From Raillietiella orientalis (Eukaryota), in assembly GCA_036172245.1 (NCBI GenBank), contig JAYWIR010000019.1:1612001-1676000 (forward strand): 64,000 nucleotides of DNA, in the 5' to 3' direction. Below, one piece after another: positions 1 to 64,000 of this stretch. Numbering within the stretch: the stretch's first letter is position 1; each line of letters starts with the position of its first letter. The notes under the pieces were generated by a model. The model ran no database searches. It saw nothing but the letters and a program-made list of their open reading frames with translations, and was not told the origin of the DNA. The position numbers were made by a program, and so were the translations under genes.

Positions 1-552
1 AAATTGAGGTGTGTATCATTATTTGTTTTTTTTTTGTTTTTCTGTTTTTGACGTGATTTTCCCTCCTCCCCTTCCCAGGATATAAAGATGTTCCTCTTGT
101 CATTATTTGCACGGTAGGAATAACAGAATGCTTCCATGTTAACCTGCCCTAAAAGAGTACCAGGGTTATATTATATTGTCCTGGTGGATCGGGATGGAGT
201 TCCCGTGCTTAAGATGAAAGATCCAGATCTTAACCTTCACATTCAGTCAGCGTTTTTTTCAACACTCGCCATGATTACAGATCAGTTAAATAAAATGGAA
301 ATGGGCTGGCCTGCTTTTACTATTAGTCAATATCAGAAATTTCAGGTAAAGATACATTCAGAGGTAAAGTCAGATGCATACTTCTAGGTGGTACATTTCA
401 CATCCTCTTTGAAATCCGATGCGGCCCTGTCGGTCATTTTGGTCGCACTGCATGACACCAACACTGGACAGTTGATTTCTTTGCAAAAGGAGTTTCATCC
501 TATTTTGCAGTTATTAAAAGGAGTTGTAGAACCAGAACAAGGAAGCAAATAA
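1..552 (+). CDS. LAMTOR3: Ragulator complex subunit LAMTOR3 (MP1/MAPKSP1), 5' partial, spliced
   Basis: Exons <1-8, 79-113, 156-345 and 388-552, joined by GT-AG introns (70, 42, 42 nt), give ...DIKMFLLSLFARVPGLYYIVLVDRDGVPVLK...FFSTLAMITDQLNK...YQKFQVVHF...NTGQLISLQKEFHPILQLLKGVVE..*. This matches remembered LAMTOR3 motifs (DRDGVPV, FLSTFALATDQ, YQVVQF, NTGLIVSL). Confidence 0.9.
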
Positions 553-2404
553 ATCAGAAAGCTGTTGAAATCAACCAGCATGCATGGAAAGAACTTTCGA
601 AAAACACCATTCCAGTTTGCACAGATGAATCTGAGAATCCTAGTACCTGCTTTGAAACCTCATACAAGTAATTGGACGCCTACACGTGCTTGCTCGTGGT
701 TCACAGATTTGCCTTTTTTTTTTTTGGAAAATACAGCATCCCCAACATGGCCATCACCCATTTTATCCTTGAGTGGGAACTATAATGAATGCTAGCAATC
801 CCTAGGGAATAATCAGAAGCGCAGTCTTTCCTCGAGAAAGAATTCCCCTCGGTTTTGTTCGTGATGGTCAGTTTCCGGAGGATTCCAAACAATCGAATCG
901 CACTGTCACGATTAGGTTTCTGCTTATTTCCAAAATTAGTAAATCTATGTAATTTGTAAACAAACAAACAAACACAGGATGAATGTTCTTCCTCTGTTAT
1001 CAGCCAATTCCAGCTTTGTTGATGATATCCCTCAGGTGATTCAAGGTTTTCCCCTCTTACTATACAATTCCACAAGTTCGTGCAGTCCAGTCTCTTAGAT
1101 CATTTTCTTTGCCATATTCTTAGCGAGTTGTGCTACCGGCGAGTGCGGTGGAGCTTCGTCCAGTTGAAGACTGGGCAAACATGATTTGAAAACATCTTCA
1201 AGTCTTAATTGTAAGCAGCTCCTCTGCCCCCCCCCCCCTCCCCGAACGTGAAATGAAATCGCCTTTGCCATTCAGTTAATATTGAGAGTCGGTGATTAAT
1301 GAGTTTTCGCGGTGCACTTATTACTACGTAACCGCCAAAGGCTGCATTATGAAGTTCTAATTGGGAGGGAGTTGAAAAAAACGGTATGGAAACCGTGACG
1401 GCTCATCTCGACTCATGACTCACGTCAACGTCAAAGGGAATACCTATTTCGTAAACATCTCCACAGTGAGCGCTTGTCCGTGAACGTTATCTTCCGTTAA
1501 TTTTCCTGTGACTTGCAGACTGTGCTGTATCCGTGAGAGAAGATCAGCTTTCTGGTGGTTTCCTGGTTGTGATGTTCCAAATGTTCATTCCCTGCGGTGG
1601 CATTCGGCGATTTCGAATGAGACCCCGGCAGGTGTTGAACCCCCCGTTCGGGATTCAGAAACTTTTCCGAGATCCCTGGGGAAACCTTGAGAAAACGCTG
1701 CTACAGCGCAGCTCTAGGGTTCGACCCTCCTGGGGTCAATCTGGGGTCAATCTGGGGTCGGGCTTCCTGTGCCTTCTTCACGCTCTTTTATGTAATAATC
1801 CCTAATCGAGTTGTGCTACGAGAAGGAACGTTGCAGCGCTGCTGCTCCTCCTCACGGTTGACCTGAAGATTCGTTTTCCTTTTCTTTCTCTTTTTTCTGG
1901 CTTCCACGGAAGCACTCCCTGGGCACATGGAATGGACGGGAGTGAGTCGATTTTCCCGTTGGTGGTGTGCACTGCGGTGTGCCCCCCCGGTGCTGGCATC
2001 GCGCACGTGGTGTGCGGAGGCCACCTCAGCTCACGGTGGGTTGGTCACGGTCCGGGCCATCTGTGCCTCAGCAGAGGACCACCAGGACAAATCTCCCTCA
2101 GCAAATCGGGCTGCCCTTGCCCGCAAGACTCGCTCGTAACCACCACCACCTTCGTGGTGAACGAAATCAGCCCTTCGGGATGATTTTTCGGGATATCAGC
2201 AAAAGTTCGAGCGAAACGCGCGCGTGCCGAGGAGGGTTGTTTCTCCTTTCTTTTCTTTCTTTATTTTTTTGATGCCGGTGTGTTTTTGTTTTCAGAAGGC
2301 AGATATTAAGTCTTGCGTTGGTTTAAGTTGATGGGTATTTCAAGAGTGATTCATTTCGGACTTAAGCCGTAGTACATTGAAGTGACATTTATCGGGTTCA
2401 GCAC

Positions 2405-5063
2405 ATGTCAGCCACTCTGTTGAAGTTTACGCTCACAAGACTGTTTACCAGTTGTTCTGCAGTTATTAAAAAGCCATATGCGATCAAGATCAAGTGTCAG
2501 CTGCTGTGTAATACAGCCACATCGTTTGGAATCCCCAATCCAACTTGTACGTGTTAAAATGGTCCAACTGTTACTTTAACACCAATTTTCCCAGCATGTC
2601 TCCTGTACATTTAGTAGAGACTTAAAATGATGGAATACCTGCATTGTACATTGTGCTTTAAGTTTTTAGGAATGTGAAGCTTTCAAAGGATATCTCATGC
2701 AGAACTCACACATGTGGGGAACTGAATGAAAATCATGTTGGTCAGCAGGTGTTACTTTGTGGCTGGGTGCATAAAATCCGTGCCTGTAAATTCCTGCTCC
2801 TTCGTGATTCATATGGAATAACTCAGCTTGTTATTCCAGAGGTAGGTTATGGTTTTCCCTTATTTTCCATTAAGGCTTTGCTTAGACCCAGGATTTCACT
2901 GGAGCCTCAAGAATACCTTCAGAATATGTAATCATGATACAGGGTGAGGTCTGCAGGAGGCCACAAGACCAAGTGAATAAGGTGCGTAGAATATTATTCC
3001 CACATGACTCATGTGCCATTATTTAGTCGATGCTAACTGGTGACATTGAGGTGAGGATTGCATATTTGGAAATTCTGAACAAGGCAAACAAGAATTTACC
3101 TTTCCATTTTTCCCAGCATAATCAGGTAAGCTAATTGAATAACTAAAAATGCGTGCTTTCATTATTGCTCTCAGCCCAAAGAAAATCTAAGGTTGAAGCA
3201 TCGTTATCTGGCGTTTCGTTTGCCCTATCTTCAACAGAATCTGCGTGAACGCTCGAAGTTTATAATGAAAGCACGGGAATGTCTGATTCACAAGCACAAC
3301 TTTGTGGAAATAGAAACCCCCACTTTATTCTGCCCCACACCAGCGGTAAAGATGTAGTGAAATGAACAAGCACAACCAACATTAGAGCGAAACTGTGTAT
3401 TTAAGTTCCTGGCTTTTTAGGGAGCTCAAGAATTTGTTGTCCCCACTCAGTTCCCTGGACGCTTCTATTCTCTGGTTCAGAGTCCTCAGCAATTTAAGCA
3501 AATGTTGATGGTTGGAGCCTTTGATCGGTATTTCCAGATTGCCCACTGTTATAGAGATGAGAGTTGCAGTCCTGAGAGGCAACCAGAATTCACACAAGTA
3601 AATATCCAAAATGTAATATCATCTTTGCACATGTGCAGCACAGCTTGATATGGAGGTTTCATTCAGTACAGAGGCCAAGATCCGTCACCTGGTGGAGCAG
3701 CTTCTAGAGTTTTGCTGGCCAGAGCCAGTTGATCTCCCTTTCCCCATACTGACGTATGAGCAAGCCATCCAAGATTATGGCACAGATAAGCCGAACATCC
3801 AGTTTGATTTGAAGGTTCTTTCTGATTTTCCGTAACTGTCTTTATTATTTGCTTAGTAGTTGCATAACATTACTGGTTCGGTTCAAGGACAACAAGCAGC
3901 AAAAGATACAATTGCAGTGGGCCTTCTGTTGAAGAAGGATGTAGTTACAGACTGCATGCAGCAAATAAAGGCATATTGGGAGGGAAAGCAAGGGTGAAAG
4001 CACATGGGTGTGTTGTAGGACACCATAGTTTCCAGAATGCGTGAATACTTGGATCCTGTACATATCCTCGACTTTTCAGCATCTTCCAGCATCTTTTCAG
4101 TAGATCAAGTACAAACAGTAAAAAACGATTTGGGATGTACTTCTGATGATGTGCTGCTGCTCCAAGTTGGACAAGAGAAAGATGTGGTAAATAAGGAATC
4201 TTTGTCTTTTTTCCTTTCTAAAGTGAAATCGAAGCATCCTGGATTAGAAAGAATAGAGAATCAATAAAAGCAGGTCAAAATAGAAGCTGTTCACTGTTAT
4301 GAAACAAGATGCCAAATTAAAGTTGCTGTATTGGTTTACTAAAATAATAAGCTACCTTGTTATAGACTTGTTATACACAGTTCTTCATGGTGAATGTTGT
4401 ACTCCAGATTCCGAGTATGGGGAAAGTGCATCAAGATGTGGTACAAGTTCTGAAATCAAGCCAGACCATAAAAAAGCGAAAATTTGCTTTTGTGTGGATT
4501 ACGGAATTTCCTTTATTTGAGAGGGATCACAACAGTGGGGTATGGGTGTCGTGCCATCATCCTTTCACAGCCCCAGCTGCTGAAGATAGTGCTCTGATAT
4601 ATTCTGCACCTGAAAAGGTAATTTCAGAAAACTAATGATCAGCAGCTCCTCTTACCTCAGGTTAAAGGCCAGCATTTTGATTTGGTATTAAATGGTCATG
4701 AAGTTGGTGGTGGATCCATGCGGATACATGATTCTGCTTTACAGCAGTATGTTTTGTCAAACATTCTTCAACTGGATGCAACTCCGTTGAAACATCTGCT
4801 GGAAGCTTTGAATTCAGGTTGTCCTCCACATGGAGGGATAGCCTTAGGTAAGATTCTCCACTTTGTTTCTGCCTAAGGATTGGATGAATTTCGTAGGTGT
4901 TGATCGACTTTTAGCAATCTTATGTGATGTTCCATCCATCCGTGATGTTATTGCATTTCCCAAAGGCCAGCATGGAAAAGATTTAATGTCAGGAGCCCCT
5001 TGTCCTGTTTCTCAGGGAACTCTCGACCTATATCATCTTGCTGTGGCTAAGCCTTGTAGCTAA
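2405..5063 (+). CDS. DARS2: Mitochondrial aspartate--tRNA ligase, multi-exon
   Basis: ATG at 2405 opens a basic, Ser/Thr-rich, acid-free transit-like peptide. It is followed by [19 protein letters not shown] (OB fold), [53 protein letters not shown] (class II motif 2), [51 protein letters not shown] and IRDVIAFPK (motif 3). Stop at 5061-5063. Short GT-AG introns restore the frame (e.g. 3994-4035, 42 nt). Confidence 0.96.
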
Positions 5064-8000
5064 GATTAGCAGATTGGATGGGTTTTGCCATGGTTTTTTC
5101 CTTTTCTCTGAAAAACAACGAAGAATCTTCCTTTCAGCATGCCTGATTCTGGGGTGGAGTGGGTGAAAACGTTGTTTTCTAATTCAGAGAAGTGAAATTC
5201 TTTGTGAATTGATTAGGAACCCAAGGTGTACTTTGGGTGAAGTGTTGAAAGTCTATTTCTGAGAGTATTCTTCAGATGGACAGTATACTGAAGGAACGCC
5301 CCCTGAAGCAGGATGAGGTATTCAGAAAAAAAAAAAGGATTGCATGTAGGATGTTAATCATGAAGAATCCGGGCACAAAATATGTTTAAAAAAAGTACAC
5401 ATACACACACAAAGAAAAAAAGGTGATAATTTCCAGCGTTCCCTAAAAAACCTGCTGTGAATCGGAACCATAACACCCTCAGTAGTTGTTGCAGTTTAAT
5501 CTGTAAAGTAAGACTGAGTAAGGCATAGAAAATGCGTTCATCTGCTTGTTAATTAGTTGAGAACATAAGCAAATTACTGGTGGGATTTTGGTCTCCGGAG
5601 GCACTAGGCCGATATTTTTTGGCCTTAGAGCTGGTCGTCTTTGCCCTTTGCTTTTGCTTTCCATTCCTCCGCATTCGTTTGAAGTTGCCGTGTGCACACG
5701 TACGGTATGGCGCCTTTGCCAGTTGTACAATTCGGGTCGGGAGCCGTCATCTCGTCAAGAGAGAAACTCTTCCGAAACGCATTCGGCTGTTGGGAGACTC
5801 TGGAACTGCTTTTATCTGTATGCCCAGGTTCTCTTTGGCCGGGAAATAACGAGGATGAGGCAGAAAGCTGTGAGACCAGGAACGCCTAACCTAAGGGACA
5901 CCGTGGAACGAAAGTGTTTTGGACGGTGCATCTGGGAACAGGGAGAAGCAGTTTGTTTGTTCGTTTTCCTTCAGAGAATGTCAGTCGTGTTTCAATGTAT
6001 TTTCGTAAACGTTCACAACTAGGAAGGACGTCCCTCAGGTAGAGCAGCTGCAGAAATCGGCAAACTCCTTCAGCGATCCTTGAAGGAAGAGAAAAAAAAG
6101 GGAAAGAATCCTTTTCCAATCTCGGAGTGTGCCTCTGTGTCCGAAGGAGAGTTAAGCACTACACTAAACTGGAAATGGAGACAGCACAAAGGGGGCCTAC
6201 GAGAAAGTGGTGACGTGTTTCAAATCAGTAGGAGCAGCAGCTACCGAAACTGACCTCCGTCCTCTATAGCCGATCGATCGCCGTAGTACAAAGGTTGTGC
6301 TTATTCGAGGTGAAGCTGTTGCGCTTTTGCAGACTGAGCCGTAATGGCTTGCAACAGCCAAATGTCTGCCTGCGACAGGTCACGGAACTGGTAATCGTTG
6401 TGTACTCATAAGACTGTGGGGCAAACACGTGCCAAGCACGGGGCGCAACACGCCGAACCCACGAGTAAACTACAAGGCGCAACGTGGAAGGGCAAAGGGA
6501 AGATCAAGTGCGAGTGGATCACTTCCTGGTACTCAACGTACGAAAAGGCAAAGAAGTGAGCAGCAGATAAAACAACAGGTGCCCCGCGAGAGAGACCTAT
6601 ACAAACAAGCCCCCCGAAAAAAAAAAAAAGTTGTCCGGGAATCGTCTTGCGGAAATGCTTCGGTGTTTTCCACGAGCTGAAGAAGTCTGCAGCAGTCTGT
6701 TGAATGAAAGCAGTGCAGTCAGAGCAGCTGTGGTCTCAATCTGCTGTGCTTTTCGTCACCGGAAGATGTAGCAAGGGCTGCAGCGTGGTATGGGAAGAGC
6801 GACACCTTTCCAATGGGAGCAGTTTTGTGCCTCCTGGAAACGCACGGCCGTGCATCGGCTCGCAGTTTCTTTCTTTCTTTTCGTTTTCCTCATGGCGTGG
6901 AAACCGATCGAGCAACGGACTTGTGCGCTAAACGGAAACCATCATTTCAGGGAGATTAAAAACGGAAGCGAATTTCCCAGCAGCCTTGGATCAAGCAGCC
7001 TTTCCCATGTTTTCATCCCCGAGTGATTTTTTTCCCTTCCTCCTTTGATTAGCCCTCCTTTGCGCACCCGCTCACGTCCTGGGAAAGGATAAGGGCTGCT
7101 TTCGCATTTCATGATTTTGAAGAGGAAGCACTTTTTCGGTAATTTTTTTTGGCAACTCTCCCTCCAGGTGAGGAAAGCGGCGACCGGCGAACACGGGAAG
7201 GGGGAGCGAGGGTGGAAGGGTGACCAACGATCAGCAAGAGTCATCAGGAATCATCTTTCCTGCAACCGTCCCCTCTATCTCTAATTTGAACGGGGAAAGT
7301 CATCGAGCAGTCTAATTGATTCCCTTCCGTTTGTCGAGTTTTTCTTGTCGGTCGGTCAGTCGGAATTTGTTCGTCGGAGGGGGAGGGGAAGGGGGGGGGG
7401 GCCAGCGTTTGCTCTTGCATGAAATCGCAGGCTGCTGCTTCAGACCGGGAAGCGGAGAACCCGTAAACAAACATTCCGCGGAAGGCGAGGAGGTGCAATA
7501 AATTACTGGAGGGAAAGGCGACAATCCGCACGGAGCTTCGAGGCGGTGCTTTGCGTGAGCGCTGCTGCTGTTGCTGCTGCTGGTCGCGCGACGCTCGCTC
7601 GCGCGCGAGAACGCGCGCGAGCGAGAATCCGTGGTGACGGATCGGGGGAGCGCGCGTGGTTCCACGCAGTGCCGCCGCTCGACCTGCGCTCACGCCATCC
7701 TCTTGAGATTCAACCGCGAGTGGGAGGCTGTCGTTGCTCCTGATGCTGGAGCACCCGTTCCGGGCATAAGATCGTAGTCCCCAGACCACCTGCAAGGTAC
7801 CTTCCACTACCCCTTTCCCCCCCCCCCCCGTCCAAGAGAGCTGATGGCACCTTGTGGTCAGATCGGCACCCGAGAAGGGAGGCTCCGGAGGCAGTGGCTC
7901 TGTTTTGTCTTGGTAGTGCCGTGACTCCATGAGTCCCGAAGACCTGCTTGGAGCCAGGGCTGCTGCTGCTGTCAAGGAGCCAAGTTCCGCGGAGCGACTC

Positions 8001-11000
8001 CTGCTTTGGCGGATGGAAAGCTCCCGCCAGGAGTTCGTTCCATGGCCGCCTCTTGGACCGCCACCTCTCCATCTCGGGCAACAGCGCGACAAGCAGCACG
8101 CAAAAGCCATGCATCTCGGTGGAGAGGTGGGGATTCGTCTCGGCGCCACCTGTTCAACGGGCTCGTGAGAAGGCGGGGTGGAACGGAAGGATCCGCGCGA
8201 ATTCTTCGGGATGTGAGGGCTCGTCCGCGGGCGACAGAGGGCTCCGCGAGCGTCGTGACCCCAGGTTTCTCGGAAGAGACGGTGCAAACCGAGGGCCTAC
8301 GTTTTCTGCTGCCCACTGCGGACGCTGGGACGGGGATTCACGATGAAGGGTCCGTCCGGTGCGGGCGGCTCCATGTACCCTCCTGGTCCCATCGACGCTT
8401 ACGCCTGGCGCTCCTCGCCAGACCCACAGTCGTCCTGGAAGCCGCTGGGCATCTTCCGGGGAGATCCTCGGTCATTCTCTTGACGCTACTCCGTTCGTGA
8501 GGGAGGAATGGGGTGGTGAGGGAGGCTGCTCAGAGAGCGTGGGAAGAGGGGTGGGAAGGGGCGGCACCGCCTTCCTTCCCTCCTCTACTTCCCTTTCCCC
8601 CTCCCTCCCAGCTCGTCCATGTATCCGAGAGAGAGACCTGCGGGGGACCCTCCTCCGGGTCCGAAGGTAGGTCTTCCGGCTACATCTCGAGTGAGGGAGC
8701 GGGCCATCAAGCCCGCTGCGGGCAGCGACCTAGCTGAGCCGGGACCAACCGACGCCAGCAACGCGGGCAGGCGTACCCCCACCCGAGTTTACCCTCGGGT
8801 CGGGGCCGCGGGGGGCGAAAGAGATCGCCCTGAATCCGGGACTGAGCGCCCCTCGCCTGCAGGGCGCTGCTGACCTCAGAGCCGTATTGACGTGCACAGA
8901 GGGGCGCGGAGGACGAAAATGATCCTGCTTGCAAGTCCTCCCGCCTTCTTCCGGTAGATTTCGCCGTTTCCTTTCGGGTAAATCCGACAGGCCGTCCCTC
9001 TGGACTCCATGGGAAGGTGCAAGCAACCCGAAATCCGCCACCAGGGCGGACGAGCGAGGGAGGCATTTTGAGGCGCGAGGCCTGAAGAAAGCGCCCGGAG
9101 GGTCCGTCAGATGCCACGGGGCACGGAGGGAGGGGTCACGTCCCGAAAGAACGGGCGTAGGAGAGGAGGACAGGAGGCAACAGCGGTTCCTCTGACGCCG
9201 ACGAGCTGAGGGAGCCGGAGCGTTCCGACCTGCAGCCCGCTCTTCGGCCCCTGCCCTCTCGAGGACTCCCTCTGGAAACCGCCGGGGACCGCGAAGGCGG
9301 TGTGTCCCGGAATGCCCACGGGCGTTCGATCGTCCAGGAGCGCGTCCCAGGGAAGGGGACTGGGACGTTCCTTGCAGTAGGCGGCGCTTCCTCCGCCGCG
9401 TCGCAGAGTGCTCCTCCTTCCCGAGGTCGACGCAGCGGCCCACTGGGGCGGAAGCCGCGTTTTTCCCGCGCAGAGAGCGCGCGCGCGCTTCGGGAGGCTG
9501 TTGACGTCGTGCCGGAAGCTGGCGCACGCGCCACTCGCAGCGCCATCTTTCTCCTTTTCTCCCGCCGTAGCTTTCTTCCCAGAGGAGACGATGCCAAAAG
9601 CAGCCTCTCTCGGAGGAAACTGGGAAGAAGAAATGGAAAAAACAAAGGGAAGAAGAGGAAGAAGAGGTGGGGAAGAGAATTGGAGGACGAGGAGGAAGAG
9701 GAAGGAAGGAATGATCAAGGAGAAAAAGGGAGAGGGGAAGGAGGAAGAGGAGTAGGAGGGGGGTGGGGGGGTGGACGACGCTGGCGGCTGCTTCTTCTGC
9801 GGAGATGGCACCATCGCCGCCGCCAGCGGTGCTGCTCAAGAGGCGGCACGACATCCGTCAGCCGGTTGCCGGTGCGTATCCGCCGCCGCCGCGGTCTGGA
9901 CCAGGGACGGGGGGGGAAGGAGGAGGTGGGGGGAGGAGGGAGGGGGAGGAAAGCAGGTTGGCTGGCACAAAAGAATCATCCAGACAGGTTGAGCTTCCCA
10001 AATTGCGGGAGGATGCGTCCGGAGATCCCGTAATTGCCCGTCGCGTTCTGCTCCGTAATGGCTGCAGAGAGAGGGAGATAATTGTCCGCAGCGGCGAGTC
10101 GCGCGCATCCGCTAAGCCGCGGAGGCAACAAAGAATTTATCGGCGATTAAAGCGATCGCTTCACGGTTCGCGTGGTCGGCCGTGGGCGTTGTTCCCCCCC
10201 GGAGAGTGGGCGCTTGGCTCGAGAACTCGCGCACGCCCATAATTTGGGCAAATGGGTCTTCCGGCTGCGTTTCCCGAAGAGCTCGCTGCGCGCAGGGCAT
10301 CGAGATCACGGGTGGCTGCGCGAGCGGCAATCGCCCGAGCTGCGCGGGTCGGCTCGGCTCGGCCTCCCCCACCGGAACACCGCGTTCACACCGGTGTGTG
10401 TTGCCACCGGCGGAAGAAAGGATACAAGAACGGGGGGGGGGGAGAGAGAGAGAGAGAGAGAGGCGGGGGGGAGGATAAGTAAACGCTGCCGCCGCCCCTT
10501 CCTGACTGATTCCCGCCGCGAACGGCAGACCCTCTCACGGAAAGCACCCTCGCTCCAGGTATCCTTCCCTTCTGTTGGCGTCGTGGACCCGTCCCTGCCA
10601 TCGACCTGGGCTGCGGAAGATGAGGCGCCCCCAGGGAAAACGCGGGAAATCGCTCCCTCCTTTCCCCATCGCAAGCCCCATTTTCCTCCGACGCTGCTGA
10701 GCGGCGGCGGCAGCAGCAGCAATTTGCTCGCTTCCTGGGCCGCACGGGAGCGCGCGCTCCGCTGGGTTGGTGCGCTGCATCCCTGGGGATCGAACGTTCG
10801 GCGAACCCGCGGGCTTCTGGGAGAGCGGTTCTTCCCCTCGTCCTCCTCCCGCGCGTCCGCGGAGCCTCGGCAAAGGAGTCTTCTCCTCCCCCCCCCTTCC
10901 CTCCCCCCTCCTCCTGTGCCGAGACAGGTGCAGACAAAGAAAGTCATCCGAGTGTCGCGAGAGGGAATCTCGGATTCTAATCCGCCTTTAGAGCGAAGAT

Positions 11001-11562
11001 CAAACGATCTCATCGGGTCGCGCAAAGCGATTTTTTCTTTTTTTTTTTTTGTTTCCTCCTCTCCCTCTCTCCCCCTTTCCCAGATTTTCGAGCCGGTTTG
11101 TCCCAATTACACCTGCCTACTTTGTGCATCGTCGATGCGGAGGAATTCTTTTCGGGATCATTTCCATAATTGATGGCTGCGCGCGCGTTTCATCAAGGCC
11201 CACTCCGCCAGCGCCTCCAGGTCTTTTTGTTTGTCCTACGGAGCGGCAGGTTGTTGGCAAATCCTCTCCGCGTGCCAACTCACGAAGGCATTTCGTTAAC
11301 TCGGTTTTCCCGGCCCATGAAGTCATGTCCATTGTGCCCAAATCACTCACCGTTTCATAATCTGCGGGCAAAAGGCTTCGTCTTCGGAACGGTGCCCGGC
11401 CGGAGGAGGCCTGCTTCCCCGATCTCGGACGGGATGCTCCGCTGTTGCCTTTCATCCAGCTTCCCGGAGGAGAGGATTGGGGAAACAGAGGATGCCACGC
11501 ACTGCCTTTCGCGGATCCACGCTGCGCGAAGTCGCGGCGACACCGCCGCCGCCTCCCCCTGA

Positions 11563-11708
11563 CAACAATGCGCGCTGACGCCTCCCGCCGGCAACAATGC
11601 GCGCCGCCGCTCGCATTGTTGATGAGTGCCTTGCATTGTTGATGAGCGCCTCGCATTGTTGGCGAGCGCCTCGCATTGTTGATGAGCGCCTCGCATTGTT
11701 GGCGAGCG
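11563..11708. repeat. 20-bp tandem minisatellite (TCGCATTGTTGATGAGCGCC, ~5 copies) plus two inverted CAACAATGCG copies
   Basis: Units start at 11611, 11631, 11651, 11671 and 11691; opposite-orientation CAACAATGCGCG at 11563 and 11592. Each copy carries CATTGTT/AACAATG. Confidence 0.9.
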
Positions 11709-12020
11709 GGAACGACAAGCAGGTTGCGTATCTGTGGGACCCTTTCGAGCGCGCGCTCTTTCGTTTCTGTTTAGCATTCCTCGAATTGCAACAAAATGTA
11801 TTAATGTAGCGAAAGGCGTGGTCACTTCCATCTTCCCCGTGGGGCACGCCGATTCCCTCGCCGACCGAGCTGCCGGAAACTTGAAACGTAACGCAGAGTT
11901 TAAAACGTAATCACTGTCAGCGTAATCGCTCTTGAGGGTGCTGTCGGAGGGGCATATGGCACGAACGCAATCGAAGAGCACCTGATGGCATAAACAGACG
12001 TGTTGTTAGAACACACAGAA

Positions 12021-12054
<34 letters not shown>

Positions 12055-15000
12055 CAATTCCCCTCTCAACGGATCTTGCGCTTTCGCATCAAAGCAAACA
12101 AATGGCCGAAAGAGCGATGTGCTTCCGAGTTTGTGCTGCGCCACTCTCCGTTTCAAAGCTGATTTGTCAAGTAAAAGGTTCGAAATCCTTTTGATCCGGT
12201 AGATGGGTACTTCTTGGAAGATCTGTTCGGAGAAAAAAAGGGAGGGGGAACGGGAAAGAAGAGGGACGGAGGATACAACAAGAAGCTAGACTGTAGGGAA
12301 TTCTTTGAATTTTCCTTTTTCTTTTCTTTTTCTTCCTCTTTTTTTTTTTTGACCTTTGATTTCTCGACATGCATTGCTCATCCGAGACAGAGAAACTCCC
12401 GCTAGTTAGTTAGCAATGTGCATTATTTATCCGTGTCTGAGATTAACCACCACTTGAAAATCAGTTAATTCATTTCCTCTCTCCCTCTCTCTCTCTCTCT
12501 CAAATCCCCCCCCCCTCAAATTCTTTTTGCAAAATGGGAGGGAGGGTCAAGGAGAGCTGTGCCAAATTTCATCACTGTGGCCAAAAAGGAAAACACGAAA
12601 GAGCAAAGCGCAACGAAATACAAAAAAAATATTCACGAAACGTATGAAGAAAGGTTCATTTCTATTAGAACGATGAGAACTCCGATTCGTTAGGTTTAGG
12701 AGAAATTTCTTGCTGCTACCTCAGAATCCGATTCCTCAGCCGCTAATAATCATCATTTATTGTCTGCATTGAGTTGTGTCATTTTTTTTTCTTTTTCTCC
12801 CCTGCCTGTCTTGCTTTCTTTCCACTGGAACCCGTGATTTTCGAAAGGTTTGGCGGGCTGCAAACAACGCTTTCCGAGCACACGAGCAGATGAGTAGTCT
12901 TAACCTTAAAACCATGATCTGATGTATCACATTCGTGAACAGAAGGCAAACATGACCTCTGAGTGTCCTGGCGTATTTCGAAAATTTTTCAGGAGAGAAG
13001 GAAGAGGAGGAGGAGGAGGAGGGAAGCAGAAGAAGAAGAAGAAGAAAGCAAAAGAACTCATCTCAGCAGCATCTGAGTTGAGTTTCTTGGAATGGAATGA
13101 AGCAATCTCGTCAATAGTATTTTACAGTTGCATTGCAACACACGCCTTTTTTTCTTTTCTTTTTCTGCTTGCCTTCTTGTGGATGGAAATTGCTACCTGG
13201 AAACTTTTATCACATCACTGGGCTGTATTTTGTTTTCTCGCAACCGCAGGTGGGTAGCTGGTGACGCCGAAACGTCTGCAGTGCACCACCGAAACTTGCA
13301 ACAGAACCGCCTCCATTTCTAAAAAAAAAACAAAATAAAATAAAAACAAAAATAAAAAAAGAGGGGAAAACCCGCGTTACTCAATTATTTCTTTGTTGCG
13401 TAATCATTCCGGGGTTACCACTCGCTGTGGCTATTTTGCCTTTTTTTTTTTTCCTCTATGAATGTGTGTTTGTGTGTTTCTTTTGTTTTTGTTCTCTCTC
13501 TCCGTGTGTGTGTGTGTGTGTGTTTTTGTGCTTTTTCGGAGAGCGATTTTCCCCAAGAAGGTCTTTATAATATCATGCCACGACATTAAGATATGGTTGG
13601 AGAGCCGAGGTATTGTGTTTGTCAACCGGAATCGATAAAAGTTTTCTTCCGAAAGCTTCTCCGAAACTGCGGCGGAAGATGATGCATTTCCATGATACAA
13701 GCTCAGGAGATGCCCGCTCCTCAGCTCCGCATCCAGGCGTCCGCGCGTGTTGTTTCCCTATATCCTACGCAATTAAGTCGTACGGAGACAGATACTTTCC
13801 GATAATTCAATCTTTACGGAAACTTTATATCTATCTGGATAATTGGCAAACAATTTTCTCTGCCAAGTTGACTCGCCCGTGTCGGCTCCCTCGCTCCCCC
13901 CCCCTCTCTCTCTCTCCCCCTCCCCTCGGATCTCGGAGGAGGAAGAGGCGAGGAGGAGGGGAAACGTAGCTGGGGAGGTTGCGACGTGATTAAATTTCTG
14001 CTCGACGGGAAGGAAGGAAGCTTTTTTTTTTCCTTCCTCTTCTTCCCTTACTCGTTTTCCTTTTCTTTCCTCTTTTTTTTTTTTTTTTTTCTTTCCTTCT
14101 TCCTCCTCCTCTTTTCTCTCTCCCTCGCTTCGGATTCGAAGTGTGTCCGAGCCGTGGGGACCGTGTCCAAAGGGAGGGGGAATGGGGGAGGGGGGGAAAC
14201 GGGAAGAGCGAGAAGAGGAGGAGGAAGGGGAAGGGACAAAGCGGGACGCCTCCTTTCGCCGCTCCGCGGTTTCCCAGCGGTGGAGAGGCGCGCGCGGGGC
14301 GGCTCCGCACCAGCCGGCAAGGAGACGCGCGCGCAGGAAGGGAGAGGAGGGGAAGGAAGGGAGGGGGGGGGAAAGGAGGGGGTCGATTTTCGCGCCGATC
14401 TCCACTGCGCACGCTCGCTGGATTTATTTCCGTCCGGCCACGGCCATGTTTGCCGCGGACGCGGCGTTGCGGGGAGACGGTGGCGTCCATCATTGTTGGA
14501 CGCACGAGGAGACGGTCGGTAATTCGATTTCCTCTACGGATGCTTAGCGCGAGGCACCGTCGGAAAAGGATGCCAAATTCGCTACTAATGGCCAATAATG
14601 GGACAAAAGTGTGGATGGGGTGATGAATGGGGTCCGATACAAGCCAGTTAATGAACCTTGCGGACTCGCTTCACGCACCGCTGGATGGGGTACCACTCTT
14701 TTCTGCAGCACGGAAGACTCCCGCAGAAGGGGGGGAGGGAGGGATGAGGAAGAAGCGAGTGCGCGCGCGCATACGCGAAGGGACGAAGGGGGGGGGGGGT
14801 AGCGCAGAGCACGCGCGAGGGAGGGGGGAGGCAAAGACGCAGATCGTGATCCTCCTTAGCGGTCTTCTCCTCAGTTCCCTCCTCCCCCGTTACCAAGGCG
14901 GCGCGCTGCACCGAGCCGGCGGGAAATCGGAGCCTCCTTGCCGCGTTCCCGTTGTCGTGGGAGGCGGGGACGCGCGCGCGCCGTCGAAGCCCTCGCGGCG

Positions 15001-18000
15001 AGAAGGGCGGAGTCTCCATTCCCAAGGGGACGCGCACCCGGAGCGCGACGCGCGCAGCGGCGGCGGCAGTGGGACGGCAAGGGCGCGTGGCAGGGTGGAG
15101 AAGGAGGAGGAGATCCCGGGAGGATCGCTTCGTCTCGGAGAACGGGTTCCCTCCTCTCCTCCTTCCTCCTCCTCCTCCCCGGGAGACCAGCAGGAGAGGA
15201 GAGGGGTGGAGGTCCTCGCGGTTTCAGCTGGCGATGCACGCGAACCGTCCGGGAACGGCGCTGATCTTTCCAACTCTCCCCTCCCGGAAGCCAGCGGGAT
15301 GAAGGACCCAGAAAAGGGGTTTCCCCGCGGTTCCGGAACAAATGGACCGACGCATCCGCATCCCGCGGTCCTCGACGGGGTTGCCATGGAAGCGGGGATC
15401 TGCCCCCGCTGCGGCCTCCTCCGCGACAAGCCGCACGTGCCGCGCCGCCCGCTCCGGAGGAGCGAGGGAGAGTCGGCGAGGGTCCCCCCCCCCACTCCGT
15501 ACCCTTCCTCGTTCCCCCCCCACTCCCCACTCCGCCCGCCGAGGAGCAGCGACTTGCTGTCGACCCTCCCGGCGGATTCGTCGCGCCTGAACGGCGAGGG
15601 CCGCCGTACGCAGCTGCAGACTTGCTTCACTCCCCCCCCCCTCTTCCCCTTGCGGTCCTCCCCGCCGGTGACCAGGAGGAGGGCGGACCTCGGCCTCCCT
15701 CTTCCCCCCGTCCCTCCACGGGTGCCGACCCGAGAGACTCCGTCCCCACCTCCTATGCGAAGCCTCCCTGTCTTATGCAGCGCCCGGGAAGCGCCAGGCA
15801 CTCCCGCGCCGACGGGCCTCACCGCCTCAGCCTCCCACGCAGCAGGGGCCTCTCTCCCTCATAGAGAAGGGGAGAGCGGACGAAAAGAGGCTCTACGAGG
15901 GAGAGCAACGGCAAGGAGGGGACCACGACGTCCGGGCGCTCCTCAGAGTTGCTGCGGCGGCGACTGACCCATCTCTCTGGCTCGTCCACCTCCCCCCTCC
16001 CTCCGTTCCCATTTTTTTCCCCCTTTTTGCTCTTCCCCTTCCTCACTGCCTCTTCGCCTTTTTTTCTCCTCTCGTCTCCATGGTTACGCGTGGCCGTCCG
16101 TCAGCCCGCGCCGGAAAGCAGCTTAGGCGGAAGTCGTTTTTTTCCTCTTCCTCTTCGGGAGCGACCCGTCTTTCATCCGGAGGCTGCGATGAAGGGGAGA
16201 GGGGGGGAGCGGCCCCTCCCGTCCCGCCGATCTGGTAGAAAAACGGCCTGAGGGGAGGGGGAGTTCCCGGAGGAAGTTCCAGGGGAGCGCCATCCCGGGA
16301 CGGGGCCCGCAGCTCTTTGCATCCGGTCATCAATGCACGCCGCGCCGTGCGCGCCCCATTAGCCCTGCCTCCCCCCCCCGCCCGCCCGCCCTTCATCGCA
16401 TCCCGGAATGATCCTTCCGGGAGCGGGCGGGAAGTGGCGCGATTTGGGGTTTCCCTGTTTTCGTCCCCCCCCTCCGCCCCCCCCCCTTCCGCGCCGGCAG
16501 CCTCCGCGGGATCGATCGTCCCGCTCTTCCCATCCCGTCCCGCGCGCTCCCCGTCTCCAAGAGCAATGCCTGGAGCCCACCCGCGGCGGTCGGACGAGGG
16601 CGGAGCCCTAGAGATGCCCCCTCCCTCTCCCCGCTCCTTGCAGGAAAGCATGCGCGTGGCGGCGGACGAAGCGAGGAGGGCGGTTTCCCCGGCAACCCGG
16701 GGAGCAGCAAGCGACCTTCCCTTCATTTCCCCTTCCCGCTCTTCTCCTGGGTGCCCTCCGGTCGCACTGTGGAAGTTGCCCGCGACCCGCGGAAGGGCAG
16801 CTCTCGAGACCTCGACGCCCCCGGCGGGGCCGTGGCGGCCCGTCGAGCCGTCCTCCTCCTCCCCCTGCAGGGGTTCCCTCCGTTTCCCCGGCGACGGCGG
16901 CGGCTCATCAGTATGCATGGCCTGGGACCGCGGGGATTCGCCGGCGTCGCCCACGTGACCGGGAGGCGCGGCCCCTCCTCCCCCTCTCCGACCTTTCCTG
17001 CAGAAGCCCCTAGGGGCACGCCCCTTCTCGCAAACCCGATCTCTTCGTCCCGGGAGGCCTCCCGCCCGCCTCCCCGCGGCCCCCGGCGAAAGGGCGCGAT
17101 TGACGGCCAATCAAATTTCATTCCTGCGCCTCCTGCCCCCCCCCTTCCCCCTCGGAGGACGAGAGGGGGCCGGATCAGGCCAATCCGGGGAGCATGGGCC
17201 CGTCCCGTGGCCTCCTGCCGTGCGCCCTCCCTCAGGAGGGCGCGCGCCGCTGCACCCGCGTCCCTCTGTCACTATGAGAACGGCGGAGGGAGGCGGCGGC
17301 GTCCCCTCCCCGCGGGCCCCGGCAGCGCCTGTCGGGCCGCCGTTGCTCCCTTTGTCGCCCGCAGATCGGGAAGGCGATAAACGCCGCCGGGAGCGCCCGC
17401 CCGCCAGGTGGCACCACCGCCAGCCCGCGGAAAGGCGGTGGAAGGAGGAGGAGGGGGGGGGGGCACGCGGCAGCGGCGGCGCGTTCTTTCCCTCCCCCCT
17501 CCGTCTCTCCCGGGACGCGCGCCTCCTCGGTGGCCCCATGCAGCTGTGAAACGCCCGGGAGGCACGCGCGGGCGCTGCCCTCTCCCCAATGCTCCACCGC
17601 CTTCGTTCTCGCCGAGGTCCCGCCGACAGCAGGAGGCGCTCCTGGACCGCCCCGTCGCTTCCCGCTTCGAGTGCCATCCACAACGTGGCGCGAAGGCGCG
17701 CGCGCGTGGGTTTCCGGAGGTGGCGACCGGGGAGGGTGGCGTCCCGGGAAAAGGGGGAAGAGGGTGGTCCGTCGAAAGAGGGCTGGCTTCAGTAAGTGGA
17801 AGGAAAGGGGGGGCAAGTGAAGGGAGCGCGCTCCTTCCTTACCCTCCCCCCTTCCTTCCCCCCTTCGCCCGTTTGGCTCACTAGGACGACCCCGGCGGGT
17901 TCCTCTCGGGAAGCTCGGCCGCCCGCTCCGGGTATCCCGGTCCCTCCATCTCTGCCTTCCCTGCGTGCCTTCCCTCTGCGGGCCGCACCGCCCTCGCCCT

Positions 18001-18059
18001 CCGCGCTGCTGCTTCCCCCGCCCCCTCGTCTGCCCCCCGCTCCCCGCCCGAGAGGTGCG

Positions 18060-18200
18060 AACGTCCCAATCGCCGTGCTTTTCCAGCCGGCGCGCGGTCC
18101 GCCCGAGCGGCGCGCGCGGATTGGTCACGGCGGCGTCGAGGGGCGGGGCTTCGGCGCGTAATCGATAGGGAGAGGAGCGGCCGGGCGTGCCGACCGAATG
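18060..18200 (+). promoter_or_regulatory. Putative CpG-rich proximal promoter of the BarH gene (CCAAT and GC boxes)
   Basis: CCAAT near 18066, reverse ATTGG near 18120 and GGGGCGGGGC near 18140, about 130-260 nt upstream of the ATG at 18323. Confidence 0.45.
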
Positions 18201-18322
18201 AGCTGTGCGGTGCACGCAGGCGGCCGCCAGATGTGCGGCCGGGCTCGTGCCGTGCGCATCGCCGACGTCGCTCCCGCTGCCGCTGCACGGACGTCGCCGC
18301 GGGGCAGCCGCGCGCGCCCACG

Positions 18323-18507
18323 ATGATCTACGGCGGCGGGAAGGGCCAGGGGACGGAGGACCCCGGCCGCAGCAAGGAGCTGGGAGCCGGCCACTCCCGC
18401 TTCATGATCAGGGACATCCTGAAGGAGGAGGACGACTCCGGGACGGAGGCGGGGCTCCCGCCCCCGGCGGGCGACTCTGATAACGACTGCAGGGACGTCG
18501 CCAGCGG

Positions 18508-18542
<35 letters not shown>

Positions 18543-18743
18543 GCAGCCGCTCCCGCCGGCCTGAGGACGCCGTCTCCAGCCGTGAGTACCACGACCACCC
18601 TCTGCCTTCCCCCCCGCCCGCCCCGCTCTTCCCCGTCCCGGGCTCCACGCCTCTTCCAGGAGCCCGCCCGTCCCGCTCCCCGGACTGATGAAGGGGTGCA
18701 GGTCGCGCGCGTTCCTGTCGGCGAGGTCGAGCACGTGGTTGGA

Positions 18744-18778
<35 letters not shown>

Positions 18779-19889
18779 GCAGGAAACCACCACTTCCTGC
18801 GCATTCGAGGCGGCGGTGCAGCGTGGAGTTCACCCCGGTCCCCGCGCACTCGCTATGGGGGAGAAGGGGGCAGCGCCCCCTCCCCCCACTCCGCCCCGCC
18901 CCCTGCGCCCGATCTGATTAACCCGCGGATGCGCTTGGCGGCGGCGGCGGCGGCTGCAGCAGGCGGGCCAAATTGTTGGCGCTCGGGGCGTTTCCGCTCG
19001 GGACCGTGAGAAGCGGCGGTTGGCATGGGAACGGAGAGGCGCGCGGTGCGGTGCGGTGAGGTGCGCGGTGCGGGCGGCGAACGACCGCGCCGGGGGAGCC
19101 GAGCTTGCTCGCAGCCCCATTCGTCCATCCGTCCCTCTTCCGGTCCCCTTCCCTTCTTCCCCGCCCCATCGAGGGGTGGGTGGGATGCACCTTCCCGCCC
19201 CCCTCCCCTCTTCCCTTCTCCTCTCTTGCCCCCTTTGCTGACGATCCCTCCTCCTGCTCTGCCTGCAGGTCGCCGCCGCAAGCTCAGATGCCCGGTCGGC
19301 GGCGGCCCGGTCGGCGGAGTCGGCAGCGCCTCCGGCGGCGTGGGCAAGAAGCAGCGGAAGGCGCGCACGGCGTTCACGGACCACCAGCTGCAGACGCTGG
19401 AGAGGAGCTTCGAGCGCCAGAAGTACCTGAGCGTGCAGGACCGGATGGAGCTGGCCGCGAAGCTGCAGCTGACCGACACGCAGGTCAAGACGTGGTACCA
19501 GAACAGGAGGTACGGCCCGGAGGCACGCGCGCGACCTGCGGGACCCCCCACTGGTGTTTCCCAGGACCAAGTGGAAGCGTCAGACCGCCGTGGGCCTGGA
19601 GCTGCTGGCCGAGGCCGGCACGCTGGCCGCCGTCTACGGCGGGGGCGCCTCCTACGCCTGGCCCCTGCCCGCCGCCAGCACCGTCGACCTCTACTATCGC
19701 CATCACCACGCCGCCCAGCCCCTGCCCAAGCCCCTCTCCTACAGACTCTACCCCTCCGCCTGGGGTCTCGGCCCCCTCTTCGCCGCCCAGCCGCTTCTGG
19801 GCGGCCACGCCCACGGCCGCAAGGCGGCTCCCGCCGCCACCTCGCCACCCGTCCTTCGCTCCCTCGCCAGCGACCGCGACAACACATGA
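18323..19889 (+). CDS. BarH: BarH-class homeobox transcription factor (BarH1/BarH2/BARHL family), 3 coding exons
   Basis: Exon 1 (18323-18581) has the eh1/FIL motif FMIRDIL and an acidic DE run. Exon 2 (19269-19509) encodes [55 protein letters not shown] 55-nt intron (19510-19564) precedes exon 3 (19565-19889), [19 protein letters not shown]. Thr47, Tyr49 and the post-homeodomain [12 protein letters not shown] are Bar hallmarks. Splice phases are consistent. Candidate AATAAA at 20428. Confidence 0.96.
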
Positions 19890-20865
19890 GAGCCAGACCG
19901 CGCCCCCCGCCCCATCCTCACCCCCTGGACCCCGGCCTGCCCTCCCCGGCCACGTGCAACCGAGCCAGGAGGAGGGGGACCGACCGGACGTCGTCAGGGG
20001 GCGTCCACAACATCCGCTGCTCCCCGGGCGCTACCCTCGGGCCGCTGCGGCCGCCCGCCGATCTCCGCCAGGGGATGAGGCCTTCTTGCCCACCAGAGGA
20101 CAGCCAGCTGACCCCCGCGAGGGAGCTTTGGGAGCCATTCCCGACGCATTGCCCCGGCATCCCACCTGCGGCCTCCCTTTCGGGCGCCCGACGGAGGAGA
20201 GACCCCCGGCGCAGGAGAGACCAAACCCCCTTCCTCCGCAGAAGGAGAGCGGCTGCAAGACGGACGTCACGAGCGGTCGGCCCCGAGGGGAGGGGGAAAG
20301 GGCCGTATCGGAGTCCTCCCCGAGGGGACGAGTCCGCCAGAAGAGGAGGAGGTGGCTGCGTTTCCATGGCGCGCGTGCGCGGGAGGAAGGGGTGGCTTCC
20401 CCCGCTGGGCAGCCGCGTCAAAAGGTCAATAAAGTCGGCTGGCCGCTCAGATGGCTCGACCCTTTCGGGCCTTCCGAGTCTCCGGGGCAGCGGTCTTCCG
20501 GGCCTCCGGAGTGGTGTCTGGGGACTCCGACACCATGACGGCTCCTGGGTCCGGCGGGAGAGGAGGAGGCGGAGTCTGCAGTCTTGGACCGCGCACCAGG
20601 GGAGAGAGCCTTTCGTTTCGGTTGGCTCCGCAGTCGACTGCGCTCCTCCCTGGGAGGGCGCAGAGGAGGTTTGAAGGGGGGAGGTGGAAGGGCAGAACCC
20701 GCCCCTCACCGGCCTGTCCTGTGCTGGTCGCCTCGAAGGGGGCAGTGGTGGCGACTGGGCGCTCATGCCCGCCTCAGTCGCTTCCTCTTCCGCGGGGGGC
20801 AAGATGGCATCCTCGGGAGCGAAACCCTCCATTGCCACGGTGTGACCTCGCTAGTGACCTGTGAC

Positions 20866-20920
20866 CTCGTTACTAGAGAACCCGAATGGTTCGAACTCTC
20901 TAGTAACGAGAATTTTCTTC
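20866..20920. repeat. Short palindromic repeat, possible DNA-transposon/MITE remnant; partial second copy at ~21673-21712
   Basis: Perfect 14-bp stem CTCGTTACTAGAGA (20866-20879) / TCTCTAGTAACGAG (20897-20910). The segment CCGAAT..TTCGAA.TCT.TAGTAACGAGAATTT recurs at ~21673. Confidence 0.6.
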
Positions 20921-23900
20921 GATATTTCCCCCGGATAATCAGGCCACCATATTCGTTTGTTCTCTCCCTCCCTCCCTCTTCCGTTTCGTCCTCCGTTTCC
21001 CTGAGAAGGAAGCGAGTCGGGCCTAGGGGTGGGGTGGGTGGGATTGGCGGACGTACGGGAGGCGGCGGGAACCTTGCGATGGGCACGGCTCCGCGTGCCG
21101 AGGGAACGCGTCAACGTCGCCCCCTTGCGCAGCCACGCACAGGAGCCACGATGTCCGCGCATCCTGCCGGATCCGAGAGGGAGAGCCGGGGAGCGCGCGC
21201 GGCGGCTGGTCTCCCATCCCGCGGCGGCGCGTGCTTCTTGCAGGAGAGCGGGCAGAGCGCGTTCCCGGAGTCCCTCGTTCTCCGGCTGCGCCGCTCAGGG
21301 AGAGTCTCGTGGGCTGCACACAGTGCGCGACGATGGTTGGCTGTTCGTCCGGCTCGCGAGCGGCGCCGGCGCGCGCCCTGCGAGAGGTCCTTCCGCGACG
21401 CCATTTCGGAAGATGCGCAACTTCTCCCCCGCTTTTCATCTCCTTGCCCTCGGCGCATGTTTTGCCACTGCTCGCCGCTTTCACAGCAAGAAAGAAAGAA
21501 AGAAGGAGGAGGACAAGAAGAAGAAGAAACGCACTAGACACACACACACACTAGCACCCCAGCTTCCCCTGCTTTCCTTGCCAGCTCTTACCTACACCAA
21601 TGTTCAACTCTAGCGGAGAGAGGAGCACCCTGCTAGGGTGAGAAATTGCTAATATGGAAGCACCTCGGCATCCGAATCTTTCGAATTCTTTAGTAACGAG
21701 AATTTCATTCGACATACGCTCTGCATAGTCTGGCAACAACACTTGTTTCCTCCCCCCTCCCTTCTTCCGCTTCCCCCTCCTCGTCCCCTCCCGGCAGCCT
21801 TGCGCAACAATGGGCGACATCTTGTTTCTCCGTGCACAAGTCCGGGCGGGAGGCGTCTCCCCGCCTAACGGTCAATCCGGTCGCGCCCCTGTGTTTCCCT
21901 GTCAGTTCGGAGACGTGCCTGGGTTCCCCATTTCCGGTTTCGGGATGGCTGACAGCAGCCTCCGTGAGACGGCTAAAAAGGTGCTAAGGAGCCTTCCGTG
22001 GAGGGCCCGCCCTTCAGAGGAACGGATTGTCCGTGACCACGAGGCGGTCCAGACGAGCCACGGGAAAGTGCGGCGCTTTAGACGTGTCAGGCTCTTCTCA
22101 TCCTTCCTCTCGGGTCAAACTGATGACACCTGCTGCCGGCTGACGAGACGGCGGAAGGGGGATTGAGGAACGAACACGCATGCTTCCCCCTCCCTCCCTT
22201 TTCCGTGTGGCGCGCCCCTGGAAGAAGTGTTGCCTACCCGAAGGGTCAATTGAAGAAGTGGCTGGAAATCGCGTGTCTCCAGCTTCAGTGAGAAACACCT
22301 GTAGGAGCTCCGGTGAGGGATGTGTACAGGATGATTCTCGTCATTACGGTACGAGTTCCACTCTTTGTTCTCATGGGTATGAGTTATGTTATTTGCAACA
22401 GATGCCAGGAGTAGATTGCAGAAAATTAGTTGTAATATCCATTTAAGTATCCCTTAAGCTATTGTTCTTCATCTTTAAGGTTTTGAAATTACGAGGTTGG
22501 ATTTCAGTCATACCCCAGGGCGGTATATTTCTCTTTTGCTTACTGAAGCCATTTTTTTTTTCCTTGTACAAGTCAGAAGCAGCGGTCTGGCTGTTTCACA
22601 TGCTTGACATTTCTCTTCCAAGCGGATCGTCTTCTGGGGAATGCTTTGGGATTGTGTGTGTGTGCCTCTAAGAGTGTGTGTGTGTTGCATTCTCTTTTTT
22701 CATGATGTGCAAAAAAGGGGACCAAAAAAAAAAAAAAAAAAAACTTTGGTAGCAGCTCTCAGTAATGGTGGTTGTCTGTCATTCTTTGCTTGGAAGGATC
22801 CACTTTTTCTTCCTTTTTTTTTTTTTCCCCCTCCTTTTCCTCCTGCCCCCCCTACTCCTCCTCCCCCTCCTCCTCCTGAGCTAGAAGACAGATGGAGAGC
22901 GAGCCGAGAAGCGGCGGAGGCAACCCACGGCGACCACGTTCCAGCTGGAGGACTGCTTGGACCAGTTCTGAGCACAGAACGAGAAGAAGGAGCGCCGCGA
23001 TTATTCAAGTGATACACTTTAGCCCTTCTCGTTCGCCGGCCAGCCACTGCAGCCCGTCTGCGGGTGGAATAACTGTGCCACGGAACGCGACCTTTTAAAA
23101 ACCGAGTAAAGAAACAAACAGTAATTTTTCCTTTTTTTTTTTTTTTTTTTCCTTTTTTCCTTTTTTAAAAAGGAAAAGAGGAGAGAGAGAGAGAGAGAGG
23201 GAGGGAGGGAGGGAGGGAGGGAGAGCGCGAAGAAGAAGAAGAAGGAAAAAAAAAAAAAAAGAAAAGAAAAGAGGAGAGAGAAAGAAAGAAAGACCGAGCG
23301 GCGGGAATCAAAGAAAAAACATACATTAAGAAATAATGAAGCAGCACGCAACACATAATTTGCGAGTCAGGAATATCGTCGAGCGTGTCATTAAGTGATT
23401 CCGTAATGGCCGTTTCGAGGTTTTCCTTATGTAACGTGATAGCATATTTCATTTAACGACACCTTCTGTTAATGCTGATGAAATATCAACAATTCCGGAA
23501 GGCAGTATCAGCCATCATCTTAAACGGGGAACACTCTCTCAGGAATGCTCTTTTCCGACGCGATCCCCGTCGGGCCGTGCCACGTTTTTCTCGGGGAGAG
23601 CGTTGGAAACCACACGAGACAAATGATTGATTAGAAGCCACGGCGCTGCTCGGCTGGCCAACAAGAAGAGGCGCCCGCAAAGACTTTCCACTGACACAAA
23701 TTTCATTAGGCGGCAAATCAAATATGAAGCAGTGCATAAATATTAGATGAAAGAGGGCGAAGGACGGCATTACCGCCTTTCAGCGCCAATCCACCTCCTG
23801 TTTGATTTGCCTCCGTGAGACAATTCGCTCCCGCCGAGACGCTGCACGTCCTCCAATCTGCTCCTCCTTATTTGCAACAAAACAGATCCTGCGCCCAAAA

Positions 23901-24138
23901 AGGGAAAAGGGGGGGAGGGCGAGAGGACTGTGTCCTCCGGAAAGGCGAGTTGAAAAATCCAGCTTCCGAGGCTCTCCTCTGCGGGAGGGAGGGGGGGGGG
24001 CAGAGAGAGAGAGAGAGAGAAGAAGAAGAAGAAGAAGAAGAAGGAAAAAAAAAAATTAACAAGAATCGATGGTGATGGATTGAAGGAATTCGAAGCCGAC
24101 CAGGTAGCGTCGAAGAATGGAACCTTCTCTCCCCCCCC

Positions 24139-24174
<36 letters not shown>

Positions 24175-27100
24175 GACTACAAAATGCGCTCGGGGAAAGG
24201 AGGAACGAAACGTCCACAAGAGCGTTGCACGCTCCGCAAACACACAAACATACACATACACGTGTTCATTACGCACAGGCACCGGCTGTACGCACTTGTA
24301 CATCGCACCGCAAGAAAAAGCGCGCACGGCCGAGATGAATAGGAGAGGAAATGATCGTAACAAATGAAGTCGCATCTCCATCAGTCATGGAGCACGTCCG
24401 GGAGACTAATCGAAAGGAGCAACAAAGGAACGGAAGAAAGAGTGGACTTGGGCAGCCTCGGAGCGGGACCGAAAGGAAACCCCCAGGCCTCGTGGGTCAG
24501 TCGCCATCCTGCAGTTCGTTAACGCATGGCTTTCGCGCCTCCGTGCCGTCTGCGCGAGGATGCACACGCGCGTGAGTACGGACTCACCCGGCAGCGTGGA
24601 ACCCCCCAGAGAGAACCGTACGAGGTGCGCGCGCGGATGTACAGGGACGGAAGGCTGCGGAGAAATGGCCGGCACGGGCGAGGAGCGCCTCCGGCGGAGG
24701 ATGGGGGGGTTGCCAGCGGTTTGATGAATGGACTCTTGTTGGCGCGTCCATTCCGGCTCACCCCTTGGTTCCCGTGACACGGAAGTCCCTCTCGAAGGGT
24801 GGATGCGAACGCTATCCGGTACATGGAGATGCTTATTGCGGGCCCTTCCGCCTCTGCAGCCGCGCGGAAATCGTTTGTTTGGATCAGAGGGTCGACCATG
24901 CACAAAGGAAGAAGAGGGAAAAAGAGGAAAGGAGGAAAGAAAGAAAGAAAAAAGGAGGGACGAGACGGGGAGGCCGGGAATCCACGGATGGGGCACGAGC
25001 AGGAAGCGCTCCTGGATATGTGATCGGCGACAGGGCTGCGACGGCAGAGGAGCGAGGTAGAGTCCTCGTCTTTAGGCGGTGGCCCACCTCGCTTTCGGGG
25101 CGAGTCCGTCGCCATCCGGAGCGTCACCGGACCGCGTCCACATGCGCTGCCCCATGAACGACAGGCTCACGGAGACATGATCTGCCGCGCGACCCCTCCG
25201 CGAGGAGGATTGGAAGCTAGACGGGACGAGAAGCGAATAAACAAGGAATAAATAATCCGGCAGCAGTCCCCGCTGTTCCCGTTTCGAGCGGATGCCGTCG
25301 GAAGCTCCCTTCGTCGCCGCCGCTGCCTCGGGTGAGAGCGTTCCGGGCTCAGGAAGGGATAAGACTCGCTCGTCGGAAGGGATAAGACATTCATGGCACT
25401 TGGCGCACTCGTCACTCGCCGTCCTGCCGGCCTCTCCCGGAGCAGCACAGCACCTGCGGGCACTCCAGCGCCCGGGACAGACACCTCGCGCGGCTCGCGG
25501 CCAGATGCGACTCCAGGACACCCTCCCTCCTTCTCCTCTGCCTCTTCCCGGGATCGGCCTGGACTTGCGCGGAGCTCCGGAGTGAGCTCCCAGGTTCGCC
25601 GGCGGGATGGCACCGCCGCTCACGGAGCTCGGAGCGGCCCGGCTCGTGCCACGGGAGGAGAACAGACGTGGCCAGCGTGAGCTTCCGGGGACGAAGCGGC
25701 CGACCTCGCCTCCGGAGGTAAGCTCCCTGGCAGCTGGCAGGCGCACGCAGGTTTCGGCTGCGGCATGGCGGGACCGGAGGGCGCGGTGTCGCCGACGCGG
25801 GAACGATGCCTGGCAACCGCACGCAACGGCGAGCGGATCGCCTTTGCCCGCGACAGACGTAGGAGCTCAGCTTCTGGAGCAGGTCTACGCGACCATGGAG
25901 ATGCGCGGCAGGATGGAGACGGTGGGACGAAGAGGTGGAAGAGGAAAAGGAGGCTGGGAGGAAGAGCCGAGGGGCTGCTCCTGCCCTGGCGGCCCGATAC
26001 GACCCCTACCGACGGCGAAGTTCAGCCTCGAGGCACCTGCATGGGTTGGCGCCGCAGAGGATGTCGCTTGGATCCAGCGAGCACCGACCACCCTCTGCCC
26101 ACGCTCCCATCCCCCTCGATCATCGGTTTCTTGTCTCTGGCTTTCGCTCCTGCTGCGCTGACTTTCTCTCCTGGCCTCGGAAAGAACACTCTTCCTTCCT
26201 CCTCCCCTCCCCTATCCCCTCCGCCACAAATCCCCCAAACAAAACTCCAGGGCAAGAGGGGTGATCGGAAGTACCCTCGTCGCTCGTTCCCCTTTCCTGT
26301 CGGCACCGCCGCGCCCGTCCCCACTCGGTCTCGCCTCCCTCCAGACCCCGGGGCTCCCTCGCGCGTAGCCGCCGCGGAGACCTCGAAAACGCGCTCTCTC
26401 GGCCGGGCGGCACGAGGGTGCATCACGAGATGCCGTCGTCACGCCAACCCTGCCTGATTTATTTATCAGCGCTTGCTGTCGCCGCCTTTTGGAGCTCCGG
26501 GAAGAGCGCGACGGGGATGCCTCCTGTCCGAGGAATCCCCCTTTCTCTTTCTTTCCCCTCCCCCCTTTTGCCCATCTCTCAGGCAAGGGGAGAGGGATGC
26601 TGGGACGCACCCGGAGCAGACTCGCACGCTTCCCTTTCGTCTGCAAGATCAATAAGCTTCCTTCCCCTCACCTCCTTCCTTCTCCCCCTCTTTTTTTCTT
26701 TCTTTCTTCTTGCCGCAGAGGCCGCGGTGATCGCAAATTACAAATCGCGCGACTCCCTTCCTTCGAGCGGCCTCCTGGAGGCGCTTGCGAAACTCCCAGA
26801 GCTCCCATCTCCCAGTGCGCATCTCCTACCCCCCTGTAGCCCCGCGGACAGCCTCCGAGAGTCTCCCGGGGAGGAAGGGGTCCGACAGGGCGACCTACGT
26901 CCACGGCGCAGCGTGCAGCGGTGCTCCCGCTGAACTTCACGTTCCTCTACCCACCTACCCACCCGGACCATGCCATTGACTGGCTACGCCCTCAGATAGA
27001 ACCACTCACTCGGGACCGGAAAGCGGAGCAGCCACCTAGTTCCCTTAGGCAGGTCCGTCCATTTTCTGCGCAATTCTGCAGGGTGGACGGACGCTCGGTG

Positions 27101-30100
27101 GACCCTTCCTCCTTTCCCCCCTCCTCCCTCTTCCGCCTTCTCGTTCTTGTTGCGAGAAATGCTCCCAAAGCTGTAGGGGAGACCTGTAATGATTCCGCGA
27201 CCCCGCGACAGGGGAGGAGAAGGAGGGACTGACCCCTTTCTTCACCCTCTCTCCCTGCTGCCCGGACCCGCGCGCTCCGGCGGAAACTTCCGCTGCGGGC
27301 CATCACTGGCATCCTCCTTTGCAGTCCCCCGCGGACGCGCGCCCTACTGGTTACCCAGGGCGCGCACGGGCGCCGCCGTCCGATCGAGGAGGCACTGCGC
27401 GTGCCGGCGCTTTGCACGCCGTCTCGCCTCTCGGTGGCGCACGCGCAGAGCGGAGGACCGAGGCTTCTGCGCAGGCGAGGCGAAGCGGCCGACCCGCAGG
27501 CACTGCCTCCGCCAGCGGAAGGGAATCTCCCGGGAAACGTTCTGGGAAGATGGCACGGGCGGGGGTATTGGGAGGGAGTCGCTAGAGGTCGGCTCCGCCG
27601 CAGCCACGTCTCGCATTCCGCGCGGGCGCGCGTACGTCGACAAGGAACCTCCCTCGGTCGTCCTGCGGCTTCTCCCTTTGCCGACTTCCCTCCTCTCCCT
27701 CCCCCGCTGCCACTGGGACAGCCGTACTGCCCGCGGAGATGGAAGGGTCCGCAGAGACCGCCAACGTCATCCACTCTCCTTTCGTCCTCTTCCTAGGACC
27801 GCCAACATTCGCAAAACGACGGCGCGCGTGTGCCGCGCTCCTTGCATCGTGAGGGAGAGCGGTGGAAGGGCTCCTAGTGGAGGCCCAGGGACGCCGGGAC
27901 CGACGACAACGGCGACCAGCTCCTTGGCGCCACGCTGCGCGCTTTCCCCGTAGGGAGAGACTCTGCGGCGTAAAAGTGGCGCACTGCCAGCCGAGATGGG
28001 CGGTGACTCCTCGAGAAAAAGGGAGAGAAGGGCGAGGGAGATCCAGGGACGCGCTTGTGGGCGGCCAATCGAACGCTACTGAGCTCCCAGTCGAGGTCCC
28101 CAGGAGGGATCCTTCCTTCCCCGACGCCCGTCTCGAGGAGGGGCATCGCTCTCGCGCTATCGGAGTGATGACTCCGAAGGTTAGGGTAGCGACGCTGGTG
28201 ATGATGGAGGTGCTGCTGCTGCTGCTGGCGGTAGCGGTGGAGACGGTGGAGGTGGCCGCGGGGAAGGAGCGAGAAGGGCACCCGCAGCCATGGAGACGGC
28301 GGCGTTTCCGGCAAATGCAATGGGTGACCGCCGGTTCACCCATTGCATTTGTCGGGACCGCCGCTACCCGGAAAGGCTATCACGGGTGCTGCTCTCCTGC
28401 CTCCTTCTTGCCCCCTCTCCCAACCTCGCGCGCGAGAGAGAGGTGGGATTGCTACGAGCGACCAGCACGTCTCCCGGGGCAACGCGCCTAGGAGACGGCA
28501 CGGCCCGCGCGAAGGGCGCAGTCCCCGACGTTTGGGCGCTTTCGTCGTCTTTGGCGATAGGATGCGCGGGCTGTTTGGGCTGCGGTCAGCGCCGTGGCTG
28601 CACCGCGGTCCTGCCTGAAGAAAAAGGCGCCTCAGGCTGCTTGCAGAAGTCCCTCCCGCGAAGAAGGGAGGCGGGGGGGAGGGGGAGGAGGATATGAAGA
28701 TATGCCTTGAGTCCTGAGGACAACTTATGGCGCTTCCTCCCCTGTCTCTCAGAGGCCGACCGGCAGCAGCTCCCCACCACTGCGGGCACGGCATTTCCAC
28801 AGGACACCCCCAGGTGGCCCGCACCTTCGTCCACACCGGCGTTCCCAGCACTGAGGGCCCAGGTTTCGGCCGGGCCGCACACCGCCACGGGCGTCGCAGG
28901 GCGCGATCTTGCGATCCGACACTAAGGGAAGGCAGCGATGTGGCACTCGAGGTCAGCGGCAGAGTGGCTTCCCCGGGAAGTCGACAGAAGTAGCCGTCCC
29001 GAGGACGCGCTGGGGGCGAGCTGCGCGTTTCGATGCTCGCGCCACCTGCCGCGCTCGGCGATGTACTTCCGAAGTGCCCGGCAGAGTGTGTTGTTGTTGT
29101 CGCCTCTCCGCTGCATCCACCGTTGCTGTTTTGTGTGTAAACAAAGCAAAACAGCAGCAGTGGCCAGCAGCAGTGCGACGGGAGGAGAGGGAGGGGGGGA
29201 GGGGAAGAAAGAAAGAAAAAGAAACACGAAGGGCGGGGGTGGGTGGGAGAGAAAAGAAAAAGGCATAAAAAGTCATCTGAAGAGATAATTCGTTTGCGGG
29301 TCTAGCTGTTCCAAGAGCCACAGCCTCGAGAGCTGATCCGTTTCCATAAACGATGGCTTCCAGCCACTCTCTCCCGTGCCCACGCTGCGCCAGCCGCTAA
29401 TCACAGAGAGCGAAGCGGGACTTTTTTGTTTTCGCTGCTGCGGTCGCCGGGCAAGGAACGCCGGCTTCGCTCTGTCATTGGCGCCACGGTTTCCGTGGCG
29501 TGATCCCTTCCCGCCGCCGCCGCTGCCCTCCCCCGGAAAACAGCCGGTAATTAGGATTCCTCGGGAGATTACCTACCTCTTTCGCCCATCACGACCGCTC
29601 GGAGGCTCGGGTCCGCGGACGTCGACGGAGCGCGAGCCGTCGCGACGCGTTCCCGCCGGGAGACGTAAATTGGAGAGGCCTCGCCAGCAATGACAAGCCC
29701 GAAATAAAAAGGCTGATTATAAGGGGTGTGGGCGCCTGAGATCGTCCGGGCCTAATGAAAGGTTGCTGGGGCTGATCTGGCCGTGGGTCAGAAAACGTTT
29801 AATTCGTTTAATAACACGTCACGGGCGACCCTGGCGCCACGGCTCCCAGCAGCGAGCGCATTTATGGGAGGCGAGTAATGATAAGAGGCCCGCCGATTTA
29901 CTCCTGATGGTGTCATCATTTCCGAGCCAGCGTTCACCGGTCGCCCCGGGCGCTCTCGCCGTTTACCCGTAATCACACTTCTCGCCGGCGCAATAAATCA
30001 GTTTGTTCACAGATTGTTAGTTCTGTAGAAGACACGCTCGGCGGCTGGCGAGGCGTGCGCGCCATCGGCCCGGGATACGCGCCGCCTGCGCGCCCCAGGT

Positions 30101-33100
30101 GGCGGCGGAGGGCGCGGGAGCGCGGTCGGGGGAGGCGCGAGCCGGCCCGGAAGCACCTTCTGCCCGGTCCGGGAGCGCTCCCAGAGGCGGTGGACGTCGA
30201 TCTGGCATCCAGTTCGCGCCACGCCACGATCTCCACCGTCCTCCTTGCCACCAAGGCGACGATACTCGCCATCATCGTCGTGGTCATCACCAGCACAGCA
30301 CCATCAAAGAGTGGGGCAGGCGGGCAGGGCTTCCTCCGCCGCTCGCTCCCCTCCGCCGTCGAAGCCGCACGTGTACGCAGGGGCAGTGGACGGAGGTGTG
30401 CGTGGTGGTCCCCGTCCACACCACCGGAAGGAGTTGCGGCGGGAGATGGGGCCAGGATAAACCCTTCTAGGAGAGGGCCGAGATCCTCTCCTCCCCTGCA
30501 GAAGACGCGTCCTTGGGTCAGCGAGGGTCCGCGAGCGCCTCCCCCTCTCCCTTTCCTTCCTCTCGAGTGGAGTTGCATTCGGCCACGCACACTGCAGCGC
30601 AGGACTTCGCGGCCGACGGAGGCGCGAGGAGCGCTCCCTTCGGCTCCCACGGGAGACAGTGGCTGCGGGCAAAGAAGCCCTACAGTGCCCCTACTCCTCT
30701 CTCCTCTTCCTTCGAGCGGGATGAGTCCGGTCCTCCGCGCGACAACGGAACACCGCCGCGCACATAACCCTGGATCGGTCGGTAGTCCCGGGTGCGGACG
30801 CGGGTGGGGGCGGCTCTCCCGGATCGCCCGCGCACGTCTCGGCAGAGTAAACTCTCAGCGCGACTGCTCTCGTGCCATCTGGCGGACCTTGAGGGAAACG
30901 TTCGGGCAATGGCTCTCCATCGCTCGGGCGGGGACTCATCCATTTCCCGTCGGGGAGGGGCAAGAGCGGTTCGGGGATCGAGTCCCGGTCTCCTCGGATT
31001 GCCTCCCGGCGTTGTGACCATCCGCCACAGGGTCTTTTCGACCAAAGAGCATCGCTACGCGCCCGCTCCACTCTGCTCCAACTCTCCAGCAGTTTCTGAC
31101 CGCTTCCTAGGAAGCTCGCGCGACCTGGAGTTGGCAGGGAATGCGAGGAGGTCACTGCGAAATGTGAGGAGGCTGACGGCCCGAGGCACTGTGCTCGCGG
31201 AACGCAGCAGCGTTGGGTGATCTCTCAGCAGCATCCGCTGCGGGGTTCTGCAGCCGGTTCCGGATGCATCAGCAACACTGGTGTCCCCGGCCTCCCTCTC
31301 TGCTGGTCCGCCAGTGCCTAGCAACGCCGGAGGAAGATCGCGGGAGCAGACAAAACAGGGGGAAGGCAGTGCCGGAGGTCCTCGCTCGGGTCTGCAGCCA
31401 CCTCTGAAACAGAGGCTGCCCTCTCGTCGAGTGCAACCTGAGCCTCTCCGGGTTCCCAACCGGTCAGCGGGGAAGTGGCCGAAAAGCCAGGCCTCCCATG
31501 GACCACCGGTGAGCCAGGGAGGGACCCGTGCCCAAGCTGCACTCCACGTAGACGCGGGGGGGGGGAAAGGAGGATGTCGCAGAGTCCAATTGAGGAAATT
31601 CGGCAGTCTGGCTGGCACAGTGCTTGCTCAGGGAGGATAGCAAGGCGTCCTTGAGGCAGCTACTGCTCCTGCAAAAGACCGTCCGGCAAGGAACTTTGAC
31701 GCAACGACCCTTGCAGACGTGGTTCCGCCCTCCGGACTGAATGCGTTGTTCGCCTTCGCCAGCTCTGCCCCACAGGGTCCAGGGGTGCCTCCATGGAGGC
31801 TTGCGGCGCTGGGCTCCCCCTGTGCCTCCCGGCAGGACGAATACACAGTACCGCTCGACCTTGGGCGCGCGCGCCTTCGGGAACGGCCTAATGGGAGCTG
31901 CTGCGTTCGGAAGGGCCGCTTTCCTCCGAGTCCGCCACCCCGGGAATCCGCGTATCGTCCTTCCTCCGCCAGCGGAGAGAACCTGCAAAGCACATCCGGG
32001 CAGCTGCTCCCCCCTGACCCCGTGCCAGTGAGAGCACGCCTCCCCCTCCCCCCAGAATCTCCTTAGGCCGTCCCGATGCGACTTGTCCCGTGCCCGAACC
32101 TGCCTGACGAGGACGCCCGGCCGCGAAGGGTTGCCTGGCAGTTCCATCCGGGAGCGAGGAAACTCTGCCTCCTCAAAAGTCCCCGTGCGCCCCGGCAACC
32201 GTCGGACCTCGCTGAGAAGTGGCGCGCGGCCACTTGCGAAAGTCTGCTCCAGCGGCGTCGCTGACCGCGTCGCGGCATTCGCACCGGCAGTACCGCCGCC
32301 GCGACCAGAGGAGCCCCCGTGGAGCGAGTCGCTCGGAGCGGCTTCCTACCACGCCGCCGGCGCCGCCGCCGAGCTCCTCCAAGAGACCCGCCCGCAGAGG
32401 AGCTCCCGTTCGCCCTCACCGGGTCACTCCCAGATGCCTCCAGCGTCCAGTCGGGGTCGCCGCTCTTTTCGGGAGCAGCCGGACTTTCGCGAGCCCTTCG
32501 CATCGGAGTCCGCCCGACGCATCCCGCAATACGAACGCGGCTGGCCGTCTCCTGGGTCACCGTAACACACACCCCCACAAGCCTGCTTGACTCGGCCGGA
32601 GGAGGAACGGAGCAGATTTCACGGCAGTGACTTTCCGGTAGCATCCCGGGGTCGTTCCAAGGACCAGCACGCGACGGGCGCGAAATCCCGACTTTTCGGT
32701 GTTTGCGAGTCTCTCCGATCCGCCCGCTGGCGGCAAAGCCGGCGCGGTCCGGCCGATGCAGGGCGTTCTCTCTACGCTTTTCCTTTCCGCCGCCTCTGCC
32801 AGCTGCATTCTCCTTGCCAGGCAGAGTTCGTGCGGGGTCGCCTCCACGCACACAGCCGCCACCAGGCAAAATCTTTTTTTTTTGTTCTTTCACTCGTTCT
32901 GGGCTGCTTCTTCATCTTCAAGCACGGTCGAGTTCGTGCATCTGACCTTTTGTTCTTGATGAGTGCTTGACGGCCGAGTGCCGAAATGCTGGGGTGCTGC
33001 GCGCGGTCGTCGCTGGTGCCGACGAAACCTTCCTGCAGGACTGCCCGTCGTCCCTCGTTAGGCCGGTTAGGCAGGTGGGTCCCGCGTTTCCCGCCGCCCT

Positions 33101-36100
33101 TGAAGTCTTCCTTGCCACAGCGCAGGCAGCACGCTGCTGCTTTGTACTCGTCAGCAGCCAGCCCGCAGGCCGCTCCCTTTCAGCGACACCGCCAGAAACG
33201 ATTTCGCGTCAGATGTGATGTTTCGTCACATAACGAGGACAAATTCATTTTCGCGCGGCATGACGTGTGCCGTTAATGAAATGCAGCGTGCTTTCTTTGT
33301 TTTTTTTTTTCTTTTTTTCTCTGTGGAGTCGTCGAACCCAATTCCTCGGAAGGCGCAGCGTGGGGGGGGGGAAGGGGGGGGGACGAAAATTTGCGGTCTC
33401 GGCGCTGTCGTTCCTGAGGAGCGTGCGGTCCCGGAGGAGGTCGTGGGCCCCGAGATTCGTCGACGAGCAGACCGGGCAGAGGACGTTCCCGTAAGCCGCG
33501 CGCGCGCGACCCCGCGTCTCCACGCCTGAGACCAGACCGCAGCTGCCGAAATTCACTCTGCTGCAGCAGCAGCAGCAGCAGCAGCCTTTTGCGGGACGTT
33601 TTGAAACTCGGATCTGCGTGCGCGCGATTTTCCACACGCCGATGAACGGAAACGTTGCGGAGCTGCTTCCGCCGTTTGCCACTCTTGCGACTGTGCCACA
33701 CGTGCCACATCGCTGACGTGCGTTCACGTTATGAATGAGTCAGGCGGGAGGAGCCAAGACAAATCCATCGTGCATCCACCCGAAGGTCAGCGAAGGAAAA
33801 CGCTGCTTACTGAACGGGAGTCCGTTCCGTCCCTGGAAAGAAATATCCGCATAAATCAGCTCTGCATAAGAGAACGTTCTTCGCCGCTGTTGCTGCTACT
33901 ACGCTGCGTGCGTGCATGGGTGTGTGCGTTTCTTTCTCCTTCCTGGCTTACCATTACAGAGATGGCGGAAGCGGAGTAGCTCCGTGGGAAACCGTAGCCA
34001 CGAATTTGAACCGCGAAAGAGAAAAGGGGAAATTCGTGGGGGAAAATTTACAAAGGCTAAAACTGATCAAAGATTGGGGGGGGGGGAGAGAGAGAGAGAG
34101 AAGCACCTTCGGCAAGGAGGGAGGAGGAGGAACAGGACACGTAGCTCCGTGAACCGGACGAATCAGCATCGGGAATTCTTCGATAGGAACCGGCAGGGTG
34201 AGAGCTCGTGAGGCGAAAGTCGAAAGCTCGCACGGGCGGAATCCTCGACCGGGGTATGGGAACCGTGGCGGTCGCGTGCTCACCGTTCGCGCGCGCCTTC
34301 GAGCTCACAGCAGAATGTAAGGGTGCGCGGCGGCACGGAAGGCAGGCTGGGAGCGCCCGCCGCATGCGTATCGAAACCGCCTGAGCAGCTTTCGCGAAGG
34401 ACCACCTTAATCTTCCGGCTGGAAGTCATCCGAAGAGGTCGTCGCCACCCTTGCGTTCCGAAAGGGGGCAGCAGGGAGTGGGTCTCAATTTGCTTCGAAA
34501 GACACCTCGGCTGCCTCCAGCACTGCCGCCGTGGGACGGAAGGCAGCCTTTGCGGAGAAACGTCGCGGCGGCAAACCTCTTCGACAAGGTGTCCGTGCAC
34601 GAAATCCCGGAATCGTCCGTTTCGCCAGTGCCACGGCGGGAAACGTTCCGATCCAGCGCAGGTTTCGCCTTCCCTAGTGACTGGACTTTGTGGAACGGAT
34701 GCAGTGAATCGTGGGAAGGGACCACTTCTGGACGGTGACAAAACGGCAGCCGTTCGGAGAAGCAGATTTCCGGGTGCCGCCTCGGCCACCGCCACCACCA
34801 AACACAGCTCCGAGCAAACTGCAAAACGAATGTTCGGAGGTCGAAATCCAGTGGGAAAGACGCCTCGACTCCCAGGCATCTCGTTCCCCAGCAAAACCAT
34901 CCTGGAGACACCGCCGCCATCACTCGTAAACGCTGAGCACACGCGAAGATCCACTCCGAATGCCCGGGATGCCATACCTTGGTGGCCTTGGGACCTTGGC
35001 TTCCACAACGGAAGCCAAGACCTTGCCGATAAGAGCAGGGCGGTAAAGTGAAGACAGAAACGGGAGGGAAGCAGACGGAAGAAGAACAGAGTAGCCACTT
35101 GGCGGCCTGTGGCGAAGACCGTGCTAAACGGCATCTTGCGCGGGGCTGCATCGCAGGAGCGTGTCACTCCTGCTGGCCTCTTCTCTTTGCTACCCTCTCC
35201 ATGTCTTTTTCCGTTCCGTATCCTCTTGTCGGAAAACGAAAGTCCCTGACGTCTTGGAACCGAACATTCCATCATCCCTGGGCAAGATCGAAAACTCCCG
35301 TACGGAGCGGTACTCTGCCCGAAACAGTTTCTCCGATCGTCTTTGATGGAAGCACCATCTGGACCGGAAAAAAGGAAAGAAAAAAAAAACAAAAACAAAA
35401 ACGTGGCTAAACATCTCGAGAAATTATCGATTCGGTTACGGATTTACGGCAAGGTGGGGAGCTCAGCTGCATTCTCGGCCGTTTCCGCATGGGCACGTCT
35501 GATTTGCCTTCGGGTTTGGTTGTGCGCCCAAACAGTAACCAATTTTCGATTACATGGGTTGGAACAAATTCGGTGTGATCGCCGAGATGGCATCGGCGAT
35601 CCTGCAGCGCGCGTCCCCGCGGTCCGCAGGGTTGCTGCAAAGGCTTCTTTTTTTTTCTTTTAGAAGGGTGACCAGCGAGAAGCGTGGCGCGGGCGCATCG
35701 TGACGCGTGGGGTCAGCGACGACGCGAGTCGGCGCCGCCGCCCGCCTCTGATGGATGCTGCCTCCGAGGGGAAACGCCGTGTGGACGGAGGCGTAGAGGC
35801 GCAAGAGATCTCACGCGGATCCCGAAGATGAGGGAAGATGACTGGGCGATCTTCGCGGGGGCGCTCTCGGAAAAAATCAAACCGAAGGAACGTAGTGGCG
35901 AAGAGTCGGCCTGCCTCGACCAATCATCTAAAGTTCCCTCGGCAGGAGACTCCTAGCGCCCCATCCGGTTGAAATGCGTCGCCGCTCGACCGTTCCGTTC
36001 GGAGCCGTGATGTGGCGGAGTGCTCCGGGAGCATCCCCTCCGCGTTATCCCGACGGGTGTCCCTCCAGCTGGGGACGGAGCCGCCATTACGCACCGCGCT

Positions 36101-37920
36101 CCTTTACCTGCGGGAACTTCGCCTGCCTCCCGGTTTTGTTTTGCCTTTTCGCCGCGCTTTCTCATGACCGGTGCCCGCCGGGGACCTCGGATCCGAAGGA
36201 CGGGCCAGACGATCCGTCGTCAGGAAACGCCGTCATCCGTGAGCGCCACCCTTGCGTCGCTGTCCAAGCCGCCTGAACTATCAGTAACAGAAGCGGTTTG
36301 GGCTTCTTTTACTGCAGGGCCTGCCCGGTTTACCCTGCGTGAGCGCGCACACGCTTTATGGCATTCGCGAAGCATTCCCCGATCGCTCTACGATGTCGAC
36401 ATGTGCAGCCCCATGGATGCGCGCAGACTTCTCAGGCCGCGAGGGAAAGCTCCTCGATTCTGCTGATCACCGGATGCACGAAATCGTCCTGATTAGGAAG
36501 ATTCGGATGACGATTTCTGATTAGGGAGCCTGCAGCACACTTCCTGTTGCCGTAAACCAGTGGTCCCAGTGATTTACGTCACGTCTCGGTACGGGTTGCA
36601 GTGCGGTGCGCGGCGGCGGTCAACGCACATGCAGCGCCATCTCTTGCCGACGAGGGAAACTGCTGGGCTTCTTCGGACCTGTTCCGAAAGCAACGACCCG
36701 GTAGCCACGTTGGCTTGCAAAGCACCACTCTTCCACGATGGGGCTTCTTCATTCTGGGCTGTTCGTCTGATGCCTGAGACGTGTCCTTGGATCAATACGG
36801 GAAGCGAAATTGTGGCACCCCGGGGCGCGCGTCCACTCCAATGCATCACTGCCACCAGTGCTTTCCGCTTGGATCGTGTTCACGGAACGTTTCTGCGACG
36901 ACAAGACATATATATTCCTAAGGTAATCGTACAAAAAAGCATAGCCGAAAGGAACCCGTCAAGTCATTCAGACGCGGTTCTTCGACTTGTTAAAGACCGA
37001 CCGACTTCGTCGAAGTTCGACTTGGAGCAGCGTTGTAAAGATCAGAGTGGAGTGCAGATTTTCATCCTCCGGACAACTCATTTTGAAAAGTGAAAATCGA
37101 GCGGGACACCGGCTCTTGGGGTACTGGGCCTTCATACAGGATAGGGGATCCCGAGGCTGGCTGGCGCCCTGGAAACGAAAACTTGACCCCAAGCCGCTAG
37201 CGTGTCGGATCTGCACGCCGGGATCGGTTGGCAGGAAGCCCTGCTCCGTGGCAGCGTGGTATGTGGTGGACGGCGCTTTCCAAGGAGCTTCTGGGCAATT
37301 TCCCGGAAAGCCCGCGTGCGAGGCGCATCACACGCACTGTGAAGTCTCTCTCTCTCTCACACACACACACATCTCACATGCTGCAGTTCGCGGCAGATCA
37401 CGTGGGGGCACCATTCAGTGATGTAGCACAGCACAAAGTGCGATGCTGACGAGGGGGGGGGGGGACTACGCTGGAAATGCCGACACAATTTGGATGGACA
37501 CAGCTGCTGTTGACTGCAAGAAAGAAAGAAAACTTCATCGATGCGGTTTTACCTCAAAAATAGCCTTTTTTTTTTTTTTTTTATTCATACTCAGCATTGA
37601 ACCAAGTCGTCTGCACATTTCACTTCTTTTTTCTTTTTCCCCCCATGACGATGACCCCCCCCAAAAAAAAAAGCCTGACATTTTCTGTCTGCAAACGCTG
37701 CTGGAAGTCCACTCCAATCTCTCCATCCGTCGTGCACCAAACTTTCTGCACGGTGAGCTGCTCAACATCCTCGGTGCGAGGCGCCCGGCAGGTCCGGGGT
37801 CCCACGAAAACCGCTCGCATGCAAACGCACCGCAAAAAGAGGTACGAAAAAAAAAAAAAAGAAAGAAAGAAAAACAGCCCCGCGGCGATTTTGCGGTCTT
37901 CCGACTTCCCGAGGCCGACT

Positions 37921-40900
37921 TTATTGACCGATCTTTCTCCTCTTCCCGGGAGTTTCCAGCCCACTGTCGAACTCTGAAATCACTGGTTTCGTACTCGGAA
38001 CTCTTCTTGGCTTGGCAGAACCGCCTGCCCTGGCCCTGGAATCACGAAAGGGTTACCGGGAGTCCCGGGAGCAGTCGGCTTACTTCGGCTTGAATGCCTG
38101 GCCGTCGCTCTTATCCTGTCCTATGTCCTTCGGAGACATCCTCAGCGCAAAACTCTTTGCGTAATGCCCGAGGTGCAGGGCCCGGAAGTTGAAGATGTGC
38201 GCAGTGCTTCGGGGATGACTCGCGTAGAAGCGAACAAAGGAACGGAAAGCTGCGCCGCTCCCACCCACGCCCCAACCCTACGAACCTCCCTTTCCCAGTT
38301 CGTGCAAATCCTCAGCATCTTGCACGGCTAACTCGAGGGAACGCTGCAGGAACCACGCCTTTTCCTGATTTGTTTTCCCCTCCTGGAACGTTCGACACAG
38401 TTAACGGAATACCAACATCCGATCATGTACCAAACAAGAGTATGAAGCAAAATGTGTCAGCAAGCTATCGACAGACATAGCGAAGATACTAGAAAAGAAA
38501 CAAAAAAAAAAAAAAAAAACAAAGAATACACAGCGACGTCCACAGAAATGCACCAGTTTTACCGTATGTGTACATCCTGGAGGACCTGCGTATAAGCCAC
38601 TTCGTGGGGATCGAGAAACAGAAGGGCCTTTCCCTGCTCCCCGATCCTTGCAGTCCGCCCAACTCGATGCACGTAGTCGTGGAGATTGCTGCTGGCATTG
38701 AACTGGACAATCCAGCTAACTTTAGGCAAATGCAGCCCACGTGCGGCAACATCCTGCAAAAAAGGAAAAAACAAAAAAACCAGATGTGATCTGCGTGTGC
38801 ACAAAAACTGCGCGGAAATCTTTGAGCTGGGAGATTAACATCAAGCAGCTGGCACATGGAAATTATTTTGTCAACAGCTTTCAAACTTTTCGTTCGATGA
38901 ATAATTAACGAGCACAAAACATGAAAAATCATTTGCAGCTTAGCACACAACATAAAAAGATGTCTGAACAAGAGTTTCAAGGAAGACGCAGATTCCTCTG
39001 GAAGAAAAAAAAAAACTCAACACAAGCTCATGCACCAGTTGAGTTCAAATAGAAATCACTTGACTAATATTACGGGATTAATTAAACTCCATGAAAACAG
39101 GAAAAGTACACGTGCAATGCAGGACAGCTGCAGATGTAGAGGAATGGAACGAAGTGCACCCTCTATTGCCACATACGTGTCTTTGAGGAACTTGGTAACA
39201 GTAAAATAACACAGATGAAAAAAAAAGGGGGGGGGGCATCAGACACCTCGTATTGCGATTAAACCACATATTTCATAACAATCACATGTTTTACATATGT
39301 ATATCTGTGACCATACATTTCATGTTTCACCGATGCGTCTAATGAAAAGGCAACTTGTCCGAAAGCAAGACTACATCAAACAGGGGAATGCAATACAAAC
39401 AGGCCGCTTCATGACCACCACCACAACACACACACACACACACATCTTCTCCCACACCCTGATACCAGAAGATTCCAATATTCTCCCAACTGACAGGTGC
39501 TAAATAAAACATCACTATTATGAGGAAGAAGAAGAAACTGCAAGGCACCAATAACTTTCAACTTCCCATATGGCCTTGAAAGTGAGCTTTAAGGATTACC
39601 CTTAAGATACTCCAGGTTGCTTCGATCATCAAACTCCCTTCCACATTTATTACCTTTCCATTCCAAATTAAGAACTGAAAGAACGGTACATCGATGGCTT
39701 ATTTGGAAAAAAAAAAAAAAAAAGATAGAAAAAGTAAATAAAATATAGAAAACATGTAGTTCTCTGGATTTTAGGTACAAACACATTGAAGCCTGCAACG
39801 AAAAGATGACAGACCTTTCCTTATTAGTCTGTTCATAAGAAACTGGGAGCAAGCATTCGATACTTTGCTTGGTACTTACTGTACACAAAAGGACACCTGC
39901 ACTCTGCTTTTGGAATTCTTGGAACACAGCAACACGATCCTAATATCAAATAATTCATGATTGAGTTTGGCTTTCAGCTTACAGCTGAAACTTACAGCTT
40001 GCAGCATACTGCCATGAAGTTTATACACTGACACCTGAGTTAGAGGAGTGATGACACGATCCAGCAATTCGGCATAAAAAGTCACCATTTCCTGCGTACC
40101 CATGAATACCAAAGTTTTTTGGGAACGCTGGAGCAGAAATGCAGCCAACAACACCAAGCGCAATTTGGGAGGCACTATCAGTACATTGTGCTCCAGCTTT
40201 GCAGGTACAGAAATATCGGTTAGATGGCAATCTGATGCATCGATGTGCACTGGATCTGTCAGAGACAAGCCAGCCAAATTTTTCACTTTGGGTGTCAATG
40301 TAGCTGACAGCAGAATGGTTTGCCTCTTATTATCACCCAGCACTTCAAGTATTCTGAAATGAGAATACAGAAAAAGGGAAACTCTTGGAATGCTTCTCTT
40401 CCAATTTCTTACCTGGCTATGTCTTTTTCATAGCCCATATCCAGCATCCGATCTGCTTCATCAAGCACCAAAAAACTGATGCGTGTCATGTCTAGAGAAG
40501 ATGTGTGATCGATGTGATCTAGTAGTCTTCCTGGAGTACAGACGAGTACGTTAATGCCCTTCCTAATTCGGGCCTTCTCTGACTTCCGTTTTTCTCCACC
40601 AGATAGCATTCCTGGCACAATCCATGTGTATGGCTAGAGACAACTCCTCTGTTTTCTTTCTCGACCGCAACGTACCTTCACAAGCTTCACGAACCATTCA
40701 AATGTCTGCAGCACCAATTCTCGGGTGGGTAAAATAATGAGTGCATGCACTCCATGAGAGCGGTGCAGTTTGGGGCGAATCATATGTAACTTCTCCACAA
40801 GAGGCACAGCAAAAGCAAGTGTTTTCCCTGATCCAGTTTGTGACTTGCCCAAAATATCTTCACCAGCAAGAAATGCTGGTATCACACGTTTCTGCACTTC

Positions 40901-41461
40901 AGTCATGGTGGTCAAATGCATATTTTGTTCCAAATTAGCAATCTAAGAAAAACTGAGCCACTTTGTTGTATTCATTGGCATACCATATGTGGGTGAAGGG
41001 GAAGACTTGAAAAACACTGGCTACTGAAAACATTCTCTCTGATTGGTTCAGTGTTTGCATGCACAACTACATCAGGTACATTTGGATCACTGGCAAAAAG
41101 AGATGAGATGTTCTTTGGGGTAGGAGGATCAAGCAAAACCCTTCTGGTCACCTTACATGGAAACTGACTAGATAACTTTGTCTGTTGTGATTTTTTCACT
41201 TCATATGATTGGGTGCTATGCTGTTTTAACCTCACAGAAGGCTTGGCATCCTTTTTACCTAAAACCATAAACTATTTTAATCTTCAATTTCAACTGTGAA
41301 ACAACATGCAAAGATGAATACAGATCACAGCTGTACCTACTTTGGAATCAACTGAAGCAAACAAAAATTTGAACAAGAAAAAATTCATCCTCGCAAGCAT
41401 GTTCCATACCTTTACTTGTGTTCCCACAGGTCACATTCAGTATCAATCCTTCTTTCAACAT
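37921..41461 (-). CDS. DDX31: DEAD-box RNA helicase DDX31 (Dbp7 orthologue), multi-exon
   Basis: Q motif ([18 protein letters not shown]), [42 protein letters not shown] (DDX31/Dbp7-type), [24 protein letters not shown]-terminal [13 protein letters not shown] and last exon ..VISEFDSGL..*. Stop at 37921-37923; probable start [10 protein letters not shown] at 41461. Confidence 0.94.
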
Positions 41462-41842
41462 TTTCACCAACCAAATTCTGTGCCAAAGTCAAGGTGCTGA
41501 TTAAGAATGGCCTATCCAAATGATTTTTTTCTGAACACTTTATCAAACTCTGAATGCAGATTCAATAAGATCACATTTTAAGTAGTACTTAAAAGCTGAA
41601 GACAGCCACTTGCACTGACACACACCAAGTCTACAATGCTTAAATCAGCAAACCTATAAATTAAAAGAAACTATTACTTATTAAATGCCAATGAAAACAT
41701 AAGCAGAAGCAATAAAAACTTTACTAATATTCTGTTTACATCGGATGCACCCACAGTTTTCAATCAATAATTTTGTTAAAAAAAAAAAATAACTAACAAA
41801 GTAAAAAACGCGCATTAATTGTAGCACTTGTTTTCCAGTATG

Positions 41843-42616
41843 TTAATTCGCCGTGATTTCTTCTTCAATTCTCGTTATAATATGGTCTAAATCTTCGGAT
41901 TTGAATATTATAATTTTTCGATATGGAATGAGATTTTCATCTCCATCAAACCAATTTCCAGTTAGTCCTGCGTCTTTTAAATTCCATTCACATGATCCAA
42001 TAGCAAATTCATCAAAAATTTCTTCCTCTGGATTGGACCAAATCACGTCTGATGATCTCTGATCCGAAGAATCCGTCTCTGCTTTATAAACTTTGCAAAT
42101 AATGATAAAATACGCAAAACTGAACTGATGTCCATTTGCATCTAAATCTTTTTGCAAACTTCTCAAGAGAGGAACTGATATTTGCAATGGTATGTTAACA
42201 AACCGTTCGTTAATGAGAAAACCCAATTTTCGATTTACATCATTTAATATGTCGGAAAGAACTCCCTTAAAAGAACCAGGACTCTTCTGGAGCAACAGGT
42301 CCACCAACTGTGATACACAGGTCAAATCTGAATTGTGTTGTAGGTGTACAACAGAGGAAACTGCAAAAACGCATTCATCACTCTCAGTAGGATCTTCATC
42401 CAACTGCTTTAAGACACAACCTATGCCTTTTTGATGTATCAAAGTTTTGGTAAGATCATTCAAATTGATTTCTGTTCCCAGAAACACTTGCATAAGGAGA
42501 TTTCGTACACCGTGGAAATATATTTCTCTCATCTCTACAGCTTCAAATTCCACTTCAATATTACTGCTGGAGTAAATTTCCTTATTTTTCTTCTTTTTTT
42601 TTATTGCAGGGGCCAT
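41843..42616 (-). CDS. BCCIP: BCCIP / Bcp1 homologue, single coding exon
   Basis: 257-aa ORF with IEVEFEA, FHGVRNLLMQVF, IGCVLKQ, VFAVSSVVHL, LGFLINERFVNIP.QISVPL, WSNPEEEIF and PYRKIIIF, which are characteristic BCCIP-family motifs. Confidence 0.93.
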   Translation of the reverse strand: MAPAIKKKKKNKEIYSSSNIEVEFEAVEMREIYFHGVRNLLMQVFLGTEINLNDLTKTLIHQKGIGCVLKQLDEDPTESDECVFAVSSVVHLQHNSDLTCVSQLVDLLLQKSPGSFKGVLSDILNDVNRKLGFLINERFVNIPLQISVPLLRSLQKDLDANGHQFSFAYFIIICKVYKAETDSSDQRSSDVIWSNPEEEIFDEFAIGSCEWNLKDAGLTGNWFDGDENLIPYRKIIIFKSEDLDHIITRIEEEITAN

Positions 42617-43727
42617 TACGTTGATGTATTAGTTACGGGACTCTTGATTTGAAATGTATCCTTAATCAGAAGTCAAAAAAAAAAAAGTATATTAACACTC
42701 CAAACAAGAAAACGGGTTAATAACCATCATTCGTGATTTAGTGGCCACTCAACTGAGAGCATTTTCAAGGTAAACGGGGAAAAGCAAAATTATTCGAGTT
42801 TTCTTGAGGTGTTATTTTCACTCAAGAAAGCAACAAATCAAGAAAAACCAAAGGGCAGGGCAGTCTTTTCTACGCAACGTTTGTCCGTGTAAGGAGATTT
42901 TTCACGATTTTTGATGCCGCTGCATCTGCCACTCCACTTCTGAAAACCCACGTACTGAGAAAACAACATGAGCACGTGACGGATCAACAAATTCACGGTG
43001 CTCCCCGAAAAGCAGGGTTGCAAAGTGCGTCGTTCTCCAGTGGATATTCAAAGTACCTGAAGATGGAAGAGTGTTTCATTGTAGGAACTCAAGATACTGA
43101 AAGACCTTCGGTAATCTCTGCATATGCATGGGCTCGCATGACTATTCATCAAACGGTTTTCAAAAGAAACCAGTGACGAAAATTTTCTGTTAAAATTTTC
43201 CGTACACCTTGTACGAAAAACATCCTTTCCAAAATAGCATAGTGCAAAATATATAATATATATATATGTGGACAAGTATTCTTGATGCATTTTAAAATCA
43301 GTAAAACTGAATGATGCTGAATGTAGAGGAGAATATTTAAGACAAAAGGGATTCTTTCAGGAATTAATATGCAAATGCACTCTTAGATGCATAATGATTT
43401 CAAGTAAAAGAACTTTACGCAAAAATTCCCTTCACTTGCCATTTGAAAGATTTCTCGATGCTGGAATTTACCGTGTTTTTATGCTAGAAAAAACAAAATA
43501 GCAAAAGTAATACTTGGAAAAAGAATTGTTTCTTTCGTACAAAAACGTAAGCCTCAACAAAAAGGCTGATAAATAGGTGAATTTCCTGAAGCAAGATTCA
43601 TGCACATCGAAACATATCCAACATACAAAATTACAGGTTACTTTACATTAGTTTTTTGAAGTCTTTCGTTTGTTATAATTTTTTCCTTTGTTTCCTTCTC
43701 TCTCTCCCTCCCTCTCTCTGTCTTTCT

Positions 43728-45589
43728 TTCTTCTTTTTAGATCATTTGTGTGCATTTTCTCAGATATGAGGGCCAAAGAAGTCGCACTGAATGCAAGTTT
43801 GCATAACTACTAGGAAAATGTCAAAGTATCCTAATGTCAAGTAGGTATTTGCGAAGGAGCATATGTCAGAGCTACTTGCATCTTTTTATCATAGGCAATG
43901 AGACTGTACTGAGGATAATGGAATTATTGTTATAATTTTTTTAAGCGTAGCTCCTATCGAAAAAAGGGAAAAAAATGGCAAAAAAAGCCTCGTGCATGTT
44001 CTCTTCATTATTTAGTTGCACATGATATTTGTAATGTCGATTATGGAGTTTGTCTTCTACAGGGTTTCGCTGATTATTTTCTTCATCCCGACTTCAAGTG
44101 TTTTTTCAGGATGCGACTCGCGATTAGCAAATCCACGATTCATCAGAGGTACTTATCACGCAAATTCAGCAGCATCTTACCGCCGACGGCGCACCAGGCA
44201 AGGTTTGTCGAGAGGTCATCATTTTTCCTCATTCAATTCGAAATGAATCGCAGTGTTTATGCCCTCTCTCGTGCTCACTAAACACCGAAGCTGACTGACT
44301 GAAGGAGTCTTTATTCACCTCTTGTTTGAAAACCTATCCTTCAGTGATATGAACTCCAGCCTTGAGTGTTCATTTATCTATTTATTTTGAAGATAAATTT
44401 TCCTTCCCACTCGCTTCTTCACTGTGCCACTACGTCAGATTTGGCTTTCGAACCACGCAACATCTATGCGGATCTTGACGTCCTAACCATCTAGAAAAAA
44501 AGAGACAAAGAAAGAAACCGAACCCCCCCCCCCTGCAGTACCTCTTTTCACGAAAAAACTGAACCCTGAAAGTGAACCCATCAAACAGAATGTTCGTGGA
44601 TACAAAGCAAAATAAATTTCACCTCGCTGGTGCAAAGAGAAGGCTACGCCCGCGACACGCAGGTTGGGCAACTCTTGAGCAACCATCCATCCTCCACAAT
44701 ATCTCTCCTTTGCCTTTCCTTTGCGAGCTGTTTCACTCGTCAGGAAACATTTGGGCGGCACCTCGCCTACAGGGCAGTGGTCACTCTGTTCGGGTGCTAT
44801 CATTTTCAAAGGAATGCATTTGAAAACGTCATCAGTAAATGCATCTTCAAGTTGACCGTAATGGATTTAAAGATAAATGACGCTGCACATAAGCGAAAAT
44901 CTGCAGATCCGTTGCGAAAAGCGATGAAATGTATACATGAAAAAATTAAAATGTATACCAAGGTATTATTAAATGTTAAACAGATACAGGGCTGCATGCC
45001 TTATCTTGAAGAGAACTCTCCGTCTCTCTTAGGGGGCATTTGAATTTGCTTTTATGGACGCAGAAGACGACGAATCGCACTTCACTCTGATAGTTTGCGA
45101 CGAGGGAATTCTTGATTTTTGCCGGTTGAGCTCTTGAAGAAGAATTTCGGCATCACCGTGATAAGTACCTCTGATGAATCGTGGATTTGCTAATCGCGAG
45201 TCGCATCCTGAAAAAACACTTGAAGTCGGGATGAAGAAAATAATCAGCGAAACCCTGTAGAAGACAAACTCCATAATCGACATTACAAATATCATGTGCA
45301 ACTAAATAATGAAGAGAACATGCACGAGGCTTTTTTTGCCATTTTTTTCCCTTTTTTCGATAGGAGCTACGCTTAAAAAAATTATAACAATAATTCCATT
45401 ATCCTCAGTACAGTCTCATTGCCTATGATAAAAAGATGCAAGTAGCTCTGACATATGCTCCTTCGCAAATACCTACTTGACATTAGGATACTTTGACATT
45501 TTCCTAGTAGTTATGCAAACTTGCATTCAGTGCGACTTCTTTGGCCCTCATATCTGAGAAAATGCACACAAATGATCTAAAAAGAAGAA
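43728..45589. repeat. Long inverted repeat: arms 43728-44160 and 45157-45589 (433 bp each) around a 996-bp spacer
   Basis: The left arm TTCTTCTTTTTAGATCATTTG...GGTACTTATCACG is the reverse complement of the right arm CGTGATAAGTACC...CAAATGATCTAAAAAGAAGAA, with no mismatch seen by eye. The ORF track shows identical N-termini at 44016(+) and 45301(-). Confidence 0.95.
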
Positions 45590-46758
45590 CCACACACCCA
45601 GCATCTGCTCAAATGCCGACCTTTTTGTTGTGTCTTCCCTTCGATCCTGCCCTGAACTGCCTGGGAAGAGGGAGTCAGCGATCTGCAAACGCTTCGGCCA
45701 TACCCAGAACGATTTATTTATCGGGAGTTTTTTGGCCAGGAAGTCTGGGATCGCTTTTTGTTTGTTTCTTTGAGCTGCGCCTGCTTTTCGTCTAAACAGG
45801 GGAGAACCTCTTTCAGAGGGACGTCTAGTGTTTTCAGGATAGCTGTCTCTTTGTTTCTCCCTTTTCGATCATCACTTGATCGGGATGATTCAGATTTTCT
45901 TTTCCTCTCTTCCCCCTTCCCCCATCCTCCCCCCTCATCCTCTTTTTCGGAAGGACGCCACGTCCCGAATTTTTTTTCATGCTGACACGGTGGTGGTGTC
46001 TCTGAAAAGACATCTCTGCTCCCACACACGAACCATATCGAGCTCAGCAGCAAAGTACCACGAATTGTTCAGCCAGTAGGTCGTGCTGCGCCTATTCGGA
46101 GACGAGAAAGAAAGAAAAAAAAAAGGGGGGGGGGGAGGTCATTCGCCACGGGTATTTATTTATCATTTCTCGATTCGATGCGGGTCGGTTCCCGTATTTC
46201 AACGTGGATTCCCAGCGAGTGCGCTCGCTCGCCGCGCGAGGAGGAGCTCCCTCCTGTTTCGTCCGTTTTTTTTTTTTTTTGAAAAGGGACGTTTTCGTGG
46301 AAAGGACCTTTCTGTCCCTTTCTATTTCGTGAGGGGTAGGGGGAAGGAAATTCCGTGGAAACGACTGTCTGCCGACTCCACTGGCCGCTGACCCCCCTTT
46401 GCTTCCTGCACGCCGCTGCGCGAGACGTCCGCACAGCCCAGCGCGCGCGAAGCGCACGACGACCTCCGCTCACCCGGAGGCGGAAGACAAGTTGAAAACT
46501 TTCGAGCAAATCACTTGCGAACGCGCTTCTGGAAGATTGGGAGGCTGAGGAGGGGAAGCGGGTTTCCTTTCTTTTCTGTTCTTTTTTCCGAGTGGATCCT
46601 TCGTCCGAATCGGACGGACGAAGGATGTCTTGAAGAGGAGGACGCAACCACCTAATGAGAGTGTTCAGCTAAGAGCAGGGAGAGCACTGGCGGTGGGTGG
46701 CAGCGACGTAGCGTCGGGATCAATCCATCCATCGACCTCTGTCATCGTGACCAGGTAA

Positions 46759-46798
46759 AACATAATGGTACCCTCATAATCGAGGGTACCATTATGTT
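46759..46798. repeat. Perfect 17-bp hairpin
   Basis: AACATAATGGTACCCTC-ATAATC-GAGGGTACCATTATGTT. Confidence 0.9.
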
Positions 46799-47423
46799 CT
46801 TACGCCTCCAACAGTGCTTGGTGTAAACAGACGACGTTTCGATACAGCACCTAAAAAGTCTGGGGTAAGACTCCCTCTGTTTCGTTGGTCCATCCTGCTG
46901 AGAAACAAATCAGGGAGCTCTGCGACTGCTTTTTGTGCCTCTTTTCGGGGCGATTGGCAACCCGGAAGCTTTCGGCTTGCTCATCCTGCAACGGCACCCC
47001 CCTAGGCTGTTGACAGACTGTCCGATTGTTGCGTCCGGCAGACTGAACCATACGCTGCCGCTCCCCGAGCACTCCTTCAGCCACCCTTTCTCAGAGGCGA
47101 GTTCAGAAGCTCAGGAGACTCGGAACGGACGCTCCTTATGAGCGCATCCTTCATCGTCGAAAGAAGGATCGGCTAACCATCGTCTGTCGATCATCTGGCC
47201 CGCATTAGCATGACGCCATGACTCTCTCCTTTCGATGATCCAGACACGTTCTCGGACCCCCCTCCCCCCAGCGTTGTTTTCCTTCTAGCCTTTTTTTTCT
47301 TCTCGTTCGCCAAGTGCTGAAGAACCATTCGCCTCCTTAGGGGCGAAGGGAACGAACAAAACTCTTTGATACTGTCCACGCCACCTCCCCCCTTTTCCCC
47401 GAGGAGTGGCGTGGACAGGGTTC

Positions 47424-47612
47424 ATCTCTTGTCACTCCTGTGTGCTATCAATTGAAATAGATGTGTTCTTATCAGCTTAATATCTGATACATCCCCCATC
47501 TGGTGGCCAGTATATCAAACTACTTTTTCGATGTGGAGGGGATGCTTGGAGCTTGCTCCTCTTCTGTTCGCGGGTTGACCCAGTATTGCAGTACCTCCGG
47601 ATCGGCCCACCT
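47424..47612 (+). ncRNA. U2: U2 snRNA-like gene (divergent variant or pseudogene)
   Basis: Contains TGTTCTTATCAGCTTAATATCTGATAC (stem IIa), GGAGCTTGCTCC (stem III) and GGGTTGACCCAG-TATTGCAGTA-CCTCCGGATCGGCCC (stem-loop IV with the U2B''-binding loop). The start ATCTCTTGTC resembles canonical ATCGCTTCTC and lies 40 nt before TGTTC, as in human U2. The 5' domain and the Sm site are divergent. Confidence 0.9.
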
Positions 47613-47879
47613 ACCCCCCATTACAGGAGGATCGAAAAACAAATGCAAAAGGAGATCCATGTTCCTCGTTCTCTCGGGAGGGAGCTGTTTCTGTCCGCTT
47701 TGTGGGCAAAGAATAATCTCTCCAAGCCTCGCGTCCACTTCCAAGCTAGTAGTTCCATGTACCGGCCGCGAGATGGGTGTCGCATGAGATAGGAAACTGG
47801 TAGGAAAGGATTGTTTTTGATTTCGCGATTCCACTTCGTGGCATAGCAACCTACCGACTAGTCGGATGGCTCCCCCGTG

Positions 47880-48335
47880 TGCGCGCAACTCTTCTTCAAT
47901 TTGTAGGGGGCACCCCGGGAGGGGACCACCCTATGAATTCATGAAGGTTCCAGTGGAAAGAGTCCGTTTTCTTTTCTCCCTTGAGAGTTTCCTTCGAAAC
48001 CCAGAAAGGATCGTCGTTTCCTCCTCTGAAGAGAGCCCCGAAAGGACTCTTCCCGATTTCTCTGAAGGGAGTTCTGACACTCTGGAGAGACGACCCCCCG
48101 AAAGAGGTATCAGCTGTCAGCTCCATGGCACGGCTCCATATTTTCACCACAGGGGGGTAACCCTGAGGGGAACCGACTCTCCTTGATGTCCTGTAAGGAT
48201 CCCAGAGGGACGTCTGACTCCCGATCCCTGTCATTCAACGGGGGCATCCGGCTTCCACCGTATCCGAAGCCAACCAAGACCAACCAGCATCATCTTGCTG
48301 GGGGGGGGGGGGAATCGAAACCCACGACAACTGTC
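47880..48335 (-). mobile_element. Dispersed repeat, tRNA-derived SINE-like family (copy lacking the tRNA head)
   Basis: Shares GGACCACCCT.TGAAT, CTCTGAAGAGA.CCCCGAA.GGACTCTT, TCAGCTCCATGG, ACTCCC.ATCCC and CAACCAGC.TCATCT..GAA.CCCACGA with the copies at ~60970 and ~62340. Confidence 0.7.
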
Positions 48336-49964
48336 GCCACGCGAGGAGGAGACCGCAGCCGCACTGCCTCCAAGGCGGGGGTGTTGTGATACGGCAGGAC
48401 TCGAATGCTTGGGATCCACGCACAGCACTTGGCTGCTGTTCCCGCTGGCATTCCCTTCAACAACGGAACGCCTCACTCTTTTCCACGTCTATGTCATAGC
48501 GATCCTGAGCGCCATCTGCCAACTAGTTCTGCATGGCATCACACAGACCCTTCGTATCGACGCTTCACCACGTGAACATCTCTACGACTATCGTGACTCC
48601 CACATTGATCATCGTCATCGTCGTCGTCATTTAACAATGTTGCTACGCAGGATTTCCAACGTCCTCTGCTGCTCCCTTGGCCTTACGGGCGTTCGGAAAG
48701 CCGTGCTTTGTACGTCTCCTTCCGGAGGCCGCGCGCCGTTGCGCTTCCTGGCAAAGAAGACTCTGTCAGTGCAAATCAACGGGAAGAAGAATGGTGAATT
48801 TGCAACTCTTCTCAGTTCCTCTCCGCATGCCCCTTGGGGATGTCAGTGCCGGCAGCAAACCTTGGCAACCACGTTCTCTCCCCGCCGCCTCCGTCTTCGC
48901 ACTCGCCGTGGAACCGAGTTGTTACCAGCATTCGTATACCTGACCAGCACAACGAGCTGAAAGGAGTGACCTCGCATGCGATCTGCGTTTCCGGTGGAAC
49001 TCCTTTTCACGCAATCCAGAATTTTCCTTCCTGTTCTGTTTCTTTCTTACCTGACGCAAGAACGGTAGATGGAACCGCAAAGACTCCCTGAAGGGATGCT
49101 GCTGCTCAGGCGGCTACCAGATCGAGGACTTGCTGATTCGACGACCGCTGTGGAATTCTATCAGCAGCCGGAGGTGTCCCTGATTTCCTTGGAGACGACC
49201 TGGAGTTCCCACGCGTTCCCATATCTCCCGAGTAAGCGGCAACTGCCGAGGTGTGGTGCTGAGTCGGGGGTGAAATCGGTTCCCTGTTCTTCTTGTTTGC
49301 TCGTCTGTGTACCGGACGACGACTCGGACAAAAGGCAGGCTACGACCAATGCATGCAGCAAAAACGCATACTGCATACTGCCGGAGCGTTGGGCACTGCT
49401 AGCGTCGTCAGTAGGGACGGGCAAACGCAGCTGGCGTAACCAGTGGGAATCCCAACCTCGTCAGTATAATGGCCGAGAACCTGGAATGCCGCTCCCAAGT
49501 TTCCAGGTCACCGACGTTGACTCGGACGGACACCGCACCCCAAGTTGTTGGGGGGTGGGTGGGAGAGGGTTCGAAGAGCAGCGTGGTTTTCTGCATCTCT
49601 TGCTCCCGAATACAACTCTTCAGGAGGTCAGAAAAACTACCGGCATGCTGCAACGTGAAGACGGGCATCCCGCACCGGGGGAATCAGGCAAAAAAGTTGG
49701 CAGCCGTTGCGATTGCAGCACCACGTGCGATGGGTTGATGGTAATGCGTCTGGTGCAAGGACCCATAAAAGTTTTTGTTTTTGTTTTTTTTTTTTCCTTC
49801 CTTTTCTAGACTCTCAGACAGACAGCCAACTGCTTAAAACACCGCACTGCACAGCCGTGTCACCGCAGACGAAAATCTCGCCACTCGGACCAGGGTGCCC
49901 CACGTCCTTCTGGGGCCCGGAATCCTGAACGTCGAAATGCTTAACGGTCAAAATCCCCCAAAAA

Positions 49965-51000
49965 TCATCAAAAATAAATATATATGCTCATTATATATAT
50001 TCATGTACAGATTAATATGTATTTTTTATGAAAATTATAAAAAATAAATACATATGTTTATCACATGTATTAATATGATGAATAATGTGTTTATTATATA
50101 TGTTATTGTACATAGATTGATATACAGGTTAATGCATATTGTCAAGACCATAAAAATTAATATATATATGCTTATTATGTATATCAAGATACATATATTT
50201 ATATACACACTAATATAAAAATTTAAGTCAACATACATGTTTACTAATATTTATTAACATACACATTTTGATATAATTAATAATATGTGTTTATATATAT
50301 CATAACGATTTCAAAAAATAAATATGCGTTTATTATATATATATAAAATGAATGTGTAAACTACAAAAATATAAAATAAAAAAATAACGGTGACAATTAA
50401 ACAGTGGAGACAAAAAGAATTTGGTATTTCCTTTTCCTGTCACTTCAGCATTCAACGAACGAAAGTGTCTCAGCAAATGATGAATTCCACTTTCGGTGTA
50501 CTTTGACAGTTTGGTAAATTTATGTCTCATAATTCAATAATCATATATTCATTTAATACATACTTAGTATACACCCAAATATATATGTGCATTAATATTT
50601 ATAATAAACACGTGCAGTTATTTTTGCAATCTTTAATTCATGTGTTAATATATCATTTTTTTATGCTAATGATACGTATGTCAATAAATATTAATAAATA
50701 TGTATGTTCAAATAAATTTGTATGTGAATCTCTATATAAACACACATAACAACATGTATTTATTTTTCATACTATTTATATTTTTACATATCGGCATGCA
50801 TATTTATATTTTATACCCTTTCAAAACATGTATGTTAACCTAAATGCAATTATACATATTAATGTGTAATAAACATACTATAAATTATATTAATAACATA
50901 CGTGTTAATAAATGTGTATGTTAAAATAAATCTGTATATGAATCTATGTATAAATAAACAAATATACATATATATTGACAGAGGCATGAATATTGATTTT
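49965..51000. repeat. Extremely AT-rich block with internally repetitive, oppositely oriented arms (foldback-like)
   Basis: AAAATAAATATATATG.TTATT-like modules recur at ~49972, 50041, 50152 and 50314. TACATAGATTGATATACAGGTT (50109-50130) matches the reverse complement of 50929-50950 at 20/22. A direct repeat occurs at ~50697 and ~50912. Confidence 0.6.
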
Positions 51001-52249
51001 AATGGTGGCTGTGCCTCCTGGGAAGCAGGTGGATCTGAACCACATGCACAGACAGTTCCTCTTTGGATTTCGTTCTGCTCCTCATTCAGCTGCTTCCGTC
51101 ACGCGTGGGCTCCCATCCGCGCAGTTGTCTTCGGGAAAGGAAAAGAGAGGTCTCCTGGGGACCTGGTAGGCAAGAGATGCTGCTGCTGCTGCGGGATGAC
51201 AAAAAAAGAAAAAGAAACAAAAGGAGAAAAAAAAAAAATCTTCCTGCTCGCCAAGAGCGGATTTTGTGACTCGGGAACGTCCGCCCTCGAGGAAGCAGCT
51301 GGTGGTGGTGCGGAGGGAAGCCCATAAGCACGGAACCCGAACGACCCAAGAGGAAAAAGTAGCGGTTTCAAGAGCCCCACCCACTGCCGTTTCCAGGCAG
51401 CTCACCTGCCGTGCGCCGTGCATCTCTCTTTCGGTCACGACAGCAGCCGGATCCCGCGACCCGAGACGCGACTCGGACGAGCAAGCAGCAGCAGCGTCCC
51501 GGCAGGCTCCGCTGCGCAGCGCCTGCCTTGGGAGCAGATTCGGCTCCCTGGACCTCCGCGTCCCGTACTGCACGGCACGCCCGGCGGCAACGGCGGGGCT
51601 TCAGCGGGTGAGTCAATGCACGAGGAGCCCCCACCACCACCACCACACACACACACACACACACACGAAGAGCTGCGCATCCCTCGGACAGACACCGCCT
51701 TTCCCCGACCCCGTCACGGGAACCCAATGCCTGCGATGACCTACGCCCCGGACGCGCCCGACGACACCAGGTCACGATGGGGCCACCGGACCGTCCAGCG
51801 ACGAGCGACACGGCGTGACCCGAATGCGAAGACGTGACAAAGACTTCGACACGGCGCGGCTTCTGGCTGTGCGGCACGGAAGATCCGCGCACGCGCGAGG
51901 AGGGGAGGGAGGGGGGAGGGGGAGAACGCTCGGCGTGGCGGACTCGGAGAAGCTCCGCCGCCGGAGAGCGAGAAGCAGACGGCACGCTCGCGGGTTCGTC
52001 GCGAGCCGCCTCCCAAGGATACCATCCCTTCCTCGGAAAAGAGGGAGGCAACGGGAAACCCCGCAAAAAGGGCCGCTGACCGACTTTGCCCGGGGACGCG
52101 GCGCCCTCTTGCGCTGTCGCGTTCGTCTTCGACCGGCGGCCGCTGCAGTTACGCCCCGCGTGTCCTGCAAGCCGGCAGCCTGGTCCCCGTCGTCGGCTTC
52201 CAGGGGCGATGGAAATCCTTTCGGGCTCTTTCTTTCCCGTTCCGCCAAC

Positions 52250-52400
52250 CGAGGTCAACCAGCGTCGTCTTACGGGGGAAACTAGAAACCCACGATGCAC
52301 CCATTTCTCTGGCGTCGATCCTCCCCGGGAGGGATTCGAACCCGCGACGTTTCGCACTGCGCGCGGAGGTCGCAGTCGCACGGCCTCCTCGAGGCGCTGA
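52250..52400 (-). mobile_element. tRNA-derived SINE-like head
   Basis: Minus-strand B box GTCGCGGGTTCGAATCC at ~52332-52348. The flank GGTCAACCAGCGTC.TCT..GAA.CCCACGA..CATTTCTCTGGCGTCGAT is shared with the copy at ~62910-63000. Confidence 0.7.
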
Positions 52401-52906
52401 CCCAAAGCGCGCGCGCGCGTCCACTTCGCTCCGTCCGTTCCTCCGCGGGGAGCAAAAAAATGACTCGTCAACAAGAAGCTGATGAAGCAGCAATCCAGAT
52501 AAGTGTATTTCGGTTAACAGAAGGCAGTGCAAGAACACGGAGAGGAATGGGGAAGTGGAAATAAAAAAAAATAACATAAAATGAAAAGAAAAAAAAAAAA
52601 AAAAAAAATTGTCCGGGAACGAAAACAAAAGGCGAAGGAAATCCACTCGTTCCAATGAAAACTGGAGATGTTTCTTTCTTTCTTTCTTTTTCTTTTTTCT
52701 CGCCTGAGGCTCAGATCTCTTCCCCGTGGTTTCATCCTTGACTAGATCGCACATTTCGCTAATCTTTCACGAATCCCAGTGGACTCTACGGCGACTACTT
52801 GCAGGGGTGAATGGCATAAGCAGCGTGCGAGACGACAGGTCATCCGCTTTGAGAAGGCAAGAACGTAGGTCCTTCCAGGGTTTGTTCGCGCCGCCGATCA
52901 GCATCT

Positions 52907-55900
52907 TCACACAGAGCACCTGCCAAGCAGAGGGTCAGTGATGGCAGCGACGAGCAGGGAGCACGGCAGCAGCAGCAGCATCCCAGCGACGAGGTGGAGC
53001 CGAGAGGCCGCGCCCGTGGAATGTAAGAGAGACAGCTGGTTTTCGGAACCTGGAGCGGTCGACTTGGCCGGGCAGCCCATCCAGAAAGGTGCCGAAAGGG
53101 AAGGCGTCGGGTTTTTCACCCTCATGTACAGGTCGCTGAATTCCCAGAACACTCTGTCCTTGAAAAAATACGTCTTCCCTGGAAGAGGACGGGGAAAAAG
53201 AAAACAAATGGGTGAACCCTCCTTCGGAAAAACCGGGAGCGCAAGAAGAGGGCGCCGCCGTTCAAAGCAAAGGGTGAAGGGCTGGGAGCGGTGCGGCGGT
53301 GCTCGAAGCCGACAGCAGCAACGGCGACGACGCCGGCAGGACCTCGTCGGTCTTCACGTCGCAACGGAGTCCCGGCGAGACCGAAGACCGAGGTATCTTT
53401 TAAGAACACCGCACGAGTGCCCTCGCTGGCGAAATGGGGCAACGATAGGGGACGTTGCAAGCAACTGGCCGCGTCCCGAGAACGCCTCTGCGCCCAAAGG
53501 AGAGAAGGGGCGCCCTCCCGGCTTGCCTTGTTTCCCGCAAAAGTGCGCGCACGGGAGCAACGGTGACGCACGAAGCAGCGCGCACGCGCGTCACTGGCAA
53601 CGACTAGAGCGCAGTGCTGCCACAACACCCTGCACAAAAAAAACCTCAACGAATTCATGAGCGTTTGCGAATTAAGCACACATAGTTACATTATTATTAT
53701 GCTATTATCCATTACAATAATATTATTAATCACAATATAATTTATCAACTGACATCGTAAGTATAATTACATCATTATTATATTACTGCCAATTATAATA
53801 TCAGTTACGATACTATTATATTATTATTGATCAACTGACATCGTAAGAGCAGTAGCACGGGAAGCACGCAACGGCAACATGAGTGAAAAAGAAAAACAAA
53901 TTCATGCTGCGCCCGCTTCCCAATCCTAGCGACGGTGGCCGCCCTATACGCGTCTTCCTCGGATCGGCCGCAGACAGCGGCGAGTCGCAACTCGACCTGC
54001 TCTGTCCTTAGAAAACCCCGGGGCGGAAGACACACTAGAGTGCCGAGGCGTTTGACCAGAGTCCCTCAGGGTCCGCTTCGCGAGGGAGGTGAGGTGGCCG
54101 AGAGAGACACGAAACAGCTGGCGACCGTCGGTGGCGCTCTAGGCGTCACGTGCCCTTACACGAGTGCATCAGCGGTGTTGGATGGGAGGGCCGGTCAAAA
54201 CAGGGGAACCGCAAGTGCCGAGGACTAGCTGGTTGCTTCGCCTCTGAAGGAGCTGCTCCCCGTGAGGTTTAACAGGGATCCTGGGATGCGAGCAATGATG
54301 ATGGAGCGTTGAGGGAATCGAAAGTTTTCGAGAAGCACGTCGGAAGAGAGATGGAGCACGCAGCGTTCCTGGGAACAGTGAAGCTGATGACAAGAGAAAG
54401 GAGGAGAGGAGTGCGGAAACTTTCCCTTTCATTTGTCCGCACGCACACACTCCTTTCTTTTTTTTTCTTTTTTTTGCGCAGCTGCACGAACAAAAGTCCA
54501 ACAGTGCGAGCCACAGTGACTCGACCCTTCCATTTTGCCGGACGGCAGAGTTGCCCGGCACGATTCCCGCAGGAAGCTCTCTGACTTCGGCGCCTGCCCA
54601 GCCCCCGAACTCTCCAAGGACCAGGCAGGCCGGCGAAAGGCCGAGAGCGGCTGGAGGCCATTGGCGTTTCGCTCGCGCGCCTTTCCCTGTTGCCCACAGA
54701 GAGAGCACCCGGCGTTCCAGAAGAAGGCGTCGATCGAATGGATCCGCTGCTTTCCTTCCTCCCCTTCCTCCTACCCCCTCTCGGGAAGCTCGAACGTCCC
54801 CAAAAGAACCGCGCGCTCTCGCACAATGGGGCGGAATCGGCTGAGGGAAGCGCCGGCAGGCGGCGGCGCGCGAAAACGGTCGCCAAGGGGAAGGCGCAAG
54901 CCGCCGTGCGGTCGTCCTCAGCCGGCCTGGGTGGCGCGGCTGCCGCACATCCCACCGCTGCGGCATAGCGCGGCCGCTTCCCGGCTCGCGCAGGCGCGAT
55001 CAGGCCGAAGGGGGACCGCGCACGCGCGCGCTCGACAGACGCGGCGGAAGGAGCAAACCCTTTTACCGGGACCGAGAGGAGGGAGGCAGCGAGCTGCGGA
55101 AGACACGCAAAAAAACACAAACAAAATGCAGCCCGCGAGGCCGCCGCATCGAGGGCGCCCCGTCCAGGGGTCGGGCGTGTCTATTTTTAGGGTGTGCGCC
55201 GGCGAGACCGAGGCAGCGGCCTAACCAACCCGCCGGCCTGACCGCGGGATCCCGCAGAAGGATCTCCGCTCTCTCTCCCAGCACCCGAGCGCCCTCTCCT
55301 CCGCCCGACGCGGCGGCGGCAGGGAGCAGAAGCTCCCGGTCCGGAGTCTGACGAGTTCGACAACCTTGTGGGGCGAGACAGGGACCGCGGGATGACTATT
55401 TTTAGGTGGCGGCCCGCGTGCCAAGCGAACCGGAGCGCGGCTGTTCTTGAAGGTGGAAGGGCCGGGCCTGCTCCTTTTCCTCTTCCCTTCCTCCTCCTTC
55501 CTCCCTCTCTTCCTCTTCCTTTTCTATTCCTTCTTCGCTTCCTCCTCATTCCTCATTCTCCTCTTCTTCCTTCCCTTCTCCCTCCGCATGTTTGATGGGA
55601 TGCTCCTCCTCCCCTCCCCCTTTCGTAAAGAGCCTTCGAACCAAACGGCTCGCCTGCAGCGCGAGTTGGGGAGCGGCGGCGGTGGCTTCGGACGCTCCGG
55701 CCAAAGGGCAAGGGGAGGGGATCGAGAAGGGCAAGTGGTGGCGGCGGCCTCCTCCTCCCAAGGACGAAGGCGCGCCCGTACCGTTCTTGTACTGGAACAC
55801 GGAATCGATGTAGTAGGGGACTCCTCTCCACACGGCCATGTCCCGAGGGTAGTCCAGTTCCACGCGTCGCCTTTTCTCATCGAACCTGCAGAGGGAAGAA

Positions 55901-57284
55901 GGAGGGTGAGAGAGGGGCAGGGTGCTCCCCCCTCCCCCTCGGTCGGTCCGGTCTCCCCCGACCCCGGGGGGGGAGGCGTGCGCGCGCACGCCTGAGGGCC
56001 TCACCTCCAGTATACGGTCTCGGCGAAGAGGTACGTCTTGCCGTTGTGCCCCCACACCATGGCTGCGTCGACCTTTTCGACGTCTCCGGAGAGGCCCAGG
56101 TCGGTCAAGGGCCTCGGGTACCCCGCAGTCAGGTAGTTTCCGGAGAAGACCCAGTAGTGCTTGCCTACGGTCCTCGCGCCACGTGCTGCCCGGGGCCTCC
56201 CTCCCACGGGCGCACTCACCGATGAAGAAGACGATCTTGTAGTCTTCGGGTCTCTCGTAGACGGCGTCCACGTGCGTGAGATTGGCGGGCAGGTTGGGCC
56301 AGAAGCGCACGATCTTCACCGGGTAGCCCTTCTCCAGACCGCGCTCCCCTATCCTCCAGAAATACTAGGGAGACCGCGTTGACCATGGCTCCCCACCTCC
56401 GCCCGCCCGCTTACCGGGCCGCGGAAGATGAACAGCTGCCCCCGGATCAGGGTGATGGCGTCGTAGGGGGTGTCGCATGTGTGCGGCTTGCGGGATCGCT
56501 GCCTCGGCGTGCTCTGGGAAGCTCTGAAAGAACGCGTCGTTGAGGTAGTCGTGGTGCGGACGGGAGGGCGCGCCTTCGAGGAAGTCTGCGTCACGGCGGG
56601 GGTCCTGGAGGGCGATTTGAAGCCTGCCGGGGGAGGAGGAGGAGGAAGGGGATAGAGAACGCCCGTTCGGCGGGGGGTCGATCCGTCAAGACGCTCGCTT
56701 TACCGTAGAGGTACTGGATGCCTCTCAGGTCGTCCGTGGGCAGGGGCACGCCCTGCACGAAGTCTCCTCTGTACCAGGGGTACATCAGGGCGTTCTCGTC
56801 CGACGAGTGGGACAGCCCCAGGGAGTGGCCGAACTCGTGGGCGGCCACCGCGTACAGGCTCAAGACTGCGTGGAGAGGGGCATCCTGCGTACACGACAGC
56901 GTACCAAGGAAAAAGGGAAACGAAGGCGCCTTACAGTCGCTGTAGGGGTGGTTTGACGACAGGACCCACGTCTCGTCCGCGTCGAAGTGGGCGTCCCCTC
57001 CTTTCCCCTCTCCGGGGAAGAAGGCGTGGGCGAGCACCGACCCGCGTCCGTCGAAGGGGTAGCCGTCGCCGTGCATGCCGCTGCGCCCGCCAGTCGGCAG
57101 CACCTGAGGTGTTTCCGGCTGGGGTGGCGCCGTCAGTTACCTGTAGAACCAGACCAAGATGTCCGCGTCGCGGCTCCTGGTTTCGGTGAAGGTCAGCTTG
57201 GAATGTTTCGACCACAGCCGCAGGGCGGCATCGATGTCCTTGCGCAGGTACCCCACGTCCAGGCCAGAGGGTCCGTGCCCGAGG
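52907..57284 (-). CDS. Matrix metalloproteinase, membrane/GPI-anchored type (similar to arthropod Mmp2); signal peptide and pro-domain exons lie outside the window
   Basis: Exons 57141-57284 (..[24 protein letters not shown]), 56935-57080 ([32 protein letters not shown]) and 56704-56865 ([11 protein letters not shown] zinc motif, ALMYP Met-turn). Then a Thr-rich hinge and hemopexin exons ([49 protein letters not shown]). The last exon 52907-53178 encodes GKTYFFK..FWMGC plus a hydrophobic tail. No PRCG cysteine switch was found in 57300-64000. Confidence 0.94.
53526..53661. repeat. Dispersed intronic repeat, copy 1 (copy 2 at ~58084-58222)
   Basis: AGCGCGCACGCGCGTCACTGGCAACGAC.AGA.CGCAGTGCTGCCACAACACCCTG.ACAAAAA(A)CCTCAACGAATT.ATGAG occurs at 53577 and 58141. 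Confidence 0.85.
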
Positions 57285-58083
57285 CTGCAGCAGAAAAACA
57301 CGAGCATTCGCGCGCGCACTTGCGGGCGCTCCGACGGCTCAGCGCGCGACGCGCAAGGGGGCCTGAGAAGGGAAGAGAAAGGGGGGCAGGCTGGCGCGAC
57401 TGCGAGCTACAAGCTCCTGCCTACGCTCGCCGGTAGGCAGGAGGGAGACAAGCACCTGAGCGGGCGAGCGAGACGCCACGTCCAAGGATGTGCCTGAAAC
57501 GAGGTGCGGGTCGGTCGCATCGCTGTGGGCAACCGGCGCCCCGGATCCGAGGGCGCAAGACCGATCCCGTCGGTCGCTGCTCGTTGCTCACGGCGACGAG
57601 GACTGTGCTGTCCCCCCTCCCCCATCCGGTGGAGACCCCCGTCCCCGCTGCCCGGAGCGCAGCGGCATCGAGAGAGGGCGAAAAAAGGCGAGCGCTCCAA
57701 ACAACCGAAGCAAAACGAATGCCTCCGAGAGGTCACGTCTGGGGGAGGGGGGCTGAACAGGATTCTTCGCGCCGAGACCCTCGCCATAAAACGGGCTGCT
57801 GCAGAAGCGGTCGCAGCAACGGGTTGGGAGATGGTCTCCACAGAAATGCCTGGATGTCACGAGGTCCTTCCTGCTTCCGGCTAGGAATATTCGTCAGGCA
57901 CCCGGCAAAGAAAGGCACTGCGCGCCACAAAGGACGGGCAGCGAAGAACCACGAATCAACAGGACGCCCCCCGTCCTACCCAACTCCCCCGGGGATCTCG
58001 GCGGCCACCGCTCCGAACTTTCAGCGACTCCGCGCCCGGAAGGGGATTCATCCCGGAGGACGCTCCGGCCGATCGTAAAGAAG

Positions 58084-58222
58084 CCTCGTTTTCCTCATAA
58101 GCTGCGTGTACACGCGCAACAGTGACGCGAACAGCGCAACAGCGCGCACGCGCGTCACTGGCAACGACCAGAACGCAGTGCTGCCACAACACCCTGGACA
58201 AAAACCTCAACGAATTTATGAG
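58084..58222. repeat. Dispersed intronic repeat, copy 2
   Basis: Same-orientation match to 53526-53661. Confidence 0.85.
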
Positions 58223-60969
58223 ATGGCGACACGGGGAGATCGAGACCCTGGAAGATCCCACGAAGAGTGCGTAGGCAACCTCCCTCGCCGCCGGCGCTGC
58301 TTCCCCTCAGGGAACACATGGGCAGCAGCCTTGCGGCTAGATGAGAGGTCACTGTGGAAATCCTCGGAAGGAGGTAAGGACTGGCGAGTGGACGACGGAA
58401 CAGCTCATCGACGCTGCGACCCCGATTGCTTGACCTCGTGGACTTTTGCGCTGGGGCGTCCTACTGGGTATTCCGGAGGAAGACCTGTAGTGGTCCCCGG
58501 TGCTCATGAACATCCGCACTCTCCTCTTATAGTGGCAGGAGTCGACGTTGATGCTGCTGCACTGGGGCCTCCCGTGCAACGCCCCCCGGCATCACTGGAC
58601 ACCCAAAGGTGCGGGTAGAGGGAATCCCTCCCGCACCTCCTAGTGGACCCCGACCCCTTTGGAAACGCTTTGCCGAGACCCTTGGACCCCCCGGCAACGC
58701 CAGAGTCGCAGGAAGAGTCCTATGCGACGCCCTAATGCCGGCCGCATCCCTAGCAGCACTTTGCATCCTACGCAGGATGGTGGCTGCATGAAGCAACAAC
58801 GCCAGAGGCCAGGATGACAGGGATGCCATCTATTGTGCTGTCCTCTTTATGAGGGCAGCGTCAAGGTGGCCCCACCTGGGAATCTTGAAACAGGAACTTG
58901 CCGGCATCCTTACAAGGAAGCAGAGGACGCCCTCCAGCACACAGTGATCCCTTCCCGAACCCGTCCCACCTCCCCCTTCATCTTTCTGACTGTATGTTTT
59001 TTGTTTTATTTTTTTTTCTTTTTGTTTGTTTCCCCTTCCCCTGTGCTGCCGAGGCGAACTCCGCTGGACTGCGTGCCAGTTCCCGGCAGGTTCCTTCTCG
59101 TATAAATAAGTAACGCGCGAGATCGAACGTCCTGCCACAGACGCGTGCGTTTATTTTTTATAAATAAATGCCCCGGAGTGACCGAGTGTTGACCACCCGA
59201 TCGTAAAGAGGCGGTGTTCGCAGGCACCACCGGCGGGCGGAGGCCAGGACGTTCCGTCGTGCCCGGAGAGACAGACCCAGCAGCGGATGCTGGGAAGGCA
59301 GGCGTCCGGAAGGAGGAAGACGAAGCGGACGTTTGGGAAGTACCCGGGGTCGGCGTGCGCGCGGGCAAGAAAGTCGCCTCGAGTGACGGGCGGTCCAGAG
59401 CTATGAAGTGCTCGGACCGAAGAAGGACTGCATCCTGCACTGGGGCAGCGTCCAGCCCCAGGGCATTCCGGCTGATGCGACGCCGAGCACCTCCGCTTCG
59501 CAGCTTGCGGATCGATCCGCACGGCGCGACCCGAGCTTCTGCCGCGGTGGGCGTTGCCCTCCCAGGCACGGCTCTGGCCATCCGTGCGGAAGAATCGCAA
59601 AGCCCCACCCACCCTCAATGACCGGAGGGCGGGTCCAGAAAACCTGGTGACCCCGATCGAGAAGGGTGTGGGCGGCCGCAGCACTTCGCACCCCGGGACG
59701 AAGGGACGATGGTCACGTTGGTCTCTTGACCTCACGATCGACCTCGGGCGGCTCTGGGTAGGGAAAGCGGTAAACCGGGGATGGAAGATCTCCTCGGAAG
59801 CACCGGCGCGGAATCATTTCGCGTAAGAAGGGGTGACCCGCGTGACTAGGAGGCGCGTGACCCGGCCGACCGAACGTCCAATTCGTTCACGAGAGCGAAC
59901 ACGAGGCTTGACATCCCGGGCTCCTTCGGGTTCCTGCAGCCGCGCGTCCCCGGAAACACAGACCCTGGGCTTTTGGCCCTCCTGGAAGCGGCGCTTCGCC
60001 TGGTTCCCGGCACCCGGGTGCTCTGCACAACGCTCTCCCAGCCCGAATGCCCTCCCCCCCTCCACGGAGGAAGGTCGGGCCGGCTTTGAAGAGGGCGGTG
60101 TCCCCACCTCGGTCCTCGAGCTGAGGTGATAAGGACGCACGAAGAGCAGCCGTCGTGATGGTGCTCGGACCTTCCCGTATGCGCAGACCCCGCAGCCGCC
60201 GCCGCTGCGGACGGTGCCAAGCTGATGCCCGCTCGTCGTTGCCGACCCTCGTCTTCCAAGGGGAAGCGCCCACCCTGGGGCTTCTCCAGAGTGCCGAGAG
60301 CCGAGACATCCTCAGCAAGGTCTCCGGTCGTCTACGCACCGGTGCGCGACTGCTGTGACACCCGGGGTCCGAGGGATCAAGCCAGGAGAACCGGGCCGCG
60401 TTCAAGCGCCGGAATCCCGGAAACGGGGAAATTCCGCTCCCCGGCGCCTCGGCACAAGTTGCCCGGCAGCTTCCTCTGGCCCCGGGGAAGGACGACCGAG
60501 CGGCTGGTCGGGGCGGAAGAGGTTACCCGCGACCGACCCGCATTCGGCGGCGCCTTGGTGCCCTTACGAGTCGAGCTCGCCGGAAGCGTCGCTCCTATCC
60601 GTACCGCAGTCTCCTCTCAGCGCGGACTTCCCTACCCCGGACGTTGCCTAGCAACGACGGCGGCCGGTCTCGCGCGGCAGCGCCCCTGTACCTGCAAGAT
60701 GTCCGCTGCTTGCGGAGCCATCGAAATCCGAGGCGAGGAACCGGAACGAGACACACGGGTCCCACAGAGGCGGCTCCGCAGCAGGAGGAAGAAGGGACCA
60801 ATGCCCCCAGGTGTTGCTTCCCGAGCGTGCCGACTCTTCGAGCTGAACTCGGAGGTCCACGACCTTCTCGTCCCGTTCCTCCTTACCTGGCCGCGATCGC
60901 CGTGCATTCTGCAGCGACCACGAGACCCGCGCTGACCCCGGTACAAGAACCGCCAGACACCGAAAACTA

Positions 60970-61370
60970 GGGGCTCACGGAGCTCTTTGACGCTGCCCTG
61001 CGCCACCCAGGGAAGCGTTTAACCCTTCAGGTGGCGGAAAGCAAATCCCGGAGAGACCACCCTGTGAATCCAGGGAGGACTCCGGAGGAAAGAGTTCCGT
61101 TCCTCTCGCGCTTGGTAAGGGGAACCCTGAAGAGGTCAACTTCCAATCCCGGCCACTCGCCGGGGGCAACAGGGGCTTTCCGACATCCATCAGTGCCGCC
61201 CCACCTCATTCCCGTGGTCCGACGAGTGTCATCCTGCGGGGGAAGTGGTGGTGGTGGTGGGGACTCGAAATTCCCCGTGTTCTCGGCGTCCGTCCTTCCC
61301 TGGGAGGGATTCGAACCCGCAACTCTTCGCGCAACGCGCAGCGGCCTCACTGCCGCCGCCAACTAAGACC
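60970..61370 (-). mobile_element. tRNA-derived SINE-like element
   Basis: Minus-strand head TAGTTGGCGGCGGCAGTG...GTTGCGGGTTCGAATCC (A-box-like and B box). The body GGCTCACG.AGCTCTTTGACGCTG and CCAATCCCGGCCACTC is shared with ~62340-62860. Confidence 0.75.
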
Positions 61371-62339
61371 GCAGGAACGCTGTCGCGTCCCGACCCCGAG
61401 TAACCTGACGTGAGATTGCAGGCGGTTTAGAAACCGGGGTCAGGCTAGCATGTGAGCCACCGCTTCTCCCGGCACAAGCCTTGCCGGTAAGCGGAACGCA
61501 ATGACAATTTTCCGCGGTGGTTCCCATGGGCAGACAGGCAAAGAGTGCGGGCCGATCCTCGCCTCGCTTCGCGGGTCCCGCGGCGGCCCTAAACGCGCTC
61601 TGCAAAGAGGAAAGGGCGGGAAGCCCTCCGGGAAGCGTTTTCGCACTGGCAGACCCCGTCCTAGCAGGTGGCTCCCCCCTCGCGAGCGGCGCTGGGGCTC
61701 CTCCCCCTTGCTGCACGTCGCAGGCCGCCAGGAGCGCAGTCCCGCATTCGGAAAGACGCGCGCGCAGAAGGGGCGTCACCCGGCTGTTTCGTGTTCCGGG
61801 AGTCCCTCTCCCCGAACCCACGACTTCGGGAGGGGCAGCCGCCTCGCCGCGGGAAGAAAGTCAAGAAGAAACCGAAGAGGCAGACGAAGAGGAACGGAAA
61901 GGTCTTCAGGGCGAAAAAGAGACACGCAGAACCCGTCTTTTGTTTTTCCTTCTTGCCCGCGTCGAAATTTCCAGGAAAAAAAAAATCCTGTTTGTGCTCG
62001 GGGTGCGGAAAGGAAATCCTGGATTCCAACGCGGCGGCGGAAGTCATTCCGCGCGGGCGATGTCCAACCTCGAGGACCGCGAACGCGACGGGCGGTTGGT
62101 GGGGCAAAGCGACGGGATCGACGCGCGACATGGGGAGATCCAGTCGGGGAGGGAGACCGTTGGAGACCAGCCGGAAGAGGAACCTTCCCGATGCCCGGGT
62201 GCACGTAGCCTGGAAGAGGCCACGTGCACTCAGGCTGCTGATGATGGGGAGGATAACGGAGATCCTTCTGGCTTTTTCTTTCAGGTTTCATTTTTTTTGG
62301 TTCGCTGAGTACCTCGAAGACAGTCGCGCCCCTGGAGGC

Positions 62340-63005
62340 GGCTCACGCAGCTCTTTGACGCTGTTCCACGCCACCCGAGGGAGAGTGTAATTCTTCAAGA
62401 TAGGAGGTGCCTTGAGGAAGGGACCACCTACGAATCCAGGAAGGGCTTTAAAGAAGGGAGTCCCGTTCCTCTCACTTCTGCGGAGAGATCCCCGAAGGGA
62501 ATCTCCTTCCTTATGCTCTCTGGAGGGATCCCCGAAGGGGTACGCTCCATTTTTTCTTCTCCAAAGAGAACCCGCAAGGGAACCGCTCCCTTATTGCTCC
62601 TCTGAAGAGAACCCCGAAGGGACTCTTTCGAAATTTCTCAGAAGGGCGCTCCTCGAAGGGAGCGGCACGCTTCTTTGCACTCTCTGGAGAGGCACCATCG
62701 ATCCATCAGCTCCATGGTACGAGACGAAGGGTCCATCCACGAGGGGAGAGGGACGGTCCCTTTGCACAACTGGAGGAGAACCCCGAAGGGAATAGGACTC
62801 CTTGATTCAGTTCCTGGAAGGACCCCGGAGGGTCGACTCCCAATCCCGGCCACTCATCGATGGCATCCGGTTTTTACCAGCTTCTAGCAGTGCCTCACCC
62901 GATTATGGGTCAACCAGCGTCATCTCGCGGGAGGAACTCGAACCCACGACGCACCCCCCATCTCTCGGCGTCGATTCTTTCCGAGTATTCGCACCCGCGA
63001 CATCT
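62340..63005 (-). mobile_element. tRNA-derived SINE-like element, longest copy, with internal GAGA.CCCCGAAGGG subrepeats
   Basis: Collinear similarity to the copies at 47880, 52250 and 60970; degenerate B box (TATTCGCACCCGCGAC on + strand). Confidence 0.7.
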
Positions 63006-64000
63006 GTTGGTGCCACGCGCAGAAACCGCAACCACGTGCCCTCCGACACGGGCTGGGCTACTGCTGACCGGGAAAGCGTCGGGCAAGGTCCTGCTTGCGG
63101 ACGTCGTCTAAGGGATAGGACGGCTGTATCCTCGGCGGAGCAGGGAGTGCGGCGTGAAAGAACAGCACAAAATAGAGACGAGCAGCATCCTTGCGATGGC
63201 AGGCACGCTACAACCCCGTCTCGGGAGGCTGCGCCGGATGAGATTGGAGGACCGCGGGCGACGGACAGAGCGCGAAAGGAACGAAATTCTTTTCTTTCGG
63301 GAAGAGGTGAAGATCGCCGGTGACTTCAAGCAGCTCCGCGATCTTGGGCGCCTCTGCTAGGCAGTGGTTAAAACGGAGCTTCCTACCATCTTCTTGCGTA
63401 GGTGAAGTGCCGGAGCCACAAAAGGTGAGGAAAACCACGTGATCGGGAGACAAAAGATCAAGTGAACGGAAATATCAGCGCAGGTTCGGCCTGGCTCGCT
63501 TCGAGTCGGGTGCTTCGCGGCGTGACGTTAGCGGGCGCGCGATCGGCGCGTCGTCCGAGAACGCAGTGTGCACGCAATGGCACGATCGGAAACCGGCCCA
63601 CCTCCAAGTGGCGCCCTTGCGCAGCGAGGCTCCTGGCGGTCGATTTGAGGTGGCCCACTCTGCACGCCGAGCCGGCGGTTCTAGACTACGACTCGCCTAA
63701 ACTTTCTGAACCAGACTCAAGTCCTCTTCGACTGCCCACCGCCTGGCAACGATGGAACTTCATGCCGTTAGGGGCTGCTGCTGACAGCCTCCCGATTCTG
63801 AATCTACGCGTCGTCTTCCCCACACGAATCACCCTCGATCTCGATCAACAACGATGGGCGACTTGGAATTCATAGACAGACTGCCTTTCGTGGGATTTCC
63901 GGAATGCCGGGAACGGCGTCGCGAAGTCACGCTAGCGGTGCCGAGTTCCAGAGATTCGTGTGCCGAAGCGGATGCGTAGGAAGCAGCACTTTCTGACCAC

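Follow-up and report, generated by a model that had tools for sequence, protein, structure and literature searches.

The window, a 64-kb stretch of DNA, harbours a U2 snRNA-like sequence on its forward strand (Table 1). This sequence matches the Rfam U2 model (RF00004) over model positions 1–192 with 91.0 bits, at a gathering threshold of 46 and an E-value of 8.7e-17, which is far beyond chance, and RF00004 is the sole Rfam family to exceed its threshold anywhere in the 64 kb. A permissive Rfam scan of the window recovered neither a second U2 nor a U6, and ARAGORN found no tRNA in it; the other matches of the permissive scan were sub-threshold miRNA families located on microsatellites and purine/pyrimidine tracts and were discarded as chance. 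The U2 origin claimed in a preliminary description of this DNA, which had been made from the letters alone, is borne out by the full-length match, it being understood that this score shows descent from U2, not function. The ORFs near the U2 copy (45.6–50 kb) have no Pfam match, and the region is therefore treated as non-coding.

Table 1. Features of the U2-like locus and its immediate flanks, in window positions.
Feature	Position	Strand	Remarks
U2 snRNA-like sequence, full length relative to the Rfam model	47424..47615	+	RF00004; 9 non-standard pairs; MFE −46.8 kcal/mol, z +0.28
Scrambled 5′ domain (stem-loop I, U6-pairing strand, branch-point recognition region)	47424..47463	+	without GTAGTA; 3-nt gap between GCTA and TCAA
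Stem-loop IIa block, equal to canonical U2	47464..47489	+	0/26 differences
Atypical Sm-site region ACTTTTTCG	47522..47530	+	letters read; 88-locus comparison
Stem-loop III inner stem and loop GGAGCTTGCTCC, intact, same as in the L092 family	47548..47559	+	
Stem-loop IV loop TATTGCAGTA, intact	47584..47593	+	
47-nt palindrome	47372..47418	.	ends 5 nt before the U2 start
3′ flank with 3′-box-like decamer AATGCAAAAG (47642–47651), L048-like	47642..47693	+	local alignment

Elsewhere in the window, a BarH-type homeodomain exon lies at approximately 19350–19520 (+) within an ORF at 19010–20674 (Pfam Homeodomain, E 6.9e-21), in a block of 72% G+C; its likeness ends after WYQNRR, as at a splice donor. 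The BCCIP ORF at 41843–42628 (−), situated in a 38% G+C block, is intact and intronless (Pfam PF13862, E 3.3e-41), and insects supply the best of its 105 matches, none above 40% identity, which leaves two readings, a gene that evolves fast or a retro-copy. Judged by the homeodomain exon and the BCCIP ORF, the host is an animal and probably an arthropod whose lineage has been poorly sampled. A perfect (100%) inverted repeat of 433 nt, with arms at 43728–44160 and 45157–45589 and 996 nt between them, represents either a fold-back element or an assembly artefact. The stretch at 49960–51000 is AT-rich and full of degenerate tandem and inverted repeats, in sharp contrast to the blocks of 60–70% G+C found elsewhere. 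Finally, there are two pairs of dispersed repeats: one (52305–52385 and 61280–61360) is 70% identical and has a tRNA-like GGGATTCGAACCCGC motif, as a SINE derived from a tRNA would, and the other (53571–53640 and 58135–58204) is 93% identical.

Canonical U2 sequences for comparison came from a scan with the stem-loop IIa 26-mer of the window, which, with one degenerate base, is also found in at least 128 metagenome loci. Among the matches listed, 121 loci have 41 nt upstream, and 107 of these 121 carry the invariant GCTAAGATCAA...GTGTAGTATC. The remaining 14 of the 121 listed loci, which include L001, L045, L063, L071, L084, L099, L102 and L128, have a 5′ domain that is truncated or rearranged, with break points at approximately +19 to +40; upstream of these, the sequence is in most cases unrelated and in many A-rich, and that of L105 looks like a sequencing adapter. 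Such U2-like loci look like a recurrent pseudogene form of U2, and a ‘rebuilt’ 5′ domain like that of the window occurs in none of the 14 (among the matches listed). When the 3′ 126 nt were compared with the 100 listed loci that have at least 100 nt downstream, the nearest to the window among the matches listed were L027, L092, L048, L031 and L057, with 101–103 of 126 identities. All five share the CAGCTTAAT variant with the window and carry an extra A before GTGTAGTATC, a combination that we take to be the fly or arthropod form of U2. A variant-specific 22-mer gave no match in metagenomes, prokaryote genomes and viral contigs, collections that hold little arthropod DNA, and the 3′-end pattern gave none in genome contigs and viral contigs.

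Inspection of 47100–47900 recovered all of the sequence features listed in the preliminary description at their window positions, and the 40-mer quoted there as human turned out to be identical to the 5′ 40 nt of the metagenome loci L006, L026 and L061. The U2-like stretch opens with ATCTCTTGTC. Between stem-loop I and stem-loop IIa the sequence reads TTGAAATAGATG and contains no GTAGTA, meaning that the canonical branch-point recognition sequence is absent, as initially proposed. The U6-pairing strand GCUAAGAUCAA of the helix I region is incomplete as well: GCTA (47444–47447) and TCAA (47448–47451) are kept, and the 3 nt between them are gone. This strand, spanning GCTA to TCAA, pairs with U6 and is part of the catalytic core of the spliceosome. 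In stem-loop I, 2 of 7 model pairs are non-standard or gapped in the Infernal alignment. The two small hairpins on which the suggestion of retained pairing was based do exist, one with a 3-bp CAC/GTG stem (CAC-TCCT-GTG, 47433–47442) and one with a 4-bp CTAT/ATAG stem (CTAT..ATAG, 47445–47460), yet the 5′ 43 nt fold at only −3.8 kcal/mol (z +0.15), a value that 97 of 200 shuffles equal; the same stretch of L092 reaches −10.0 kcal/mol (z −2.04). The rebuilt 5′ domain thus has no more structure than shuffled sequence, and a functional appearance of this domain is not supported.

Changes along the copy were mapped at the columns in which 28 unique canonical relatives, drawn from 34 loci of this U2 type, are conserved to 80% or more. 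Among these columns, the window departs from the relatives at 21 of 41 in the 5′ domain, at none of 26 in stem-loop IIa and at 6 of 67 in the 3′ part—i.e. at 21/41 versus 6/93 in the remainder as a whole. In the 3′ part, three blocks (26, 12 and 18 nt) are unchanged, and the conserved blocks, 66 nt in all, contain no change, as compared to 21/41 in the 5′ domain. When each relative was left out in turn, 26 of the 28 showed no difference at any of the 41 columns of the 5′ part and 0–16 differences at the 67–70 columns of the 3′ part, which places the 3′ part of the window inside the normal range. L004 and L039, the remaining relatives, each have one difference in the 41 columns of the 5′ part and differ at 40 of 68 and 37 of 70 columns, respectively, in the 3′ part; they are, by these counts, 3′-rearranged. 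The preliminary description had stated both that divergence is concentrated in the 5′ end and that it does not resemble uniform decay; the first statement is confirmed by the contrast between 5′ domain, stem-loop IIa and 3′ part, and in view of the 21/41 against 6/93 changed columns uniform decay is rejected.

Upstream of the copy, the 150 nt preceding the U2 start were indistinct from background when locally aligned with those of 10 canonical loci (z −1.2 to +1.6). Since the within-family controls of this method were themselves weak (z 1.4–2.6), a position-specific matrix took its place. In the nearest family (6 loci), the shared boxes at −59..−26 score 16.5–36.0 bits in a leave-one-out analysis; the window scores −28.0 bits at the same position with the family matrix, although the motif is lineage-specific and the PSEA of the host itself may differ. 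Nowhere in −300..−1 does the window score above 0.4, a value attained by 30% of random 300-nt stretches. Outside the nearest family, 37 of 38 canonical loci are also negative with the family matrix and only L008 is positive (21.0), so that the promoter test is informative only for a window of the L092-like lineage. The promoter-like boxes at −59..−26 are shared by L031, L038, L048, L057, L079, L092 and L008, whose flanks are otherwise unalignable. They consist of AACACCYGTTAGA..TGAAT and of TGATAT approximately 30 nt upstream, and they are probably the PSEA and PSEB of this lineage; for fly Pol II snRNA genes, the available text of one study places PSEA at approximately −40 to −60 and adds a PSEB (PMC4227766).

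The place of these promoter boxes is taken in the window by a palindrome that spans −52 to −6. It has perfect arms of 13 nt (47372–47384 and 47406–47418), or approximately 16 bp when a bulge is allowed, and its folding (z −3.76) is matched by 0 of 200 shuffles. The palindrome is unique in the window and belongs to no repeat family there: its arm motif has four matches at up to one mismatch, of which the two exact ones are its own arms, and 2 of 100 shuffles reach four. An origin from a Helitron or MITE was considered and rejected, as the arm motif is not repeated and neither a terminal CTRR nor a target-site duplication is visible by eye. A third, partial copy of the arm in the U2 5′ domain (GGAGTG/CACTCC), also noted by eye, was not recovered by a repeat search and was discarded. 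The palindrome may mark a rearrangement junction.

Despite the extent of the changes, the first 40 nt retain a trace of U2. Their global alignment to the canonical 41-mer has 25 matches in 44 columns and a score of 4; 29 of 5000 shuffles and 7 of 4974 window 40-mers score as high, and the rarity of this score argues that the 5′ 40 nt are homologous but heavily changed. This bears directly on the alternative of a 5′-truncated U2 copy, in which true homology would start at approximately +41 or +33 and the first ~40 nt would be unrelated flank with a chance likeness to U2; the locus would still be a pseudogene. Truncated copies are the common broken form, given that 14 of the 121 listed loci lack the canonical 5′ domain and most of these have unrelated sequence upstream, and this alternative is also favoured by the upstream flank, which is unlike any U2 promoter region, and by the 5′ domain, whose structure does not rise above chance. 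However, 4971 of 5000 shuffled sequences and 4967 of 4974 40-mers from the window align less well with the canonical 41-mer than these 40 nt do; the likeness sets in right at +1, where 8 of the first 10 bases are the same, and retains GCTA and TCAA in order; the Infernal alignment extends to model position 1; and the A-rich stretch found upstream in most listed copies of this type has no counterpart in the window. A simple truncation is therefore unlikely, and a U2 pseudogene with a scrambled rather than a missing 5′ end accounts better for these observations.

Downstream of the 5′ domain, the stem-loop IIa sequence is identical to canonical U2 at 26 of 26 positions. The same cannot be said of the remaining stems: the Infernal alignment contains 9 non-standard pairs among 45 model pairs (two in stem I, three in IIb, two in III and two in IV), leaving stems IIb, III and IV not intact, as compared to one to three such pairs over the whole RNA in all 12 canonical relatives with printed alignments. 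In stem-loop IV, a G-to-A change together with a 1-nt deletion disrupts the inner stem, under the loop TATTGCAGTA. A separate count arrived at 10 of 45 non-standard pairs for the window, including one gapped pair and a U.U pair shared with relatives, and at 2 of 45 each for L027, L031, L048, L057, L090, L092 and L110. Relative to L092, 26 pairs are the same, three are kept in spite of a one-sided change, six are kept through two-sided changes, eight are broken by one-sided changes and two are non-standard already in L092. The six two-sided changes point to descent from a working U2 outside the lineage of L092, and the eight broken pairs to a later loss of constraint. As to the global measures, the whole RNA folds at −46.8 kcal/mol (z +0.28) versus −75.4 kcal/mol (z −3.74) for L092, and the score of 91 bits compares to 158.7–193.9 bits for 22 distinct canonical full-length relatives and to 119.6 bits for the 5′-truncated copy L063.

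The Sm site, which had been described as atypical, is indeed so. It reads A-C-U5-C-G, to be compared with the consensus purine-A-U3–6-G-purine as quoted in the available text of a study on trypanosomatid U2 (PMC4950102). In the 88 canonical loci examined for this region among the matches listed, A-U5/6-G is present in 50, a C after the U-run in 16, a C before it in 6 and both in 1. Each deviation by itself is therefore found in canonical loci, whereas alteration on both sides of the U-run is seen in one of the 88 listed, and this sole locus is L039, which is itself rearranged.

At the other end of the copy, the gene-flanking sequence is better preserved. A 3′-box-like decamer, AATGCAAAAG, is present downstream of the coding region approximately 27 nt past the end of the Rfam match; the same decamer occupies the 3′-box position of L048, where it is somewhat closer in, and a close variant is found in L031. 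Local alignment of the window flank with that of L048, the best of 10 flank comparisons, gives a score of 18, which none of 3968 window 90-mers reaches (maximum 13). For reference, 3′-flank scores within the family are 19–30, with L110 and L090 at 11 and 8 when compared with L048. A BLAST search with the 1-kb flanks, in which U2 had been masked, returned only short matches at chance level among the 128 listed loci and none to the L092 family at E ≤ 50. The likeness to L048 is good evidence, though not proof, that the copy includes gene-flanking DNA and so arose at the DNA level, as a canonical-like 3′ flank argues for a copy of the gene unit and against a retro-copy. With homology running from +1 past the mature 3′ end into the 3′-box-like flank, the sequence indicates a DNA-level copy of the whole gene unit.

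We consider it probable that the locus is a promoter-less U2 pseudogene with a scrambled 5′ end. Mentioned as a mere fallback in the preliminary description, this reading is the better one: the branch-point recognition sequence and part of the U6-pairing strand are lost and stems are broken, and U2 homology remains, i.e. the copy combines the loss of elements needed for function with residual homology, by which snRNA pseudogenes are defined. The locus as a whole forms a gradient from an unalignable 5′ flank with its palindrome, through 41 nt that are half changed, to a near-intact remainder and a recognisable 3′ flank, as though a discrete event had struck the 5′ edge of the gene copy. This event may have been a local rearrangement, with the palindrome 5 nt upstream as its mark, that took the promoter and scrambled the first ~40 nt, conceivably by way of a junction with error-prone repair. 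Alternatively, an older pseudogene could survive in the 5′ part alone, its 3′ three-quarters having later been replaced through gene conversion by a working copy. Either mechanism would yield a promoter-less copy unable to recognise branch sites or to pair normally with U6. In the remaining ~150 nt, decay would have only just begun, and 6 of 93 changed columns, within the 0–16 range of the relatives, fit a recent loss of constraint rather than a long independent function. With weakened stems and no recognisable promoter, little RNA would be expected from the locus, and any transcript should not form a working U2 snRNP.

Some features sit less comfortably with a pseudogene. The divergence is strongly non-uniform (21/41 versus 6/93), and a rearrangement or partial-conversion step has to be invoked to explain it. 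The conserved protein-binding blocks, namely stem-loop IIa at 26/26 and the loops of stem-loops III and IV, are perfectly intact, a state that continued selection on the 3′ modules would also produce, and a 3′-box-like element is retained. Moreover, the promoter argument hinges on membership of the window in the L092-like lineage, and the 3′ flank drew no support from BLAST at E ≤ 50.

It is from these features that the case for an expressed U2-derived RNA would have to be made, in which the protein-binding modules of the 3′ part (IIa, III, IV and the Sm region) are combined with a new 5′ domain, be it as a specialised snRNA or as a decoy for U2 snRNP proteins. Such an RNA could well show divergence in the 5′ 41 nt next to untouched 3′ blocks of 26, 12 and 18 nt, a 3′ part within the canonical range (6/67 versus 0–16) and a retained 3′-box-like decamer, and there is precedent in human cells, where expression and incorporation into snRNPs can occur for copies that are annotated as pseudogenes, according to the available text of PMC8457000. 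Nonetheless, 21 of 41 positions in the 5′ domain differ, 9 non-standard pairs face one to three in relatives, the fold is no better than that of shuffles, the Sm site is altered on both sides, and in place of a promoter match there is a palindrome at the promoter position. The absence of the variant 22-mer from the metagenome, prokaryote-genome and viral collections points the same way, if weakly, as these are poor in arthropod DNA. An expressed RNA is hence improbable. This also applies to the earlier proposal of a specialised snRNA with a new branch-site or U6 specificity, or of an RNA with a new role, which finds no support in a 5′ fold equal to shuffles, non-standard pairs at 9 of 45 positions, changes in both Sm flanks, a palindrome where the promoter should be and a variant 22-mer without copies in the three collections.

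Within this scenario, a more specific version can be formulated: a transcribed and stable U2-derived RNA that keeps the modules bound by SF3 and U2A′/B″, has lost branch-site and U6 pairing, and acts as a decoy or competitor or as a scaffold for a new 5′ guide. The conservation mosaic of the locus (no changes in 66 nt of blocks versus 21/41) is the pattern expected of a decoy or scaffold, and we nevertheless rate this version as more improbable still. If it were true, an animal U2-derived RNA without branch-point and U6 pairing would constitute a new class of spliceosome-related regulator.

Highly improbable, in turn, is a lineage-wide change, whereby the locus would be the normal U2 of its species with another branch-point recognition sequence, as in trypanosomatids. 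The available text on Leishmania major U2 provides a precedent (PMC4950102), and the host does look divergent, its BCCIP ORF being at most 40% identical to any of 105 matches. Yet the nearest U2 relatives among the matches listed, including one with a similar 3′ flank, are all canonical in the 5′ domain; broken stems and a fold no better than that of shuffles are unlike a working RNA; the U6-pairing strand is partly deleted; and the source is an animal, with an ordinary BarH-type homeobox exon in the window. Just as improbable is a local error of assembly or sequencing by which a normal U2 gene came to have a corrupted 5′ end, since, even though a perfect 433-nt inverted repeat 2 kb away (43728–45589) and a palindrome with perfect arms 5 nt upstream are structures that fold-back read chimeras can create, the 5′ 40 nt show scattered substitutions and small indels instead of a clean junction, and the 3′ part is changed too.

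If the locus is a U2 pseudogene, it is of little importance in itself, being one more dead copy of a multi-copy snRNA gene. Its annotation should flag the copy as U2-like and non-canonical, and it should not be counted as a U2 gene. The more general lesson is that clustered divergence is not in itself evidence of a new function: a junction event would leave the same pattern, and so would partial gene conversion.

In comparison to known systems, the copy is closest to canonical U2 as represented by RF00004 and the loci L027, L031, L048, L057 and L092, with which it shares the full-length model match, stem-loop IIa at 26 of 26 positions and an identical stem-loop III loop, stem-loop IV loop and 3′ terminal block, as well as, in the case of L048, the 3′-box-like flank. 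It differs from canonical U2 in that it lacks GTAGTA, has a 3-nt gap in the U6-pairing strand and does not form stem-loop I. In addition, it scores approximately 100 bits lower, has 9 instead of one to three non-standard pairs, carries changed Sm-site flanks and is devoid of the promoter boxes of the family. With the 5′-truncated metagenome copies it has in common an intact stem-loop IIa and 3′ part and the replacement of the 5′ domain by non-canonical sequence; the difference lies in the upstream portion, which is mostly unrelated to U2 in the truncated copies, whereas the 40 nt of the window are detectably homologous from +1.

A naturally divergent U2 is found in Leishmania major, where, according to the available text of PMC4950102, UUAUAA replaces GUAGUA, the Sm site deviates from the consensus and stem-loop III is missing, and where the U2 sequence is conserved across 21 trypanosomatid species. 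The absence of GUAGUA and the non-consensus Sm site are thus shared with the window copy. On the other hand, the trypanosomatid RNA, as described in the same text (PMC4950102), is the only U2 of its lineage, is expressed, is common to 21 species and has no stem-loop III, whereas the window copy keeps stem-loop III, has broken stems and comes from an animal whose nearest U2 relatives are canonical.

Among animals, the human U2 variants (PMC8457000) and the fly U2 isoforms (PMC4291461) are likewise diverged extra copies of a multi-copy snRNA family, as far as the available texts of these sources go. For such snRNA pseudogenes and variants, expression is uncertain and some copies are transcribed, again according to the available portions of both sources (PMC8457000, PMC4291461). 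What sets the window copy apart is that half of its 5′ domain is changed. Furthermore, the classic human copies are described as retroposon-like, whereas the homology of the window copy extends into its 3′ flank, which argues for a copy made at the DNA level.
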